DNA of 63,359 nucleotides, counting the filler, from a bacterium (GTDB lineage: Bacteria > UBP15 > UBA6099 > JAJRTR01), in assembly GCA_024278215.1 (NCBI GenBank). It is 6 parts of 6 records of this genome, joined end to end, with 100 filler letters (N's around TTAATTAATTAA, not from the genome) between each part and the next. Parts side by side here need not be neighbours in the genome. Positions count along the whole stretch, not along the records: positions 46,079 to 54,280 come from JAJRTR010000114.1; 5 more parts are not named here. The stretch is one strand, 5' to 3'. Every line of letters begins with the position of its first letter. The stretch's first letter is position 1. Below are positions 1-63,359 of the stretch, one piece after another. Both the position numbers and the translations under genes were made by a program. The notes beneath the pieces were generated by a model. It saw only the letters and a program-made list of their open reading frames with translations, was not told the DNA's origin and did not search any database.

Positions 1-139
1 CTATTGTCCATAGCTGCGTTGTCGGCACAAAATCGTCCTCGACGTACTCTACAAGTACGCCTGCGAGGATTTTACACCTCCGCCTTGCTCCGAACAATTT
101 AGCTCGACCTCGCTACGAACATAATTTTGCAATTGGCTC
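1..139 (-). mobile_element. MITE family A (178-bp element), partial copy at window start
   Basis: Reverse complement of the element at 31955-32132; ends in TIR ATTTTGCAATTGGCTC. Confidence 0.9.
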
Positions 140-305
140 TACAGATGTCGCCTTTTAAGACTCTTTCTCAATTATACGTCCCTGTATTGTGCAGTCAAGT
201 TTTTGTTGTGCCTGCCAGTCAAAATACATTACCCTTCACATTTTCATTCCCGGCCAGGACCCGGAATCCGGGAAACCCTAGCTACAGTTCTACCGGCACT
301 GATGC

Positions 306-342
306 TCGTGCCCAGACAAAAGCGGTTTGAGCACGGCACACA
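306..342 (-). repeat. REP-like 37-bp hairpin (family D), copy 1
   Basis: Reverse complement TGTGTGCCGTGCTCAAACCGCTTTTGTCTGGGCACGA matches 36101-36137 with 2 mismatches. Confidence 0.75.
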
Positions 343-442
343 TGCTTTATCTCAACCCCGGAGTAAATCCGAGGTATTCTTTTCGAGTAAACGCCCCCCG
401 GCTTTGTCGGTGGATTTCACGAATTAAATTTTCAATTTCTAC

Positions 443-500
443 TTGACGTTTTCTGACCGAACGGTTAGTATTATTTCAGAAAGACTGACCGGATGGTCAG
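443..500 (+). promoter_or_regulatory. Sigma70-type promoter with two candidate TetR operators
   Basis: TTGACG(443-448)-17 bp-TAGTAT(466-471). Imperfect palindromes CTGACCGAACGGTTAG (453-468) and CTGACCGGATGGTCAG (485-500) lie upstream of the tetR-family gene. Confidence 0.75.
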
Positions 501-537
501 AGCGACAGCGTATACATGTAACGGATGTGTCGAATAA

Positions 538-1203
538 ATGATTGGTAATACAAAAACAAAGACAGTAATAAGTAAAAACAAACCGAACGGCTTCGGTAAA
601 AGCGCTGAGACACGTGATCGTATTCTCAATGCCGCTGAAGAACTTTTTATTGAAGGCGGCTTCGACGGTGTCAGTATAAGTGATGTTGCGAAAAAAGCGA
701 ATTGCTCGAAGGCTCTCATTTTTTTTCATTTTCACAACAAGCGTGAACTTTTTGGCAGTGTTTTAGACAGATACTACTCGGCGCAGGCCGGTGTTCTGAT
801 GGCGGCAGTCGACGAGGGCGGCAATGTGCGCGACAGGATACACGCAGGCATCGGCGCTTATATGGATTTCATCGAGTCGAGGCCGGGATACCCGAGGCTG
901 ATACTGGGTGAAATATGCTCGAACTCGTCAAATCTGGACAGAATCGTCCAGCACATGACGCCGCTGTATACATGGGGCCGCACGGTTTTCGGAGACATCC
1001 TGCCGGATGAAGGTCCGCTGTCGCACCGCCAGTTTTTCATCAGCGTGTTCGGTATCATTATCAACTACTTTACTTATGCGCCCGTCATCGAAAAGTTGTG
1101 GGATCAGGAAATAATGAAGAAGGATGCTCTTTCGGAGCGAAGAGAGCATGTGCATACGGTAATCGACAGGATAATTGATGAATTTATAGCGGTTGGCATG
1201 TAA
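538..1203 (+). CDS. TetR/AcrR family transcriptional regulator
   Basis: N-terminal HTH RILNAAEELFIEGGFDGVSISDVAKKANCSKALIFFHFHNKRELF. Confidence 0.95.
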   Translation: MIGNTKTKTVISKNKPNGFGKSAETRDRILNAAEELFIEGGFDGVSISDVAKKANCSKALIFFHFHNKRELFGSVLDRYYSAQAGVLMAAVDEGGNVRDRIHAGIGAYMDFIESRPGYPRLILGEICSNSSNLDRIVQHMTPLYTWGRTVFGDILPDEGPLSHRQFFISVFGIIINYFTYAPVIEKLWDQEIMKKDALSERREHVHTVIDRIIDEFIAVGM

Positions 1204-1229
1204 GTGTGCGGCTCGCGGAGGTGTTCGCC

Positions 1230-3824
1230 ATGAAGGCGGCTGAAAAGACCGAACAGCAAATCAGCGACAGGATACTGCGCCTGCGCGGCAAGTATCGCGA
1301 GGAGACGCCGGAACTCTCCGTCGAGCGAGCGAAGTTTTACACTGAAAGTTGGCGTGCGACACAACACAAAGGGTATTCCAGCGTGAGGCGCGTGGCGCTT
1401 GCCATGAAAAATGTGTATGAGAATATGCACCATTACGTCGATCCTGACGACCGGATAGCAGGCTACTGGACAGAGTTTTTCCTAGGCATGCCCATCGACA
1501 TCGAGAGGGGTGTTTTCAACAGGGTGCTCGAGTCTGAACTCGACAGGAAGGACATGATAGGCTTCCGCATCAGGTCAGTTGCCGGAACGGTGTCATACCT
1601 GATAAAAAAACGTGCGCTGATGGACTTTGTGCAGAACGTGAAAATGACAAGAAAGATGGGACCCCAGCCGATGGACCTCGGCTTCGACACGATGTCGGAG
1701 CGAAAAATCAATAAGTACATTATTTCGTCTTCAAATAAAAGGATTCTTAAAAAGGAACTTATCCCCTATTGGCGCGGCAGGAGCGTCGTCGACAGAGTTG
1801 AAAGAAAAGTGCTTGGTTCCGACTTGCTGAGCGGAGACATGAAGGATTTCAACAAAGGCATCCCCGCGAACACATCGCGCCAGACTTTTATGCTCACGCC
1901 ATGCGCCACTATCGCTTCATACCAGGCGCATGTAATACTCGATTTCGAGAAAATAATTAACACCGGCCTGACGGCAATGAAAGCAGAAGTCGAAGAAAGA
2001 TTGAAGACCGCCGGCCAACTGTCCGGCGAACAGAAAGATTTCCTCGAATCCATGATTATTTCGCTTGACGGTGTGATGATATTCGCCCGGCGACTCGCTG
2101 ATGAAATCGAGTCGGAACTCGACAGGGAAACAACGCCGGAACGCAAGGTGGAACTCGGCCGTATGCTCGAGATATGCCGCAGGGTTCCGCTCGGACCTGC
2201 TACAGGTTTCAGGGAAGCCGTGCAATCCGCATGGACGGTTAAAACCGCAGTCGAACTCGCACATCCGGTAAATCTGCATTGCCTCGGACGCATGGACCGG
2301 ATTTTTTATCCATATTATGAGAAGGATATCGCCGAGGGGCACATCACGCGCGACGAAGTGCGCGATCTCCTGTCGGAACTCCTGCTGAAAATGATGTCGC
2401 AGAACATCAGGCCGGAATCGAATATCCTCAGTAATTTCTATCACCGCTATCTCGGTTCGGCACCGGTGACGATCGGCGGAATAACGCCGGACGGCGACGA
2501 CGGCACAAATGACCTGACATATCTTTTTATCGAAGCGGCGGACGAATCGAGGGCTATAACAAATGTGTCCGTTCGTGTGCATAAAGACACGTCCGACAAA
2601 CTGTACATTGCAGTGGCTGCGGCGCTTCGCAACGGGAGTTCCAACCTGTCGCTTTTCAATGATGACGTGAACATAGAGGCGATGAAGCGGAGGGGATTCG
2701 ACGAGCGCGACGCACGCGACTACGCGATCATGGGTTGTGTCGAGATGCTGTGCCCCGGCAAAACCGGCGGCATGAGCGCCTGCGCGCTGCTTCTCAGCAG
2801 GCTGCTCGACATCACTATGCGTAACGGCGATTCGCAGACACTTCTTGGCAGGATCGACGGCGTCGGACTGCGCACAGGAGACCCGGACACTTTCAAAACA
2901 TTCGACGAATTCCTCGATGCTCTGATCGCGCAGGCCGCACACCAGATAGAGCTGATTGCGGGCGCTTCAGACATGAAGGATGAACTATACGCGAAATATC
3001 TGCCCGCGCCGCTTATCTCCGCGTTTATTGAAGGTTGTCTCGATAACGCAACCGATGTCACGGCGGGCGGGGCCGTATACGACCTTTCCGGCGTGTCGTT
3101 CATCAACAGTATCGCGAATCTTGTCGACTCGGTGTATGTAATTAAGAAACTTATATTCGACGAAAAAGCGATCACTTTTAAAAAATTCATAAAAGCGCTG
3201 GACAGCAACTTCGAGGGCCACGGGAACCTTCTCGCCAGGATCAAGTCGATAGAAGGCAAATGGGGCAATGGCTGCGAGGAGGTCGACCAACTCGCAGCCT
3301 GTATCTCGAAGCGGCTTTTCGATGAAACATACAAATACACTTCATTCCGTGGCGGTCCCTATGTGCCGTACATGATCAGCATGATAACGCACACTATCGA
3401 CGGCCGGGTATCCATCGCGTCGCCCGACGGACGCAGGGCCGCCATGCCCTACGCCGCAAGTTGCAATCCATACAATGTCGAAAAGAGCGGCGTCACCGGC
3501 GCGATGAAATCTGTCGCGGCTATCGACTTCCGGGATGTACTCGGGTGCGCCGTCAATTTCAAATTTCACCCCGGCGCCGTCGGCGGAAACCCCGATACTC
3601 AGCAAAAATGGATTTCCCTTATCAGAACTTACTTTGGCATGGGCGGACAGCAGATTCAGCCCACAGTTGCATCCGCCGAAATGCTGCGAGACGCGCAGGT
3701 CAACCCGTCCGAGTATCGCGATCTAATAGTGAAGGTCGGTGGATACAGTACCTATTTCGTCGATCTCGGCAATGAGATTCAGGAAGAGATAATTGCTCGC
3801 ACCGAACACAATTTCGTAGATTAA
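1230..3824 (+). CDS. Glycyl radical enzyme (PFL-like family), function unknown
   Basis: Cys loop GCVE, SPDGR motif, C-terminal RDLIVKVGGYSTYF...EIIARTEH. SD GGAGGTG precedes ATG 1230. Confidence 0.92.
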   Translation: MKAAEKTEQQISDRILRLRGKYREETPELSVERAKFYTESWRATQHKGYSSVRRVALAMKNVYENMHHYVDPDDRIAGYWTEFFLGMPIDIERGVFNRVLESELDRKDMIGFRIRSVAGTVSYLIKKRALMDFVQNVKMTRKMGPQPMDLGFDTMSERKINKYIISSSNKRILKKELIPYWRGRSVVDRVERKVLGSDLLSGDMKDFNKGIPANTSRQTFMLTPCATIASYQAHVILDFEKIINTGLTAMKAEVEERLKTAGQLSGEQKDFLESMIISLDGVMIFARRLADEIESELDRETTPERKVELGRMLEICRRVPLGPATGFREAVQSAWTVKTAVELAHPVNLHCLGRMDRIFYPYYEKDIAEGHITRDEVRDLLSELLLKMMSQNIRPESNILSNFYHRYLGSAPVTIGGITPDGDDGTNDLTYLFIEAADESRAITNVSVRVHKDTSDKLYIAVAAALRNGSSNLSLFNDDVNIEAMKRRGFDERDARDYAIMGCVEMLCPGKTGGMSACALLLSRLLDITMRNGDSQTLLGRIDGVGLRTGDPDTFKTFDEFLDALIAQAAHQIELIAGASDMKDELYAKYLPAPLISAFIEGCLDNATDVTAGGAVYDLSGVSFINSIANLVDSVYVIKKLIFDEKAITFKKFIKALDSNFEGHGNLLARIKSIEGKWGNGCEEVDQLAACISKRLFDETYKYTSFRGGPYVPYMISMITHTIDGRVSIASPDGRRAAMPYAASCNPYNVEKSGVTGAMKSVAAIDFRDVLGCAVNFKFHPGAVGGNPDTQQKWISLIRTYFGMGGQQIQPTVASAEMLRDAQVNPSEYRDLIVKVGGYSTYFVDLGNEIQEEIIARTEHNFVD

Positions 3825-3861
3825 TTGCGGATAGAAACACTAATCATACAGGGAGGATTAT

Positions 3862-4632
3862 ATGGGTTTTGTAAGAACAAAAGAGGAGATCGAAAACTAT
3901 TACAAGTTTGCGGTGAGGCGATTCCCCGATTCAAAAATGATAGGAATGATGTATGAGACAGAGCCGGAGATTATCGAGCGACTGCTGCCGCCGCCGCTCG
4001 AACCCGCGGAGGAGACGTGGGCGCTGAGTTATGTCAGTATATTCCCGGATACGAATCTCGGACCCGGCTATCGCGAGAGCGCGCTTTTCATTCGGTGCAG
4101 CTACAAAGGCGAAGTCGGCAACTACTGCCTTTCGATGCCGCTCGACGGAAACGACGACCGGATATTCAACGGACGCGAGATATACGGCTTCCCAAAGAAG
4201 GTAGCGTCTATCAGCCTGTCCCGGAAAGGCAATATCGCCGAGGGATACGTCGAACGCCGTGGAGTGCGTTTCGCTACGCTTAAGGCCGAGCTGATGACGA
4301 AAATGGACGAGCCGCCTCTGAAAACCGGTCCCAGTATGTTGTTCAAGTTCCAGCCGCGCGCCGACCTGAAGCCGGGATTCGAGGGGCCGGTTCTGCTGGT
4401 CAGGCAGAGGACGGAAATCAATTATAAATCATTCGAAATGGGCGCGGGGGAAATAACATTCGAAGTTTCTCCACACGACCCGTGGCACGAAGTCAAATGC
4501 GTTCGTGTGATCGGCGCATATTACTTCACCGGCGATACTATAATGCACCCCGGCGAAGTGCTCACCGAAGTCGACGCAGACGCTTTCCTCCCATATTCAT
4601 TCTCGCGAACAGACTGGGGGTTTGAAAAATGA
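3862..4632 (+). CDS. Acetoacetate decarboxylase (ADC) superfamily protein
   Basis: LLPPPLEP, YRES and GREIYGFPKK (Schiff-base Lys position) motifs. Confidence 0.88.
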   Translation: MGFVRTKEEIENYYKFAVRRFPDSKMIGMMYETEPEIIERLLPPPLEPAEETWALSYVSIFPDTNLGPGYRESALFIRCSYKGEVGNYCLSMPLDGNDDRIFNGREIYGFPKKVASISLSRKGNIAEGYVERRGVRFATLKAELMTKMDEPPLKTGPSMLFKFQPRADLKPGFEGPVLLVRQRTEINYKSFEMGAGEITFEVSPHDPWHEVKCVRVIGAYYFTGDTIMHPGEVLTEVDADAFLPYSFSRTDWGFEK

Positions 4633-5828
4633 TCGATTTCTCTCCGTCGAAAGATCAGACGGAAATACAGAAACTCGCGCGGCGGTTCGCAAAGGAAGTT
4701 ATCCGGCCCGCCGAGATCGAACTCGATAAAATGGCGGACCCCGACGAAGCCTTTGCAAGCGACACGTTTAAAAATGTTATGAAACAGGCCTATGAACTGG
4801 GTTTCCACAAGATGGGGATCCGCGAAGAATTCGGCGGGCTGGGGCTCGACCCCTCGACAACCGGGCTCGTGTGGGAAGAGCTCGCGGTCGGCGGTGTCGG
4901 CATCACCGCCACATTGCTCGCCGCGCCCGTCGCCGTGCTCTTCATCAGCATTCTTGCCGCCGACAGGCAGGATATGGTCGACAAATACGTCATTCCCTAC
5001 TGCGAGGACGACTGCGCCGAGCACATCACCGCGTGGGGCAGTTCCGAAGGCAACATCGGCTCCGACGGCAGCAATTATACAGACAAGAATGTCAGGCACG
5101 AAACGAGGGCCGTGAAAAAAGACGGACACTGGATTATAAACGGCGCGAAATCAAGTTTCGTAAGCAACGGCGGTATAGCCGACCTCTTTCTGCTGTTTGC
5201 GAATGTCGAGCCGGATAAAGGAATCTGCGGTTCCGGCATTTTCCTTGTTCCGCTCGGTGATGGCGTCACACGCGGAAAGGCGATGGACAAGGTCGGAATG
5301 CGCGCGCTGAACCAGGCCGACCTTTCGTTCGACGATGTGAAAATCCCCGAGGATTACATGATATCGCCTCCCGGCGACAACTACCCGATAATGCACAATG
5401 CAATAAAAACAGTCGGCAACATTGGTGTCGGCTACCTTGCCGTCGGTCTCATGCGCGCCGCCTACGTAGAAGCGCTCCAGTATTCGAAGGAGCGTGTGCA
5501 GTTCGGAAAACCGATCAAAGAACATCAGGCGATAATGTTCAAGCTCTTCGAGACATTCCAGGCTATCGAAGCATCGCGCGCACTGCTGTGGAAAGCGTCG
5601 TGGACACTCGCGAAACAGTTTATGGGCGACCTCAAGCTGTCGGCCGCCGCTCGCGTTTTCGCAACCAACAATGCGATGAAGCACACCGTCGAGATGATAC
5701 AGGTGCTTGGCGGATACGGGATTTCCAGGGAATACACAATCGAGAAATACATGCGCGACGCGAAACTTCTCCAGATCATGGACGCAACAAACGAGATCAT
5801 GACCATAAAAGGCGCAGCACTGATGTAG
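4629..5828 (+). CDS. Acyl-CoA dehydrogenase
   Basis: WIINGAKSSFVSNG, ERVQFGKPI, QVLGGYG, EKYMRDAK; ATGA overlap with the upstream gene. Confidence 0.95.
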   Translation: MIDFSPSKDQTEIQKLARRFAKEVIRPAEIELDKMADPDEAFASDTFKNVMKQAYELGFHKMGIREEFGGLGLDPSTTGLVWEELAVGGVGITATLLAAPVAVLFISILAADRQDMVDKYVIPYCEDDCAEHITAWGSSEGNIGSDGSNYTDKNVRHETRAVKKDGHWIINGAKSSFVSNGGIADLFLLFANVEPDKGICGSGIFLVPLGDGVTRGKAMDKVGMRALNQADLSFDDVKIPEDYMISPPGDNYPIMHNAIKTVGNIGVGYLAVGLMRAAYVEALQYSKERVQFGKPIKEHQAIMFKLFETFQAIEASRALLWKASWTLAKQFMGDLKLSAAARVFATNNAMKHTVEMIQVLGGYGISREYTIEKYMRDAKLLQIMDATNEIMTIKGAALM

Positions 5829-5908
5829 AGCACAGCCTTTTTATTTCCTTATTTCGGATATGTCGGTATTTACTGAATTCTGTAAATTATGGAGTTGTTT
5901 ATAATGCC

Positions 5909-6550
5909 TTATCTGCCCTGGACATCCGAGCCCCATATTATTTTATGCAATTGAATATGCAGTCTGGCCATGAGCCTGTCTTCGAGCATCCATTTGCTCA
6001 ATTCCCTCGGGTCCAGCACACCCATAACAGGCGACATAAGCACTGAACATATCATGTCGAGTTCGTATTCGTCAATCACGTCTACAGCCCATCTGTAATC
6101 GTCGTAGTCCATCATTACGAATTTGACATTGTCCTGCTCGGATATGAAATCGAGGTTGCCGAATATCATCTTTTCGTGCTCGCCGCTTCCGGGGCATTTC
6201 AGGTCCATTACCGTCACCACATCGCCCGGCACTTTGCTGATATCGACGCTCCCGCTTGTCTCGACAAGCACGATATGCCCCAGGTCCATAAGGCGGTTTA
6301 TCAGGTCGAACACATCTTCCTGCAACAGCGGCTCGCCCCCGGTGATCAGCACCGGCGCCACTTCGTACTTTCTCGTGCTTCTGACGATCTGTTCGACAGA
6401 CATTTCTATTCCGTTGTCGTAGGCGTAGTCCGTATCGCAATATGTGCATCGGAGGTTGCAGCCGGTGAGCCTTATGATCGTGCATGGCATGCCTGCGTAA
6501 GTGCTTTCGCCAAGTATGCTGCAAAATATCTCATTGATGCGTATCGGCAT
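5909..6550 (-). CDS. queE: 7-carboxy-7-deazaguanine synthase (radical SAM)
   Basis: EIFCSILGES, CNLRCTYCD (CX3CX2C), ITGGEP, C-terminal QLHKIIW. Confidence 0.88.
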   Translation of the reverse strand: MPIRINEIFCSILGESTYAGMPCTIIRLTGCNLRCTYCDTDYAYDNGIEMSVEQIVRSTRKYEVAPVLITGGEPLLQEDVFDLINRLMDLGHIVLVETSGSVDISKVPGDVVTVMDLKCPGSGEHEKMIFGNLDFISEQDNVKFVMMDYDDYRWAVDVIDEYELDMICSVLMSPVMGVLDPRELSKWMLEDRLMARLHIQLHKIIWGSDVQGR

Positions 6551-6597
6551 AATAATTATTTCTCCGGATAATACGTCCGAGGACACTCCCTGCCGGC

Positions 6598-7944
6598 TCA
6601 ACCCTGCAGTTGTTGCGGCTTTACCGGCAATTTCAGATTTATCAGCGTATAATTCTGTATACTTTTGCTATATAGCAATGTGCTATTATCCTTTATCCTG
6701 CATTCGACGTTACCGTCGTCGCCGAGTGTCAGAGAAATCTTATAATCCCATTCGCCGTCGTATATTCTCACCGGTTTTCCCGTCCACTCCTGAGGCAGAC
6801 ATGGATGGAGCACATATCTGTCGCGGAATTTCAGGAATCCCGCGACCTGCTCGATCAGCATAAGCGCCGCGACAATTCTCGCTATCATGAATTTCGTCGT
6901 TTTCTCGAGTCCCGCTGTATACAGTGCCGCAGACAGCGCATAGCCGGCTCCCTCTTCATAATATCCATACTTTCTGAGTCCATCGGCAACAAGTCTGAAA
7001 AGCGGCGCGACGGACGGCTCGCTTCTCAACAATGTTATCCGGTCGGACACAGCGGGCAACCATTGCATCATTCTCTCCGCCTGCTCTTTTGTCGGTATCT
7101 CCGCCGCCATCGGCAGAAAACCTGACATCGCCATATCCCTCACAACCGTCTCTCCGACAAGGTCATAATAAAAACCGCTGTCTTCGTCCCACATGCTTTC
7201 GTGAATCAATTCGCCGAGCGCACGTGAAGATTCCATGAACTTTTCCGCCGCGTTGTTGTGGCCGAATTTATATGCAAGTTTCGACATTATCTGCATTCTA
7301 CAGGTGTTGAGACTGTTGAACGCAACCGAACGCACTGAGTCCTTCACACCCGACAGGCCGGGATGCGACCGCCTTAATTCGAGTGTCGCCGGATCGCCTG
7401 AAAACTCTGCCGCGGATGTGTGGACATACATTCCTTCGACACTTTTCCTGTGAATGGTCTGCCAGTCGGCGAACTTATTCATGCAATCGAACAGGGTGTC
7501 GCTGTCTCGCAGCTTTCCCAGCATGGCAAGCCGCCATATTGCATTAAAAAGGTATGGACCCGCGCAATAGCCTGTTGTTCGTAACGGACGTATCAAATCA
7601 GGTATTGCGCCCTCGTCCAGTTGATTCTCGAAAAAAAGTGCGGTAAGGTCGTTTTCGATACCGGAATCGTAAAACGAAATAAATTCCGACGCCAGAGCCG
7701 ATTCGGTCGCAGCCGCGACCGGTTCTCCTGTTCCGGACTTCAACCAACGCCTTCTTAGCTTCATCCCGAACGGCATCGAAAGCGATGCTTCTATTTCTCC
7801 TGTCAGCTCTTTCATCATGAGATTCATTTTTTCGTCTGGAACCCTCATGTCGAACTCGCCGGGTGTCAGCCATCTCGAACCAAGGTACCTTCTCACACGG
7901 TTCAACGCTTTCAATGATGTATTAAAAAATATATCGTCCATCAT
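6598..7944 (-). CDS. Degenerate (alpha/alpha)6 glycoside hydrolase-like protein (GH63/MGH1-like)
   Basis: LIHESMWDEDSGFYYDL, GFLPM...EQAERM and GLRKYGY segments are present; typical catalytic motifs were not recognised. Confidence 0.6.
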   Translation of the reverse strand: MMDDIFFNTSLKALNRVRRYLGSRWLTPGEFDMRVPDEKMNLMMKELTGEIEASLSMPFGMKLRRRWLKSGTGEPVAAATESALASEFISFYDSGIENDLTALFFENQLDEGAIPDLIRPLRTTGYCAGPYLFNAIWRLAMLGKLRDSDTLFDCMNKFADWQTIHRKSVEGMYVHTSAAEFSGDPATLELRRSHPGLSGVKDSVRSVAFNSLNTCRMQIMSKLAYKFGHNNAAEKFMESSRALGELIHESMWDEDSGFYYDLVGETVVRDMAMSGFLPMAAEIPTKEQAERMMQWLPAVSDRITLLRSEPSVAPLFRLVADGLRKYGYYEEGAGYALSAALYTAGLEKTTKFMIARIVAALMLIEQVAGFLKFRDRYVLHPCLPQEWTGKPVRIYDGEWDYKISLTLGDDGNVECRIKDNSTLLYSKSIQNYTLINLKLPVKPQQLQG

Positions 7945-8059
7945 TCCAGTTCCATCCGTTTATGTTGTTGAGCCACTTTCGAGCCGCCGGCTCCTGTTCA
8001 ATATCTTAATACCTCGCACAATAAAAGGAAACAATTCGAAATTATCCACAAACTCGATT

Positions 8060-9112
8060 TCAATATATCAGCATCGCGTCGCCGAAACTGTAAAAACGGT
8101 ATTTCAGGTCGATAGCTTTTCTGTACGATTCAAGGATGAATTCGCGGCCCGCGAAAGCGCTAACAAGCGCCAGCAGAGTCGAGCGCGGGAGATGAAAATT
8201 TGTAATAAGCGCATCGACGATTTTAAATTGCTCGCGTCTGTAGATAAAGATATCCGTAGGGCCGCTTCGTCCCGTGGGCGACTCGATCCACTCGATTTTC
8301 GGGCGACCCGCCGCCCAGCTCTCCAGACTGCGAACCGCTGTTGTTCCCACGGCGATTATCCTTCCGCCCGCCGCGGCGGTTTCACATATTATTTCGGCAG
8401 TTCTGTCGGGTACATTGAAATATTCAGTGTGCATCCTGTGTTCTTCGAGCGTTTCCGTGTCGACAGGCCTGAATGTGTCTATACCGATGTGAAGCGTAAC
8501 CGCCGCGAAATCTACGCCCATCGACTTCACGCTGCCTATCAGGTCCTTCGTGAAGTGCAGCCCCGCCGTTGGTGCGGCGGTCGAGCCGGTGTTTTTCGCA
8601 TATACGGTCTGGTAGCGTTCGGGATCGTCGATGCTTTTCTTTATATATGGCGGCAAGGGTGTCGCGCCGTACTTTTCGAGGAAAGATATTACAGCTCCTT
8701 CCGGAACCTCCACGATACATATACCTCGCTCGCGTTTCTCACGCACGATACAGAACGGCGACTTCATTGATTCGTGGAAAAGCTCCGTACCTTCCTTCAA
8801 TCTTTTACCGGGCCTCGCGAGCGCTTTCCACATGCAGGGTTTCGTGTTATCTTCATTCAGGAATAAAAGCTCGATTTTCGCGCCCGTGCTCTTATGAACG
8901 AAAAGACGCGCCGGAAAAACTTTCGATTCATTAACCACAAGCAGATCGCCCGCGCGAAGGTATTCCGGCAGATCATAAAAATGCCTGTCGGCTATGGCCC
9001 GGCCTCTTCTGTCGAGCGCGAGAAGTCTCGAAGCCTTCCTGTCCGCAAGAGGTTCCTGCGCGATATATTCCCCGGGAAGATCGTAATCGTAGAGACTCGT
9101 TTCATGTGCCAA
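8060..9112 (-). CDS. queA: SAM:tRNA ribosyltransferase-isomerase
   Basis: YDLP..IAQEP, PLPPYI, YQTVYA, AAPTAGLHF, TNFHLPRSTL, YRFYSFGDAM. Confidence 0.98.
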   Translation of the reverse strand: MAHETSLYDYDLPGEYIAQEPLADRKASRLLALDRRGRAIADRHFYDLPEYLRAGDLLVVNESKVFPARLFVHKSTGAKIELLFLNEDNTKPCMWKALARPGKRLKEGTELFHESMKSPFCIVREKRERGICIVEVPEGAVISFLEKYGATPLPPYIKKSIDDPERYQTVYAKNTGSTAAPTAGLHFTKDLIGSVKSMGVDFAAVTLHIGIDTFRPVDTETLEEHRMHTEYFNVPDRTAEIICETAAAGGRIIAVGTTAVRSLESWAAGRPKIEWIESPTGRSGPTDIFIYRREQFKIVDALITNFHLPRSTLLALVSAFAGREFILESYRKAIDLKYRFYSFGDAMLIY

Positions 9113-9118
9113 TTGCGG

Positions 9119-9334
9119 TTATCTCCTGAAGAAAATATTAAGAATGATCGAAAGGATGATACTGATGACAATACATGTGACTATCGGAAAGAAAAATGAA
9201 GTGTTGCCGCGTCTGATATAAATGTCGCCGGGCAGTCTCCAATGGTGCGATAACCTGCCGCCGAACGCAAGGAACGCACCCAGCAGGGCAATCGCCGCCC
9301 CGGCGAACATCAGCATTTTCCCTGTCGACACCAT
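9119..9334 (-). CDS. DUF2905-type small membrane protein
   Basis: RLPGDI..R...FFFPIVTCI..S motif; commonly found upstream of queA. Confidence 0.85.
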   Translation of the reverse strand: MVSTGKMLMFAGAAIALLGAFLAFGGRLSHHWRLPGDIYIRRGNTSFFFPIVTCIVISIILSIILNIFFRR

Positions 9335-9390
9335 ATCCCCCGTATGAAACCGTCCAATCTTATCGTTGCTGTACAGCAATCGTATTATGA

Positions 9391-9906
9391 TCAGTAGCCG
9401 CCTGCCCGGTATTCTTTCGCTCGTTCGATGTAGTGAAGCGCAATTGCGCTGTTGACCGCGACCTCTTCGTCTGTGACTTCCCTGATAAGGCGCGCCGGCG
9501 TGCCGAGCAGAAACGATCTCGCCGGAAACTTTTTGCCGGGTGTCACAACACTACCGGCAGCGATTATGCTGCCCTCTCCGATTTCCGCGCCGTCAAGTAT
9601 CGTCGAGCCCATGCCCACGACACAGTTGTCGGCAACAGAACATCCGTGAATAATAACATTATGTCCCACTACGACATTATTGCCTAAGACGCAGGGGAAA
9701 CCGGTCGAAACGTGCACGACACTACCGTCCTGGATATTAGTGCCGTCGCCGATCTTAACTTGCTCCATGTCGCCCCGCACTATCGCGTTAAACCAGATGC
9801 TTGACCCGGCGCCTATTTCCACATCGCCTATCACCACCGCGCCCTTTGCTATATATGCCGTCTCGTGTATCGACGGTTCTTTATCCCTGTAGCTGCCTGT
9901 TATCAT
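9391..9906 (-). CDS. Gamma-class carbonic anhydrase family (YrdA/PaaY-like)
   Basis: Hexapeptide repeats, VRGD, NIQD..VH, GH...HGC. Confidence 0.93.
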   Translation of the reverse strand: MITGSYRDKEPSIHETAYIAKGAVVIGDVEIGAGSSIWFNAIVRGDMEQVKIGDGTNIQDGSVVHVSTGFPCVLGNNVVVGHNVIIHGCSVADNCVVGMGSTILDGAEIGEGSIIAAGSVVTPGKKFPARSFLLGTPARLIREVTDEEVAVNSAIALHYIERAKEYRAGGY

Positions 9907-10002
9907 AAAATCGCTCCATTACATATAAATATCGACATCGGAAAGTTTATGGCAAAAGAGGCGAAAATCAATAGAAACACATCAAAAACATCAAAGTTGT
10001 CT

Positions 10003-10860
10003 CTATAGTGTAATCACCTGGAAGCTGAAAGTATCTTTGCCGACATTACCGATAATGTAGTGATGATAATTATTTTTCGTATTGGTGTTGAGCCTGCCGC
10101 CCGCGCCGCCCGAGACGATGTATTTTATGCCGTCGACCTCATAGGAACCGTAGTGGTGCTCGTGACCTGTCATGACGGCGGTTACGCCCGCCTTTTCGAT
10201 CAATTCGCGGAAACGCTCCGAGCCGCCCTTGAGAGGAGTGATGTATAATTTGTTAACATAGCCGACGGGCCTGTGCATGATAATGAACTTCTGGAGGTCA
10301 GTCTTCAACGCGTTTTCGAGAAATCCGAGTTGAGCATCTTTCAAATCGAAGTTCGCGTTATTGAGAAAAATAAAACGTGCCGGTCCCGCGTCGAAATAGA
10401 AAAAAGTGTTGCCGAAAAACTTTTTCCACTGTCTCTGGTCTGAATAATCTGAAAAAGACGTGTCGTGATTTCCTATTGCCGATATGACCGGCACCCTGAA
10501 TTTTCTCAGGACTTTTTTCAATGTCGTGTAATAATTCGGCAGTCCCATCTGCACCAGGTCACCGCCCAGCAACACGAAATCAGGTTTCCTGCTGTTCGCC
10601 TGCCTGACTATCTTTTTCACTATCCCCCTGTCGTCGAACGGAATGTGAAGGTCCGCGCAGAAGAAAAACTCGATATTGCCGTCCACGGGAATATCCCGTA
10701 TCCTGCTGATATTTATTTCGTTCCATAAAGGTTTCCGGCCGTTTACGTTTTCCGCCGCGACACCCTTATCCGCAACTATAAGCAAAGCTGAAAAAAGAAA
10801 CAGCAATACGAAAAGAGATAAACGCACCTTATTTGTGATGTTCTTTTTCGTGTTCCGCAT
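10003..10860 (-). CDS. Secreted calcineurin-like metallophosphoesterase
   Basis: N-terminal hydrophobic signal; DLH, GD, GNHD, H, GHEH motifs. Confidence 0.9.
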   Translation of the reverse strand: MRNTKKNITNKVRLSLFVLLFLFSALLIVADKGVAAENVNGRKPLWNEINISRIRDIPVDGNIEFFFCADLHIPFDDRGIVKKIVRQANSRKPDFVLLGGDLVQMGLPNYYTTLKKVLRKFRVPVISAIGNHDTSFSDYSDQRQWKKFFGNTFFYFDAGPARFIFLNNANFDLKDAQLGFLENALKTDLQKFIIMHRPVGYVNKLYITPLKGGSERFRELIEKAGVTAVMTGHEHHYGSYEVDGIKYIVSGGAGGRLNTNTKNNYHHYIIGNVGKDTFSFQVITL

Positions 10861-10923
10861 GAGTCGTCACCTGTGATTCTTTATGATTTTATCGCCGGAC
10901 AGGAAGATGCCGTATCAGGCATT

Positions 10924-12309
10924 TCATCCCACCGACACAACTATCTCAGCTTCCGCGTGATGCCTGCCGTAAGACGCCCCGATCCGCGAACGGCCCGGCG
11001 CATCCGATGTGAAAATGTTTTTCCCTGTTATTCGACCGTGGCCTCCCAAGACCTGTATTTCCGGTACAATCGCATACAATTTATTGTTGCCCGTGGCATT
11101 AACGATCAGCGGCACATCCGCCCCGGCAGGCACTTCCCCGGGAGCCTCGCAGAAGCTGATGCTTTTTACGTCGGAATCGTGGAAATACGGATAAACGACA
11201 TATTCCCTGATCCCCTTCGAGTCGATAAAAATATGGGCGACATTTACATCCCTGTCATCCGTATGAGACGCTCTCGACCCGCCGCCGCCGCCCAGCCTGA
11301 GATGAACGATCCCGTCGCGTTCCTCACGGTTATGGCTGTGGAGATGCCCGAAAAGTATGTAGTCGACCCCGGATTTTTTAAATAGTGAAATCATCTCGTC
11401 GACCTCCTCCCCGCGCTCGGCGGGCGTAGTCGACTGCATATACATTTCATCGAGCATACTGCGGTTTCCATACACGGGGAAATGGAAGAAAACGAACCTG
11501 TGCCGTGCCTGCTCGCCCAGCCGCTCCCGCAGCCATTTCCACTGCGCGTCACGTTTCCCGCCCGTCATGTTCAATGTCGCGTTATTGTATTTTTGCGCGT
11601 TGTCCAGAAAAAGAAACTGATTGCCGTCATACTCGAATGAATAGAAAAGAGAACCAAGATGTTTCTTGTACAGCTTCGTGGAAAGGTAACTGTCGTGATT
11701 TCCGATAGTAGTAAACAGCGGCGTGTCGAGCAGCAATTCCTTCGAGCGGTACACCGCCCACTGCGCGGGTTCGTCAACGTCGATAATGTCGCCCGCGTCA
11801 ACCGCGAATGTCGGTCGCCTGAGATTAACCTGTTCGAGCACTTTCGAGAAATGGCCTTCAGCCTCCACGTCGCCGAGATGTGTGTCGCTGAAAGCGGCGA
11901 AATTCAACGTCTCCCATTTTTCGAGCTTAAATCTCGATTCAGCCTTCGCGAATTTTGTGCCGGTAAAATCAAGTGCCATCGCTACCGAAGAATCGTTTCT
12001 CGCAACAACGTCTATCTGATCGCTAGCGATTTCCAACCTGTTGCCGTGAACATTTACGAGATCAATATGCAGTTTCTTAACGAGCGGTCCGGCTGCTTTT
12101 ATCCGGAAAGCAGGCTGGAGACAAAGCGCCCTTATCTGCAATCTGTCGGGCTCGACCTCCCTTGCGAAGCCGCCCCTGACTGAAACCCGGTAGCCTGATG
12201 CCGAAGTCAGAGCGGCAGCATTCGTGCCGAAAGCAATCGCAGGCAAAACAGCCGCGCCCGCGCCTGCCCGCGCCATCAGTCCGATCATTTCGCGCCTGCT
12301 GATTCTCAC
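10924..12309 (-). CDS. Tat-exported metallophosphoesterase
   Basis: SRREMI twin-arginine signal; DTH, GD, GNHD, GHLH motifs; extra beta-rich N- and C-terminal regions. Confidence 0.88.
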   Translation of the reverse strand: MRISRREMIGLMARAGAGAAVLPAIAFGTNAAALTSASGYRVSVRGGFAREVEPDRLQIRALCLQPAFRIKAAGPLVKKLHIDLVNVHGNRLEIASDQIDVVARNDSSVAMALDFTGTKFAKAESRFKLEKWETLNFAAFSDTHLGDVEAEGHFSKVLEQVNLRRPTFAVDAGDIIDVDEPAQWAVYRSKELLLDTPLFTTIGNHDSYLSTKLYKKHLGSLFYSFEYDGNQFLFLDNAQKYNNATLNMTGGKRDAQWKWLRERLGEQARHRFVFFHFPVYGNRSMLDEMYMQSTTPAERGEEVDEMISLFKKSGVDYILFGHLHSHNREERDGIVHLRLGGGGGSRASHTDDRDVNVAHIFIDSKGIREYVVYPYFHDSDVKSISFCEAPGEVPAGADVPLIVNATGNNKLYAIVPEIQVLGGHGRITGKNIFTSDAPGRSRIGASYGRHHAEAEIVVSVG

Positions 12310-12456
12310 GTCTTATCAAAACTCCTTCGAGCATGATTTCCCAATTCGCTCTTTCACATATGCTTTTGTAACCACGCATATTACAATATCATACGGGACA
12401 TGTAATTGTAAGGAATGACTGTGATCTCGTCAGTTCTATTTGAGATTGAAAAAACT

Positions 12457-14745
12457 TCACCCCTTTTTGTCCAGTATGCTTCTGACGGTTTTCAGCAGAT
12501 TCTCCATCTCGAAAGGCTTCTGTATGAATTCGACATTATTGTTTTTCAGCAACTCCTCGGCCTCGCCCTCCACGCTGTAGCCTGACGCCAGCAGCACGCG
12601 CATATCAGGATCAAGTTTTCTGATTATCTCAAAAACTTCCTTGCCGCTTATCCCGGGCATCACCATATCCAGCACCACAAGCGCTATCTCTTCAGAGTGT
12701 TTTTCGAATACATCCGGAGCTTCCATACCGTTTTCAACAGTAAACACACTGTAACCGGCGGCTTTGAGAATTCTGCCCGTAAGACTCAAGACCAATTCGT
12801 CGTCATCAACGACAAGTATTGTTTCTTTTCCGCCTTCTGCCTCATGATACTTCTTCACCTCTATTGTTTCGGGCGTCTCATCACTAACAGGAAGATAAAT
12901 AAGGAAATCCGTACCCTCTCCCGGCGCACTGCGAACATCTATAAAACCGTCATGATTCGCGATTATCCCCCTTGCCACAGACAGACCAAGTCCTGTTCCC
13001 TTCCCTATGTCTTTGGTTGTAAAAAACGGGTCGAATATGTTACGAAGTGTTTCTTCATCAATCCCGGTCCCGCTGTCACTGACCTTGATCAAACATAAAC
13101 CCTCATCAGGAGCTCTTGCGCCTGTGATACTCGGAATGTCTGCTGCACGAACTCGCATGCACGTTATCCGGATCGTCCCACCTGCCGTCATGGCGTCGCA
13201 CGCATTCTGACATATATTTATCAGCGCCTGAATAACCTGATTCTTATCGACTTTTACAAAAAGGCCCGGTTCAATTTTCGTTGTGATTCTTGTAGTTTTC
13301 ACCATGCTGCGTTCCATTATCCGAGAAACATTTTCGACAATATCATCGACACGAACCGGTTTCACATTAAGCCTGTCTTTGCGTGAAAAATAGAGAAGTT
13401 TCATTGTAAGGTCTCTTGCGCGCTCGGAAGAATCCAGTATATCGTCGAGCATCATTTCAGCTTCTCCGCGGGGCACCTGTTTTCTGCGAAGCATGGAGGC
13501 GTTTCCCTTGATCACCGTTAGTATATTGTTGAAATCGTGGGCAATGCCGCCCGCCAACAGGCCGATAGATTCCATCTTTTGAGACTGAAAAAGCTGTTGC
13601 TGCATGGCTTCTTTTTCTCTCTCAGCCCTTTTTGCGTCACGTATCATATTCTCAAAATCTTCAACAAGACTCTCAATCTCCTTAATATTTGTCCGTATAT
13701 GGCCACCTGTTTTGTGCTCCTCGTGAGCAGTCCGGCGCACAACAGAAGCAAGTTTACCAAGCGGACTTGCCACAAGATACGACGCAAACCCCGCAAGCAC
13801 AAGTGAAAAAACAATAAATACTCCGATCAGCCACGCCATAACCCGCTCTGATTTTCTGCCGATTTTCAAAAAACCCTTATTCGAGTATCCAACCCTGAGA
13901 ATACCGATCTTCTTATCTCCCCTCATCAGCGGCATAGCAATATCATACACAGACCGTCCCACCATATCTGTTGTCAACTGGATAAGCAACGGCCGTCTTT
14001 TCTTCACCTGAAGCGCGGTTTTCACCACAGGATCATCCAGTTTCTGCCCTTCTTCGCCCTGAACAAGTTCTCCTTTCCTGTTTTTATAACTATTAACAAA
14101 AACAACACCATTATTGTCCAGCCATTGCACATACTTTATCTTTTTGCTGTTTGCGCACATGTTGACTGCCGTGATCCGTGCGGATTCCATATTCTTCGAG
14201 TTTATTTTTTTGTTTATGTCACTTATCAAAGCTCTGGAATAATCTTTCAGCGATGTTTCCTCCAGCATTTTCGTGACATTAGAATACTCGAAGCCTATTA
14301 TAAGGTCTGCTATCGTCAGTTTTTCAGGCACAACAAATCCGAAACCGCCGCCGAGTGATATTTCGCTCTTTTTGTACTTCGTATTTTTGGGCAAAACCAG
14401 ATCACTGAAAATTTCCCCCTCATGGTCGTCATTGATGTCGTAAAATACTTTTCCACTCTCGCGATCGACTATCAGCGCTACATTGACTATTACTTCGTAT
14501 CCAAAGAGGTCTGTCATTATTCGATCAACCTCTTCATAATCTTTTATCATAAGGGGCGCTCCGAGTCTCGACACAGCGCTTGCCCTGAGCATGTTTATCT
14601 TGTGCATCATCTGGCGTTTCCACATGGTATCGGCATGATACGCATACAGGTAATATGTCATCACTCCGCAAAACAATAGAGCAATGAGTATTATGCCTGT
14701 CATGAAATAAAAAAGTGGGATAGTATTGGTTCTGATTTTTTTCAT
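12457..14745 (-). CDS. Hybrid sensor histidine kinase/response regulator
   Basis: Two TM helices, large extracytoplasmic region, AHDFNN H-box, DPFFTTK..GKGTGLGL, C-terminal receiver (VVDD, LDMVMP, QKPF). Confidence 0.95.
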   Translation of the reverse strand: MKKIRTNTIPLFYFMTGIILIALLFCGVMTYYLYAYHADTMWKRQMMHKINMLRASAVSRLGAPLMIKDYEEVDRIMTDLFGYEVIVNVALIVDRESGKVFYDINDDHEGEIFSDLVLPKNTKYKKSEISLGGGFGFVVPEKLTIADLIIGFEYSNVTKMLEETSLKDYSRALISDINKKINSKNMESARITAVNMCANSKKIKYVQWLDNNGVVFVNSYKNRKGELVQGEEGQKLDDPVVKTALQVKKRRPLLIQLTTDMVGRSVYDIAMPLMRGDKKIGILRVGYSNKGFLKIGRKSERVMAWLIGVFIVFSLVLAGFASYLVASPLGKLASVVRRTAHEEHKTGGHIRTNIKEIESLVEDFENMIRDAKRAEREKEAMQQQLFQSQKMESIGLLAGGIAHDFNNILTVIKGNASMLRRKQVPRGEAEMMLDDILDSSERARDLTMKLLYFSRKDRLNVKPVRVDDIVENVSRIMERSMVKTTRITTKIEPGLFVKVDKNQVIQALINICQNACDAMTAGGTIRITCMRVRAADIPSITGARAPDEGLCLIKVSDSGTGIDEETLRNIFDPFFTTKDIGKGTGLGLSVARGIIANHDGFIDVRSAPGEGTDFLIYLPVSDETPETIEVKKYHEAEGGKETILVVDDDELVLSLTGRILKAAGYSVFTVENGMEAPDVFEKHSEEIALVVLDMVMPGISGKEVFEIIRKLDPDMRVLLASGYSVEGEAEELLKNNNVEFIQKPFEMENLLKTVRSILDKKG

Positions 14746-15678
14746 TTATTGTTCTTTTTCATTGCGTTTCTTCAACTTATAGTACTCCGACAACCTCCCT
14801 TCCTTCTCAGCTTCAGTGAAGAATTCGACATCCTGCTGATAATACTCCGGCAATACCTCGACAAACTTCATCTTCTGTGACCTGATAACACCTGTATATG
14901 ATTTAAGATCATTGCCTTTTTGAATCTCATCAAGGATTTCAAACATACGGGCGGCTGTTTCAGGCGAATAATCTTTCGATGCTAGCAAGGGGAGAAAATG
15001 ATACGGCTTTCCGCAGGCTATCCGCCTCAGTCCTTTAACAATTCCGGGATTGTTCCTTTTCAGAAACACGTATATCTGCTTCGTAACGAAAACGGCATCC
15101 GTCTCGCCGACCGAAAAAAGGTACATAGCACCAAGACCGGCACCGCTGATCTCTATTTTGCTGAAAAAATCAGCTGGGTTCTCTCCTGTCAGTTCCCATA
15201 TTATACTGTAGCCGTAAGAGGAATCGTATATGCTGAGAGATTTCCCCCTGAGGTCGGAAACCGAATTCACTTCCCTGTCACGTGTGAAAACACATGCCTG
15301 GTTTATGCTGATACCCAGCACTTCGTAAGAAATGATCGGCGTATAACCGTAATCCCTTATTAATACTGAAAGCTGCGCTCTGTTTCCGACAAGCGCGTAT
15401 CTCTCTCCCGGCAAACCGGCATCTTTGAAAAATTCCGCCTGTGTTCTGTAATTCTCATGTACCGCGTCCACGCCAAGTTCATCCTTAATAAAGTCAAAAA
15501 GCACCTTGAAAAAGAAGTTGTACTGGGCGTCCGTTTCGGTACCCCAGCCGAAAAGTGTTGAAAATATCACCTGTTTATTGTCGCCGTTGTCCACTCTGCC
15601 GCCATCGACCGCCCCGGCTTGCACAACAGTACATATAAGAAATAAGGTCACAACAATTGCCCTGTCCATAGTTGTCAT
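14746..15678 (-). CDS. PhnD/SsuA-like substrate-binding protein
   Basis: Signal peptide; SDLRGKSL and VGETDAVFV type II binding-protein segments; abuts the kinase gene. Confidence 0.65.
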   Translation of the reverse strand: MTTMDRAIVVTLFLICTVVQAGAVDGGRVDNGDNKQVIFSTLFGWGTETDAQYNFFFKVLFDFIKDELGVDAVHENYRTQAEFFKDAGLPGERYALVGNRAQLSVLIRDYGYTPIISYEVLGISINQACVFTRDREVNSVSDLRGKSLSIYDSSYGYSIIWELTGENPADFFSKIEISGAGLGAMYLFSVGETDAVFVTKQIYVFLKRNNPGIVKGLRRIACGKPYHFLPLLASKDYSPETAARMFEILDEIQKGNDLKSYTGVIRSQKMKFVEVLPEYYQQDVEFFTEAEKEGRLSEYYKLKKRNEKEQ

Positions 15679-15941
15679 ATCGATTCACCTCATCAAGTGC
15701 TTAGCGGCCCCGTAATGATTTTAAAGCAATTATATGAATACTACTTATATTTATGGATATTCTCTATATTATTCTAATCTATGAAAAGCTGAATAGCAAA
15801 TACAATATATTTATATTTTGCAAAAGTGCGTTGTGGTAAGACCGGTGCTGTGCGGTTAAAGTGTTATCTGCTTTGTGCATGAGATAAACGTGTCCCCTGA
15901 GCAACGATTTAATGCACTATCTGGTTTTCAGGGGTGAGCAT

Positions 15942-15968
15942 AAAAAAAGGGAGAATCTCTTCTCCCTT
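15942..15968 (-). terminator. Rho-independent terminator of the MCP operon
   Basis: AAGGGAGAA-TCTC-TTCTCCCTT hairpin with a U-tract on the minus strand. Confidence 0.8.
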
Positions 15969-15997
15969 ATTATTCATGAATGCGAAAACTGCATATA

Positions 15998-18031
15998 TCA
16001 GAAATCTTTAAAGTCTCCATCTTCGAGCGGCAGAATATCTTCAGGAGTTATTGACTTCTGCGAAACACCTCTACCGTCCTTTATCTGTTTTCCGGCAGTC
16101 CTGTTATCGGATTTCGCACTGTCTGCTTTTGCAAAATGCAATCTGCCTGTTCTTCGACTTTCGACACCCGAATCTTCAAGTTCACAGATACTTCCCTGGC
16201 CGATCATTGCAGCGGCACCGGTTTTATTTTTCTTTTTACCGCCACCGGCGCCTCCCACCATATCCACTAGTCCGTCAACCATATGGTTAAGAACCTCAGC
16301 CTGTGAATTCAACTGATTAGCGGCAGAAGCTGATTCCTCGGCAATGCCTGTGTTCTGCTGTGTGATCTGGTCCATCTGGCCTATCGCGATATTAACCTGA
16401 TCGATGCCCTGCGCCTGTTCCTTGCTCGCAGCGGCGATCTCGGCGATCAGCCCTGTTACCTTCCCTGAACTATCAAGGATATTTACAAAAGAATTCGCCA
16501 GTTCGTCGGCGATCTTCGAACCTTCGCCGGTGTTGCTCACTGATTCATCAATAAGAGCTGCTGTGTTTTTCGCAGCTTCGGCTGAACGCTGCGCAAGATT
16601 TCTGACTTCTTCCGCGACTACTGCAAAGCCCTTGCCCGCTTCTCCCGCCCGCGCCGCTTCGACCGCCGCGTTCAATGCGAGCAAATTGGTCTGGAATGCA
16701 ATCTCGTCGATTGTCTTGATGATCTTGGCTGTCTGGTTTGAAGAATCTATTATCTTCTGCATCGACCTGAGCATATTTTGAATCTTATCGTTGCCGTCGT
16801 CGGCCGCGGCACGCGCTTCTTTCGCAAGAATATTCGCCTGCTCCGCGTTGTCGGCATTCTGTCTTGTCATGGAGGCCATTTCCTCGAGTGAGGAAGATGT
16901 CTCCTCCAGCGAAGCGGCCTGCTGCCCCGACCCCTGTGCAAGGGCGTCGCTGGAGGATGTCAATTGTTCCGAGGCGCTTGCTATCTGTCTTGCGCCGCTG
17001 GTCAGCCCTTCGATTATTCTCTGAAGCGGCCTGGTGATGTTCAGGGACATAAACCAGAACACAAGCAGCAGAATAACCGTACCGGCAACTGCCGTAATGA
17101 TGCTGAACATCCGCATCGAATTGACTTTAGCAAATATGTCTTTTTCGGGCACGAAAGACACAAGCCGCAACCCGGTATCGGAAGATGCGCCATCCCCTAA
17201 ATAGCTCGACGGCGGCGCTATCACATCTTTTGTGACATATTGACGTCCTGATTCAAAATCGAATTTCTTAACGCTTTCAGTGCTCGAACCGGAAAGCCAT
17301 TTTGCGAATTCCGTATCAGAATCAATCGTTGTGCCTATCAGAGCCGTGTCGGAATGGGCCAGTATCTCACCTGTCGACGGATCGATAATTGCTACCTGCG
17401 CGCCTGTGAAACCGTTTTTTATCTGCACGTCCGCAGTCCCGGCGGTTTTGTCCTGAATAGCGGTCCAGTCCATCAGCGCGAAGACATAACCGTTCCGGAC
17501 ACCCGAAGTATCTTTGCACGGATAGACGAACATATAAGTCTTCTTGAATCCTTTGTCACTGCTCGAAACAAGAGAACTTTCCACAAGAACTGCTGAAATA
17601 TTGCCACCAGCCCCCAGTTTTTTCACCCCGGCCTGTTTCCCTTCCAGCTCGCTTGCTCCACCACCCTGAAAATCTTTGCTTACCGCACTCTTGAGTATCT
17701 TTCCGTCACTGTCCGTTACGGCGAGTACCACAAAATCTGAATCTTCAGACAGTTTCTCTACAAGAAGCGTTTCCAGTTCTGCGATCGTATCGAACTCTAT
17801 CGCCATTCCATAGACATCTTCACTTACCCATTTCTGGAAAGACTCAGCTCTCGCTTTGATAAAGTTGTTGAGGTTCCTTGTGTCATAATCGACTACAAGT
17901 TTGCTCATTCGATCACTGCTTTCAAGTGAATAATTCTTTTGAGAAATATAGGAAACAATAGCTATCAGAAGCATCGGAATAAGCGCCGGCACTATAATGC
18001 TATTGATTTTACCTTTAATGCCTAACTTCAT
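15998..18031 (-). CDS. Methyl-accepting chemotaxis protein (dCache-like sensor)
   Basis: Two TM helices; [37 protein letters not shown] signature. Confidence 0.97.
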
Positions 18032-18076
18032 AAATATCCCCTTTCAAATGCCTATCGACCAGCAAAATATCCGCGG

Positions 18077-19333
18077 TTACTGGAGCTGCGTGGGAACGCC
18101 CGCCGCTTTTCTTGCCGCTTCCCATTCGCTTTTTGTGATAAACGCATCGTCACCGGGCATACTGTCGATAATCTCAAAGTAATCAAGCTTATATTTGTCT
18201 TTTAAGACCTCGACTTCGGGTTTGCATTTTACCGCATAGACTGTCTGCACAGACTGGTGATCGAACTTGCGCCAGTACTGTTCGTCCTTCAGTGATGTGT
18301 AGTGATGACCCTCCAGCGCGGCGATGACCGCCTCCGTGTCGAACGAGCCCGCTCTTTCGACCGCGGCTTTGTATTCCTTGAGTATCGTATATGCCGACGC
18401 GCCCGAGGTGCTGGGATACCTTTTGAATTTCGCGGCAAACTTCTCGACAAACTTTTTGCCGCTCTCATAGTTGTATTTATATGGAACCTGCCACGACCAC
18501 GGTAATGCGCCGACTACGCCCGCCATGACTTTCGCTCCGCCGCTTTCCGCCATGCCCAGTGTCAGGTTCGGTACTACAATCTGCATCTTGTCTTTAAGCC
18601 CCATCGCCGTAGCCTGCCGTACTGCATTCGCCATGTCTTCTCCGAACAGAACCAGCACGAGCACATCGGGATTCACCATCTTTGCGAACGAAAGCGCCTT
18701 CTTGAAATCGGCATCGGTCGCGCCGGGGAAAGGCGTCAGCGTTCCTTTATGGACACTGGTGTCTTCCGTGTTTGTGAATTTCCTGAATGAAGACTCTGTA
18801 GTGTAACCCCACGTATAATCGGCTGTTATATAGAGAAATTTCTTGCCCGCGAAGTGCGAATTCATATATCCGGCGAGTACTTTTGCTCCCGCCCAGGCGT
18901 CGTAGCATTCCCTGAACATGTGCCTGTTGCCTTTCGAGCCTGTCGTTGCTGTCGAATATGTCAATGTGCCGAAAAACAATTTGTCTTTTTGCGCCGCAAC
19001 CTTGCCGGCCGCTATGGCAACTCCGCTGGAGGAACCGCCGAATACCATCTTTACGCCATCCTTGTCGATCAGATCAGTGACATTCTCTGTCGTCACGGAT
19101 ACTGTCGATTTCGAGTCTTTCTTTACTATTTCGATTTTGCTGCCCAGGATGCCTCCGTCCGCGTTTATCTCTTCTACGGCGAGTTGTGCGGCACGAAGCT
19201 GGTCGAGCCCCTGCACGGAGTAGGGGCCCGTTTCCGGATAATTCAGACCGATCTTCACAGTGTCGGCCGATGCTGCAACCACTGCCATAATTACGAATGC
19301 GATTACTAATAGAGCTATACTAATTCTCTTCAT
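18077..19333 (-). CDS. LivJ/branched-chain amino acid-type substrate-binding protein
   Basis: Signal peptide; VKIG...TGPY...LAVEEINADGGILG; GGSSSGVA; ADYTWG. Confidence 0.9.
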   Translation of the reverse strand: MKRISIALLVIAFVIMAVVAASADTVKIGLNYPETGPYSVQGLDQLRAAQLAVEEINADGGILGSKIEIVKKDSKSTVSVTTENVTDLIDKDGVKMVFGGSSSGVAIAAGKVAAQKDKLFFGTLTYSTATTGSKGNRHMFRECYDAWAGAKVLAGYMNSHFAGKKFLYITADYTWGYTTESSFRKFTNTEDTSVHKGTLTPFPGATDADFKKALSFAKMVNPDVLVLVLFGEDMANAVRQATAMGLKDKMQIVVPNLTLGMAESGGAKVMAGVVGALPWSWQVPYKYNYESGKKFVEKFAAKFKRYPSTSGASAYTILKEYKAAVERAGSFDTEAVIAALEGHHYTSLKDEQYWRKFDHQSVQTVYAVKCKPEVEVLKDKYKLDYFEIIDSMPGDDAFITKSEWEAARKAAGVPTQLQ

Positions 19334-19465
19334 GAAAAATGCCTCCTTGTTGTTGTGTCGCGATGATTCGTTTTATATTGAAAGCTCGAAAGCGTTTGTA
19401 ATGATTATTTGCCGGGTAAAGATACTTTCGTCATCTTTGGTATCCGACATGACCGCACACCATTA

Positions 19466-19957
19466 TCAATCACCTGTTGTTGCGATTGTCTTCAGCTCTT
19501 CCCCGGTAAGAACTTTCCTGATATCGAGTATCATTATTACTTTTTCTTTCGTCTTGCCTATCCCTTTTATGAATTCCGTGTTAACGGAAACACCGAACTG
19601 CGGCGTCTCTTCGATCATGTCGTCATTTATGTCCATTACTTCAGACACCCGGTCTACTATTATCCCCATCAGCATGTCGGTCAGGTCTACAACGATAATA
19701 CACGTTTCCTTAGTGGCCTCAATTTCATCAAGTCCGAACTTCAAGCGCAGGTCGATCACAGGAATCACCTTGCCGCGCAGATTGATGACCCCCTTGACGA
19801 ATTCAGGCATTCGTGGAACCGAAGTTATCTCAAGCAGTCCCATGATCTCCCTGACCGTCAGTATCTCCAGACCGTAGTCCTCATCACCCAGCGCAAAAGT
19901 GAGATACTTGTTCAATTTCATTATTTCTGATGAAACAGTGCTCTGGTCTGTACTCAT
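19466..19957 (-). CDS. cheW: Chemotaxis coupling protein CheW
   Basis: YLTFAL..EDYG, GVINLRGKVIPVIDLR, IVDRVSEV. Confidence 0.96.
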   Translation of the reverse strand: MSTDQSTVSSEIMKLNKYLTFALGDEDYGLEILTVREIMGLLEITSVPRMPEFVKGVINLRGKVIPVIDLRLKFGLDEIEATKETCIIVVDLTDMLMGIIVDRVSEVMDINDDMIEETPQFGVSVNTEFIKGIGKTKEKVIMILDIRKVLTGEELKTIATTGD

Positions 19958-20746
19958 GAATATTGCCTCTTTCATCAATTTTTCCGATCAACATCCTGAT
20001 TCCTTATACAATTTGACTATCTGTATCAAATAATATGCCGTCTTTTCAAATAGTCGGTTTTTTTTACAAATTCCTGATTTTCAATATATTTATTTTAAAT
20101 TGTTACCTGATCACATTTCATCAAAGACTGCTTTTTTGTATGCCTGCATATACATATTATTTCAATATCATACATTTTTAGTTCCCTTTATCGCTATTAA
20201 TCCAGTTGTTCGGTTGCCACGCCTCATCCGTGATGCACGCACGGATGAGGTGATCTCCCGCGTGGACAAATGATATGTTATCTTCCACTCCTCCCCGTGG
20301 AGAATCCACAGCATGAACTATCCGGGCATCTAAAAACAAATTTACCAAGCAATGATATTATTGTAATATAATGACATATCACCCGTTTTATTAATATTTA
20401 CATTTGTTAAAGTTCTTAATTATTACCCAATAATCCTAAGTCTTCGAATATCATTATGATTCTTGATGTAAGGCAAATCCAGAGATGGTCCTTTAAATGA
20501 CTTATTAGCAATACGTCATTATTTTCCACTTATAAACGATCATCATGTTTATCTGTATTACGCAGGTGAATGACATGATTATTAGCCTGATAAATGGAAT
20601 TGTCAATACGTTTTTTCAATAAAATTCATATTATCTTTTTCATCCTGCACTATTTGTCAACATTACAAATAGTAATACTTAAAAACAACCCTACTATATT
20701 GTAATATAATATTTATTAATGAAGACTTGAGTTGATATTTGATTAA

Positions 20747-23146
20747 TTAAAAGGAAGTTGACATATTATCGAGTCGCGGGATGATATCCCTGCATAGAAT
20801 GTCTGGGGAAAGATGGCGCGCATCGCCGTATTGTCCGTGAATCCTGACAAGTACCGGCTCCGGGTAGTTTTCAGGATGTTCCATTACGTCAAAAAGCGTG
20901 TCTGCGGAGAATACGTTGAAATAAGCGTACATGAGTGTCGGTTTCACAGGTTCCACGAAGCCGAAAACGGCAGAGATCACATCTGTGAGGTAATCGGCCT
21001 TTTCCTCGATCGTTTTTCCATTCAGCGGATCGGGATTGATGCTTAGAGCGACTGCGCTGCCGCCCGACATCACGGCGTAATTAAGTTTCGACTGGCTTGC
21101 GATACGCGACAGCAGCCCTTTTCTGCCTGCTCCGACAACCGGGTCGAGTCCGTAGTTCAGGGCTTCGCGTGCCTTCCTGCCGTCGGGTGTGGCACCTGTC
21201 CACCAGCCGTAAAGAAGATTAGTGCTTGGAGTGCTCCAGTCCGCGCAGAAATTGTTGCCGAGCGGATTTGTGAGTTTGTTGACCAGCGTGCTCACACGCT
21301 CCTGAAGTTCGACAACTTCCGTATCCGCCGCCACATCATTATTTCCATATTTCGGCGCGACACGTCGAACGATGTCGCGGATTTCATTACGGTTCTCATA
21401 ATTCACAGCAACAGCTTCCAATAAATCCGTGACCGACACTCCGAACAACCGTTCGACATCCTTTTCGAGAAAGGCAAGGGCAGAGAAAGAGTCGGCGACA
21501 TTGGCAAGACCGTGTATCAGGCAGCCGGAGGCGTTATACTTCGTGCCCTGTTCGTCGGTCGAACGCATGTCGACGCCGGTCTCCCGCGCGCCCATGAATG
21601 CAGATTTGAAAGGCACGGGAAGCAGGGAAAGCGCTTCTGTGCATCCATTGGCAGCCTCGCGCATACGGCATAGATAATAGTCGAGATATTTATAGAACCT
21701 GTCTTTCAATCTATGAAGCGAGTCGACATGAGAATGGCCGATGCCGAGTTCGGCAGGCGGCGGGCCGATCTGCTTTCCGGTTATCGTTGACATGCCGCCG
21801 GTGATTGCGAGTTCGAGAACCTTCGCGAGATTCAGCCAGCTATTTGTCGTATTTGCGTTTTCCATGCCCATCACAAGCGGTTCCTGGCAGCCTGCGATAC
21901 CATACAGCGGCATATCCTTTTTTTCGATTCCTTTCGTTTCCATCGCGCTGAATATGACGGGATCACTGAAAAACGACGGCGTGCTATGTCCGAAATCGAA
22001 CATGAATTCGGCGATTTTCCTGTAGAATTGTATCGGTGTCGCAGGGTGTATTTTCACAGAAAGGTTTGGCTGCGAATAATTCGACTGCGCGAATGCGTCC
22101 ATGATTACATAAGACATATCACACGTCATGTCGCCGCTGTCGCGGTCCATGCCTCCGACCATGATATTCTGGGATATTGCCCAGTTGCGGTCGCCTGTGC
22201 AGAAGAACGCCAGCAGGTGGCGGACAAGCTGCACCGCCAGGTCATAGTCCAGCTTATCTTTGTCGTAGTAGGGCTGTAGAATCCTGTCGAGGTTGCCGAC
22301 AGAAAACGCGAAAGGATTCGGGCCCTGCTCGAGGTTCATCACCTGCCACAGGATAATATAGGACTGTATCGCTTCGTAGAGATTTCCGGCGGGCCGCGCG
22401 GGTACCTTTGTGCATGTGTCGGCGATCAGTAGAAGTTCCGCCCTTCTTTCCGCGCTCTTCTCATCCGCGGCCAGCCCGCCGGCCAGAGTGCTGTAGCGGC
22501 GCGCGAGCACAACGGCGCAACCAAGCGCGGTTTTCATCGCTTCGTAATAATCGCCATGCTTATTATCCTGTTCCTGTCGTGCGCTGATCTCCTCTATAAG
22601 GCATTCGATGCCGCGCTTCATCGCGTCGCGAAAATCAGGTATCGTGTGCCCCGTGACCCGCTCGACGAAAAAAACGGCTTCCGCCGTGTCGCCGCCCGCC
22701 GCATCGTAAACTGCACTGATTTTTTTCGCGAACGGCTGCGCAGCCCAGAAGTCGCGCACCCTGTCGATTCTGTCCTGTGTTATTGTTGCGCCGTCAGGTT
22801 TAATATCATTGTATACAGCATCTTCGTCGCAGTAGCCTTCGAAATTTTCGACTTTGAAACCGGGATTTATCAGTGCATAGCTGCAAGCGAAAGCGTCGTC
22901 TTCCGTGCCGGCGAAAACCTCGCCGGCCCTGATGCTCAAGGGAAGTTTTTCGACGACATCCTCGAGCAGGAGCGCCTGTGTCGTCGCGGGCGAATACTTT
23001 CCGTCGATCTCCTCGAGCCGGTTCATCATGATCTCGCGCGACAGGAACCAGCCGTCGAGACGCGACGTTTTCCTGTTCTGTTCCTGAATCACGTCGATGT
23101 ACTTGTCGAGCCGCACCGTGTCGAGAGTATCATTGAAAGCGGGCAT
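20747..23146 (-). CDS. Divergent glycyl radical enzyme (PFL-like family)
   Basis: GH..PDF, PARPA..LYEAIQ, Cys loop AGCQEP, PKYGNND, GATPDGR, C-terminal VLVRIHGQ. SD GGAGG precedes ATG 23146. Confidence 0.85.
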   Translation of the reverse strand: MPAFNDTLDTVRLDKYIDVIQEQNRKTSRLDGWFLSREIMMNRLEEIDGKYSPATTQALLLEDVVEKLPLSIRAGEVFAGTEDDAFACSYALINPGFKVENFEGYCDEDAVYNDIKPDGATITQDRIDRVRDFWAAQPFAKKISAVYDAAGGDTAEAVFFVERVTGHTIPDFRDAMKRGIECLIEEISARQEQDNKHGDYYEAMKTALGCAVVLARRYSTLAGGLAADEKSAERRAELLLIADTCTKVPARPAGNLYEAIQSYIILWQVMNLEQGPNPFAFSVGNLDRILQPYYDKDKLDYDLAVQLVRHLLAFFCTGDRNWAISQNIMVGGMDRDSGDMTCDMSYVIMDAFAQSNYSQPNLSVKIHPATPIQFYRKIAEFMFDFGHSTPSFFSDPVIFSAMETKGIEKKDMPLYGIAGCQEPLVMGMENANTTNSWLNLAKVLELAITGGMSTITGKQIGPPPAELGIGHSHVDSLHRLKDRFYKYLDYYLCRMREAANGCTEALSLLPVPFKSAFMGARETGVDMRSTDEQGTKYNASGCLIHGLANVADSFSALAFLEKDVERLFGVSVTDLLEAVAVNYENRNEIRDIVRRVAPKYGNNDVAADTEVVELQERVSTLVNKLTNPLGNNFCADWSTPSTNLLYGWWTGATPDGRKAREALNYGLDPVVGAGRKGLLSRIASQSKLNYAVMSGGSAVALSINPDPLNGKTIEEKADYLTDVISAVFGFVEPVKPTLMYAYFNVFSADTLFDVMEHPENYPEPVLVRIHGQYGDARHLSPDILCRDIIPRLDNMSTSF

Positions 23147-23218
23147 AAAGCAACCTCCGCCGAACATCAGTTTATTATCCCGCATAATTTGCAATTGGCT
23201 CGCGGGTAATACTTATAC

Positions 23219-24166
23219 TCAACCTACTCTTGGCGGTTTTTTGTGCATGGCGACATCCATGTTGAGAGCGGCGACAATGCCGTCTGATACAGCAGTTCCG
23301 ATCTGCCTGTACATAGGCCTGCGGACATCCCCGATAGCGTATATGCCGCAAACTGAAGTTTCCATATTTTCATTTGTTACGATGAAGCCCTGCGCGTCGA
23401 GTTCGACAAGGTCTTTGACGAATTCCGTTATCGGCACGATGCCTACATAGAAGAATACGCCTTCGCAGTCGATCACTTTCTTCTCGTCTGTTTTCGTGTT
23501 TCGAATACGGATACCCTCGACTTTTTCATCGCCGAGAACATTTTCGATCTGCGAGTTCCATGCGATCTCGATATTTTCCCTTGCCGTCATGACATCCTGT
23601 GCCACCTGCGAAGCGCGCAGTTCGTCGCGCCGATGCACGAGAACAACTTTATCCACGATATTGCTCAGATAAGTGGCTTCCTCGACCGCCGCGTCGCCGC
23701 CGCCTATCACCGCGACGGTTTTCCCTTTGAAAAAATTGCCGTCGCAGATCGCGCAATAGGACACGCCGCGCCCGTTGAGTCTTTTTTCTCCTTCGAGCCC
23801 GAGCGATCTCGGCTGTGCGCCTGTGGCTATGACGACCATGCTGCTTTTGAGGACCTCGCCGCTGTCCGTGTGCACATTGAAAAAACAATCTTCGCCGCGA
23901 TCTTCTATCTTCGCTACATTTCCATAAGCCTGTTCGGCACCGAACCGCTGAGCATGTTTCAACATCCTTTCGGTTAATTCCTGACCCGAAATCCCCTCAG
24001 GAAAACCCGGGTAATTGTCGACCCACTCGGTCATGGCCATCTGTCCGCCGGGCATTCCGCGATCGAGCGTCAGCACCGAGAATCCGGCCCTTGTGGCGTA
24101 CATGGCGCATGAGAGCGCGCCCGGGCCGGAGCCTACTATTATCAGATCATACTCTTTTTTTTCCAT
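23219..24166 (-). CDS. trxB: Thioredoxin-disulfide reductase
   Basis: GSGPG, NYPGF, GVSYCAICDG (CXXC), GGGDAAVEEA, HRRD.LRA, AIGDV. Confidence 0.95.
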   Translation of the reverse strand: MEKKEYDLIIVGSGPGALSCAMYATRAGFSVLTLDRGMPGGQMAMTEWVDNYPGFPEGISGQELTERMLKHAQRFGAEQAYGNVAKIEDRGEDCFFNVHTDSGEVLKSSMVVIATGAQPRSLGLEGEKRLNGRGVSYCAICDGNFFKGKTVAVIGGGDAAVEEATYLSNIVDKVVLVHRRDELRASQVAQDVMTARENIEIAWNSQIENVLGDEKVEGIRIRNTKTDEKKVIDCEGVFFYVGIVPITEFVKDLVELDAQGFIVTNENMETSVCGIYAIGDVRRPMYRQIGTAVSDGIVAALNMDVAMHKKPPRVG

Positions 24167-24256
24167 CTTCTTCGTTCCCTCCCGTGTTTCGTATTCTCCA
24201 TCAAACTCGATCTTACCCGTCAACTCCCGTCAAATTCACTTTACTATCGTTTTTTC

Positions 24257-24356
24257 NNNNNNNNNNNNNNNNNNNNNNNNNNNNNNNNNNNNNNNNNNNN
24301 TTAATTAATTAANNNNNNNNNNNNNNNNNNNNNNNNNNNNNNNNNNNNNNNNNNNN
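24257..24356. other. Artificial contig linker
   Basis: N-run with a central TTAATTAATTAA all-frame stop spacer. Confidence 0.98.
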
Positions 24357-24968
24357 AACAATATCAGGATGCGATGCATTGTTGCAGGCCATGGCGGCTG
24401 GGACACGTATCTTAACCCGGAATTCACGCCGCCTGAAGTGAACCGGCAGCCGGATTTCGAGAAAAGCTTTTTTCGCGAACTTTATGAAAAGTTGTCGTTC
24501 GCATATTGTGCGCTCGGGCCGATAAAAGAATTATTCGCGTTTACGCGGCACGCGACGGGCGGCGCGCGAACTGCTGTTGTCACGTGGAAACATAGGAAAC
24601 CGGGAGTTTATGCGTCGATGGATTTTGCTTATGCGCCTGATATGACGATACGTTCGGCATATTATCCACGCGACGACAATATGGAACTGACAGGTTCGGC
24701 GGGCATCATCTGGTTGACCCTCGCAAGTTCGCAACTGAAGAAGGAGCCGACACTTCACTTATATCGCGGAGAGAATCAGTTTGCTTATGGCAATCTCGAG
24801 GACGACTGGATATTCGGATACAGGCGATGCGTCGAACATTTCGCGAAATGCGTGATACGCAACAGACATACGGTGGTCGCCCCGAAGACATCTGTGCGTA
24901 TTGTTGACTATGCCGCCGCGGCTGTCGAAAGCGCGAAAACAGGCGAAAGAATCAAACTTCGCAACTAG
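24357..24968 (+). CDS. Gfo/Idh/MocA-like oxidoreductase, C-terminal part (5' truncated by gap)
   Basis: Frame is open from the gap. GPI.E.FA, MELTGSAGII, HFAKCV and AAVESAKTGERIKL resemble a GFO C-terminus. Confidence 0.6.
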   Translation, partial: NNIRMRCIVAGHGGWDTYLNPEFTPPEVNRQPDFEKSFFRELYEKLSFAYCALGPIKELFAFTRHATGGARTAVVTWKHRKPGVYASMDFAYAPDMTIRSAYYPRDDNMELTGSAGIIWLTLASSQLKKEPTLHLYRGENQFAYGNLEDDWIFGYRRCVEHFAKCVIRNRHTVVAPKTSVRIVDYAAAAVESAKTGERIKLRN

Positions 24969-25174
24969 TGTCGTGTCAACAAAGAAAAGCCGTGAGACGG
25001 GTTAGCGTCAATACCGGTCACATAGCGTGACAATGAGACATATTATTAAAGATAAACACAGGGCTTTTCGAGTGTCATTATTGCTTAAGTGACCGATATT
25101 GAGGTTATGCGGGGTACGGTGCACCCGACCTTGTCTACACATTTTGCACATTTACTTGTGTGACATGACACTGG
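24965..25174. mobile_element. Putative MITE family B (single copy, about 210 bp)
   Basis: Imperfect TIRs CTAGTGTCGTGTCA ... TGACATGACACTGG; the left CTAG contains the stop codon of the upstream gene. Confidence 0.55.
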
Positions 25175-25262
25175 TTTGCATTACTCTAAGGTGCAAGCGT
25201 TATGTTTGTCATTCTGAATGAAGCGAAGAGTAAATAACAGTTTCATCTGGAGCATTTGTGCT

Positions 25263-27704
25263 ATGACAATAAGAAGACGACGAAGCATAAATTATATCGG
25301 CGAAATCACAAAGGCGGTGGAAACAGGCACCGGAGTGGAGTTTTGCGTCGAGGGCAGTGCCGCCTCGATTACTGTCTGCACTCCTGAAATTGTGCGTGTA
25401 AATGTTACGCCCGGCCATACTGAGATCGAGCCCGCCATCTCATGGTCGGTCGTGATGGACATGCCCGAAAAAGCGGAGTTTGATTTCGGTGAAAATGAAG
25501 ATGGCTGGATAATTGACACCGGTGCGCTGAATATTGAAATATGTCGTGATCCTTTCAGAGTCAAGGCGAAAGATAAATCCGGGCGCGTGCTGTGCGAAGA
25601 CGCGAAGTGGGGCGGCGTCGGGTCGCGCGGCAGCCGCGTATGCTGCGACAAAATCATTCACGACAATGAGCACTTCTATGGCTTCGGAGAAAAAGCTTTT
25701 ACCATCGACAGGCGCGGAAAAAAGATGGTGATGTGGAACACCGACGCCGCGAATCACCAGTGGGACAGCGACCCGCTGTATATCGCCATTCCTTTTTTTA
25801 TCGGCCTCCACGACGACACTGCTTACGGCATATTTTTCGACAATTCATGGAAGCCTTTTTTCGACATGGGCGGCATAAGCAAGCAATACTACACTTTCGG
25901 GGCCGAAGGCGGACCCGTCAATTACTACATAATCGCGGGGCCGCGCGTCAAAGATGTAATAGAAAGATATACCGCCCTCACGGGGCGCGGTTCGATTCCG
26001 CCGCTGTGGTCGCTCGGCTACCACCAGTCGCGGTGGAGCTATAAGAACGAAAAGAAAGTGAAACAGATCGCCGATAAAATGCGGGAACATAATATCCCCT
26101 GCGACGTGATCCATCTCGACATCCATTACATGAAGGGCTACCGCGTCTTCACGTGGAATCCGAGAAGGTTTTCCGACCCGGCGGCGATGACTGAAAATCT
26201 TGCAAAAGACGGCTTCCGCATCGTTACGATTATCGACCCCGGCGTAAAAATCGACACGGATTACGATATGTACCGTGAAGGTATCGAGAACGACTTTTTC
26301 TGCAAAGAACGTGGCGGACGGCTTTTCACAGGCATCGTGTGGCCGGGCGAGACGCATTTTCCGGACTTCGTGCGCGACGATGTCCGCGACTGGTGGGCCG
26401 GTCATGTCGAGCGTTTCATGAATGTCAGCGGCAATGCCGGAATATGGAACGATATGAACGAACCGAGTGTAAACATAAAACCGCATCTTCGGCGCATAAA
26501 AACCGACGACATCTATCATGAGGAAAAGGGCAGGCGCGTACCGCATCTGAAACTGAGGAATCTTTACGCCCAGCACGAAGCGATGGCGACTCACGACGGT
26601 ATGCTCAGGGCGCGACCCGGTGAGAGACCGTTTATTCTCACACGCTCGGGCTTTGCAGGCATACAGAGATACGCGGCGGCATGGACCGGAGACAACACGA
26701 GTTCATGGGCGCATCTGCGTTTGAGCATCCCCATGCTGTGCGGACTGGGTATGTCGGGCGTTTCGTTTGCCGGCGCGGATATCGGGGGCTTCGCAGGCAA
26801 CTGCACTCCTGAATTGTTTGCGCGCTGGATTCAACTCGGAGTTTTCTATCCCTTCTGCCGCACTCACACAATGATGCTGTCGCGTGCGCAGCAGCCGTGG
26901 TCGTTCGGGCGGCGTGTGCTTCGCATAGCAAGGGAGCACATCCGGCTTCGCTACAGGCTGCTGCCTTATATTTATAATGCGTTCCATGAAAACTCGCTCA
27001 CTGGAATACCCGTAATGAGGTCAATGGCTCTTGAGTTCGATGATGACGATAAATGCCTTTCGATGGACGATCAGTTCATGTTCGGTCCCGACCTGATGAT
27101 CGCTCCGGTTATGGAGCGGGGCGCACGCAGTCGCAGTGTATATCTGCCTCGCTGCAACTGGTTCGATTTCTATACAGGCGTTAAGTATACAGGCGGCACG
27201 GATGTACAGGGGGAAGCGCCCCTCGATAGAATTCCTGTTTATGTGCGTGCCGGAAGCATCATTCCGATGGCACCCGTCGTTCAGTGTACCGACAACTATC
27301 GCGCCGACCCGCTTCTGCTTCACGTATATCCCGGTAACGACACAAAGCTGTCTCTTTATGAAGACGATGGAATAAGTTACCCCGCGGGAAATGCGTACAT
27401 ACTTACCGACTTCGCATTCGACGAGTCCGGATCAGGAATGAAGCTTACCGGCAAAACCCGATCAGGCGGTGAATCCGGGAAAGAAATGATTGCGACAAGG
27501 AAGAATATTACTGTCTTTTTTTATTCTTCAGATAAATATCCAAAAAAGATTTCGCACAATGGAAGAGCGCTTCACGAAGCGTGGCTCGAAGACCTTCCGG
27601 GCGAGGAACCTTTCCATGGCTGGTTGTGGGACAGGGGAAAGAAGATACTTGCCGTCGGTTTCAACAACAACAACGAAGATTTTACAATTGATATTGAATT
27701 CTGA
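25263..27704 (+). CDS. GH31 alpha-glucosidase
   Basis: GYHQSRWSY, HLDIHY, IIDPG, WNDMNE nucleophile motif, WTGDN, GADIGGF. Confidence 0.95.
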   Translation: MTIRRRRSINYIGEITKAVETGTGVEFCVEGSAASITVCTPEIVRVNVTPGHTEIEPAISWSVVMDMPEKAEFDFGENEDGWIIDTGALNIEICRDPFRVKAKDKSGRVLCEDAKWGGVGSRGSRVCCDKIIHDNEHFYGFGEKAFTIDRRGKKMVMWNTDAANHQWDSDPLYIAIPFFIGLHDDTAYGIFFDNSWKPFFDMGGISKQYYTFGAEGGPVNYYIIAGPRVKDVIERYTALTGRGSIPPLWSLGYHQSRWSYKNEKKVKQIADKMREHNIPCDVIHLDIHYMKGYRVFTWNPRRFSDPAAMTENLAKDGFRIVTIIDPGVKIDTDYDMYREGIENDFFCKERGGRLFTGIVWPGETHFPDFVRDDVRDWWAGHVERFMNVSGNAGIWNDMNEPSVNIKPHLRRIKTDDIYHEEKGRRVPHLKLRNLYAQHEAMATHDGMLRARPGERPFILTRSGFAGIQRYAAAWTGDNTSSWAHLRLSIPMLCGLGMSGVSFAGADIGGFAGNCTPELFARWIQLGVFYPFCRTHTMMLSRAQQPWSFGRRVLRIAREHIRLRYRLLPYIYNAFHENSLTGIPVMRSMALEFDDDDKCLSMDDQFMFGPDLMIAPVMERGARSRSVYLPRCNWFDFYTGVKYTGGTDVQGEAPLDRIPVYVRAGSIIPMAPVVQCTDNYRADPLLLHVYPGNDTKLSLYEDDGISYPAGNAYILTDFAFDESGSGMKLTGKTRSGGESGKEMIATRKNITVFFYSSDKYPKKISHNGRALHEAWLEDLPGEEPFHGWLWDRGKKILAVGFNNNNEDFTIDIEF

Positions 27705-27735
27705 CAGGTGTTGCGCAGAAGATACGGGCTTTATT

Positions 27736-28575
27736 ATGGATGTGACAATAGCCGGAAACGCCGGATTCTGCGGCGGTGTGAGACGGGTTGTAAATCTCGT
27801 CGAAAACGCACTGTCAGATAATTTACGTCCTTTGTATACAATCGGTGAAATCGTCCATAACCGGCGAGTTGTTGAAATGTTTCGTGACAGGGGCGTGCAG
27901 ACTGTGTCGACTGCGAACGATGTCCCCGGAAAATGCACGGCAGTCATCAGGGCACACGGGCTGCCTGCCGAAGAAATCAGCGTTCTCAGGGCAAAGGACA
28001 TTAACCTGCTCGACGGCACATGCGGGAAAGTTGCAAAGGTTACGTACAGGATAAGGGAATGCGCTGTCGAAGGACGTCTCATCTATATTGCGGGCGAACA
28101 CGGGCACGCTGAAATGAAAACGCACACGAGCATCGCGCCGGGAAGTACGGTCCATGTGGCCGGCCTCAAGCAACTGATGCAAATGAGTATTCCCCGTATC
28201 CCGTCGGCCCTTTTTGCACAGACTACTTTCTCTCCATCCGGGTTTTCACAGATAAAAGATCACCTGACCGGGTGCATCGGCGACCTTAAAGTATTCGATA
28301 CGATCTGCAACTGGACACTCGAGGCCCAGCGCGCGGCGGCGGAGGTTGCCGGGCAGGTTGACTTGATGATCGTTGTCGGCGGAAAAAACAGTGCGAATAC
28401 CGCGAGACTTGTCGAGGTATCCCGCGGCGCGGGTGCGGAAACAGTTCTCATAGAAAGTGTCGATGAACTAAGAGATTACGATTTCACAAAAATTGCGATG
28501 GCAGGTATCACGGGCGGCGCGTCGACTCTGCCCGCGGATATCGATGAAGTGCGGCGTTTTCTCGAAAGAATATAG
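27736..28575 (+). CDS. ispH: 4-hydroxy-3-methylbut-2-enyl diphosphate reductase (somewhat divergent)
   Basis: GFCGGV, IVHN, AHG, DGTC, HAE, QTT, DTIC, SANT, GAST. Confidence 0.88.
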   Translation: MDVTIAGNAGFCGGVRRVVNLVENALSDNLRPLYTIGEIVHNRRVVEMFRDRGVQTVSTANDVPGKCTAVIRAHGLPAEEISVLRAKDINLLDGTCGKVAKVTYRIRECAVEGRLIYIAGEHGHAEMKTHTSIAPGSTVHVAGLKQLMQMSIPRIPSALFAQTTFSPSGFSQIKDHLTGCIGDLKVFDTICNWTLEAQRAAAEVAGQVDLMIVVGGKNSANTARLVEVSRGAGAETVLIESVDELRDYDFTKIAMAGITGGASTLPADIDEVRRFLERI

Positions 28576-28577
28576 CA

Positions 28578-29291
28578 ATGAATATTCAATCTGAAAAATG
28601 GAAGCTCTTCGATGGCGGGCATGTACCTTCGTCTTTACATATCTCCCATTTGCTTTTTGACTACATAAATAAGGATTCACACATACTCGACCTGGGCTGC
28701 GGCGAGGGACGTGCGATAATCGAACTGTTCGAGAAAGGATACGACGCAATAACGGGGACGGACATAAACGCGCAATCACTGAACAACGCGGTGAAACGGC
28801 TGAAGACACATGCGCCCGCCGGCAACCTGCCTCAACTTGCCGTATCGGACGCATACTCATTGCCATTCCGCAACGAATGCTTCGATTGCGTGGTCACTCA
28901 TGCTTTCTGGACAACGATTATCGGTGCGGAAAACAGAGCGGCAGTTGCCTGCGAGATATTTCGGGTCCTGCGCAACGATGGAATACTTTACATAAGCGAT
29001 TTTGCCCGCAATGACGACAAACCGTTATATCGAAAAAGATATGAAGAAGGAAAAGCGATGGGTTACGAGGAAGGCACATTTGAAGCAGCCGGCGTGTCAG
29101 CATCCCAAACCTATCTCGCACACCATTACACGATAGAAGAAATAGAAGATTTTACCCGTGTTGCCGGGTTGAAAATGCAACGCTGGTCTTTGCAGGTCGT
29201 CACTACCCGGAGCGGAAATAAGATCGACGGACATGTCGCTATCGCCTTGAAACCGGATGCCGCCTGTTCAAAATGCAGGTCGGACAAGTGA
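28578..29291 (+). CDS. Class I SAM-dependent methyltransferase
   Basis: ILDLGCGEG, LPF....FD, RVLR..G. Confidence 0.9.
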   Translation: MNIQSEKWKLFDGGHVPSSLHISHLLFDYINKDSHILDLGCGEGRAIIELFEKGYDAITGTDINAQSLNNAVKRLKTHAPAGNLPQLAVSDAYSLPFRNECFDCVVTHAFWTTIIGAENRAAVACEIFRVLRNDGILYISDFARNDDKPLYRKRYEEGKAMGYEEGTFEAAGVSASQTYLAHHYTIEEIEDFTRVAGLKMQRWSLQVVTTRSGNKIDGHVAIALKPDAACSKCRSDK

Positions 29292-29320
29292 ATGAATCTT
29301 TCATATTTTTTACAGGCTCA

Positions 29321-31894
29321 CTACCAGCCGCTTTTGCGCAGTATCTGCTCGGCAGCCTGCATCGACAGGTTCTGGCGAAGTTTCATGTGCTCGATCTTCG
29401 CAAGTTTGATCTTTTCCATCAGGGAATCGAGTTCGACAGGTTTCTGGACAATATCGAATGCACCGAGTTTCATTGCTTCGACACTGACCTGAATCGTCGC
29501 CTTGCCCGTAACAAAAATCACCTGCATGGACTCGTCGCGCTCCTTCATCTGCCGCAATACTTCGATGCCGTCGATGCCCGGCATATTTATGTCGAGCAGC
29601 ACAACATCCATTTCAGTAGACAGTGTTTTCTCGAGCGCTTCCTCGCCACTTTTAGCGGTGAACACCCTGACATTCCGCTTTTTCATGCGCTTTGACAGCA
29701 GGGACACAAAATCTTCCTCGTCGTCTACTATCAATACTCTGGTCATCCTGTCCGCTACGAATGAAACAGGGAACACTTCCTTGAGCGGGCATTTCTTTTC
29801 ATCGGAGTCCCTGTGCGCTTCTTCATGAATATGTTCGAGAGCCGTTGCGACATTCCTGTAGATGTGGTCTTCGCCAATTTTCTCCAGGAGATGAGTTCGA
29901 CTGAAAGTGGCCAGCACGGATTCGTTGAGTCCGCTGAAGGAAACGTCGTATCCGGATTCACGCAGTCTGTCGATCATAATAGAAAGGAATTCCTCGCCTG
30001 AAGCGTCCACTTCAGTGATACCGTTGCCTACGATAAGGATATGGCGCAGGTCGGGTTTTTCGGCGACTTCCTCGAGTATTGTATCTTCGAAGAAAGAAAC
30101 ATTTGCAAAGAACATCGGGCCGCTGAACCGCATCACGGCTATATGCCTGCATTCGCCCAGTCCATGTGTCTCGGCGTCCCTGAACGAGCCGTCGTCGAAC
30201 TTTGCAAGCACGTGAACGGCGGGCTTCATGTTTCGCAGCAGATAGAGCCCTATCGAGAGTCCGACCCCGATCATGAGTCCGCGGTCGAGGTGCGGTGCGA
30301 AATACAGAGTTGTCAGACATGTTATTATGCTGATGGCGCCGTCGTATTTCTGGACCTGCCAGGCATGAACAAAACCGCTTACATTTACGAGGCCGATCAC
30401 TGCCATCATAATAATTGATGCCAGCACCGCCTGCGGCAGGTGGTACAGCAGAGGCGTGAAGAATAATAGTGTCAGGCCGACAACGATACTGCTGATGACA
30501 TTCGACAGGCCGGTAGCCGCGCCGGCCTGCAGGTTCACCGCCGAACGCGAGAATGAGCCGGACACGGCATAACTGCTGAAGCATGAACCCACTATGTTCG
30601 ACAGCCCCTGTCCGATAAGTTCCTGGTTGGGGTCGAGCCGCTGGCCTGTTTTTGCAGCCATTGCTTTGGCGATTGATATCGCTTCCATAAATCCGAGTAT
30701 GGAAATGATCACCGCCATGGGGAGCAATGTGAGTATAATCTTAAAATCGATTTTAGGAATTTTGAATTTTGGCAGTTCGGCAGGAATCTCGCCGATGACG
30801 GCGCCGCCGCCCATCATTTTGATTCTTTCCGTATTCAATTCGGAATAGCCGACTTTGATACGCCATATCTTTCCTTTGATTTTACTTCCGGGAGGCGCAT
30901 TCCCGGCAAGGTAAAACGAAAGTTTACCCTCGCCCGTGTCCACTGCATTGAAGTGTGAATTCCGCAGTTCATATCTCAACTCATGCTGGTTCTCGCGCAA
31001 GTCCTCGATTTCAACATTAAGTATTGCGATTTTGTTGAAAAGCAAAAGGTATTCAACCGTGTTGGTACCGTGTTGTTCCTTTGTCCTGTCGAGTTCCTCC
31101 CGCAAAAGAAACCTTTGCTCGCTCTTTTCATTCCCGAGTCTGACGGATTCGTTGAACTCTTCGATCACACTGACGATCTCATCTGATTTTATCTCTGAAA
31201 TGTCGGCGTAAAAGTCATTGCTGAAGCCGACGAGTGCGGACAGAACGGTTGTGACCGCTACGGCCATAAGCACATTGGGCAACCTTGGGTTGAGCTTTTT
31301 CATGCCGATCATAATGGCGAAAGAGACCACCGCCATGCCCAGTGTGGGAAGGTGCGTGTAGTTAAAAGCCGAGATGATTACGTTATATATCGTCTCATAA
31401 TGGTGGTGCCCTTTGTCAACATAAACACCGAATAATTTCGACAACTGGCTCGTCGCGATGATGATAGCGGCAGCATTCGTGAATCCGTTGACCACCGGAT
31501 GCGACAGGAAATTGACAACAAGCCCCAGCTTGAGCGCGCCGAGAGTGAACTGGAAAGCACCCACGATAAGCGCAAGCAGAATCGCATAGGCAATGAACAT
31601 ATCACTGCCGGCGGTAGCAAGCGGTGCAAGAGCAGTATTTGTCATGAGCGAAACAACTGCCACCGGGCCGGTCGCAAGCTGATAGCTCGACCCGAACAGC
31701 GAAGCGACAAGAGGAGGAAGAAAAGCCGCGTAGAGACCATAATACGGCGGCAGTCCTGCAAGTTGAGCATAAGCCATGGATTGGGGAATCAGTACCATGG
31801 CGACAGTCAGCCCGCCTATGATATCCGATCTGAGCTTATCTTTGGAATAATCGCTAAACCAACCGAGGAAAGGAAGGAACCTTGCAAGAATCAT
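29321..31894 (-). CDS. SulP/SLC26 anion permease with STAS and fused C-terminal receiver domain
   Basis: PQSMAYA.LAG, NQELIGQG, SGSFSRS; STAS FFAN..VDAS; receiver VLIVDDE..LLDINMPG..VTG..QKP. Confidence 0.93.
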   Translation of the reverse strand: MILARFLPFLGWFSDYSKDKLRSDIIGGLTVAMVLIPQSMAYAQLAGLPPYYGLYAAFLPPLVASLFGSSYQLATGPVAVVSLMTNTALAPLATAGSDMFIAYAILLALIVGAFQFTLGALKLGLVVNFLSHPVVNGFTNAAAIIIATSQLSKLFGVYVDKGHHHYETIYNVIISAFNYTHLPTLGMAVVSFAIMIGMKKLNPRLPNVLMAVAVTTVLSALVGFSNDFYADISEIKSDEIVSVIEEFNESVRLGNEKSEQRFLLREELDRTKEQHGTNTVEYLLLFNKIAILNVEIEDLRENQHELRYELRNSHFNAVDTGEGKLSFYLAGNAPPGSKIKGKIWRIKVGYSELNTERIKMMGGGAVIGEIPAELPKFKIPKIDFKIILTLLPMAVIISILGFMEAISIAKAMAAKTGQRLDPNQELIGQGLSNIVGSCFSSYAVSGSFSRSAVNLQAGAATGLSNVISSIVVGLTLLFFTPLLYHLPQAVLASIIMMAVIGLVNVSGFVHAWQVQKYDGAISIITCLTTLYFAPHLDRGLMIGVGLSIGLYLLRNMKPAVHVLAKFDDGSFRDAETHGLGECRHIAVMRFSGPMFFANVSFFEDTILEEVAEKPDLRHILIVGNGITEVDASGEEFLSIMIDRLRESGYDVSFSGLNESVLATFSRTHLLEKIGEDHIYRNVATALEHIHEEAHRDSDEKKCPLKEVFPVSFVADRMTRVLIVDDEEDFVSLLSKRMKKRNVRVFTAKSGEEALEKTLSTEMDVVLLDINMPGIDGIEVLRQMKERDESMQVIFVTGKATIQVSVEAMKLGAFDIVQKPVELDSLMEKIKLAKIEHMKLRQNLSMQAAEQILRKSGW

Positions 31895-31954
31895 GTAGGG
31901 TAGCTCCCGCGTTCTTTATTTTTCATGCTGTTTCGAGGAATTAACTATACTTAT

Positions 31955-32132
31955 GAGCCAATTGCGAAATTATGTTCGTAGCGAGGTCGAGCGAAATTGT
32001 TCAGAGCAAGGCGAAGGTGTAAAATCCTCACAGGCATACTTGCAGAGTACGTCGAGGACGATTTTGTGCCGACAACGCAGCTATGGACAATAGCAGCCGA
32101 CCGCAGCCGAATCAGAATTTTGCAATTGGCTC
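31955..32132 (+). mobile_element. MITE family A, complete 178-bp copy
   Basis: TIRs GAGCCAATTGCGAAAT / ATTTTGCAATTGGCTC; 4-bp direct repeat TTAT at 31951-31954 and 32133-32136. Confidence 0.92.
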
Positions 32133-32503
32133 TTATCTCCAATCGTGTTAAACACTCGAAAAATGAGTAATGAGATTCTTGTGATCAGCGTCTGAACAGT
32201 ATCGACCCTGGCACTGTTAAATACATTCCATTTAATTGTATTGTCAGATTATGTCATAACACTCATTTTATATGACATGACAATAAGATTTGTGTATACT
32301 ATATTGAAAAAATCACTTTTGGCAATAGCTCTCTAAATAATATGCGTTACAACTTCAGAGAAGCGCAACGAGGGAAAATCATTTCGCGCGGCGAGCACTT
32401 TATTCTTTTCCTTTTGTGTAAGATAGTTCTGAGAATATACATAAGAATTGAAAAGGAATGCTGTGTAAACCAGCGAGATTTCGGATAGAAAAAAAATATA
32501 ATA

Positions 32504-32532
32504 TTGACAAGTATTTTCGTAGGTGATAGTAT
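32504..32532 (+). promoter_or_regulatory. Sigma70-type promoter
   Basis: TTGACA-17 bp-TAGTAT with an extended TG, about 160 nt upstream of the 32696 CDS. Confidence 0.65.
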
Positions 32533-32695
32533 ACCGGGCGTACAAGTATATCGCCGCTTTTCAGTAGCGAGGATGTGCTGTTACTGTAGAGGCATATCAT
32601 GCGGCAAATATTCAATAATTTTTTCTCGAAGGCTTTTTACGAGCCTTATAGATAAACAAAATACCAGAAACAGGCAGAACGAGAGGAGAGTGTTA

Positions 32696-33892
32696 ATGAG
32701 AGACATCAAGATGCTGTTGGTAGTAATGTGTGCGTTTATCTTCGCCCTTGGAGTAGCTATGTTTCCCGTGGCGAGAATCGCAACAGTTGATATGGGAATC
32801 GCCATCGCCCAGGCGCAGGACGACAGTGACGCAAAAGCAGACACGACAGACAGTGCTGAAAGTGCCGAAGGCGCAACCAGCACAGAAAGCGCAGAGAGCG
32901 AAGACGACTGGGACGACTGGGACGACGAAGAAGGTGATGAAGAGGATGCTTTCGGCAACATTATGGAAACAACCTTCGCGACCATCGGTGAAGTAACAGT
33001 CGACGGCGCTACAGCCGGTTCCGATGCTAAAGTAACCGCAACAATAACCCTCGAAGATGAAGAAGAGGAAGCCACAATTTCATCTGTCAAACTAAGCTAC
33101 TCGGTCGACGGCGGCGCTGTCAGCACAGTTGACATGAGCGACAACGGCGACGGCACATATTCCGGTACAATCCCCGTACAGGCCTCAGGTGCTAAAGTCG
33201 AATATTACATCACAGTCACAGACTCCAACAACAATGTTACAACCGGCGCGCTTCCCGGACATGAAAATGTTGTTTCCGGTGTTGCCGACATGGACAACTC
33301 GGAAGATATCGTCGCAGACGATGCGGACCTGATTGATCTCGCAGCCGGTTATGACGATGACTATCTCTATGTCGACTTCTCCGTTCAGGGCGCGATCAGC
33401 GGCGGAACAATTGATCCTCCGTACATTCAACTCTACGGCGTAAAAATCACAAACCCCGACACTGAACAGGGCGAAGGACTCATGGTTGGTAAACTCTGGA
33501 TTTACCTCCCGCTCGCAAAAGAAAAAGAAGTTCAGGATAAATTCATGCCGATGCTTATGGACGCAGGCAAGGAGTACATCGACCAGATCGGCCAGGAAAA
33601 CATCGACAGAGTCATGCAGACTGGCATGATGGTGCTGGATATACAGAAACTTATGGGCGGCAATTTCATGGAAGGCATGCTCTTCTCCGCGGAACCTGAA
33701 GCGGATATCGACGGCGGAAAATTCTCAGGCAAAATCAAGCGTGCGGCGCTTGGCGACAACCCGTCAGGCTACCTCCGTATCATCACGCTCACCGCAGCCA
33801 ATGCTTCCATTGATTCATTCATGCCCATACCGCTGAACTGCTCCAACTTCCTCACAATCTACACGAGCGACTACAGCTACGAAGTAAAGTAA
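32696..33892 (+). CDS. Secreted acidic protein with Ig-like domain, function unknown
   Basis: SD GAGGAG, signal peptide, D/E-rich linker, YSVDGG..MSDNGDGTYSGTIP..VEYYI. Confidence 0.8.
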   Translation: MRDIKMLLVVMCAFIFALGVAMFPVARIATVDMGIAIAQAQDDSDAKADTTDSAESAEGATSTESAESEDDWDDWDDEEGDEEDAFGNIMETTFATIGEVTVDGATAGSDAKVTATITLEDEEEEATISSVKLSYSVDGGAVSTVDMSDNGDGTYSGTIPVQASGAKVEYYITVTDSNNNVTTGALPGHENVVSGVADMDNSEDIVADDADLIDLAAGYDDDYLYVDFSVQGAISGGTIDPPYIQLYGVKITNPDTEQGEGLMVGKLWIYLPLAKEKEVQDKFMPMLMDAGKEYIDQIGQENIDRVMQTGMMVLDIQKLMGGNFMEGMLFSAEPEADIDGGKFSGKIKRAALGDNPSGYLRIITLTAANASIDSFMPIPLNCSNFLTIYTSDYSYEVK

Positions 33893-33917
33893 TTGCGGGC
33901 TGAATAAAAGAAATAAT

Positions 33918-33949
33918 AAACGGCGGGAGATTTTTTTCCCGCCGTTTTT
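33918..33949 (+). terminator. Rho-independent terminator
   Basis: AAACGGCGGGA...TCCCGCCGTTT followed by a T-tract. Confidence 0.85.
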
Positions 33950-34032
33950 GTTTTCTGTTTTCAGAACTGATAAAAAATGCTGATAAACAGCTTTTTAGTC
34001 GTTATAATAGCCCTGTAGACAGGAGTATTTAT

Positions 34033-34082
34033 GGGGCATCCGGGAATCAAGTGGGTGACCACAACATGTAGTGTAGAAAGGA
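34033..34082 (+). mobile_element. Isolated IS end (ISL3-like)
   Basis: 50 bp identical to the reverse complement of 53225-53274; GG..CATCCGGGAATCAAGTGGGTG resembles ISL3-type ends. Confidence 0.6.
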
Positions 34083-34169
34083 TAGAAAGGCGAGTTTATC
34101 GCATTCAGGACGATAACTGGAGAGAAAAAGAAAGAGAGGCCCCATTGAGAGGGCCTCTCCAGTTACCGT

Positions 34170-34269
34170 NNNNNNNNNNNNNNNNNNNNNNNNNNNNNNN
34201 NNNNNNNNNNNNNTTAATTAATTAANNNNNNNNNNNNNNNNNNNNNNNNNNNNNNNNNNNNNNNNNNNN
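34170..34269. other. Artificial contig linker
   Basis: N-run with TTAATTAATTAA. Confidence 0.98.
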
Positions 34270-34410
34270 CGAAATTGTTCAGAGCAAGGCGGAGGTGTAA
34301 AATCCTCGCAGGCGTACTTGTAGAGTACGTCGAGGACGATTTTGTGCCGACAACGCAGCTATGGACAATAGCAGCCGACCGCAGCAGAATCAGAATTTTG
34401 CAATTGGCTC
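34270..34410 (+). mobile_element. MITE family A, partial copy at contig start
   Basis: Near-identical to the 3' 141 bp of 31955-32132; right TIR intact. Confidence 0.9.
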
Positions 34411-34543
34411 CCATGACTATTTTGACTTCTGTGCAGGGCGGCTATACTATAAGGATGAAGCAGGATACAGCCAATTGCAACATTATGTTCCTGACGAGTA
34501 GCGGCGAAATTGTAATTCTGCACATTACAGCAGGTGAATATCC

Positions 34544-35797
34544 ATGAATATATTGCATATATTGCACAGAAAACCCGAATTGTACAGCGGCACAGAAAAG
34601 TTGGTATTACAGCTTGCGCGTATGGCAACCGGGGATGGTCATAAAGTAAGTATTCTGTACCCAAAAACGGTGGCCGAAGAGATCGAACCGGTGATCGACG
34701 CCACGGAAGAAAACGGTGTCGGGCTGCTGGAAATCACCCGAACGGAGCGAGAGGGCGATTTTGCACCGCCGGGGCCGGATGCGAGGGCGCTGAACGATTT
34801 GTTTTATGCGGCGCTCGACAGGATAGCACCTGATGTCGTTCATATTCACCAGTTAACCGATATGCCTGTCGGCGCGCTTCCCGGCGCGGTCGGGTCAGGT
34901 GCGCGCACTGTGTTGACACTGCATGATTTCAGCCTGTTTTGCAAGCAGTTTTTTCTCGTCAGGAAAAACGGGAACTATTGCGACACTGCGGACAGTGGAA
35001 AGAACTGCGCGCGATACTGCGGAGAAAAACAGGCAGTAGAGCGAAGGCAGATGTGGCGGCAAATGCGCGGGGGCGGCCCCGAGGCGGCATTTTACGGTAA
35101 TGTTGTCCGAGCGAGGCAGATGGCTGTGAAAAGGGTTCACGTCGTTACTGCCCTATCGGAATTTGTTCTTCAGATTTTCAGGAGAGAGGGTTTCGAACTG
35201 GAGAATGCGCGTGTGATCGAGCTGGGTATCGCGAAGTTCGAGGTCGAGCACAAAGGCGTGGTTGATCTGCCCGTAAGATTTGCAGCGCTCGGGACGATCT
35301 CGCGAAGCAAGGGGGCCGATCTGCTGATAGATGTATTCAAAGACATTGCTCCTGAGCAGGCTGTGCTTACATTTCACGGTGGCCGCATAGACGCGGATGT
35401 GAAAGAGATGCTCGATGCCGCTGTCGCCGCGTACTCGAATATCAGGAACGCGGGTGCTTATGAGGAAAAAGAGCTGCCGGGGATACTTGCCGGAGCGGAT
35501 TGCCTGATAAACGCGACGCGCCTGCCCGAGACGTATTCACTCGTGCTGTCCGAAGCGTGGCAGGCGGGTGTCCCCGTGATAGCCGCGGATATAGGCGCGA
35601 TACCGGGGCGTGTCGACAGGGGAGTGAACGGTTTGCTTTTCGAGCCGGGCGACATGGGCGGACTGGCAAGAGCGGTGCAGACCGTCATCGGGGACCCGCA
35701 GATGATCGATAGAATGGCGAGCAACGCGCCGGAAGTAAAGGCACTGGGGCAATATTACGATGAGTTAATGGAATTGTATGTAAGCGAGAAATATTGA
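34544..35797 (+). CDS. Glycosyltransferase family 4
   Basis: GTE, PDVVHIH, TLHDF, KG, ETYSLVLSEA..AGVPVI..DIG, NGLLF.PGD. Confidence 0.92.
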   Translation: MNILHILHRKPELYSGTEKLVLQLARMATGDGHKVSILYPKTVAEEIEPVIDATEENGVGLLEITRTEREGDFAPPGPDARALNDLFYAALDRIAPDVVHIHQLTDMPVGALPGAVGSGARTVLTLHDFSLFCKQFFLVRKNGNYCDTADSGKNCARYCGEKQAVERRQMWRQMRGGGPEAAFYGNVVRARQMAVKRVHVVTALSEFVLQIFRREGFELENARVIELGIAKFEVEHKGVVDLPVRFAALGTISRSKGADLLIDVFKDIAPEQAVLTFHGGRIDADVKEMLDAAVAAYSNIRNAGAYEEKELPGILAGADCLINATRLPETYSLVLSEAWQAGVPVIAADIGAIPGRVDRGVNGLLFEPGDMGGLARAVQTVIGDPQMIDRMASNAPEVKALGQYYDELMELYVSEKY

Positions 35798-35937
35798 TTC
35801 GTGTGTAAAAATGCGCGGATGACATTTGTCAACAGACAATAAGCGACAATAGAGAACTCGCAAATAGCGTTTTTGTGAATTTCTGCTGACTTTAACAACA
35901 GCGGCTGTATTGAAAATGGCTAATTACACACGAATCA
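35795..35937 (+). mobile_element. MITE family C (143 bp), copy 1
   Basis: TIRs TGATTCGTGTGTAA / TTACACACGAATCA; 5-bp direct repeat AATAT on both sides; its first TGA is the GT4 stop codon. Confidence 0.85.
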
Positions 35938-36100
35938 AATATTAGGCCCTTAACGCGCCGCAAGCGACAGCATGTTGTCGCCAGGCAGATAATGAGGTGA
36001 CCGCAGCGTTCAGTCCCTGCGTTCAGGGGCGTAGCGCCGGAACGATGGAAAACCGGTGTGGACGAGTGTGAATGCGATGACTGTGGTAACAATGAAACTC

Positions 36101-36137
36101 TGTGTGCCGTGCTCAAACCGCATTTGTTTGGGCACGA
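36101..36137 (+). repeat. REP-like hairpin family D, copy 2
   Basis: CGTGCTCAAAC-loop-GTTTGGGCACG; matches 306-342 inverted. Confidence 0.75.
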
Positions 36138-36203
36138 AAATGTGACCTTTTGGGTTCCGGTTGCGCCGGGTCAGGTTATTGCTTGTTTAAGGAGGATGAA
36201 TAT

Positions 36204-36896
36204 TTGTTGACAGTCGGAGTGAGCACATCGTCGCCCGCGAGCAGTATAGCGATAATGGAAGACGGCTGCATTGTGGGTGAAGATGCTTTCGAGGGCGCAC
36301 GGTCGTGTGTCGAGGAGCTTATACCCAGATTAAAGAAACTTCTGGCGGATCAGGGGCGCGGCATGAGAGACATCGGCAAACTTGCAGTGGACGTGGGGCC
36401 GGGCGGGCTGACCGGGTTGAAGATCGGCGTGGTTGCCGTAAAGACAATCGCGCAGGCGCTGGATATTCCTGTGGTGCCTGTTTCCTCGATGCGCGCGCTC
36501 TGCCACGGGCTCGACACGGAAACGGAATACATTATGCCGCTGATGCGGAGCACGAAGAAAGAGTTTTTCTCGGCGATATACCGCAAGAAACAGGGTGGTG
36601 TCGAATGTATTGAGCAAGAGCGTCTGGATACGCCGGAGGGGCTGGCCGGGCGGCTGGCGGATTTTGCCGGTGCGGAGATAACCGTAGCGGGAGACGGCGC
36701 GGGGCAGGCGGCGGAGGTGCTTGAATCGGAAAAAAATGTTACAATAAAGATGTGTGTAGATGATAAAATGAAGTATCCAACTGCGAGGCTGGTCTGCCGG
36801 ATCGCCGGAAGCGAGACCGGCCGTCACTGGCGGGAGATAAATCCCCGCTATCTGTGTCTGACAAATGCGGAGCGTAACTTTGGCATCAGAGTGTAG
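36204..36896 (+). CDS. tsaB: tRNA t6A biosynthesis protein TsaB
   Basis: AVDVGPGGLTGLKIG motif; SD GGAGG before TTG; upstream of rimI. Confidence 0.88.
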   Translation: MLTVGVSTSSPASSIAIMEDGCIVGEDAFEGARSCVEELIPRLKKLLADQGRGMRDIGKLAVDVGPGGLTGLKIGVVAVKTIAQALDIPVVPVSSMRALCHGLDTETEYIMPLMRSTKKEFFSAIYRKKQGGVECIEQERLDTPEGLAGRLADFAGAEITVAGDGAGQAAEVLESEKNVTIKMCVDDKMKYPTARLVCRIAGSETGRHWREINPRYLCLTNAERNFGIRV

Positions 36897-37455
36897 GCAG
36901 AGGAAATGTATACCTGTGGCCGTCAGGCCGATGGAGATGGGCGATCTCCAGGAAGTATACACGATCGAGGTCGCGGCATATCCGAGGCCGTGGCCGATAA
37001 AATGCTTTATCGACGAGATGAACAAAAACCGGTTTGCGCGATATATTGTCGCGCTGGACCGCGACGAGTCGATCCTCGGGTACATAGGGATGTGGGTGAT
37101 AAAGGGCGAAGCGCATATAACAAATATCGCGGTGGACCCGGTGTTCACGCGACGAAAGATCGCCGAGCAGATGCTAGTGAATTCAATAGAATATGCCATA
37201 GCTCAAAGATGTACTACGATGTACCTCGAGGTGCGCCGCTACAATATTGCCGCCCAGCGGCTCTACACGAGATACCTGTTCATACCGACGTATATAAAGG
37301 AGAAGTATTACCAGGACAACCATGAGGACGCCATCGAGCTTCGCATACAGAATTTGAATGAAGAAAAATTTATTCTGAACTTCAGGCGACAGAGACAGCG
37401 CCTGTTGGACGTCCTCGGACTCGATCGGTTCCCCGGCCCGGGTGTTGTGCGATAA
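36865..37455 (+). CDS. rimI: Ribosomal protein alanine N-acetyltransferase (start uncertain)
   Basis: PW, EAHITNIAV, LEVR..N..A..LY, YY.DN.EDA. Confidence 0.88.
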   Translation: MRSVTLASECRQRKCIPVAVRPMEMGDLQEVYTIEVAAYPRPWPIKCFIDEMNKNRFARYIVALDRDESILGYIGMWVIKGEAHITNIAVDPVFTRRKIAEQMLVNSIEYAIAQRCTTMYLEVRRYNIAAQRLYTRYLFIPTYIKEKYYQDNHEDAIELRIQNLNEEKFILNFRRQRQRLLDVLGLDRFPGPGVVR

Positions 37456-37573
37456 TGTTGTGTTATTAAATTGAATACCTTATAATAATAGACGTGAGAT
37501 GCTTCCAATCGGGTATAATGTGCGTATGGACTAGTTAGTTTGAAATGTGGAAGTGATGGACGTCGGAAAAGAC

Positions 37574-37705
37574 GCAAAAACTGACGTTTTTGCATTCCAG
37601 AAAAAGCATGATTGTTGTATGCGGTGAGCGGATGCTGGCGACGAGCGGAGTAGCGGTGTTTGTGAAGAATTGCTTTTTCTGGAATGCAACGACTGTGTCG
37701 TTGCA
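37574..37705. repeat. REP-doublet-like element (family E), copy 1
   Basis: Hairpins GCAAAAAC-TGAC-GTTTTTGC and TGCAACGAC-TGT-GTCGTTGCA with complementary arms ATTCCAGAAAAAGCA/TGCTTTTTCTGGAAT. Confidence 0.7.
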
Positions 37706-37727
37706 AAATGTAATGCAGTATAAATGT

Positions 37728-37870
37728 TGATTCGTGTGTAATAAGTCATTTTCAAAAACAATGTTTTTGTCAAAGTCGGTCAAGATGCTTTAAAATGCTG
37801 AACATACGTTTGTTATAGTCGATCATTGTTGGTTGACATTTGTCATCTTCGACTTATTTCACATGAATTA
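37728..37870 (-). mobile_element. MITE family C, diverged full-length inverted copy
   Basis: 143 bp colinear with the reverse complement of 60719-60861; one TIR is degenerate. Confidence 0.75.
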
Positions 37871-37888
37871 ACCCATGGAGGTGATTGC

Positions 37889-38209
37889 ATGTCGCCATTG
37901 GAGATTTCTCCTGAAATGTTTGACGGTGCGATAAGCGGGTCGGAGATACCGATTGCAGTTGATTTTTTCACAAGCTGGTGCGGCCCGTGCAAGATGCTCG
38001 AGCCGCGCCTGTCGCAACTGGCGAAGGACTATGAGGGCAAGGTGAAGATTCTGAGCATCGACGCCGAAAAAGCTTCATCCATAGCCTGTGAACTGGACAT
38101 ACGCGGAGTGCCGACAGTGGTGTTTTTCAAGAACGGCTGCGAGCAGGAGCGTATCCTCGGCCTGGCCTCCTATGAGGAATTTGCCGCCCGCATCGAGTCG
38201 TTGCTGTAG
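37889..38209 (+). CDS. trxA: Thioredoxin
   Basis: VDF..SWCGPCK, IRGVPT; SD GGAGGTG. Confidence 0.92.
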   Translation: MSPLEISPEMFDGAISGSEIPIAVDFFTSWCGPCKMLEPRLSQLAKDYEGKVKILSIDAEKASSIACELDIRGVPTVVFFKNGCEQERILGLASYEEFAARIESLL

Positions 38210-38255
38210 CCGAAGCGGCAAGCGGATTCCGATTCCCATTATTTTTCCGCCTGCA

Positions 38256-38368
38256 TTGAAAAATATTTTTTATATGCTACAATAACCAACGTCCTTTCTG
38301 CTTTGTGCCCTGCGCCCGTCCAAGAGGGTCAGGCAGCAAAGCCACAGACCAAAGGGAGGTAAGACAAA
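38256..38368 (+). promoter_or_regulatory. rpsF promoter and candidate S6:S18 autoregulatory leader
   Basis: TTGAAA-16 bp-TACAAT (extended TG). The leader folds TCCTTT/AAAGGGA over the SD, plus GCTTTG/CAAAGC and TGCC/GGCA stems. Confidence 0.6.
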
Positions 38369-38656
38369 TTGGTTAAATACGAAATACTTTATATCACCGA
38401 TCCCACACTGACGGAAGAAAAACAGGCGGCTCTTCAGGACCGCATACGCAAGCAGATCGAAGTCGGCTGCGGCGAGATCGAATCCACCGACGATTGGGGC
38501 CTGCGCAGGCTTGCGTATCCCATCAACAAGATGGAAGAAGGCCGCTATACCCTGATAAATTTCCAGTCTGAAACGCAGAGCATAAAACCGCTCGACAAGC
38601 AATTCAGGCTGATTCAGGGCCTGATGAGATTTGTTATTGTCCGGAAGGAGAAGTGA
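38369..38656 (+). CDS. rpsF: 30S ribosomal protein S6
   Basis: YE..YI..P, WG.RRLAYPINK..EG.Y. Confidence 0.97.
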   Translation: MVKYEILYITDPTLTEEKQAALQDRIRKQIEVGCGEIESTDDWGLRRLAYPINKMEEGRYTLINFQSETQSIKPLDKQFRLIQGLMRFVIVRKEK

Positions 38657-38662
38657 GGACGA

Positions 38663-39328
38663 ATGCTCAATAGAGTCATTCTGATCGGACGATTAACCCG
38701 GGACCCGGAGATGAAGCGAACGCCTACTTCGGGTGTGGCTCTGGCGAATTTTACTCTGGCGGTCGACAGGTATTTTCAGTCGAGCAAACGCGAAAAAGAA
38801 ACGGACTTTATACGAATAATCGCGTGGGGCAAACTTGCGGAGACCTGCAAGGAATATCTCGGCAAGGGACACCTGGTGGCTGTTGACGGAAGGCTGATGG
38901 TGCGCAAGTGGGAAACGCCCCAGGGTGAACGAAGGAGCATTTTAGAAGTGCGGGCGGAGGAAGTAAGATTTCTCGAACGCTCACCGTCGTCGCGTAGCAG
39001 AGGCCGCATTGCCGACAGCGACATCCCGGAAGACGAAGAATACAGCGATGCCGGCAGAGGCAACACCGCCGGCAGCGGCGGCAAATGGGGCGGAGCCCCC
39101 GGAGGCGCGGGCGGCTCGACAGGTTCACCTGATCCCTCGGGACTCGGCGGACTCGACCCGGCGGACAAGGGTTCTCTGGACGCAGACCCGGGTTTCCCCG
39201 GCGGCGGAGATGAGATACCGGTCGAAAAAACGGATTCGGGCAAAAAGGATTTCGGCAACGTCTCGGACAGCCAGCTCGATGATGAAATAGATCTTGATGA
39301 TGATGATCCATTTAAGGAGGATTTTTGA
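38663..39328 (+). CDS. ssb: Single-stranded DNA-binding protein with long Gly/acidic tail
   Basis: [35 protein letters not shown]. Confidence 0.97.
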
Positions 39329-39330
39329 TA

Positions 39331-39630
39331 ATGGCGCCACCACGTGGAAGAGGTAATGATAGAGGCGGTTCAAGAGGTAATGCAAGAGGCAAGAAAAGAA
39401 CCGGAAGAGGTTTTTACCGCGGCAGGTCCAGAAAAGTCTGTGAATTCTGCATCGACAAGAGACTTCCCATCGACTACAAGAATCTCGACCTGATGAACAA
39501 GTATATAACGGACAGGGGAAAGATAAAACCCAGGCGCATGACCGGCGCATGCGCAAAACATCAGCGCAAGATCACTGTGCAGATTAAACGGGCTCGCGAA
39601 ATGGCTCTGATTCCTTACACTAAGGACTGA
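39331..39630 (+). CDS. rpsR: 30S ribosomal protein S18 (Zn-motif form, RG-rich N-terminus)
   Basis: CEFC, IDYKN, RGKI.PRR.TG.CAKHQR. Confidence 0.97.
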
Positions 39631-39708
39631 TCGCGCAAAGTAGCGCAATCATGACGAAAACGCTGATTCGCGCTGATATGTCTCCATAACGAAAGGAGCC
39701 GGAGAAAA

Positions 39709-40404
39709 ATGAAGATTATTTTAAAAGATTACATAGAAAATGTCGGCGACCGCGACGATGTCGTAACGGTTGCGGACGGCTACGCGAGAAACTTCCTGAT
39801 ACCGAAAGGGTTCGCCGTGCGTGCAACTTCATCGGAAATGAAGCAGCTTGCCCATCGACGGACATTTGAAGAACGCAGGCAGAAACGCCTCGACGAAAAG
39901 CTTGCAAAGCAGATGGACACAATCCGGGATTCTGAAATAGAAATGCATGCACATGCAAGTTCCGAGGGCAAACTTTACGGTTCGATCGCCCAGCGCCATA
40001 TCGCCGGGGCGCTCACCGAGAAGTTCGGCGTCGAGGTAGACAGACGTCGTGTGAAGATGGAATCCCCTATCAAGATGGTTGGCGAATATCAGGTTGTTGT
40101 GGATATGGGAAAAGAGCGCACGGTCAATGTCAAGGTAATCGTATCGAGCGGCGGCGGCCCCATCCAGGACCCCGACGACAAACCCGCCGAAGTGAAAGAG
40201 GAAGTCGTCCCGGCGACCCCGGCGGAAGTTGAAACCGAGGTTGCACCCGAACCTGAACCGGAGGCCGAAGCACCGGCTGAAGAAACAGGTGAGGCTGGCG
40301 CCGAAACCGGGGAAGAAGCCCCTGCCGAAGAGGCGGACGAAGTGATGTCCGTAGAAGCGGATTCGGCAGATGAAAAAGAGGCAGACGAAAAAAAAGAAAT
40401 GTAA
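39709..40404 (+). CDS. rplI: 50S ribosomal protein L9 with acidic C-terminal extension
   Basis: MKIIL..V.DGYARNFLIP.G.A, KLYGSI, PIK.VG.Y. Confidence 0.96.
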   Translation: MKIILKDYIENVGDRDDVVTVADGYARNFLIPKGFAVRATSSEMKQLAHRRTFEERRQKRLDEKLAKQMDTIRDSEIEMHAHASSEGKLYGSIAQRHIAGALTEKFGVEVDRRRVKMESPIKMVGEYQVVVDMGKERTVNVKVIVSSGGGPIQDPDDKPAEVKEEVVPATPAEVETEVAPEPEPEAEAPAEETGEAGAETGEEAPAEEADEVMSVEADSADEKEADEKKEM

Positions 40405-40542
40405 TTGTCGGCAGGCGGCGTTCCATAACAGCCCGGAGAGTTGCGATTTCACAATATCTTGCTTTCGCCGAGATTATTTACAGGTATCATCGAGCCGTTT
40501 CACATGAGCGTAGATGAGCGCTTTGCAGCATGGAGATTGGTT

Positions 40543-40863
40543 ATGAACACAACGTCGGTGGAACAGAATGCTATGGAACTTGCACAGACGCATGCCGAGG
40601 GTGAAGGTGATATTTTAGAAATATACATGGCGATTTCTGAAAATGAGATACGTCTTATAGAAGTTGCGGAAACAGTTGGAACGACTCACGAAGTTCTGCC
40701 TTTTCAGTTCGACCCTCAACCTGCAGAGGGGCTGTTCTTTCCTATATCAATTGTAATGGTGAGTGTTGAAGAAATGGAAAAGATTATGAATGGAACCCTG
40801 CCTCTCCCGGATGGGTGGGGAGTGCCCGACCGTCTTCAACTGATTTTCAGGCGGGAAAGATAA
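40543..40863 (+). CDS. Small acidic protein, possibly a degenerate MNT-like partner of the HEPN gene
   Basis: SD GGAG; 1-nt gap to the HEPN gene; no GS/DxD motif. Confidence 0.55.
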   Translation: MNTTSVEQNAMELAQTHAEGEGDILEIYMAISENEIRLIEVAETVGTTHEVLPFQFDPQPAEGLFFPISIVMVSVEEMEKIMNGTLPLPDGWGVPDRLQLIFRRER

Positions 40864-40864
40864 G

Positions 40865-41365
40865 ATGTCTTATGATCGTGAGTGGGCAGAAGCATATCTG
40901 AAACAAGCAGAGGAGGATTTGAAAGCTGCAAAGATACTTCAACTCGCAGCGCCCTCGGTTTTTTGTATGTTAATGCAGATGACATTCGAAAAGGCTGCAA
41001 AAGCGATCTTGCTCAGGAAAAAGGAACTACAACTTGAGACGGCTGTAAAATCACACTCAGCCGCATCCAGGCTTATTAGAATACTCAAAGAACATCGCAA
41101 GTTTTTGCCCTTGACCGACAACGGTAAGCATTACTTGTGGAAAGATGTTCTTCCGATAGTTGTAGAACTCGAACGCGCTCAACCTTCACTTGCGAAGAAG
41201 GGGATGCCGATTCTCGAATATCCATGGGAAGACAAACAGGGAAACGTATTATGTCCGGCAAGTAGCTTTCCGATGAACGCCCGCCTGTCAGGTGCCAGGA
41301 CAACAGCACCGAGATTACTGAAGTTTGCAACCCTTCTCCTATCAGATATTAAACGATTTCTTTGA
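40865..41365 (+). CDS. HEPN domain protein
   Basis: YLKQAEEDLKAA..L...FC...Q.TFEKAAKA.L...KSH pattern; EYPW near the C-terminus. Confidence 0.7.
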   Translation: MSYDREWAEAYLKQAEEDLKAAKILQLAAPSVFCMLMQMTFEKAAKAILLRKKELQLETAVKSHSAASRLIRILKEHRKFLPLTDNGKHYLWKDVLPIVVELERAQPSLAKKGMPILEYPWEDKQGNVLCPASSFPMNARLSGARTTAPRLLKFATLLLSDIKRFL

Positions 41366-41543
41366 AAGATTATTCTTTTCCGGAAAAATCTTGTTATCAC
41401 TTTCTCTTGTACTGAATCATGGATAAAATGTGATAAATAGTCTTTTACCGATAGCCCGCATCTTTCACCTTTGCGGAACAGGTTGATTCAAACACAATCG
41501 GCTCACTCGGCAGACAAGCAGATAAAGAGAAGGAAGTACACTA

Positions 41544-42938
41544 ATGGCAGAAGCAATAGGGAAAACGCATATTCCGCCGCAGAGCATCGAGGCAGAACAA
41601 TCCGTTCTCGGGGCGATGATGCTCGACCGCAACCAGATAGCCGTGGCCACGGAGTTTCTCAGATCAGACTATTTCTATAAAGAAGCCCACGCGATTATCT
41701 ATGAAGCGATCGAGGAAGTGTTTAAAAAGAATGAGCCTGTGGATATTGTAACGGTGCGTGAGCACCTGGATAAAACGGGCAATCTCGAAAAAGTCGGTGG
41801 CGGTGCGTATCTTACGACGATTCTGGACATGGTGCCTTCGCCCGAGTATGCCGAGCACTACGGGAAAATCATCGAGAGCAAGTATATGCTGCGCCAGCTT
41901 ATAAACGCTTCCAACCGCATCGCGGCGGATGCTTATGAGTGGGAAGGCGAAGTCCCGGACCTCGTGTCCGACGCCGCGAAGATAATCCACGACATCGGCG
42001 GAGACCGCAGCAGCCGCGAGATTATTCCGATGAAGGCTGCCGTCAAGGACGCCCTGAAGACGCTACAGGACCGTTTCGAGAACCGCGGTAAAATGGAAGG
42101 CGTGTCGTCCGGTTTCAAAGGCATAGATACGTACACGACGGGTTTTAAGCCCGGCGAACTTATCATTCTCGCGGCGCGGCCCGGCATGGGGAAAACGAGT
42201 CTGGCCCTGAATATATGCGAGGAGGTCGCGTTGAGGGAGAAGAAGTCGGTCGGTTTCTTCAGTCTCGAAATGTCGGCGGAACAGCTTGTGCTGCGCATGG
42301 TGTGTTCGCTGGGCGAGATCGACGCGACCAAAATTAAAAAGGGATTCCTGATAGATAAAGATTGGGAGAAACTCGGCAAGGCGTTCGACGCGCTGAAGAA
42401 TGCGCCGGTTTCGCTTGTGGATTCAAGTTCGTTGTCCGGCACTCAACTGCGTGCCAAGGCGCTGAGAATGGATCAGGATTCGGAAATCGGGCTGGACTTT
42501 TTAGTCATCGACTACCTCCAGCTCATGACTGCGTCCGGGCGGCGGCCCGACAGCAGGGTGCAGGAAATATCCGACATCACCCGCCAGCTCAAGCTGCTAG
42601 CTCGTGAACTGAATATCCCCATTCTCTGCCTCTCACAGCTTTCGCGACAGACGGAGGCCCAGCGCGGCACCAAAAAACCGCAGCTTTCGCACCTGCGCGA
42701 TTCCGGCAGTATCGAGCAGGACGCGGATATTGTGATGTTCATCTATCGCCCCGATTATTATGAGGATGATAAGAAAAACGAGAATGGCGGCGCGGATGTC
42801 GCGGAAGAAGAAAGCGATTACGTCGAGGCCGAAGTGCGCATCGCAAAAAACAGGAACGGCCCGACCGGCACGGCGAAGATGACATTTATGAAATATTACA
42901 CACGCTTCTATGACGCGGCTCTTGAGGATGATTATTGA
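41544..42938 (+). CDS. dnaB: Replicative DNA helicase
   Basis: PPQSIEAEQSVLG, AARPGMGKT, FSLEM, IDYLQL, LRDSGSIEQDAD, AKNRNGPTG; no intein. Confidence 0.99.
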   Translation: MAEAIGKTHIPPQSIEAEQSVLGAMMLDRNQIAVATEFLRSDYFYKEAHAIIYEAIEEVFKKNEPVDIVTVREHLDKTGNLEKVGGGAYLTTILDMVPSPEYAEHYGKIIESKYMLRQLINASNRIAADAYEWEGEVPDLVSDAAKIIHDIGGDRSSREIIPMKAAVKDALKTLQDRFENRGKMEGVSSGFKGIDTYTTGFKPGELIILAARPGMGKTSLALNICEEVALREKKSVGFFSLEMSAEQLVLRMVCSLGEIDATKIKKGFLIDKDWEKLGKAFDALKNAPVSLVDSSSLSGTQLRAKALRMDQDSEIGLDFLVIDYLQLMTASGRRPDSRVQEISDITRQLKLLARELNIPILCLSQLSRQTEAQRGTKKPQLSHLRDSGSIEQDADIVMFIYRPDYYEDDKKNENGGADVAEEESDYVEAEVRIAKNRNGPTGTAKMTFMKYYTRFYDAALEDDY

Positions 42939-43046
42939 AAAAAGAATGGTGAATGAAAACACAAACCTGAATCGTTCCCACTGTCCCCAGTGGGATGCGT
43001 GGACTGAATGCTCCAGTGTTCACAATATCAAAGGAGACACAAAGAT

Positions 43047-44321
43047 ATGAAAGTTCTGGTAGTAGGCGGAGGCGGAAGAGAACACACGCTGTGCTGGAAA
43101 CTGGCACAGAGCGAAGAAGTCGAAAAAGTTTACTGCGCACCGGGCAACGCCGGTATCGCACGGGACGCCGAATGTGTACCGATCAGGGCCGACGACATCC
43201 CCGCACTTCTGGAATTTGCGCGCGGAAATAATATCGAGCTGACCGTCGCCGGGCCGGAACTACCGCTAACACTCGGCATTGCAGACGCTTTCCGCGAAGC
43301 GGGGCTGCGCATTTTCGGTCCGGTGAAGGCGGCTGCGGCACTCGAGGGCAGCAAAGTTTTCGCTAAGGAATTCATGCGTGAAATGAGTATACCGACAGCC
43401 GACTTCGCTGTTTTCGACGATCTCGACAGTGCTGTCGCGCATCTCGACACAATTGATTTCCCGACTGTTGTCAAGGCGGATGGCCTCGCGGCAGGCAAGG
43501 GCGTGCTGGTTGCAAAAGATAAAACGGAAGCCGCGGAGTTTCTGCGGTTGACGATGTCGGATAAGAAGTTCGGCGACGCCGGCGCGCGTGTTCTGATCGA
43601 GGACTGTCTCGCAGGTGAAGAATGCTCGATACTTGCGCTCGCCGACGGCAGGGACATGATCGTGCTCACTCCCTCGCAGGACCACAAGAGAGCCTACGAC
43701 AACGACGAAGGACTGAACACCGGTGGTATGGGCGCGTATTCGCCCATTTCGATTGTCGGTGATTCGGACATTGAAAAGATAAAAGAATTAGTGCTTCAGC
43801 CTGTGGTGGACGGCATGAACAAAAAGGGAAGCCCGTTCGTTGGAGTTATATACGCCGGTCTGATGCTGACGGAAAACGGGCCGATGGTGCTCGAGTATAA
43901 CGTGCGGTTCGGCGATCCCGAGTGTCAGGCGGTGATCCCGCTGATCGAGGGCGACTTCGCGCGTATGCTGGCGCTTGCCGCCGACGGGCGGATCGGCGAG
44001 GTGGACTGGAAACCCGCGTCGCGCTCCGCGCTATGTGTCGTTATGGCATCCGGCGGATACCCCGGCAGCTACGCGAAAGGCGAACCCATCAGCGGACTCG
44101 CTGCGGCGGGCGACATGGACGATGTGGTTGTCTTCCACGCCGGAACCGCCGAAAAGGACGGCAGGATAGTGACCGCCGGCGGCCGTGTGCTGGGGGTTAC
44201 GGCACTCGCTGACGACCTCGCCGCCGCGCAGCAGCTCGCCTACGAAGCTGTCGGTAAAATCTCCTGGAAAGATGTCCACTACAGGAAGGACATAGGAAAG
44301 CGAGACCTCGAAAGAAGCTGA
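43047..44321 (+). CDS. purD: Phosphoribosylamine-glycine ligase
   Basis: GGGGREH, LEGSK.FAK, KADGLAAGKGV, QDHKR..D.D.G.NTGGMG, EYNVRFGDPE. Confidence 0.99.
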   Translation: MKVLVVGGGGREHTLCWKLAQSEEVEKVYCAPGNAGIARDAECVPIRADDIPALLEFARGNNIELTVAGPELPLTLGIADAFREAGLRIFGPVKAAAALEGSKVFAKEFMREMSIPTADFAVFDDLDSAVAHLDTIDFPTVVKADGLAAGKGVLVAKDKTEAAEFLRLTMSDKKFGDAGARVLIEDCLAGEECSILALADGRDMIVLTPSQDHKRAYDNDEGLNTGGMGAYSPISIVGDSDIEKIKELVLQPVVDGMNKKGSPFVGVIYAGLMLTENGPMVLEYNVRFGDPECQAVIPLIEGDFARMLALAADGRIGEVDWKPASRSALCVVMASGGYPGSYAKGEPISGLAAAGDMDDVVVFHAGTAEKDGRIVTAGGRVLGVTALADDLAAAQQLAYEAVGKISWKDVHYRKDIGKRDLERS

Positions 44322-44451
44322 GTTCGCATTTTATCCCTGCGCAATATGGAAGAAGAAGCCGGAATGTATTACAATGTTGGGGTTTTGCTCCGTGTATGGT
44401 GCTAACTATGCAGAAAGCAAACACCAGCAGGAGAGTAAGGAGAAAGTCGAT

Positions 44452-45591
44452 ATGAAAAAAGAATTGCTCATGACGCCGGGACCTTCGCAGGTACCGCACG
44501 AGGTGGCTGCCGCGGGTGCTGTGCCGATCATGCACCACCGAAGTGGTGAATTCAAGGAGATATACGGAAAACTAACTGAAGACATGAAAAAAGTCTTCGG
44601 CACAAAAGGGGATGTCTTCATCATCGGCAGCTCGGGCACGGGCGCGATGGAGGCTTGCGTGGTGAACACGCTGTCGCCGGGCGACAAGGTAATCGTCGGC
44701 ATAACCGGCAAGTTCGGCGAACGCTGGCAGAAACTCTGCGAAACTTACGGGATGAACGTAGTCGAAATAACAAAGGAATGGGGCGACATTGTCACAGCCG
44801 CCGACGTGCACCGCGCGCTGGACGAAAACCCCGACGCGAAGGCGGTCTTCGTCACATATAGTGAAACATCCACGGGAGTGAGAACACCTATTGAAGAGAT
44901 CGGCCCGGTGGTCGACAAAACCGGCGCGCTCTGCATAGTAGACGCGGTAAGCGCGCTGGGCGGCATGGAAATGAAAATGGACGAGTGGAAGCTCGACCTC
45001 GTCGCCGCGGGCTCGCAGAAAGCGCTCATGCTCGCGCCCGGCATCGCTTTTCTCGGGGTGCGCGGCGAAAAAGTGTGGAAAGCCTGTGAACGCTCCACTA
45101 TAAAAAAGTTTTACCTCGACATGAAGTTGTACAAAAAGGCGGTCGAGAAAAAAAGTTACACGCCGTTCACAACATCCGTTTCGCTCTGTCTCAGCCTGCG
45201 GGCCGCGCTCGATATGCTGTTCGACGAAGGCCTTGAAAACGTGTACGCGCGGCACAGCAAGCTCGCCGCGGCGGGTCGCGCCGCCGTCACCGCGCTCGGG
45301 CTCGAACTCTTCGCGAAGTTCCCTTCGGAAATCGAAACAGTGTTCAAAGTGCCCGACGGCATCGACGGTCTGGAACTCCTGCGTATAGCGAGAGAACACT
45401 ACGGAGTGCGCGTCGCCGGCGGGCAGCAGCCATATAAAGGTAAAATAGTGCGCATTGCACACATGGGCTATTGCACGGGGCAGGACCTGATACAGGCAGT
45501 CGCCGCAATCGAGATGGCGCTTGTGGAACTGGGCGCGAAAATAGAACCCGGCTCAGGCGTGCGGGCGGTTCAGGAGGAGTTGCTGAAATGA
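44452..45591 (+). CDS. Class V aminotransferase (likely phosphoserine or serine-pyruvate aminotransferase)
   Basis: MTPGP, SSGTGAMEA, SETSTG, VDAVS, GSQKAL; coupled to serA. Confidence 0.92.
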   Translation: MKKELLMTPGPSQVPHEVAAAGAVPIMHHRSGEFKEIYGKLTEDMKKVFGTKGDVFIIGSSGTGAMEACVVNTLSPGDKVIVGITGKFGERWQKLCETYGMNVVEITKEWGDIVTAADVHRALDENPDAKAVFVTYSETSTGVRTPIEEIGPVVDKTGALCIVDAVSALGGMEMKMDEWKLDLVAAGSQKALMLAPGIAFLGVRGEKVWKACERSTIKKFYLDMKLYKKAVEKKSYTPFTTSVSLCLSLRAALDMLFDEGLENVYARHSKLAAAGRAAVTALGLELFAKFPSEIETVFKVPDGIDGLELLRIAREHYGVRVAGGQQPYKGKIVRIAHMGYCTGQDLIQAVAAIEMALVELGAKIEPGSGVRAVQEELLK

Positions 45592-45978
45592 AACCGAAAG
45601 TACTTATTGCGGACAAGCTTTCCGACGCCGGTATAGACATACTCAAGCAGAAATGCACCGTGACCGTAAAGACCGGCATGAAGGAATCCGAACTGATAAA
45701 GGAAATCCCGAAGTATAACGCGATGGTAGTGCGCAGCGGCACGAAGGTCACGAAGAAAGTGATCAAAGCCGCAAGGAAGCTGGAGATAGTGGCGCGCGCG
45801 GGCGTCGGCGTCGACAACATCGACATACCGGCGGCAACTGAAGCGGGCATACTTGTGGTCAATTCGCCGACAGGCAACATTCTTGCCGCCGCCGAACTCG
45901 CCGTAGGCCACCTGTTTGCGCTTGCCAGGCATATCCCGCACGCGGACAGGTCGATGCACGAAGGGCGCTGGGACCGCA
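45588..45978 (+). CDS. serA: D-3-phosphoglycerate dehydrogenase (3' truncated by gap)
   Basis: VRSGTKV, RAGVGVDNID, N..AAAE. Confidence 0.9.
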
Positions 45979-46078
45979 NNNNNNNNNNNNNNNNNNNNNN
46001 NNNNNNNNNNNNNNNNNNNNNNTTAATTAATTAANNNNNNNNNNNNNNNNNNNNNNNNNNNNNNNNNNNNNNNNNNNN
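45979..46078. other. Artificial contig linker
   Basis: N-run with TTAATTAATTAA. Confidence 0.98.
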
Positions 46079-46219
46079 CGAAATTGTTCAGAGCAAGGCG
46101 GAGGTGTAAAATCCTCGCAGGCGTACTTGTAGAGTACGTCGAGGACGATTTCGCGCCGACAACGCAGCTATGGACAATAGCAGCCGACCGCAGCAGAATC
46201 AGAATTTTGCAATTGGCTC
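46079..46219 (+). mobile_element. MITE family A, partial copy at contig start
   Basis: Near-identical to other copies; right TIR intact. Confidence 0.9.
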
Positions 46220-46739
46220 TATTATCTACCGGCAATATGGGGACGGCGGTAAAGCCTTTTGCGGCATTAAAACCTTTGTGCGGATGTGGCTGTGTCATGT
46301 ATAGCTTCCGCATTGGAGACGGCGCGCACACTGCTCTGAAAACGTGTGGCAGGATATGTGCATCATTCATCGTCCTGGCATAGTTGAGCACGTGAGCAAC
46401 TTGTGTGGTCTTTGAATGCTCGTTTCAGGAACAGGTCGGTTATGCGTGGTGGCATCCCATTCGTACCGGACTCGCGACCGAACCGGCTTAATAATGTGAT
46501 TTGCGTGTGGACATAAATGAATATGAACTATCCCCGACTGAATTCCGGGGAATTCTTTTATATCGCATCCATCGTCCACGGTGGAAATATATAGACTGAG
46601 CGCGCTCGCGCTTACAGCAACTTTTACGACAACACCCTGTTGCTTACGTCGAATCAGGGTGATATGGAGAATACGTGAGATTCAGGTCTCGATCATTCCC
46701 GGGGTAGTCCCCGTTAGCGAGTGCAAAGGAGATGTCAGT

Positions 46740-48293
46740 ATGAAAATCAACACTAACATCAGCGCAATGATGGCAAGGAATGTTCAGCGACTTCATTCCA
46801 AAAGCCTTTCGTCTTCTGTTGAAAGGTTGTCTAACGGACTGAAATTGAATCGCGGCGCGGACAACCCTTCGGGACTCGGCACATCAGAAGTCGTGAAAGC
46901 CCAGGTGAAGGGCACGAACACAGCGATTCATAACGTGGAGGAATCCATCTATCTATATTCGCTCCGGGATGATTATTTCCAAGAACTCGAGGAGATGCTC
47001 AACAGGATGCGCGACCTGGCTGTGAGGGCATCGAACGAAGCCACTCTCACAACGAGAGACCTTGGGAAGATGGACGAAGAAGTGCAGGCGATGAAACGTG
47101 AAGTCAACAGGAAGGCACTGGCATCTTATCAGGTAGATGGCGGCAGACTGCTGTTCAACCCGACAGACCTTGATGTAATATGGGTGCTCGACGACACCGC
47201 CAGCATGGGCCCCTACGCAAACTCGCTTAAGAATGATGCCCCGTCGATGTTCAGTCAACTGGCGAAAGCCGGTTTCGACTTGAGAATGGGGGTCGTAGGT
47301 TTCGACAGTATACTGAGAAATTACGGCTCCACGTCATTTCAGAAAAGCGCAACCGATTTCACTACCGACGTGGATGCTATATTGACGGCAATCGGAGCCC
47401 CGTTAAGCGGCGTGGAGAACGGAATCGACGCGGTAAACTCCGCACTTGCGCTCGGTACGCTGGGTGGAGATTTCAGGGCGAACGCTGAAAAGATGGTGAT
47501 CCTTCTGACCGACGAGGACTCGGACGATTTTGAATATACGAGATGGAGCCCCGCCGAGTGGTGGGCGCCCCCGGCGGACCCCGGACTGTCCAGCGCGCCG
47601 AATGCGGCCGCGGCGGACGCGATACGCAACGCCTGTATTGCCAATCTCGTGGCGGCCGACGCAACTCTGCATGTCGCCGGGGTTGTAAAGGACTCCTCGG
47701 GCACTCTCCAGAATACACCGGACGACGACTACCAGGTCATTGCAAGTGACCCGACCATCAACGGCGGCGTGTACACTCTCGACACCGGCGGCGCGTGGGT
47801 GACAAGCATTACCAGCGCGATGCTCGCTCAGGGCGACGACTGGACTGTTGATTTCCAGGTCGGACCCGACTCCAATCATTCCCTCACTGAAACTTTCAAA
47901 TCCGTTACAACGGAATCCCTCGGCATAGACAGCGTCAATCTTGCCGCCGTCTCCTCCGCAATGAACTCTATTGACGTCGTAGATCGCGCAAAAGAGAATC
48001 TTTCGAACATGCGCCTGCGGACAGCCAATATCGTTTCCCGCCTTCAGCATATCGCCAACGACCTCGCTCATCAGAACATAAACAACTCCGACTTCAGTTC
48101 ACGTCTTAAAGATGCCGATATGGAAGAGGAAATCGTTCAATTCACAAAAACACAGCTTCTTTCCGACACCGCGACGTCCGCACAGGCACATGCCGACAGC
48201 AACATAGAATCGGCAATGCAGCTTATAGATGTCGTAAAATCAGCCAGGCACATCGCTCGATTCAATGACGCTTTTTATAATCGAAACATGTGA
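46740..48293 (+). CDS. Flagellin with inserted von Willebrand factor A domain
   Basis: MKINTNISA..ERLSNGLKLNRGADNPSGL and RMRDLAV in the N-terminal part; FQVG and SRLKDADM.EE...FTK.Q.L in the C-terminal part; internal DVIWVLDDTASM..GVVGF..FR.NA.K.VILLTDE. Confidence 0.9.
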   Translation: MKINTNISAMMARNVQRLHSKSLSSSVERLSNGLKLNRGADNPSGLGTSEVVKAQVKGTNTAIHNVEESIYLYSLRDDYFQELEEMLNRMRDLAVRASNEATLTTRDLGKMDEEVQAMKREVNRKALASYQVDGGRLLFNPTDLDVIWVLDDTASMGPYANSLKNDAPSMFSQLAKAGFDLRMGVVGFDSILRNYGSTSFQKSATDFTTDVDAILTAIGAPLSGVENGIDAVNSALALGTLGGDFRANAEKMVILLTDEDSDDFEYTRWSPAEWWAPPADPGLSSAPNAAAADAIRNACIANLVAADATLHVAGVVKDSSGTLQNTPDDDYQVIASDPTINGGVYTLDTGGAWVTSITSAMLAQGDDWTVDFQVGPDSNHSLTETFKSVTTESLGIDSVNLAAVSSAMNSIDVVDRAKENLSNMRLRTANIVSRLQHIANDLAHQNINNSDFSSRLKDADMEEEIVQFTKTQLLSDTATSAQAHADSNIESAMQLIDVVKSARHIARFNDAFYNRNM

Positions 48294-48421
48294 TTCCCCT
48301 GACGATTCCATGCCCCATCTTTTCCGATACCAACTATCCTTACCGTTGCCGCCGCCCCGCCACTTGCCTTTAAAAGAAATCTACAGCTATAATTCTGTAA
48401 TGTCTTAAGGTGACGTGGAAA

Positions 48422-49381
48422 ATGAAAACAGCAGGCCCGATGAAAACAATCCCTCAGGTTTGTATTAGCGTTTTGCTATTCCTTTTTGTAGCTGTTCCGG
48501 CGGCGCACTGCCGGCCCATCGAGTCTTTCCTTTACATCAATAACGATACTCTCAACATCGGGGACCCCCTGTTTGTAAACATCGAAGTCGAGAATCGCAC
48601 ATCGGCTGATGTCCGGCTGCCTCTTAACTTTTTCACTATGAATGAAAAGGGACGAACCGGCCTTTTTTTCTCTCTTTCAGACCCCGCCGGTATCGAGCTT
48701 GCGAACAGTTGTTCTCCGGAATCGCCCCCCGACAGCGACATGCCGCTTGTCCTCGCACCAGGCGAGTTCCATGGCCGCAAGAACATAAAACTCTCGGAAT
48801 GCTTCAATATGAAACCCGCCGGTGTCTACTCACTTACTGCGATATTCACTTCTGCGGACACAGACGATCAAGTGTGGGCGGGTACCCTTAAGTCGCAAAC
48901 GCTTGCAATCACTGTGAAAGAAAGCGAAGTGCGAATAAAACAAAAACAGGCCGCGAAACTCGTCAACCAGTGGATTGAAAACTATAAACTGTCCACAGCG
49001 ATGGCATACAGGAGCAATATAGCATCGCTGGGCACACCCGCCGTCCCCGCAATAATCAAAGCACTCGACAAGAGCGACAATTACTCTATGGCCAGTGACC
49101 TCCTGGCTCTGCTTGGCGAACTCCCATGCCGCGAAGCGGGTGACGCGCTGATAGAATTCATGCGCTCGGCAGACGACAGAAAATTCAAATCAAATGTTCC
49201 CGGCGGATTCTCAGCCTCCGGAATGCTGTCGGGCGCTGCCATTCGATCTATGGAAAAACTCGCCGGCTATAACCTTATGCGCGAGAAAAAAATGTTCGTC
49301 GGCACAGATGTCGCCGTCCTGTGGAGCAACTGGTGGAAAAATAATCGACCGGCATATCCCAGGGCTGTCCCCGAAGATTGA
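48422..49381 (+). CDS. Secreted hypothetical protein (beta-sandwich plus HEAT-like repeats; start uncertain)
   Basis: Signal-like stretch; LAPGE..G.YSL.A.F; LGTPAVPAII.AL; W..WW..N. Confidence 0.65.
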   Translation: MKTAGPMKTIPQVCISVLLFLFVAVPAAHCRPIESFLYINNDTLNIGDPLFVNIEVENRTSADVRLPLNFFTMNEKGRTGLFFSLSDPAGIELANSCSPESPPDSDMPLVLAPGEFHGRKNIKLSECFNMKPAGVYSLTAIFTSADTDDQVWAGTLKSQTLAITVKESEVRIKQKQAAKLVNQWIENYKLSTAMAYRSNIASLGTPAVPAIIKALDKSDNYSMASDLLALLGELPCREAGDALIEFMRSADDRKFKSNVPGGFSASGMLSGAAIRSMEKLAGYNLMREKKMFVGTDVAVLWSNWWKNNRPAYPRAVPED

Positions 49382-49410
49382 GGTTTTTCATGGCCGCGGA
49401 AGCCTTTTAT

Positions 49411-49869
49411 TTATTTTTGACAACCCGCCTTGATGTCCTGCAGCGACTTGATGGTATTCGCTTCTTCCTTCAACTGATCCAGAGAGACTGAATCGAGAAA
49501 ACCTTCCATTCTCTCTTCAAGACGCTTCCACAACTGGTGCGTGACACAATTCTTTTCTCTCGGGCATTTCCCCTTCGCGCATTTTTCATCCAGGCAATAC
49601 ACAGGCGCAATCGGGCCTTCAACCGCACGGATTACATCACCGATGCTTATTTCTTTCGCATCCTCGGCAAGTAAATAACCACCGCCGAGCCCTTTCTTGC
49701 TCTTCACAATATTCTGTTTCTTCAGTTTGTGAAAAATCTGTTCCAGATAATGCAGGGATATATCCTCCCTTTGTGATATTGCCTGAAGTGATACATATCC
49801 CTGTTCCATGTGCAGAGTCAGATCAAGCAATGCCCGCACTGCATAGCGCCCTCGTGTTGAAAGCCTCAT
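49411..49869 (-). CDS. Rrf2 family regulator (IscR/CymR-like)
   Basis: LSTRGRYA, YLEQIF..L, S.KG.GGGY.L, Cys-rich C-terminal segment ending CVTH. Confidence 0.93.
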   Translation of the reverse strand: MRLSTRGRYAVRALLDLTLHMEQGYVSLQAISQREDISLHYLEQIFHKLKKQNIVKSKKGLGGGYLLAEDAKEISIGDVIRAVEGPIAPVYCLDEKCAKGKCPREKNCVTHQLWKRLEERMEGFLDSVSLDQLKEEANTIKSLQDIKAGCQK

Positions 49870-50048
49870 TTGCAACTCCTTTCGGCGACAAGCCTATACA
49901 ATATGGCTTATTCTTTCCATATCATAATGTTTTTTTTGAACTTTTAAAGGGATTCCCGTATTTCATTCTTTTTTAGTAGGATTTTATATTATGGTTTATG
50001 CAGAAGAATTGTGCGCTTCTTTTCAGCATGGCTCGAGATTCAGCAGGT

Positions 50049-51317
50049 TTACTTTTCCCTGTTATTTCTCTCTATCATCTCTATCACTTTTCCAACAAGC
50101 TTTTCCGCTATAGCGTGTTTGCTCATGAGCGGCGTAGCATCAATGGCTACGTGCAGTCCGTCGACATCCTTCACATATTCCCTACCTGTTTCGGAGACGT
50201 CGTTTTCTGTTTTTTTTCGTATGAACATAACCCTGTTTGTGTCGACTTCGAAGCCGCTGTCGCATGCGGCCACATCATTCAAAACAATCATATCAAGATT
50301 TTTCTTTTTGAGTTTCTTTACCGAGTTCCGTATATGGTTCTGTGTTTCGGCGGAAAACCCTATCAGTATCTGCGATTCCGGTTTATTCTTCCCCAGTGTG
50401 CCCAGTATATCCCGAGTTCGCTTGAGATTCAGCGTCAGCCCACCTTCGGCTTTCTTGAGTTTCTGTTCGCTGACATCCGCTGGTGTGTAGTCGGCTACCG
50501 CTGCGGCCTTGACAATGATGTCCTGATCCGCGCTCACGGCGGTAACTTCTCTGTACATATCTTCGGCAGATGTGATTCCGACAACTTCGGCGCCGGGCGG
50601 GGGATATAGACTTGTTGCGCCCGTAACCAGAGTAACGGCAGCGCCATATTTCAGAAACGCTTCAGCAACGGCATACCCCATCTTCCCCGACGATCTGTTT
50701 GTGATGAACCTTACGGGGTCGATGTATTCACGTGTGGCTCCGGCCGTGACCAGCACACGTTTGCCGCCGAGCGCCGATATTTCCGAGAAGTACATCATCG
50801 TCCGCTCGACAATCTCTTCCGGCTCGGCCATCCGGCCCGGACCCACAGTGCCGCAGGCAAGGTATCCTGTCCCCGGCCGCACAACAGAAGCACCTTCGGC
50901 ACGCAGTATATTCAGATTTTTCCCTACTGTGTGGTCGGTAAGCATACTGTCGTTCATTGCGGGAGCGACGACTACCGGACACTTGATAGCCACATACAAA
51001 GTGGAGAGCAGATCATCGGCAACGCCTGTCGCAAACTTTGCAATTGTGTTTGCCGTAGCAGGCGCCACCACCAGCGCATCGGCCCATTGCGAAAGTTCGA
51101 TATGCTGGTAATTGTTTTCCTGTTTTTCGAACATGCGGTCATAAACAGGAAAACCTGTTATAGCTTCCAGTGTCAGCGGGGTAACGAATTTGAGGGCGTT
51201 CTCAGTCGCAACAACCTTCACCCTGATGTTGCGCTGCTGGAAAAGCCTGATCAGGGTGGGTGCCTTGTACGCAGCGATACCTCCGGTTATTCCAAGCAGG
51301 AGGTTATGTTCTTTCAT
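50049..51317 (-). CDS. coaBC: Bifunctional phosphopantothenoylcysteine decarboxylase/ligase
   Basis: GGIAAYK, APATAN, APAMN, LACG..G.GRM, IDPVRFITNRSSGKMG, AAVADY. Confidence 0.98.
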   Translation of the reverse strand: MKEHNLLLGITGGIAAYKAPTLIRLFQQRNIRVKVVATENALKFVTPLTLEAITGFPVYDRMFEKQENNYQHIELSQWADALVVAPATANTIAKFATGVADDLLSTLYVAIKCPVVVAPAMNDSMLTDHTVGKNLNILRAEGASVVRPGTGYLACGTVGPGRMAEPEEIVERTMMYFSEISALGGKRVLVTAGATREYIDPVRFITNRSSGKMGYAVAEAFLKYGAAVTLVTGATSLYPPPGAEVVGITSAEDMYREVTAVSADQDIIVKAAAVADYTPADVSEQKLKKAEGGLTLNLKRTRDILGTLGKNKPESQILIGFSAETQNHIRNSVKKLKKKNLDMIVLNDVAACDSGFEVDTNRVMFIRKKTENDVSETGREYVKDVDGLHVAIDATPLMSKHAIAEKLVGKVIEMIERNNREK

Positions 51318-51319
51318 TA

Positions 51320-51670
51320 TTATTCCGCATCGCCGAACTCGGCTTCAAAGTCGATGTCTTCTATTTCGAAAGCATCGTCGTCTTCGAGATCGAACTCGCC
51401 TTCGAGATCGATCATTTCGTCGAACCTGAAACTTGCTTCCTGCATTACATCTTCCTCTTCAGGTTCAGACTCTCCGATTGTGTAATGTATTCTTTCAGCC
51501 GCTATCTCTTCCAAGGCGATCTGTAGCGGGTGGTGGCTTTTCGATTTTACATAGACCTCCACACCTTCGTTTATCTGTCTCGCCCTGTAGGATGAAATAT
51601 TCACAAGCAAATATTTGTTGTTTTCAATTTTGAATAACTTTTCATCTGCGACGAAGCTGGTTTCGCTCAT
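51320..51670 (-). CDS. rpoZ: RNA polymerase omega subunit with acidic tail
   Basis: NKYLLV..S.RARQI..G, P..IALEEI; lies between gmk and coaBC. Confidence 0.9.
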   Translation of the reverse strand: MSETSFVADEKLFKIENNKYLLVNISSYRARQINEGVEVYVKSKSHHPLQIALEEIAAERIHYTIGESEPEEEDVMQEASFRFDEMIDLEGEFDLEDDDAFEIEDIDFEAEFGDAE

Positions 51671-51707
51671 TTCCTCACCTCTGATTTTTCCGGGCCTATG
51701 CCAAACA

Positions 51708-52334
51708 CTAAGAAACACGGCTTCTTTCAGCCCTTATAATACATATAATCAATTCGACACATTCGTCAAGTGTTTCGTTTTTTACCACGTAGTCATATTC
51801 AGGAATACTCTCGATTTCCTCGAGCGCATTTTTCATTCTCAGCTCAACGGTTTTCTTGTGTTTCTCTCCTTTTTCGTTTGTCGGCCTGCCGGCGAGCCTG
51901 CTTCGTATCTCATCGAGTGGCGCAGTGATAAAAATCATTATTGCTTCAGGTTTTCTCTGCTTTATCTGTTTCGCCCCTTTAACGTCTATCTCGAGCACGA
52001 GGTCTTTTCGCCTCGAGAAGGCTTCTCTCAAGTTGGATGCCGGTGTGCCGTACATTTCGCCATGCACATGAGCCCATTCCAGAAATTCGTCTTTTTCGAC
52101 AAGCTCTTCGAATTGCGATCTTTCCATAAAATGGTAATTGACGCCATTCTCTTCACCGGGCCTCGGCTGCCTGGTAGTTGCCGAGATCGAAAACTCAAGC
52201 GTACCGGCTGTTACAGGATGATTCAGCAACCTGCCGACAACTGATGATTTTCCGACTCCCGAAGGGCCGGAAAGAACGATCACCAAGTTTTTTCTTTCAT
52301 CACTTTTTTCGCTATAGTCCGGGAGCGTACTCAT
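51708..52334 (-). CDS. gmk: Guanylate kinase
   Basis: GPSGVGKS, SATTR.PRPGE..GV.YHF, YGT, LEIDV.GA. Confidence 0.98.
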   Translation of the reverse strand: MSTLPDYSEKSDERKNLVIVLSGPSGVGKSSVVGRLLNHPVTAGTLEFSISATTRQPRPGEENGVNYHFMERSQFEELVEKDEFLEWAHVHGEMYGTPASNLREAFSRRKDLVLEIDVKGAKQIKQRKPEAIMIFITAPLDEIRSRLAGRPTNEKGEKHKKTVELRMKNALEEIESIPEYDYVVKNETLDECVELIICIIRAERSRVS

Positions 52335-52457
52335 TTTGATTCTCCAGCATAGAGTATTTCAGTTTCGCCGCTTTGCCGCGCCATCTCCGGAATCGACCGG
52401 CGACATCTGCCGGCCCATCTGCATCCCGAGCAAAACGTGAAACTCGGGGCCGTCACA

Positions 52458-52730
52458 TTATTCCTTGTCGCGATGTATATGCGGGCCTTCTTTTTCAGCA
52501 AACCTGTTTGCAATTGTTTCAGGCTGAAGAGCGGAAAGAACGATGTGGCCGCTGTCCATGACGACAATCGCGCGCGTCCTTCTTCCACATGTCGAAGCAA
52601 TCAGCGTACCCTTTCCTTTTGCCTCCTGCATCAATCTTTTGATAGGTGCTGATTCAGGCGAAACTATTGCGATTACTCGATCCGCGGAAATTATGTTCCC
52701 GAATCCTATATTTATAAGTCTCGTTTTCAA
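52458..52730 (-). CDS. remA: DUF370/RemA family protein
   Basis: LINIGFGN...[36 protein letters not shown] before TTG. Confidence 0.88.
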
Positions 52731-52812
52731 TATGACCTCCCTGACCTCTTCGTTTGCACTTTTCTTGAATTCTTCCTTAAACAACATGCTTCCAGGGTTT
52801 TCGCTCAACCAC

Positions 52813-52842
52813 TAACCCGTTATATTTCACCAATGCGGGTAA
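52813..52842 (-). repeat. Short hairpin repeat family F (CCCGCATTGGTGAAATATNCGGG), copy 1
   Basis: Related copies at 55268-55298, 56990-57018 and 59997-60025. Confidence 0.75.
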
Positions 52843-53048
52843 AAATGCTGTATTTACCTGTTCTATCGTCGGCGAACTCTTGCCTGCTTTTATAGCATTA
52901 TTCTATTATCTCGCAACAAAAATGCAATAAAAACCATGACTTTTTGTGAAAAACATAAGAATATCTTCAATATTCTACCTTCAGCTGTCTCTTTCGTTGC
53001 ATAACGGGGGAAATCACAATTCGCCACCGGTCAGAACCGTATACTATC

Positions 53049-53178
53049 GAGCCAATTGCAAAATCATGTTCGTAGCGAGGTCGAGCGAAATTGTTCAGAG
53101 CAAGGCGGAGGTATAAAATCCTCGCAGGCGTACTTGTAGAGTACGTCGAGTACGATTTTACACCGACAACGCAGCTAT
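53049..53178 (+). mobile_element. MITE family A, 3'-truncated copy
   Basis: Left TIR GAGCCAATTGCAAAAT is intact; similarity stops after GCAGCTAT. Confidence 0.88.
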
Positions 53179-53274
53179 TGACTTTATGTAAAGCAAAGAG
53201 TTGTGTAAAGTCATTGTGCATTCCTCCTTTCTACACTACATGTTGTGGTCACCCACTTGATTCCCGGATGCCCC
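53179..53274 (-). mobile_element. ISL3-like left-end remnant with a few candidate transposase codons
   Basis: 50-bp end shared with 34033-34082, followed by AGGAGG and MHNDFTQLFALHKVN, then cut by MITE A. Confidence 0.5.
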
Positions 53275-53460
53275 TTCTTTTTCTTCGCTTCTGTCGTGAT
53301 GTAGATAACATTCCTCCGGAAAAGTTGACTATTGAAGATGTGGAATATGAAACATTCACGAGATTCCTTGAATACTTGAAAACAGATCGCGGGTGCGGGA
53401 CACGAACAGTGAACAACAGGCTGGCTGCTTTTCATTCGTTTTTTCGTTACGTCCAGAAGT
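53275..53460 (+). pseudogene. Tyrosine recombinase N-terminal fragment (RIT-type)
   Basis: PPEKLTIEDV....FLEYLKTDRGC..RTVNNRLAAFHSFFRYVQ; no catalytic domain. Confidence 0.75.
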
Positions 53461-53561
53461 TGCGTTGCGGACCGCAATGTTATTTCAGCGGCTGCCGCGC
53501 ATACCAGGAATATCATAGCGAATAATAGAAAAGAAAAAATAAATTTCTTTTTTCCGGACAT
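53461..53561 (-). pseudogene. Truncated 5' end of a membrane-anchored protein gene
   Basis: MSGKKKFIFSFLLFAMIFLVCAAAAEITLR starts 7 nt after the upstream stop, then runs into the recombinase fragment. Confidence 0.45.
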
Positions 53562-53568
53562 AATTATT

Positions 53569-54280
53569 CTATTCTTTATTCGCCGGTTCGATCACAGCCT
53601 CGGCTTCGACAGGTTCGCTGTACATCTTTGTTTTGTCTTTGGCCTGGAAGCGGAAGTGATAATCACCCGGCGGGAAGAGATCGGGGATCGAGAAGTCCTG
53701 CTTGACGACACCGTCCTTGTCCGGCGGCATCGAGAGTGTCAGTCCTATCTCGTCGATGGTAATAAGAATCTGCGTCAGGTCGCCGTCCGGGTCGTCGGCG
53801 TGTATCTCGAAATGGATTTTCTCGCCGATCTTTATTTTTTCGGGCAGGTCCAGCTTTGTGATCACCGGGGCGTGTGCACCTTCGGGATACTTGATAGGCA
53901 GTACGTCGATTTCGGCGGTGAGTTCATTGCTGGTTTCGCCCCAGCGGTCGACGGCCACGGCGCGAACAAGAGATTTGCCAAGCGCGGCTTTTTCATAAAT
54001 CCTGTATCTACCTGTATAGACGCCGTCCTTTTTAACTTTGTCGCCGCCGTTTTTTCCGTCATCATAAAGCAACGCCATATCGTTGCCGCAGTCGAGCCGC
54101 ACCTTTACAAATATTATGTCTCTGTTGGGGTCCTCGGCCTTGACGCTGGACTTTATCAATTTGTTCTGCCGGGCTTCGCCGTCTACGCTCACCTCGAAGT
54201 CTGAAACCTTCGGTGGCATGTTCTTCGATTCGTCCCTTGCCCAGGGCGGGTGATATTCTTTGCGCTTCAGATACTTATTA
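53569..54280 (-). CDS. Extracellular protein with Ig-like/choice-of-anchor X-like domains (5' truncated by gap)
   Basis: LYDDGKNGGDKVKKDGVYTG, two DP(N/D)xD repeats; frame is open to the gap. Confidence 0.7.
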
Positions 54281-54380
54281 NNNNNNNNNNNNNNNNNNNN
54301 NNNNNNNNNNNNNNNNNNNNNNNNTTAATTAATTAANNNNNNNNNNNNNNNNNNNNNNNNNNNNNNNNNNNNNNNNNNNN
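54281..54380. other. Artificial contig linker
   Basis: N-run with TTAATTAATTAA. Confidence 0.98.
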
Positions 54381-54520
54381 GAAATTGTTCAGAACAAGGC
54401 GGAGGTGTAAAATCCTCGCAGGCGTACTTGCAGAGTACGTCGAGGACGATTTTGCGCCGACAACGCAGCTATGGACAATAGCAGCCGACCGCAGCAGAAT
54501 CAGAATTTTGCAATTGGCTC
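54381..54520 (+). mobile_element. MITE family A, partial copy at contig start
   Basis: Right TIR intact. Confidence 0.9.
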
Positions 54521-54692
54521 AATAGTATCCGGGACGCTTGAGCGTTCATAAACGGCGCTGCACCTGCCGGAGAGGTGCAAGCGAGTACGACAGTAAGATG
54601 CTGTTTCTGATTGATAAGTGAAGCCTCCATATTGATTTAATCACACACAAAGATTATTCTATGCGGGATAATTGAGAACCTCGGAGATCACT

Positions 54693-55145
54693 ATGGCCAG
54701 ACCAAGCTGGAACGATTATTTTATGAAAATCACCTACGATGTCGCCGAAAGATCAACCTGTATCAGGCGCAAAGTAGGCGCTGTTATTGTAAAAGATAAA
54801 AGGATACTCGCTACAGGCTACAACGGCGTTCCCACCGGGCTCGTTCACTGCGAAGAGCGCGGTTGCCTGCGCGAAGAACTCGGCATACCGTCCGGCGAAC
54901 GCGCGGAAATGTGCCGCGGGCTGCATGCTGAACAGAATGCTATCATACAGGCAGCCCAGCACGGTGTCGGCATCGACGGCTCAGTCATTTACTCTACAAC
55001 ACAACCATGCATTATATGTGCCAAGATGCTCATAAATGCCAAGATTGAGAAAGTCATCTATGACGGCGGCTACCCGGACGATCTCTCGCTGGAGATGCTT
55101 GACGAGTCCGGCATCGAACTGGTCAGGTGGAAGTCCGGAGGATAA
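54693..55145 (+). CDS. Deoxycytidylate deaminase family (ComEB-like)
   Basis: RPSW..YFM, RSTC.RR.VGA, TGYNG, HAEQNAI, PC..C. Confidence 0.93.
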
Positions 55146-55267
55146 AGCGATCTCCGCTCCCGGAATATGTTGTTGAACTTGTGCGTTTTGAAACCTGCGC
55201 TGTATTTTCTATGCACACGATCCGGAATAAAACCCGATACCGTTTACAGGGGATTGGGGTTTGTATC

Positions 55268-55298
55268 TTACCCCGCTATATTTCACCAATGCAGGTTA
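55268..55298 (-). repeat. Family F hairpin repeat, copy 2
   Basis: CCCCGCTATATTTCACCAATGCAGG on the + strand. Confidence 0.75.
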
Positions 55299-55438
55299 TA
55301 ACCGTGTGCGATTTGACACGTAATGCCGGTCGAAGCGGCGATCGGAGTGTCTTCTTGTGCGGCACTGGTTTTTATGATATTCTTAGTTGCTGTAGTTACC
55401 CGGCTGATGCAATTATTTTTTCCCTTGGGAGGAGCGCT

Positions 55439-56227
55439 ATGACGGAACACGAAGAAGAAATACTCAGGGCGAAAACATTTCTTAAGGCGGCAGTGCCGCT
55501 TGTGGAGGAAGCAGTCGAGGCCGACCCTGCGAAAAAGAACATGATCGCCGGCTGGAACTGCGCCGTGCAGCTAAGTGTTCTGAACGAGGAACCGGCAGCG
55601 TACATGGAGTTCAAAGACGGTTCGGTCAAAGTGATACAGGGCAGACACGCCAACCCGACGATCGAGTTGTGCTTCAAGAAACTCAAACACATGAACGATA
55701 CTTTCGCCGGCAACAAGGCACCGATGCCGAAAGTCAAGGGGATATGGCACCTGATACTGCTGCTCAAGGTGCAGGGTCTGCTGAATTCGCTTCAGATGCT
55801 TATGCCGGAATACCAGTGCAAAAGCGAAGAGGAGAAAGTCCTGAAGGTAAAAATGCTGCTCCTGATGGTAACGCGAGCCATGGAAGAAATGGTGAAGGGC
55901 GGCGACGAATATATGATCCGTATGATCAAGGCGCAGAGGAAGAAAATTGTTGAGTGGACGGTGGCGCAACGTGATGATATGCCCGCTGTCTATATAAGAA
56001 TAACCCCCGGCAAAGTCAAGGCGTTCGAGGGCCGCTCGAAAAGACGGCCATATCTTGCGATGGACTTTCGAGATGTGGACAGCGCCCTTGCGATGCTCAC
56101 GAGTCAGGTCAACCCGCTCGAAGCGCAGAAAAGCGGGATGGTAGTGCCGCGCGGCACTGCGGAATTCGGTGTTAAAGCCGGAAGCCTCATGCTTCGTGTC
56201 GGCAACTTTCTCATGCCGGAAAACTAA
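55439..56227 (+). CDS. Protein with two putative SCP2 (sterol-carrier)-like domains
   Basis: Two repeats of a Y..F..G.VK...G....P...(L/M).F pattern, the second with NPL.AQ.SG; SD GGAGG. Confidence 0.55.
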   Translation: MTEHEEEILRAKTFLKAAVPLVEEAVEADPAKKNMIAGWNCAVQLSVLNEEPAAYMEFKDGSVKVIQGRHANPTIELCFKKLKHMNDTFAGNKAPMPKVKGIWHLILLLKVQGLLNSLQMLMPEYQCKSEEEKVLKVKMLLLMVTRAMEEMVKGGDEYMIRMIKAQRKKIVEWTVAQRDDMPAVYIRITPGKVKAFEGRSKRRPYLAMDFRDVDSALAMLTSQVNPLEAQKSGMVVPRGTAEFGVKAGSLMLRVGNFLMPEN

Positions 56228-56266
56228 ATACCGCACTGAAAGGTGTCTGCTCCGGGTATCTGTCGA

Positions 56267-56992
56267 ATGGTCAGGAAAACAAACAAAAAAGCTGTCGCCT
56301 TTTTCGATGTCGACGACACCATATTAAAAGGGTCTTCCGGCATCATGCTGGCGAAATATATGTTCCTCGAACGCGGCGAAACTGCAAGGCTAGACTATAT
56401 CCTCGATATGGTCAAAGCCATTATTGATGTAAAGACAGGCAAGGTTGAATACGACATGCTTGTGGAGAAAGGGCTCGAACAGTTCAAGGGGCGAAACCTT
56501 TCGGAAGTAGAAGCGCTGTCGCGCGATCTTTTTGAAAAGGTCATGAAAAAACACATTTATCGTATGGCATATAAGATAGTGAGAAAGCACAAAAAAGCAG
56601 GAGTGAAAGTTGTGTTGCTGACAGCGAGCCTCACAGAACTTATCGACCCGCTGGGCGATTTCCTCGACGTCGATGAAGTGATTGCACTCCAGCCCATTTT
56701 CGAGAACGGCGTTCTCACGGGACATGCCAGGAAACCGTTCTGCTACCACGGCGGCAAACTGATTCTCGCCCGCGAATATGTCCAGGAACACGGAATCGAT
56801 CTCGACGACTGCTATTTTTATTCCGACAGCAGTTCCGACCTGCCGCTTATGGAAAAAGTCGGGCATCCGCGCCCCACTAATCCAGACCCCGCCCTCAAGC
56901 GCCTCGCGATCCGGCGCAACTGGCGTTTCCACAAATTTATCACTGTTCTGCCCCCCGATTTCAGACCCGAACACTGGGAGAAAAAGAGATAG
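56267..56992 (+). CDS. HAD-IB family hydrolase (SerB1-like)
   Basis: AFFDVDDT, LTAS, K, FYSDSSSDLP, NPD..L...A...W. Confidence 0.9.
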   Translation: MVRKTNKKAVAFFDVDDTILKGSSGIMLAKYMFLERGETARLDYILDMVKAIIDVKTGKVEYDMLVEKGLEQFKGRNLSEVEALSRDLFEKVMKKHIYRMAYKIVRKHKKAGVKVVLLTASLTELIDPLGDFLDVDEVIALQPIFENGVLTGHARKPFCYHGGKLILAREYVQEHGIDLDDCYFYSDSSSDLPLMEKVGHPRPTNPDPALKRLAIRRNWRFHKFITVLPPDFRPEHWEKKR

Positions 56993-57018
56993 CCCGCATT
57001 GGTGAAATATGCAGGATA
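56990..57018 (+). repeat. Family F hairpin repeat, copy 3 (between convergent genes)
   Basis: CCCGCATTGGTGAAATATGCAGG directly after the stop codon. Confidence 0.75.
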
Positions 57019-57104
57019 AAACCGCATGACGGATTGGAAGCCGGGGCGAACCGTCTATTATTACAATTCACGGACCCGGTATGCCCGTTATAAGACAGCG
57101 AAGT

Positions 57105-57971
57105 TCAGTCGCGTTGCGGCAGGTTGAGTATCGAGCGCGCTTCGTCGGGCGTGGCGGGTTCGCGGTCGAGCATACGGGCCATGTCGGCGATTTTAGCTAC
57201 CTGCTGCCAGCTGCCCTCCGCAAGTTCCTTGCCGCTGATATAGAGATTGTCCTCGAGTCCGACGCGCAGGTGGCCGCCCATGACGATTGCCGCCATGTTG
57301 GCCTGCCACGAGTTTGGGCCCACTCCGCAGACGCACCATGTGGCGTCCGCCGGGATCGAATTGACGAATGCCACAAGGTAATCCATTCTGAACTTGATGC
57401 CGCCTGCGACACCGAAAACGAAATTGAAGTGCATCGGTTCCTCGAAAAGGCCGGCATTCCTGCGCAGTAGAAGTATGTTGTGCACGTGGCCGATGTCGTA
57501 GACTTCGCATTCGGGTTTTACTTTGTTTTCCTTCATGACTTTCGCGAACTTTTTCACCATATCGAATTTGTTTTCGAATACAAAGTCGAACCATATATCG
57601 CCGGTTTTGTGGTCTGCAAGCGCGAAATTCATTGTGCCGCTGTTGAGCGAAGCGAGGTCTGGTTTGAATTCCGGGATGTGGTGGATGCGGAGCTTCTCAG
57701 GCACGCCCGCGCCGATGGCGGTGCTGAGATTGATGAGAATCGGGCAGCGTTCTTTGATGCCGTTTACGATTGCGCCGATTGCGTCGAGGTCGGCGGTGGG
57801 CATTCCCGTTTCGGGGTCGCGCGCGTGGATGTGAACAACGGCGGCACCCTTTTCATAGCATTTTACCGCTTCTTCGATGAATTCCTCCGCGGTGTACGGT
57901 ACGTTGGGATTCTGTTCCTTGCGTGTGGCCGCGCCCGCGAGCGCTGCTGTGATTACAACTTTATCCGGCAT
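57105..57971 (-). CDS. Beta-keto acid cleavage enzyme family (Kce/DUF849)
   Basis: IT.AL.G, HIHARD, NLST, ASLN.GTMNF, ECEVYD.G, GGHLRVGLEDN. Confidence 0.93.
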   Translation of the reverse strand: MPDKVVITAALAGAATRKEQNPNVPYTAEEFIEEAVKCYEKGAAVVHIHARDPETGMPTADLDAIGAIVNGIKERCPILINLSTAIGAGVPEKLRIHHIPEFKPDLASLNSGTMNFALADHKTGDIWFDFVFENKFDMVKKFAKVMKENKVKPECEVYDIGHVHNILLLRRNAGLFEEPMHFNFVFGVAGGIKFRMDYLVAFVNSIPADATWCVCGVGPNSWQANMAAIVMGGHLRVGLEDNLYISGKELAEGSWQQVAKIADMARMLDREPATPDEARSILNLPQRD

Positions 57972-58092
57972 TACTACACCTCCAGTGGCGTTATGTTGTT
58001 TCGCTGATTGATTACCTAATCTCATATTGCTCGTGTACTAATATTATTGTCCGACGGCTGTTTGTGTCAAGAAACCGGCACCGCGCGAAATG

Positions 58093-58929
58093 TCACGCCG
58101 GGAACTCCCTGCCGAGGAAATCCAGCATCAGGCTGTTTACTTTATCTGCGTTGTTCACATGGCCGTTGTGCCCGATGGAACTGAGTATGTGCAGTTCGGA
58201 ATCCGGTATTTGCGCGTGCATTCTTTTCGCGTGTCCGAGGGGGACGATCTGGTCGAACCTGCTCGCGATAATGCAGGTCGGAACTTTAAGACCGGCGAGT
58301 TGCGATTCGATATCCATGTCCATCAGGGCGCGGTATTCGGCCATTGAGACTTCCGCGGAACTGTCGAATATGCCGACCGAAGCCATGATGACAAAAGGGT
58401 GTTCGTCGCCAAGGAAAACGGAAGCGAGATCACCCGCAATGTTGAAGCCGGTGTTTATTGTTTTGTTGATCGAAGGCTCACATAAAAAGTGGACAAAAGC
58501 GCCGACGGCCGTTTCCTTGATAACATCCGGAATGAATTTAAAAAAGCTGTAACCGGTCTGGAGCAGGATCAGCGCGCCGATTGATTCCGGGTTGCGATGG
58601 AAAAGCATCTGCGCGATCGTGCCGCCGGCGGAATGGCCCGCGACGGCAAAGCGGTTATCGGGGCCGGCCCCCGTCTTTTTCATCAGCTCGTCGAAGCCGT
58701 CTATAACAGTGTTAAACGAGAATCCATCTATACCCTTTGTGCTTCCGCCGTGTCCGGGCCAGTCGGCGGCGATGACCCTGTACCCGGCGTTCGCGAGGGT
58801 TTTGATCTGTGATGTCCATTGTATCGACCGACCGCCGAGCCCGTGTATAAGCAACACGGTTTCGCCCTCGACAGGACCGGTTTCCCTTATGTACATTTCG
58901 ATTCCGCTGTCGAGTTTCATATATGGCAT
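58093..58929 (-). CDS. Alpha/beta hydrolase
   Basis: IHG, D.PGHGGS, GHSAGG nucleophile, D..VP, GH. Confidence 0.92.
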   Translation of the reverse strand: MPYMKLDSGIEMYIRETGPVEGETVLLIHGLGGRSIQWTSQIKTLANAGYRVIAADWPGHGGSTKGIDGFSFNTVIDGFDELMKKTGAGPDNRFAVAGHSAGGTIAQMLFHRNPESIGALILLQTGYSFFKFIPDVIKETAVGAFVHFLCEPSINKTINTGFNIAGDLASVFLGDEHPFVIMASVGIFDSSAEVSMAEYRALMDMDIESQLAGLKVPTCIIASRFDQIVPLGHAKRMHAQIPDSELHILSSIGHNGHVNNADKVNSLMLDFLGREFPA

Positions 58930-59021
58930 GAGACATTCCTTTTCAACAAAATGCGCCGCCCGGCACAGGTGGGCGAGAACATTATCAACCCGCATAATCC
59001 TGTAAAAAAGCAAACGGCGAG

Positions 59022-59528
59022 TTATTTCTTTTTCGCAAGTATTTCTTTGACTTCTTCGACCATAGATTTAACGTCGAGGTCGAGATTCTCGCGCTGTGTC
59101 TCGATTATCTTCTTCTCGATCAATCTGCCGAGGACCGGGATTTTCACCTTGATCTCACCTCGAAGTTCGCGGGCGGTCTTGCCGTTTTCAAGTTTTTTCC
59201 ATTTTGCCGTCCCGCTCATTTTGAAGACATTCGCCATATAAAAAGGTGTGACTTTGAATGTGTATGTGTTTGTGCTGTAGTCGAATTCGCCTTCTTCGAC
59301 CCAGGTCAGCATTTTCGGCGTAATAATTTTTCTGATTCTGGGCGGGATGTCACCGTTTGCGCATGTTTCGATCTTCGTATATTGTTTCTTCCCCTTTTTC
59401 TTGCGCTTGAGGACCTTTACGCTTGTGATGTTGGGATAAACCCGCACGTCCCGCTCTTCGCGTTTCTGTGTCAGTTCGATAAGCATTTCCATCGGCGCGT
59501 CGATTTCGTGATAGTGTTTGTACTTCAA
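59022..59528 (-). CDS. DUF2505/SRPBCC (START-like) protein
   Basis: IP..IRK......W.EE and G.IKVKIPVLG.LIEK.I patterns. Confidence 0.7.
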   Translation of the reverse strand: MKYKHYHEIDAPMEMLIELTQKREERDVRVYPNITSVKVLKRKKKGKKQYTKIETCANGDIPPRIRKIITPKMLTWVEEGEFDYSTNTYTFKVTPFYMANVFKMSGTAKWKKLENGKTARELRGEIKVKIPVLGRLIEKKIIETQRENLDLDVKSMVEEVKEILAKKK

Positions 59529-59750
59529 TGGTTTCTCTCCCCGCTTTCCGTAGTATTTATGGCTTCAAAGTATCCCGCGGCGGTTTGCGTTCCGCTCGAA
59601 TGCGAGCAGATAATTATATCGTACCATCCGTGCAAACATCAAAAGTCATTTGCGGCGGACTGTGTCGGCTGAGCAGGGAACACCTTTTTATTTCGATGGA
59701 TAACAATAAACAAAAGATAATCGGGAAAATACTATTAAGAACTGTATAAA

Positions 59751-59891
59751 GAGCCAATTGCAAAATTATGTTCGTAGCGAGGTCGAGCGAAATTGTTCAG
59801 AGCAAGGCGGAGGTGTAAAATCCTCGCAGGCGTACTTGTAGAGTACGTCGAGGACGATTTTGTGCCGACAACGCAGCTATGGACAATAGCA
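59751..59891 (+). mobile_element. MITE family A, partial copy at contig end
   Basis: Left TIR intact; cut by the gap. Confidence 0.9.
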
Positions 59892-59991
59892 NNNNNNNNN
59901 NNNNNNNNNNNNNNNNNNNNNNNNNNNNNNNNNNNTTAATTAATTAANNNNNNNNNNNNNNNNNNNNNNNNNNNNNNNNNNNNNNNNNNNN
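59892..59991. other. Artificial contig linker
   Basis: N-run with TTAATTAATTAA. Confidence 0.98.
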
Positions 59992-59996
59992 ATTTT

Positions 59997-60025
59997 TTGC
60001 CCGAATTGGTGAAATATGCGGGGTA
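59997..60025 (+). repeat. Family F hairpin repeat, copy 4
   Basis: CCCGAATTGGTGAAATATGCGGGG; abuts a truncated MITE A. Confidence 0.7.
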
Positions 60026-60113
60026 GAGTTCGTCGAGGAAGATTTTGTGCCGACAACGCAGCTATGGACAATAGCAGCCGACCGCAGCAGAATCAGGATT
60101 TTGCATTTGTATC
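60023..60113 (+). mobile_element. MITE family A, degenerate 3' half
   Basis: GTAGAGTTCGTCGAGG...GATTTTGCATTTGTATC (decayed TIR). Confidence 0.8.
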
Positions 60114-60280
60114 ATACTTCTACTTCCATTTTTCCAGTTGTAACAATAGCGGGAATGTCGATGAAGTTTCTGAAAACTCTCTTCAGCTTGCTTTTTTCAA
60201 ATCGTAGCATTTTGGATGCAAGAATTTTGTAAAGGGAATTCGCGATGAGTGTGAGCGTGACGTCGAAATCACTTTGACGA
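60112..60280 (-). pseudogene. Probable transposase C-terminal fragment
   Basis: DFDVTLTLIANSLYKILA...FE......FRNFI resembles DDE transposase C-termini; embedded among repeats. Confidence 0.45.
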
Positions 60281-60561
60281 CCACCGGCGCAATTCGCGCG
60301 CGATCTTGTAGCATTCTTCCCTGTCCTAATATCTATTGCGTCAAAATGATCCTTCAGTCTCTCTTCTTCTTTGAACAGTTTCTCCAGAGCCATGTTTCAC
60401 CCCGTATTTCTGTTGTATCCTGAAACCTTTCGTTTTCTGTAATATCCTTTTGTCGTTGTTGTCTTATCACATTATTCGCAATTTGTTCATGATATGCATT
60501 ATAATAGGCAACAGACTGCGCCGTTCACGTGGTGCATTGGGCATAATACTTTAACGGCATA

Positions 60562-60656
60562 TCAGAAATTCCTGAAATGCAAAAACATCAGTTTTTGCGA
60601 AATGCGACTTCTTCATAGTTGCAACGACACAGTCGTTGCATTCCAGGAATTTCGGA
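60562..60656. repeat. REP-doublet-like element (family E), copy 2
   Basis: Same two hairpins as 37574-37705, with arms TCAGAAATTCCTGAAAT / ATTCCAGGAATTTCGGA on the outside. Confidence 0.7.
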
Positions 60657-60718
60657 TGTACCGTTGCGAACAGTTACCTGTGAACGGATACCCGCGAACT
60701 TTTGGAACATCCAAATAT

Positions 60719-60861
60719 TGATTCGTGTGTAAAAAGTCACGGATGACATTTGTCAATAGACAATAAGCAACAATAACGAACTCGCAAAGAGCGTTTTTGT
60801 GCATTTCCGCCGACTTTAACAACAACGGCTGAATTGAAAATGACTAATTACACACGAATCA
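60719..60861 (+). mobile_element. MITE family C (143 bp), copy 3
   Basis: Same TIRs and length as 35795-35937; flanks AATAT / ATTAT. Confidence 0.85.
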
Positions 60862-60915
60862 ATTATTGTGCTGACATGCAACGGCTACCGTTAAAACGAA
60901 AAGAGAAATGAATCA

Positions 60916-61782
60916 ATGGCAAATATGTCTTTTAAGAAACTTCATATAACATTTTCAGAGATCTGCCTGATAGTCGTTTTATGCGCATCGACGACTACGC
61001 TTGCAGAAAAAGATTTTACGGCAGAGGCGAAAAAGCCTCTTGCAGAATATACATTCAAAGTCATTACGTATAACATCTGCGGCCTGCCTGACCTCATTAC
61101 GTATGGCAGGAACCTGGCGCCTATGGATAAACGCTTTAAATATATCGGCAGGAACCTGCGAAGATATGACATCATCGGACTTCAGGAAGCCTTCGTGAAG
61201 AAGAAAAGCATTATCGAAAACGAACTGGGTGCATATTACCAGGTGCACGGCACGGATACGGGCGTTGCGAATCCTATCGGGAGCGGCGTAATGATATTTT
61301 CACGATGGCCGATATACAGGTCTCATTATGAAAAGTGGCGCAAGTCTGTGGGGCCCGATGCCCTGAGCCACAAGGGATTTGTTCTGGCGACAACAAAAAT
61401 CGGCAAAGACCTGATGATAGACGTATATAATCTGCACGCGCAGGCCGGGGGAAGCAAGGAAAAGATTGACATCGACAACATGTACCAGCTTGCCAATGCT
61501 ATGAAGAAACTATCTGTCGGCGACGGCAACCCTATATTGCTCATCGGCGACTTCAACTGCCGGTTCGGGGATGAGCAGTGCTCCGTTCTTCTAAAGGAAA
61601 CCGGCGTAACAAATGTTATGGATGGTCAAAAAGGAGTGGATCATATTTTCTACCGCACTAATAACTCCGGCTGGAACATCGAAGTGGAGAGCCACGCGGT
61701 GGTTTTCGATAAAAAGTTCAACGGCAAGCGCATCAGCGACCACGAAGGCTTCGAGGTAGTTTTTAAGTTCATTAGAGAATAA
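60916..61782 (+). CDS. Secreted endonuclease/exonuclease/phosphatase family protein (sphingomyelinase-like)
   Basis: Signal peptide; TYN, DII.LQE, GSG..I.SRWP, KG, NLH, GDFN, DHI, SDH. Confidence 0.88.
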   Translation: MANMSFKKLHITFSEICLIVVLCASTTTLAEKDFTAEAKKPLAEYTFKVITYNICGLPDLITYGRNLAPMDKRFKYIGRNLRRYDIIGLQEAFVKKKSIIENELGAYYQVHGTDTGVANPIGSGVMIFSRWPIYRSHYEKWRKSVGPDALSHKGFVLATTKIGKDLMIDVYNLHAQAGGSKEKIDIDNMYQLANAMKKLSVGDGNPILLIGDFNCRFGDEQCSVLLKETGVTNVMDGQKGVDHIFYRTNNSGWNIEVESHAVVFDKKFNGKRISDHEGFEVVFKFIRE

Positions 61783-61938
61783 CCGTAAACACTCGGGTAG
61801 TTCACATATAACAGGTATTCACGGAGTACGTTGGAAAACATGGCGCGGTCTTCATATCTCAACAATATGGGCCGATATGACCGTGTCCGGTTTGTTGACA
61901 ACCGATGATCGACACGACAGTCGGAAGCTGGTGCAGCC

Positions 61939-63359
61939 ATGAGCAGAAAACCGAATATTTTGATAGTCGAAGATTATTTCGATTTCGCAGATAGCGTGCA
62001 ATCTTATCTCAAAATGGAAGATATGAATGCGGAGATTGCAGGCAGCGGCACGGAGGCGCTTGCGCAATGCGGAAAAATGGTTTTCGACATTGCACTCGTC
62101 GACATAAATCTGCCCGATATACAGGGAGACGAACTTCTGGATGTGCTCCGCGAAAAGAATCCACGGTTGGAATTCATAATCATCACAGGTCACGCATCCC
62201 TCGAGAGCGCCCTGAAAGCAGTGCGGCATAAAAATGTTGTTGCCTATGAGGTCAAACCCATTGATATGGACCGGCTGCGTGCGCTTATCCAGGAAATCAT
62301 GGCTCGCAAGCATGTGGAAAATGCGCTTGTCGAGAGTGAAAAAAGATACCGTAAACTTATAGAAAACGCTCCAATGGGAATTGTCGTCTTTCAGGACAGG
62401 AAGCATGTGCTCGTAAACAACAGAATGGCGGAAATCTCCGGTTATACAATAGATGAACTGTTGTCTTATTCTATCGACGACACCGATATGATTATTGAAT
62501 CCGAGCCGAATCCTGTAATAAATAATTATGACCGCTGGATGAATGGTGAAGCAATACAGAAAGAAATATTCGCACAAATCAAACGCAAAGACGGTGCTGT
62601 TCGCACACTGCGCGGCAGAATAACTTCCGACATTGAGGTCGAGGGCCGGCCCGCGTTGATGTTCTTTGTCGAGGATATAACCGAGCAGGAAAAAATCAGG
62701 GAGAATATGGTTCGGTCGGAAAAATTTTCCGTCATCGCGCAATTAACTATGGGACTCCACCATGAGATCAGGAACCCGCTCGCGATCATAACGGCCCATG
62801 TGCAGACCCTGCTCGGACATCCGGTCGTGATGAAAACCGACGATGAGGACCTTGCTCATTCGGCCGATGTCATAAATCAGCAGATATCCAGAATCGTTTC
62901 CATCCTCAACAGCCTGTCTCTCCTGGGCAAAGAAACAAAACTTTCGCTCGAGCCGACCAACATACTGAAAGTCATCGAGAGAATCGAGGAAATGTTCGCC
63001 CCCAAGTTGAAGAAATCAAAAGTAGTTTTGACTTGCGACTGCAATGGAAAAGACATAAGCGACACATTAGCTGATGAAGGCCGTCTGCTACAGGTTTTTG
63101 CAAACTTCGTTTTCAACTCACTGGACAGCATGCCTGACGGCGGAGAAATAAATATAGGTGTTTCAGAAAACAGTGATAATACAATAACAATATCGTTTTC
63201 CGACACCGGCTGTGGGATTTCTAAAAGTGATATCAACAAAGTCTTCACACCATTCTTCTCTACAAAACATGACGGCATGGGAATGGGGCTCACCGTCAGC
63301 AACAGTATAATTCAGGAGCATAAAGGCAGCATCCGTATCAGCAACAGAGAATCGGGTGG
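61939..63359 (+). CDS. Receiver-PAS-histidine kinase (3' truncated by window end; absent from the ORF track)
   Basis: MSRKPNILIVED..LVDINLPD..ITGH, YRKLIENAP PAS, HEIRNPL, QVFAN...N, DTG.GI, PFFSTK..GMGMGL. Confidence 0.93.
   Translation, partial: MSRKPNILIVEDYFDFADSVQSYLKMEDMNAEIAGSGTEALAQCGKMVFDIALVDINLPDIQGDELLDVLREKNPRLEFIIITGHASLESALKAVRHKNVVAYEVKPIDMDRLRALIQEIMARKHVENALVESEKRYRKLIENAPMGIVVFQDRKHVLVNNRMAEISGYTIDELLSYSIDDTDMIIESEPNPVINNYDRWMNGEAIQKEIFAQIKRKDGAVRTLRGRITSDIEVEGRPALMFFVEDITEQEKIRENMVRSEKFSVIAQLTMGLHHEIRNPLAIITAHVQTLLGHPVVMKTDDEDLAHSADVINQQISRIVSILNSLSLLGKETKLSLEPTNILKVIERIEEMFAPKLKKSKVVLTCDCNGKDISDTLADEGRLLQVFANFVFNSLDSMPDGGEINIGVSENSDNTITISFSDTGCGISKSDINKVFTPFFSTKHDGMGMGLTVSNSIIQEHKGSIRISNRESG

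Follow-up and report, generated by a model that had tools for sequence, protein, structure and literature searches.

Flagellins that carry an additional functional domain are already known in the form of the flagellinolysins, whose hypervariable region houses a metallopeptidase domain (Eckhard et al., 2017, PMC5595980; PMC7643111). The protein described here shares with them a folded domain in the exposed middle of a flagellin, where the filament would display thousands of copies, but the module is a binding-type vWA domain instead of a peptidase. Identity with the flagellinolysins was rejected, as the model NF033876 matched only residues 357-425, scoring 29.2 bits where the cut-off is 205, and no HExxH motif is present in the window protein sequence.

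A vWA module on a filament subunit has a counterpart in the type IV pilin PilB of Streptococcus sanguinis: the grafted domain sits at the end of the pilin, its MIDAS is needed for adhesion, and the module is thought to fit the pilus tip only (Raynaud et al., 2021, PMC8179133). PilB thus bears a terminal module on a type IV pilus, whereas the vWA domain reported here is inserted internally and could be exposed over the full length of the filament. The same fold is found in SpaC, PitA and Mfa5 of sortase and type V pili and in the vWFA domains of LapA-type proteins, which serve as tip or single-copy adhesins and are built on unrelated scaffolds. To our knowledge, an added activity has so far been demonstrated only in peptidase-bearing flagellins.

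The best sequence match among solved structures is the flagellin of Geovibrio thiophilus (9AU6, E 1.5e-29), whose outer domains D2-D5 are described as beta-rich with Ig-like or beta-sandwich folds (Fields et al., 2024, PMC11532411). They occupy the same insertion point as the vWA domain, between the end of helix ND1b and the D1 hairpin, but they are not vWA domains, and 9AU6 carries no C-terminal extension. No description of a vWA-bearing flagellin was found among the titles and abstract beginnings listed by the literature searches, and the terms 'Willebrand', 'integrin' and 'vWA' do not occur in the main text of PMC11532411, PMC5595980 or PMC7018530. The vWA-flagellin is a rare design of a few uncultured bacteria, domain-bearing flagellins of the peptidase type being known already. 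Besides, Supplementary Data 1 of PMC11532411, which holds 682 outer-domain clusters, may well include a vWA-flagellin cluster.

Gene model and architecture of the vWA-flagellin

The 63-kb window (the whole stretch of 63,359 nt analysed here) consists of six contigs with linkers of N around TTAATTAATTAA between them, and the flagellin gene resides on an 8202-bp piece (46079-54280), its start lying 660 bp from the edge of that piece. A single uninterrupted frame runs from 46581 to 48293 on the plus strand. We place the true start at the ATG at 46740, because it is preceded by a Shine-Dalgarno-like motif and because the aligned M-x-I-N start is present in seven of seven relatives. The features of the locus are compiled in Table 1.

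Table 1. Features of the vWA-flagellin locus (positions along the window; residues of the 517-aa protein).
Feature	Position	Strand	Basis or remark
Linker between contigs, runs of N around TTAATTAATTAA	45979..46078		Flagellin piece starts at 46079
Shine-Dalgarno-like AAGGAG	46726..46731	+	8 nt 5' of ATG; read from sequence
CDS, vWA-flagellin, 517 aa, stop included	46740..48293	+	ORF, Pfam, alignment of relatives
N-terminal D0/D1 helices, residues 1-137, ending in YQVDGGRLL	46740..47150	+	Pfam Flagellin_N; 9au6 residues 3-149
Inserted vWA (integrin I-like) domain, residues 138-371	47151..47852	+	Pfam VWA; AF2; Foldseek; VIA
MIDAS loop 1 (candidate), D151-D-T153-A-S155, end of strand beta-1	47190..47204	+	Conservation; aligns to integrin beta-8 DVSAS
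MIDAS loop 2 (candidate) ligand E226 in G-x-E-N-G, integrin-beta type	47415..47417	+	Conservation, alignment
MIDAS loop 3 (candidate) D258, then acidic cluster E259-D260-S-D262-D263	47511..47528	+	Conservation, alignment
D1 beta-hairpin, residues 368-386, WTVDFQVGPDSNHSLTETF, after insert	47841..47897	+	Model strands 368-373 and 381-386; 9au6 from 664
C-terminal D1/D0 helices, residues 404-496	47949..48227	+	Pfam Flagellin_C; 9au6 alignment
C-terminal extension, 21 residues, non-canonical, DVVKSARHIARFNDAFYNRNM	48228..48290	+	9au6 ends opposite 496; 7 of 8 relatives

The Pfam scan returned Flagellin_N, VWA and Flagellin_C, all above cut-off, which bears out the first-pass annotation of flagellin ends flanking a vWA insert. 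PF00669 (Flagellin_N) covers residues 3-124 with 61.9 bits (cut-off 26.6), and PF00700 (Flagellin_C) covers residues 411-495 with 32.2 bits (cut-off 23), while 57 solved flagellins were matched by the protein at E<=1e-5. The best NCBIfam flagellin model scored 110.7 bits compared with 45.8 bits for the FlgL model TIGR02550; none of these scores reached the full-length cut-off, which is to be expected of a protein with an insert. In a tree of the core regions, the vWA-flagellin family is placed among ordinary flagellins and apart from a long-branched pair that is likely FlgL. Taken by sequence, these comparisons support the assignment of the window protein as a true flagellin, nearer to the flagellin than to the FlgL models. 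It is probably a divergent subunit, since short flagellins of related genomes reach about 125 bits with Flagellin_N. The non-canonical C-terminal extension remarked on at first pass was recovered beyond residue 496, where the solved flagellin ends; it is kept in close relatives (Table 1) and would sit at the lumen-facing end of D0, whereas one clade of vWA-flagellins has a canonical ...LSLLG C-terminus.

In the alignment with 9au6, its residues 3-149 pair with residues 1-151 of the query and its residues 664-792 with residues 368-496. Since both flanks align in this way, the outer domains of 9au6 fall into the same gap as the vWA insert. The earlier placement of the insert between the GGRLL segment and the hairpin is hence matched by a solved filament that bears outer domains at this very point.

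Fold and candidate metal site of the insert

The insert of about 220 aa read from the sequence at 47166-47832 corresponds to residues 143-364, in good agreement with the modelled domain, whose first strand starts at residue 143 and whose last helix ends at 363. PF00092 (VWA) matched residues 145-270 with 25.6 bits against a cut-off of 23.8 (E 1.7e-5), which is a small margin. An AF2 model of the 234-residue insert reached a pLDDT of 87.9 and a pTM of 0.88 and displays the alternating strand and helix order of vWA domains; the full-length model is weak (pLDDT 61.7). Comparison of the insert model by VIA-align gave Z 18.3 (rmsd 3.6 Å over 196 residues) with integrin beta-8 and Z 17.6 (rmsd 3.1 Å over 188 residues) with the alpha-2 I domain, and the integrin beta-I domains (beta-8, beta-3 and beta-6) were the best structural matches with Z 17-18. 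Foldseek likewise ranked vWA domains at the top, including those of the pilus adhesins SpaC, PitA and PilB (7ba2) and the LapA vWFA domain. Mfa5 too was among the top structural matches. The Rossmann-type vWA fold proposed at first pass is therefore upheld at the level of the model, and these results support a complete vWA fold for the insert.

In sequence searches against solved structures, the insert alone returned a single row at chance level, its profile search gave weak rows only, with an unrelated capsid protein on top (E 0.007), and the match to solved integrins (E 0.41) has no significance by itself. Among the non-flagellin relatives that were scanned, Pfam VWA was found in eight of eight with a strong match and Integrin_beta in six of eight, but the latter did not match the window protein at E<=1.

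In a MIDAS, five coordinating residues are contributed by three loops, namely the DxSxS loop, a loop with Thr (alpha-I) or Glu (beta-I), and a loop with Asp; in integrin beta-I domains, the ADMIDAS and SyMBS sites flank the MIDAS. The candidate site of the insert, composed of D151-x-T153-x-S155, E226 and D258, follows the integrin-beta type pattern, E226 being presumably the equivalent of the Glu that serves as beta-I type ligand in the integrin literature. In the model, these residues are found where beta-1 ends, ahead of helix alpha-3 and where beta-4 ends, and their counterparts in the alignment with integrin beta-8 are DVSAS, PEGGFDA and TD. All five are invariant in eight of eight close sequences, and in a set of 56 flagellin-vWA sequences, which counts the window protein twice and includes some duplicates, 50 have the whole pattern D-x-[ST]-x-S..E..D. 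Beside the site, the acidic cluster D258-E-D-x-D-D is likewise invariant in close relatives. These observations support a conserved MIDAS-type site in the insert, for which metal binding is predicted.

All four motifs quoted in the first-pass annotation were found, i.e., DVIWVLDDTASM at residues 145-156, RMGVVGF at 182-188, SGVENG at 223-228 and FRANAEKMVILLTDE at 245-259. As for the MIDAS itself, a complete and conserved site stood up to closer inspection but a textbook DxSxS...T...D did not, as Thr occupies the second position and Glu replaces the Thr of alpha-I domains. The likeness to integrin beta-I domains extends to the DxSxS...E...D pattern and to a Glu in an E-G-G-x-D-A context. It ends at the Thr of the second site residue, at the acidic pair of ADMIDAS type, which is absent after the first loop in the window protein sequence, and at the host protein, which is a flagellin here and a hybrid domain there. 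An integrin beta-I domain proper was rejected in view of this missing acidic pair and of the negative Integrin_beta search.

Distribution and genomic setting

Thirty-three of the best 150 relatives of the insert are flagellins. Within one small uncultured phylum, vWA-flagellins were detected in 7 of 12 genomes with 11 matches, and three of these carrier genomes hold two to three copies each; one further vWA-flagellin relative is labelled Halanaerobiales. The uniqueness implied at first pass consequently had to be given up, because the architecture constitutes a family that comprises no fewer than 44 sequence clusters (the window protein being counted twice therein), and single genomes hold several paralogues. 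The short contig (8202 bp) out of a metagenome bin could raise the suspicion of a chimeric assembly, or of a gene in decay that resembles vWA by chance over part of its length. We regard this as extremely improbable given the one uninterrupted frame, the junctions common to seven close relatives from other assemblies, the recurrence across the phylum, the invariant key residues and the confident fold prediction for the insert. As the architecture recurs in independent assemblies from several sources, the gene is taken to be real.

Related genomes of the phylum hold 14-22 flagellin genes each, some of them with beta-propeller inserts, and no further flagellin paralogue was found within the window. 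Many other flagellins in related genomes would fit a minor or alternative subunit. Among flagellar genes, FliD was detected in three of three related genomes, FlhA in two of three, and FliA above the cut-off in two of three. No flagellar genes were found in the 6 kb downstream of the vWA-flagellin or at two orthologous loci, where 9-10 kb on each side were covered. The early statement that flagellar genes are lacking nearby accordingly holds for the downstream side and for the orthologous loci, whereas the 660 bp of upstream sequence in the piece permit no judgement. A conserved gene neighbourhood was rejected, as the window and the two orthologous loci have unrelated neighbours. The downstream secreted protein (48410-49381, 323 aa) was dismissed as a partner too, having no Pfam family and no homologue in the loci compared.

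A sigma-28-type motif, TAAAG-N15-GCCGATA, is present upstream of both orthologues with upstream DNA. In the 660 bp upstream of the window gene, no sigma-28-like site was found at 9 or more of 12 positions; a sigma-54 motif was not found upstream of this gene, sigma-70-like matches there were no more numerous than in shuffled sequence, and no intrinsic terminator was found on its 3' side. The missing sigma-28 site in the window, the location away from flagellar genes here and at the orthologous loci, the divergent core (61.9 versus about 125 bits) and the conserved unusual C-terminal extension would all suit a protein that is not a filament subunit, with flagellin ends that act only as export and chaperone signal for a secreted vWA protein, either soluble or associated with the cell, or with a position at the hook-filament junction or tip. 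Nevertheless, the D0 and D1 segments are complete and conserved on both sides of the insert, hairpin included, flagellin models fit better than FlgL, and the core groups with ordinary flagellins apart from the likely FlgL pair. In addition, one vWA-flagellin clade retains the canonical C-terminus, and the orthologues have sigma-28-type promoters like other flagellins. We therefore judge it unlikely that the protein is not a filament subunit.

Possible function of the inserted domain

On balance, we lean with modest confidence towards a genuine filament subunit with a spliced-in vWA domain, which would make the filament a polyvalent, cation-dependent adhesin. The starting form would be a short flagellin of D0/D1 only that received a complete vWA of integrin beta-I type between ND1b and the D1 hairpin. 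The protein would be exported via the flagellar type III system and may polymerise by itself or, more likely, alongside some of the other flagellins in the same cell, either as a minor subunit or as one that forms a segment. Many Mg/Mn/Ca sites would then be on display, the coordination of each being completed by a carboxylate of the ligand, be it a protein, a polymer or a surface, and the filament would thereby turn into a polyvalent adhesin that depends on cations.

The vWA fold has its chain entry and exit on the face opposite the metal site, as is established for integrin I domains. For this reason, the inserted domain should be placed on the outside of the filament, its metal site facing outward. 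Flagellin middle regions are usually regarded as hypervariable decoration. Unlike these, the insert is about as conserved as the filament core at the sequence level, sharing 53-58% identity with five of seven close relatives, compared with 53-61% for the N-terminal and 41-51% for the C-terminal core.

This conservation fits packing as well as binding, and the insert might instead form a structural outer layer, in which vWA-vWA contacts along the filament build a sheath that alters stiffness or waveform with no external ligand; the metal site of each subunit may be bridged by an acidic residue on its neighbour. The invariant acidic cluster adjoining the metal site is compatible with such contacts, and a domain of about 230 residues, near Salmonella FliC D2+D3 in size, could tile the surface. 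Contacts between outer domains (dimerisation) that modulate motility are documented elsewhere (PMC8931119). Purely structural outer domains, on the other hand, usually have beta-rich Ig-like folds (PMC11532411). The position of the vWA termini opposite the metal site also speaks against a structural layer, since the site should face off the core and not sideways, and the divergent vWA paralogues, of which a genome has two to four, look more like varied specificities than like one lattice. We thus consider a structural layer unlikely.

If the adhesin reading is correct, a conserved metal-dependent binding-type module in a flagellin opens the idea of a flagellum made for adhesion to direct testing. 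Engineered filaments that display folded domains of about 230 residues could furthermore follow this natural example and use the site ahead of the D1 hairpin, and the setting, with propeller-bearing flagellins among the many genes of each genome, points to flagellin serving much more widely as a modular scaffold among uncultured anaerobes. More tentatively, we speculate that the 14-22 flagellins per genome amount to a programmable display scaffold, in which the choice and mixing of subunits change what the flagellum sticks to and the window gene is one cassette; this is possible rather than probable. Such a scaffold would comprise a few plain core subunits plus many subunits with differing folded modules for binding, among them two to four vWA domains that depend on metal and diverge from one another, PD40-type beta-propellers and unknown domains.

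Gene, domains and fold of the insert

The window is a pseudomolecule in which six pieces are separated by five TTAATTAATTAA linkers inside N runs, so that gene order across the linker points is meaningless; the vWA-flagellin gene lies on the fourth piece, of 8202 bp. All relatives begin at an aligned methionine (M-x-I-N), and AAGGAG is found 8 nt upstream of the ATG at 46740, so that the product is the 517-aa protein of the first-pass annotation, whose four motif strings were all recovered from it as well. The Pfam check suggested there returned Flagellin_N, VWA and Flagellin_C, each exceeding its curated cut-off. Among NCBIfam models, flagellin scores 110.7 bits and FlgL 45.8, which places the protein nearer to the flagellins; the flagellinolysin model matched residues 357-425 only, at 29.2 bits where its cut-off is 205. 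G+C content is higher in the insert (0.585; 0.69 at third codon positions) than in the flanking flagellin parts of the gene (0.50 and 0.48; 0.59 and 0.55 at third positions).

Coordinates of the vWA-flagellin gene, its product and related features (L numbers are loci fetched from related genomes)
Feature	Location	Detail
Fourth piece of window	46079-54280	
Six-frame stop linkers TTAATTAATTAA	window 24301, 34214, 46023, 54325, 59936	contig joins
ORF around vWA-flagellin	46581-48293 (+)	
Flagellin_N	residues 3-124	61.9 bits (Pfam)
VWA	residues 145-270	25.6 bits, cut-off 23.8 (Pfam)
Flagellin_C	residues 411-495	32.2 bits (Pfam)
Insert	47151-47852	residues 138-371
Insert model, first half		beta1 143-151, alpha 154-176, beta 180-188, beta 192-196, alpha 204-217
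Insert model, middle		alpha 228-237, beta 250-257, then long low-confidence loop
Insert model, last part		alpha 289-305, beta 308-314, alpha 329-335, beta 343-346, alpha 352-363
Loop beside metal site	47511-47600	residues 258-288
C-terminal tail	48228-48290	21 residues
Sigma-70-like site	48364-48393	10/12 positions
323-aa protein	48410-49381 (+)	
Window neighbours		Rrf2, CoaBC, RpoZ, Gmk, RemA
L002 neighbours		PLP enzyme, Fe-ADH, nuclease, GH2
L001 neighbours		AddAB-like helicase-nuclease, UvrB
Strong PD40-flagellins	L028:4182-5894(+), L028:2010-3674(-), L034:1518-3287(-), L042:670-2526(+)	Pfam
Weaker PD40-flagellins	L041, L048, L061	
Sigma-28-type sites	L001 about 9340-9370; L002 about 9300-9330; L019 and L023 at -75	

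Structure prediction from an alignment of 60 rows gave a confident model of the insert (pLDDT 87.9, pTM 0.88). The top Foldseek matches listed were vWA-fold proteins, including integrin I domains, the von Willebrand A3 domain, the pilus adhesins SpaC, PitA and PilB, and the vWFA domain of LapA. With VIA-align, integrin beta-I domains ranked first (6om1_F, integrin beta-8: Z 18.3, rmsd 3.6 A, 196 residues aligned), and the alpha-2 I domain (Z 17.6, rmsd 3.1 A, 188 residues) followed within one Z unit, which amounts to a tie. The insert thus models confidently as vWA, and the objection foreseen for the vWA reading, a model lacking this fold, falls away. Searched alone against 1.84 billion representative proteins, the insert yielded 191 matches at E<=1e-3; among the best 150 of these 191, which were classified, 33 (including 3 fragments) are flagellins carrying the same insert, as called by purpose-built HMMs of the N-terminal and C-terminal flagellin regions. 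The non-flagellin proteins among the matches listed are mostly large multi-vWA proteins; all eight that were scanned contain Pfam VWA, and six of these Integrin_beta too.

The best solved match of the vWA-flagellin is the Geovibrio thiophilus flagellin 9au6_A (E 1.5e-29), whose residues 3-149 align with query residues 1-151 and residues 664-792 (of 793) with 368-496. Judging from these blocks, the outer domains of 9AU6 occupy the same gap as the vWA insert, after ...GGRLL and ahead of the WTVDFQVGPD hairpin, just where the first-pass annotation had placed it. In Salmonella FliC, by contrast, the outer domains are inserted after the hairpin. As 9AU6 is a filament structure (PMC11532411), the insertion site is compatible with assembly and outward display. 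The same alignment bears out a non-canonical C-terminal extension, which runs 21 residues past the canonical C-terminus. This tail (DVV-x-NSE-x-VE-x-FN-x-x-F) is kept in seven of eight close relatives and throughout the 15-member clade of the window's protein, to which it is specific; another vWA-flagellin clade has the canonical ends ...LSLLG or ...LQLLS. The tail may serve a chaperone or a regulator as a handle, or may have an effect on the channel.

Predicted metal site and proposed working

D151, T153, S155, E226 and D258 do not vary among the eight closest sequences. In the model they occupy the three MIDAS loops: where beta1 ends, immediately ahead of the helix at 228, and where strand 250-257 ends. 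In the alignment of the insert profile they fall opposite DVSAS, PEGGFDA and TD of integrin beta-8, at an E of 0.41 that is not significant by sequence. The MIDAS of beta-I domains carries Glu on loop 2 instead of Thr. Since the profile alignment and the structural ranking agree, the predicted metal site is of the beta-I kind, with its first Ser replaced by Thr. The full pattern occurs in 50 of 56 flagellin-vWA sequences. These comprise 12 ORFs from loci and 44 stored proteins, with several duplicates among them and with the window's protein counted twice, under alternative start codons. Of the six sequences that depart from the pattern, one is a fragment, three have Asn at D258 and two are changed at or beside the Glu position. 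The long loop that follows the acidic cluster D258-E-D-S-D-D is poorly modelled (pLDDT about 52-55). Relatives differ in the length of this loop, some adding Pro/Gly-rich stretches that reach about 25 residues; it is a candidate specificity loop next to the metal site.

In vWA domains the chain enters and exits opposite the metal site, an arrangement that allows integrin I domains to exist as insertions. Anchored on D1, at an insertion point known to project outward, the vWA domain of the flagellin should offer its predicted cation site to the surroundings of the filament, one copy per subunit. The nearest functional precedent is the S. sanguinis pilin PilB, likewise a filament subunit with a grafted vWA module; its MIDAS binds Mg/Mn and is required for adhesion (PMC8179133). 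Because of the predicted outward-facing cation site and the PilB precedent, we lean somewhat towards a filament, or a segment of one, that adheres in a cation-dependent way. The projecting vWA domains might also contact one another in an outer layer, which we think unlikely; that the product is instead a non-filament protein, secreted or specially placed, we consider quite improbable.

Relatives, conservation and origin

The vWA-flagellin is not unique: the insert was found at E<=1e-10 in seven of the 12 genomes of one phylum in the collection, with two, two and three copies in the related genomes G001, G002 and G003, and one of ten more distant relatives looked up comes from a Halanaerobiales MAG, so that the architecture extends beyond one phylum. 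G001-G003 were reached by a one-genome-per-species search, in which three of 39 stretches matching two peptide patterns encode relatives (L001-L003). A word-indexed search returned seven close relatives (insert 41-55% identical), and an insert-profile search of the same kind 15 flagellin-length proteins, including the window's own, and four non-flagellin vWA proteins. The vWA-flagellin is a real feature, and an artefact is scarcely conceivable.

When the close relatives are aligned, insert identity is 53-58% to five of the seven and 44-50% to the other two, compared with 53-61% for the N-terminal and 41-51% for the C-terminal core. Extreme diversity is known for flagellin middles (PMC7018530), and a middle kept as well as the core is unusual. 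Functional inserts are already known from flagellinolysins, and insertion before the hairpin from 9AU6; what is new here is the vWA/MIDAS module in a flagellin, its conservation and its multi-paralogue family. No description of a vWA-bearing flagellin was found in the accessible literature, including the three main flagellin surveys, although the supplements of PMC11532411 could contain one.

In a quick IQ-TREE analysis (LG+G4) of the D0/D1 core columns only, with 80 rows, the window's protein falls in a clade of 15 rows, all vWA (support 99), and adjoins the G001 orthologue L016 and the stored protein P0007, which from its length and identity is taken to be the G002 copy (L002/L017). The vWA label changes six times on the tree, against a mean of 26.5 with labels shuffled, and paralogues from one genome are spread over different clades. 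As an AU test did not reject a single clade of all 44 vWA rows (p 0.507), a single old insertion followed by duplication is possible in the light of this pattern.

Genomic setting and flagellin repertoire

The neighbours of the gene are unrelated housekeeping genes, different in the window, L002 and L001. A 323-aa protein encoded downstream carries a hydrophobic, signal-like segment at its N-terminus; it has no Pfam family, and the fetched loci contain no homologue of it. Just upstream of its gene stands a good sigma-70-like site.

The window's copy has no sigma-28-type site in the 660 bp ahead of it, even at 9/12 positions. A sigma-28-type TAAAG-N15-GCCGATA lies 250 nt upstream of the L001/L016 orthologue and 288 nt upstream of L002/L017, and the motif precedes 12 of 59 flagellin-family regions (some redundant or truncated) against about 0.3 expected by chance, vWA-flagellin orthologues and other flagellins alike.

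Flagellin_N matches number 16, 14 and 22 in G001, G002 and G003, and their open frames range from about 220 aa up to 1027 aa. For genome sizes of 3.9-4.9 Mb, such a flagellin repertoire is unusually large and heterogeneous. FliD is found in all three, and FlhA and above-cut-off FliA in two each. Besides short (270-325 aa) and vWA-bearing types, these genomes encode flagellins of 555-619 aa in which four to five beta-propeller repeats of the PD40 (TolB-like) family separate Flagellin_N from Flagellin_C. In four genes the repeats match at E 1e-40 to 1e-57, and three further genes show weaker matches. Still other flagellins, of up to 1027 aa, have an insert with no Pfam match. The two PD40-flagellins on L028 are divergently oriented neighbours.
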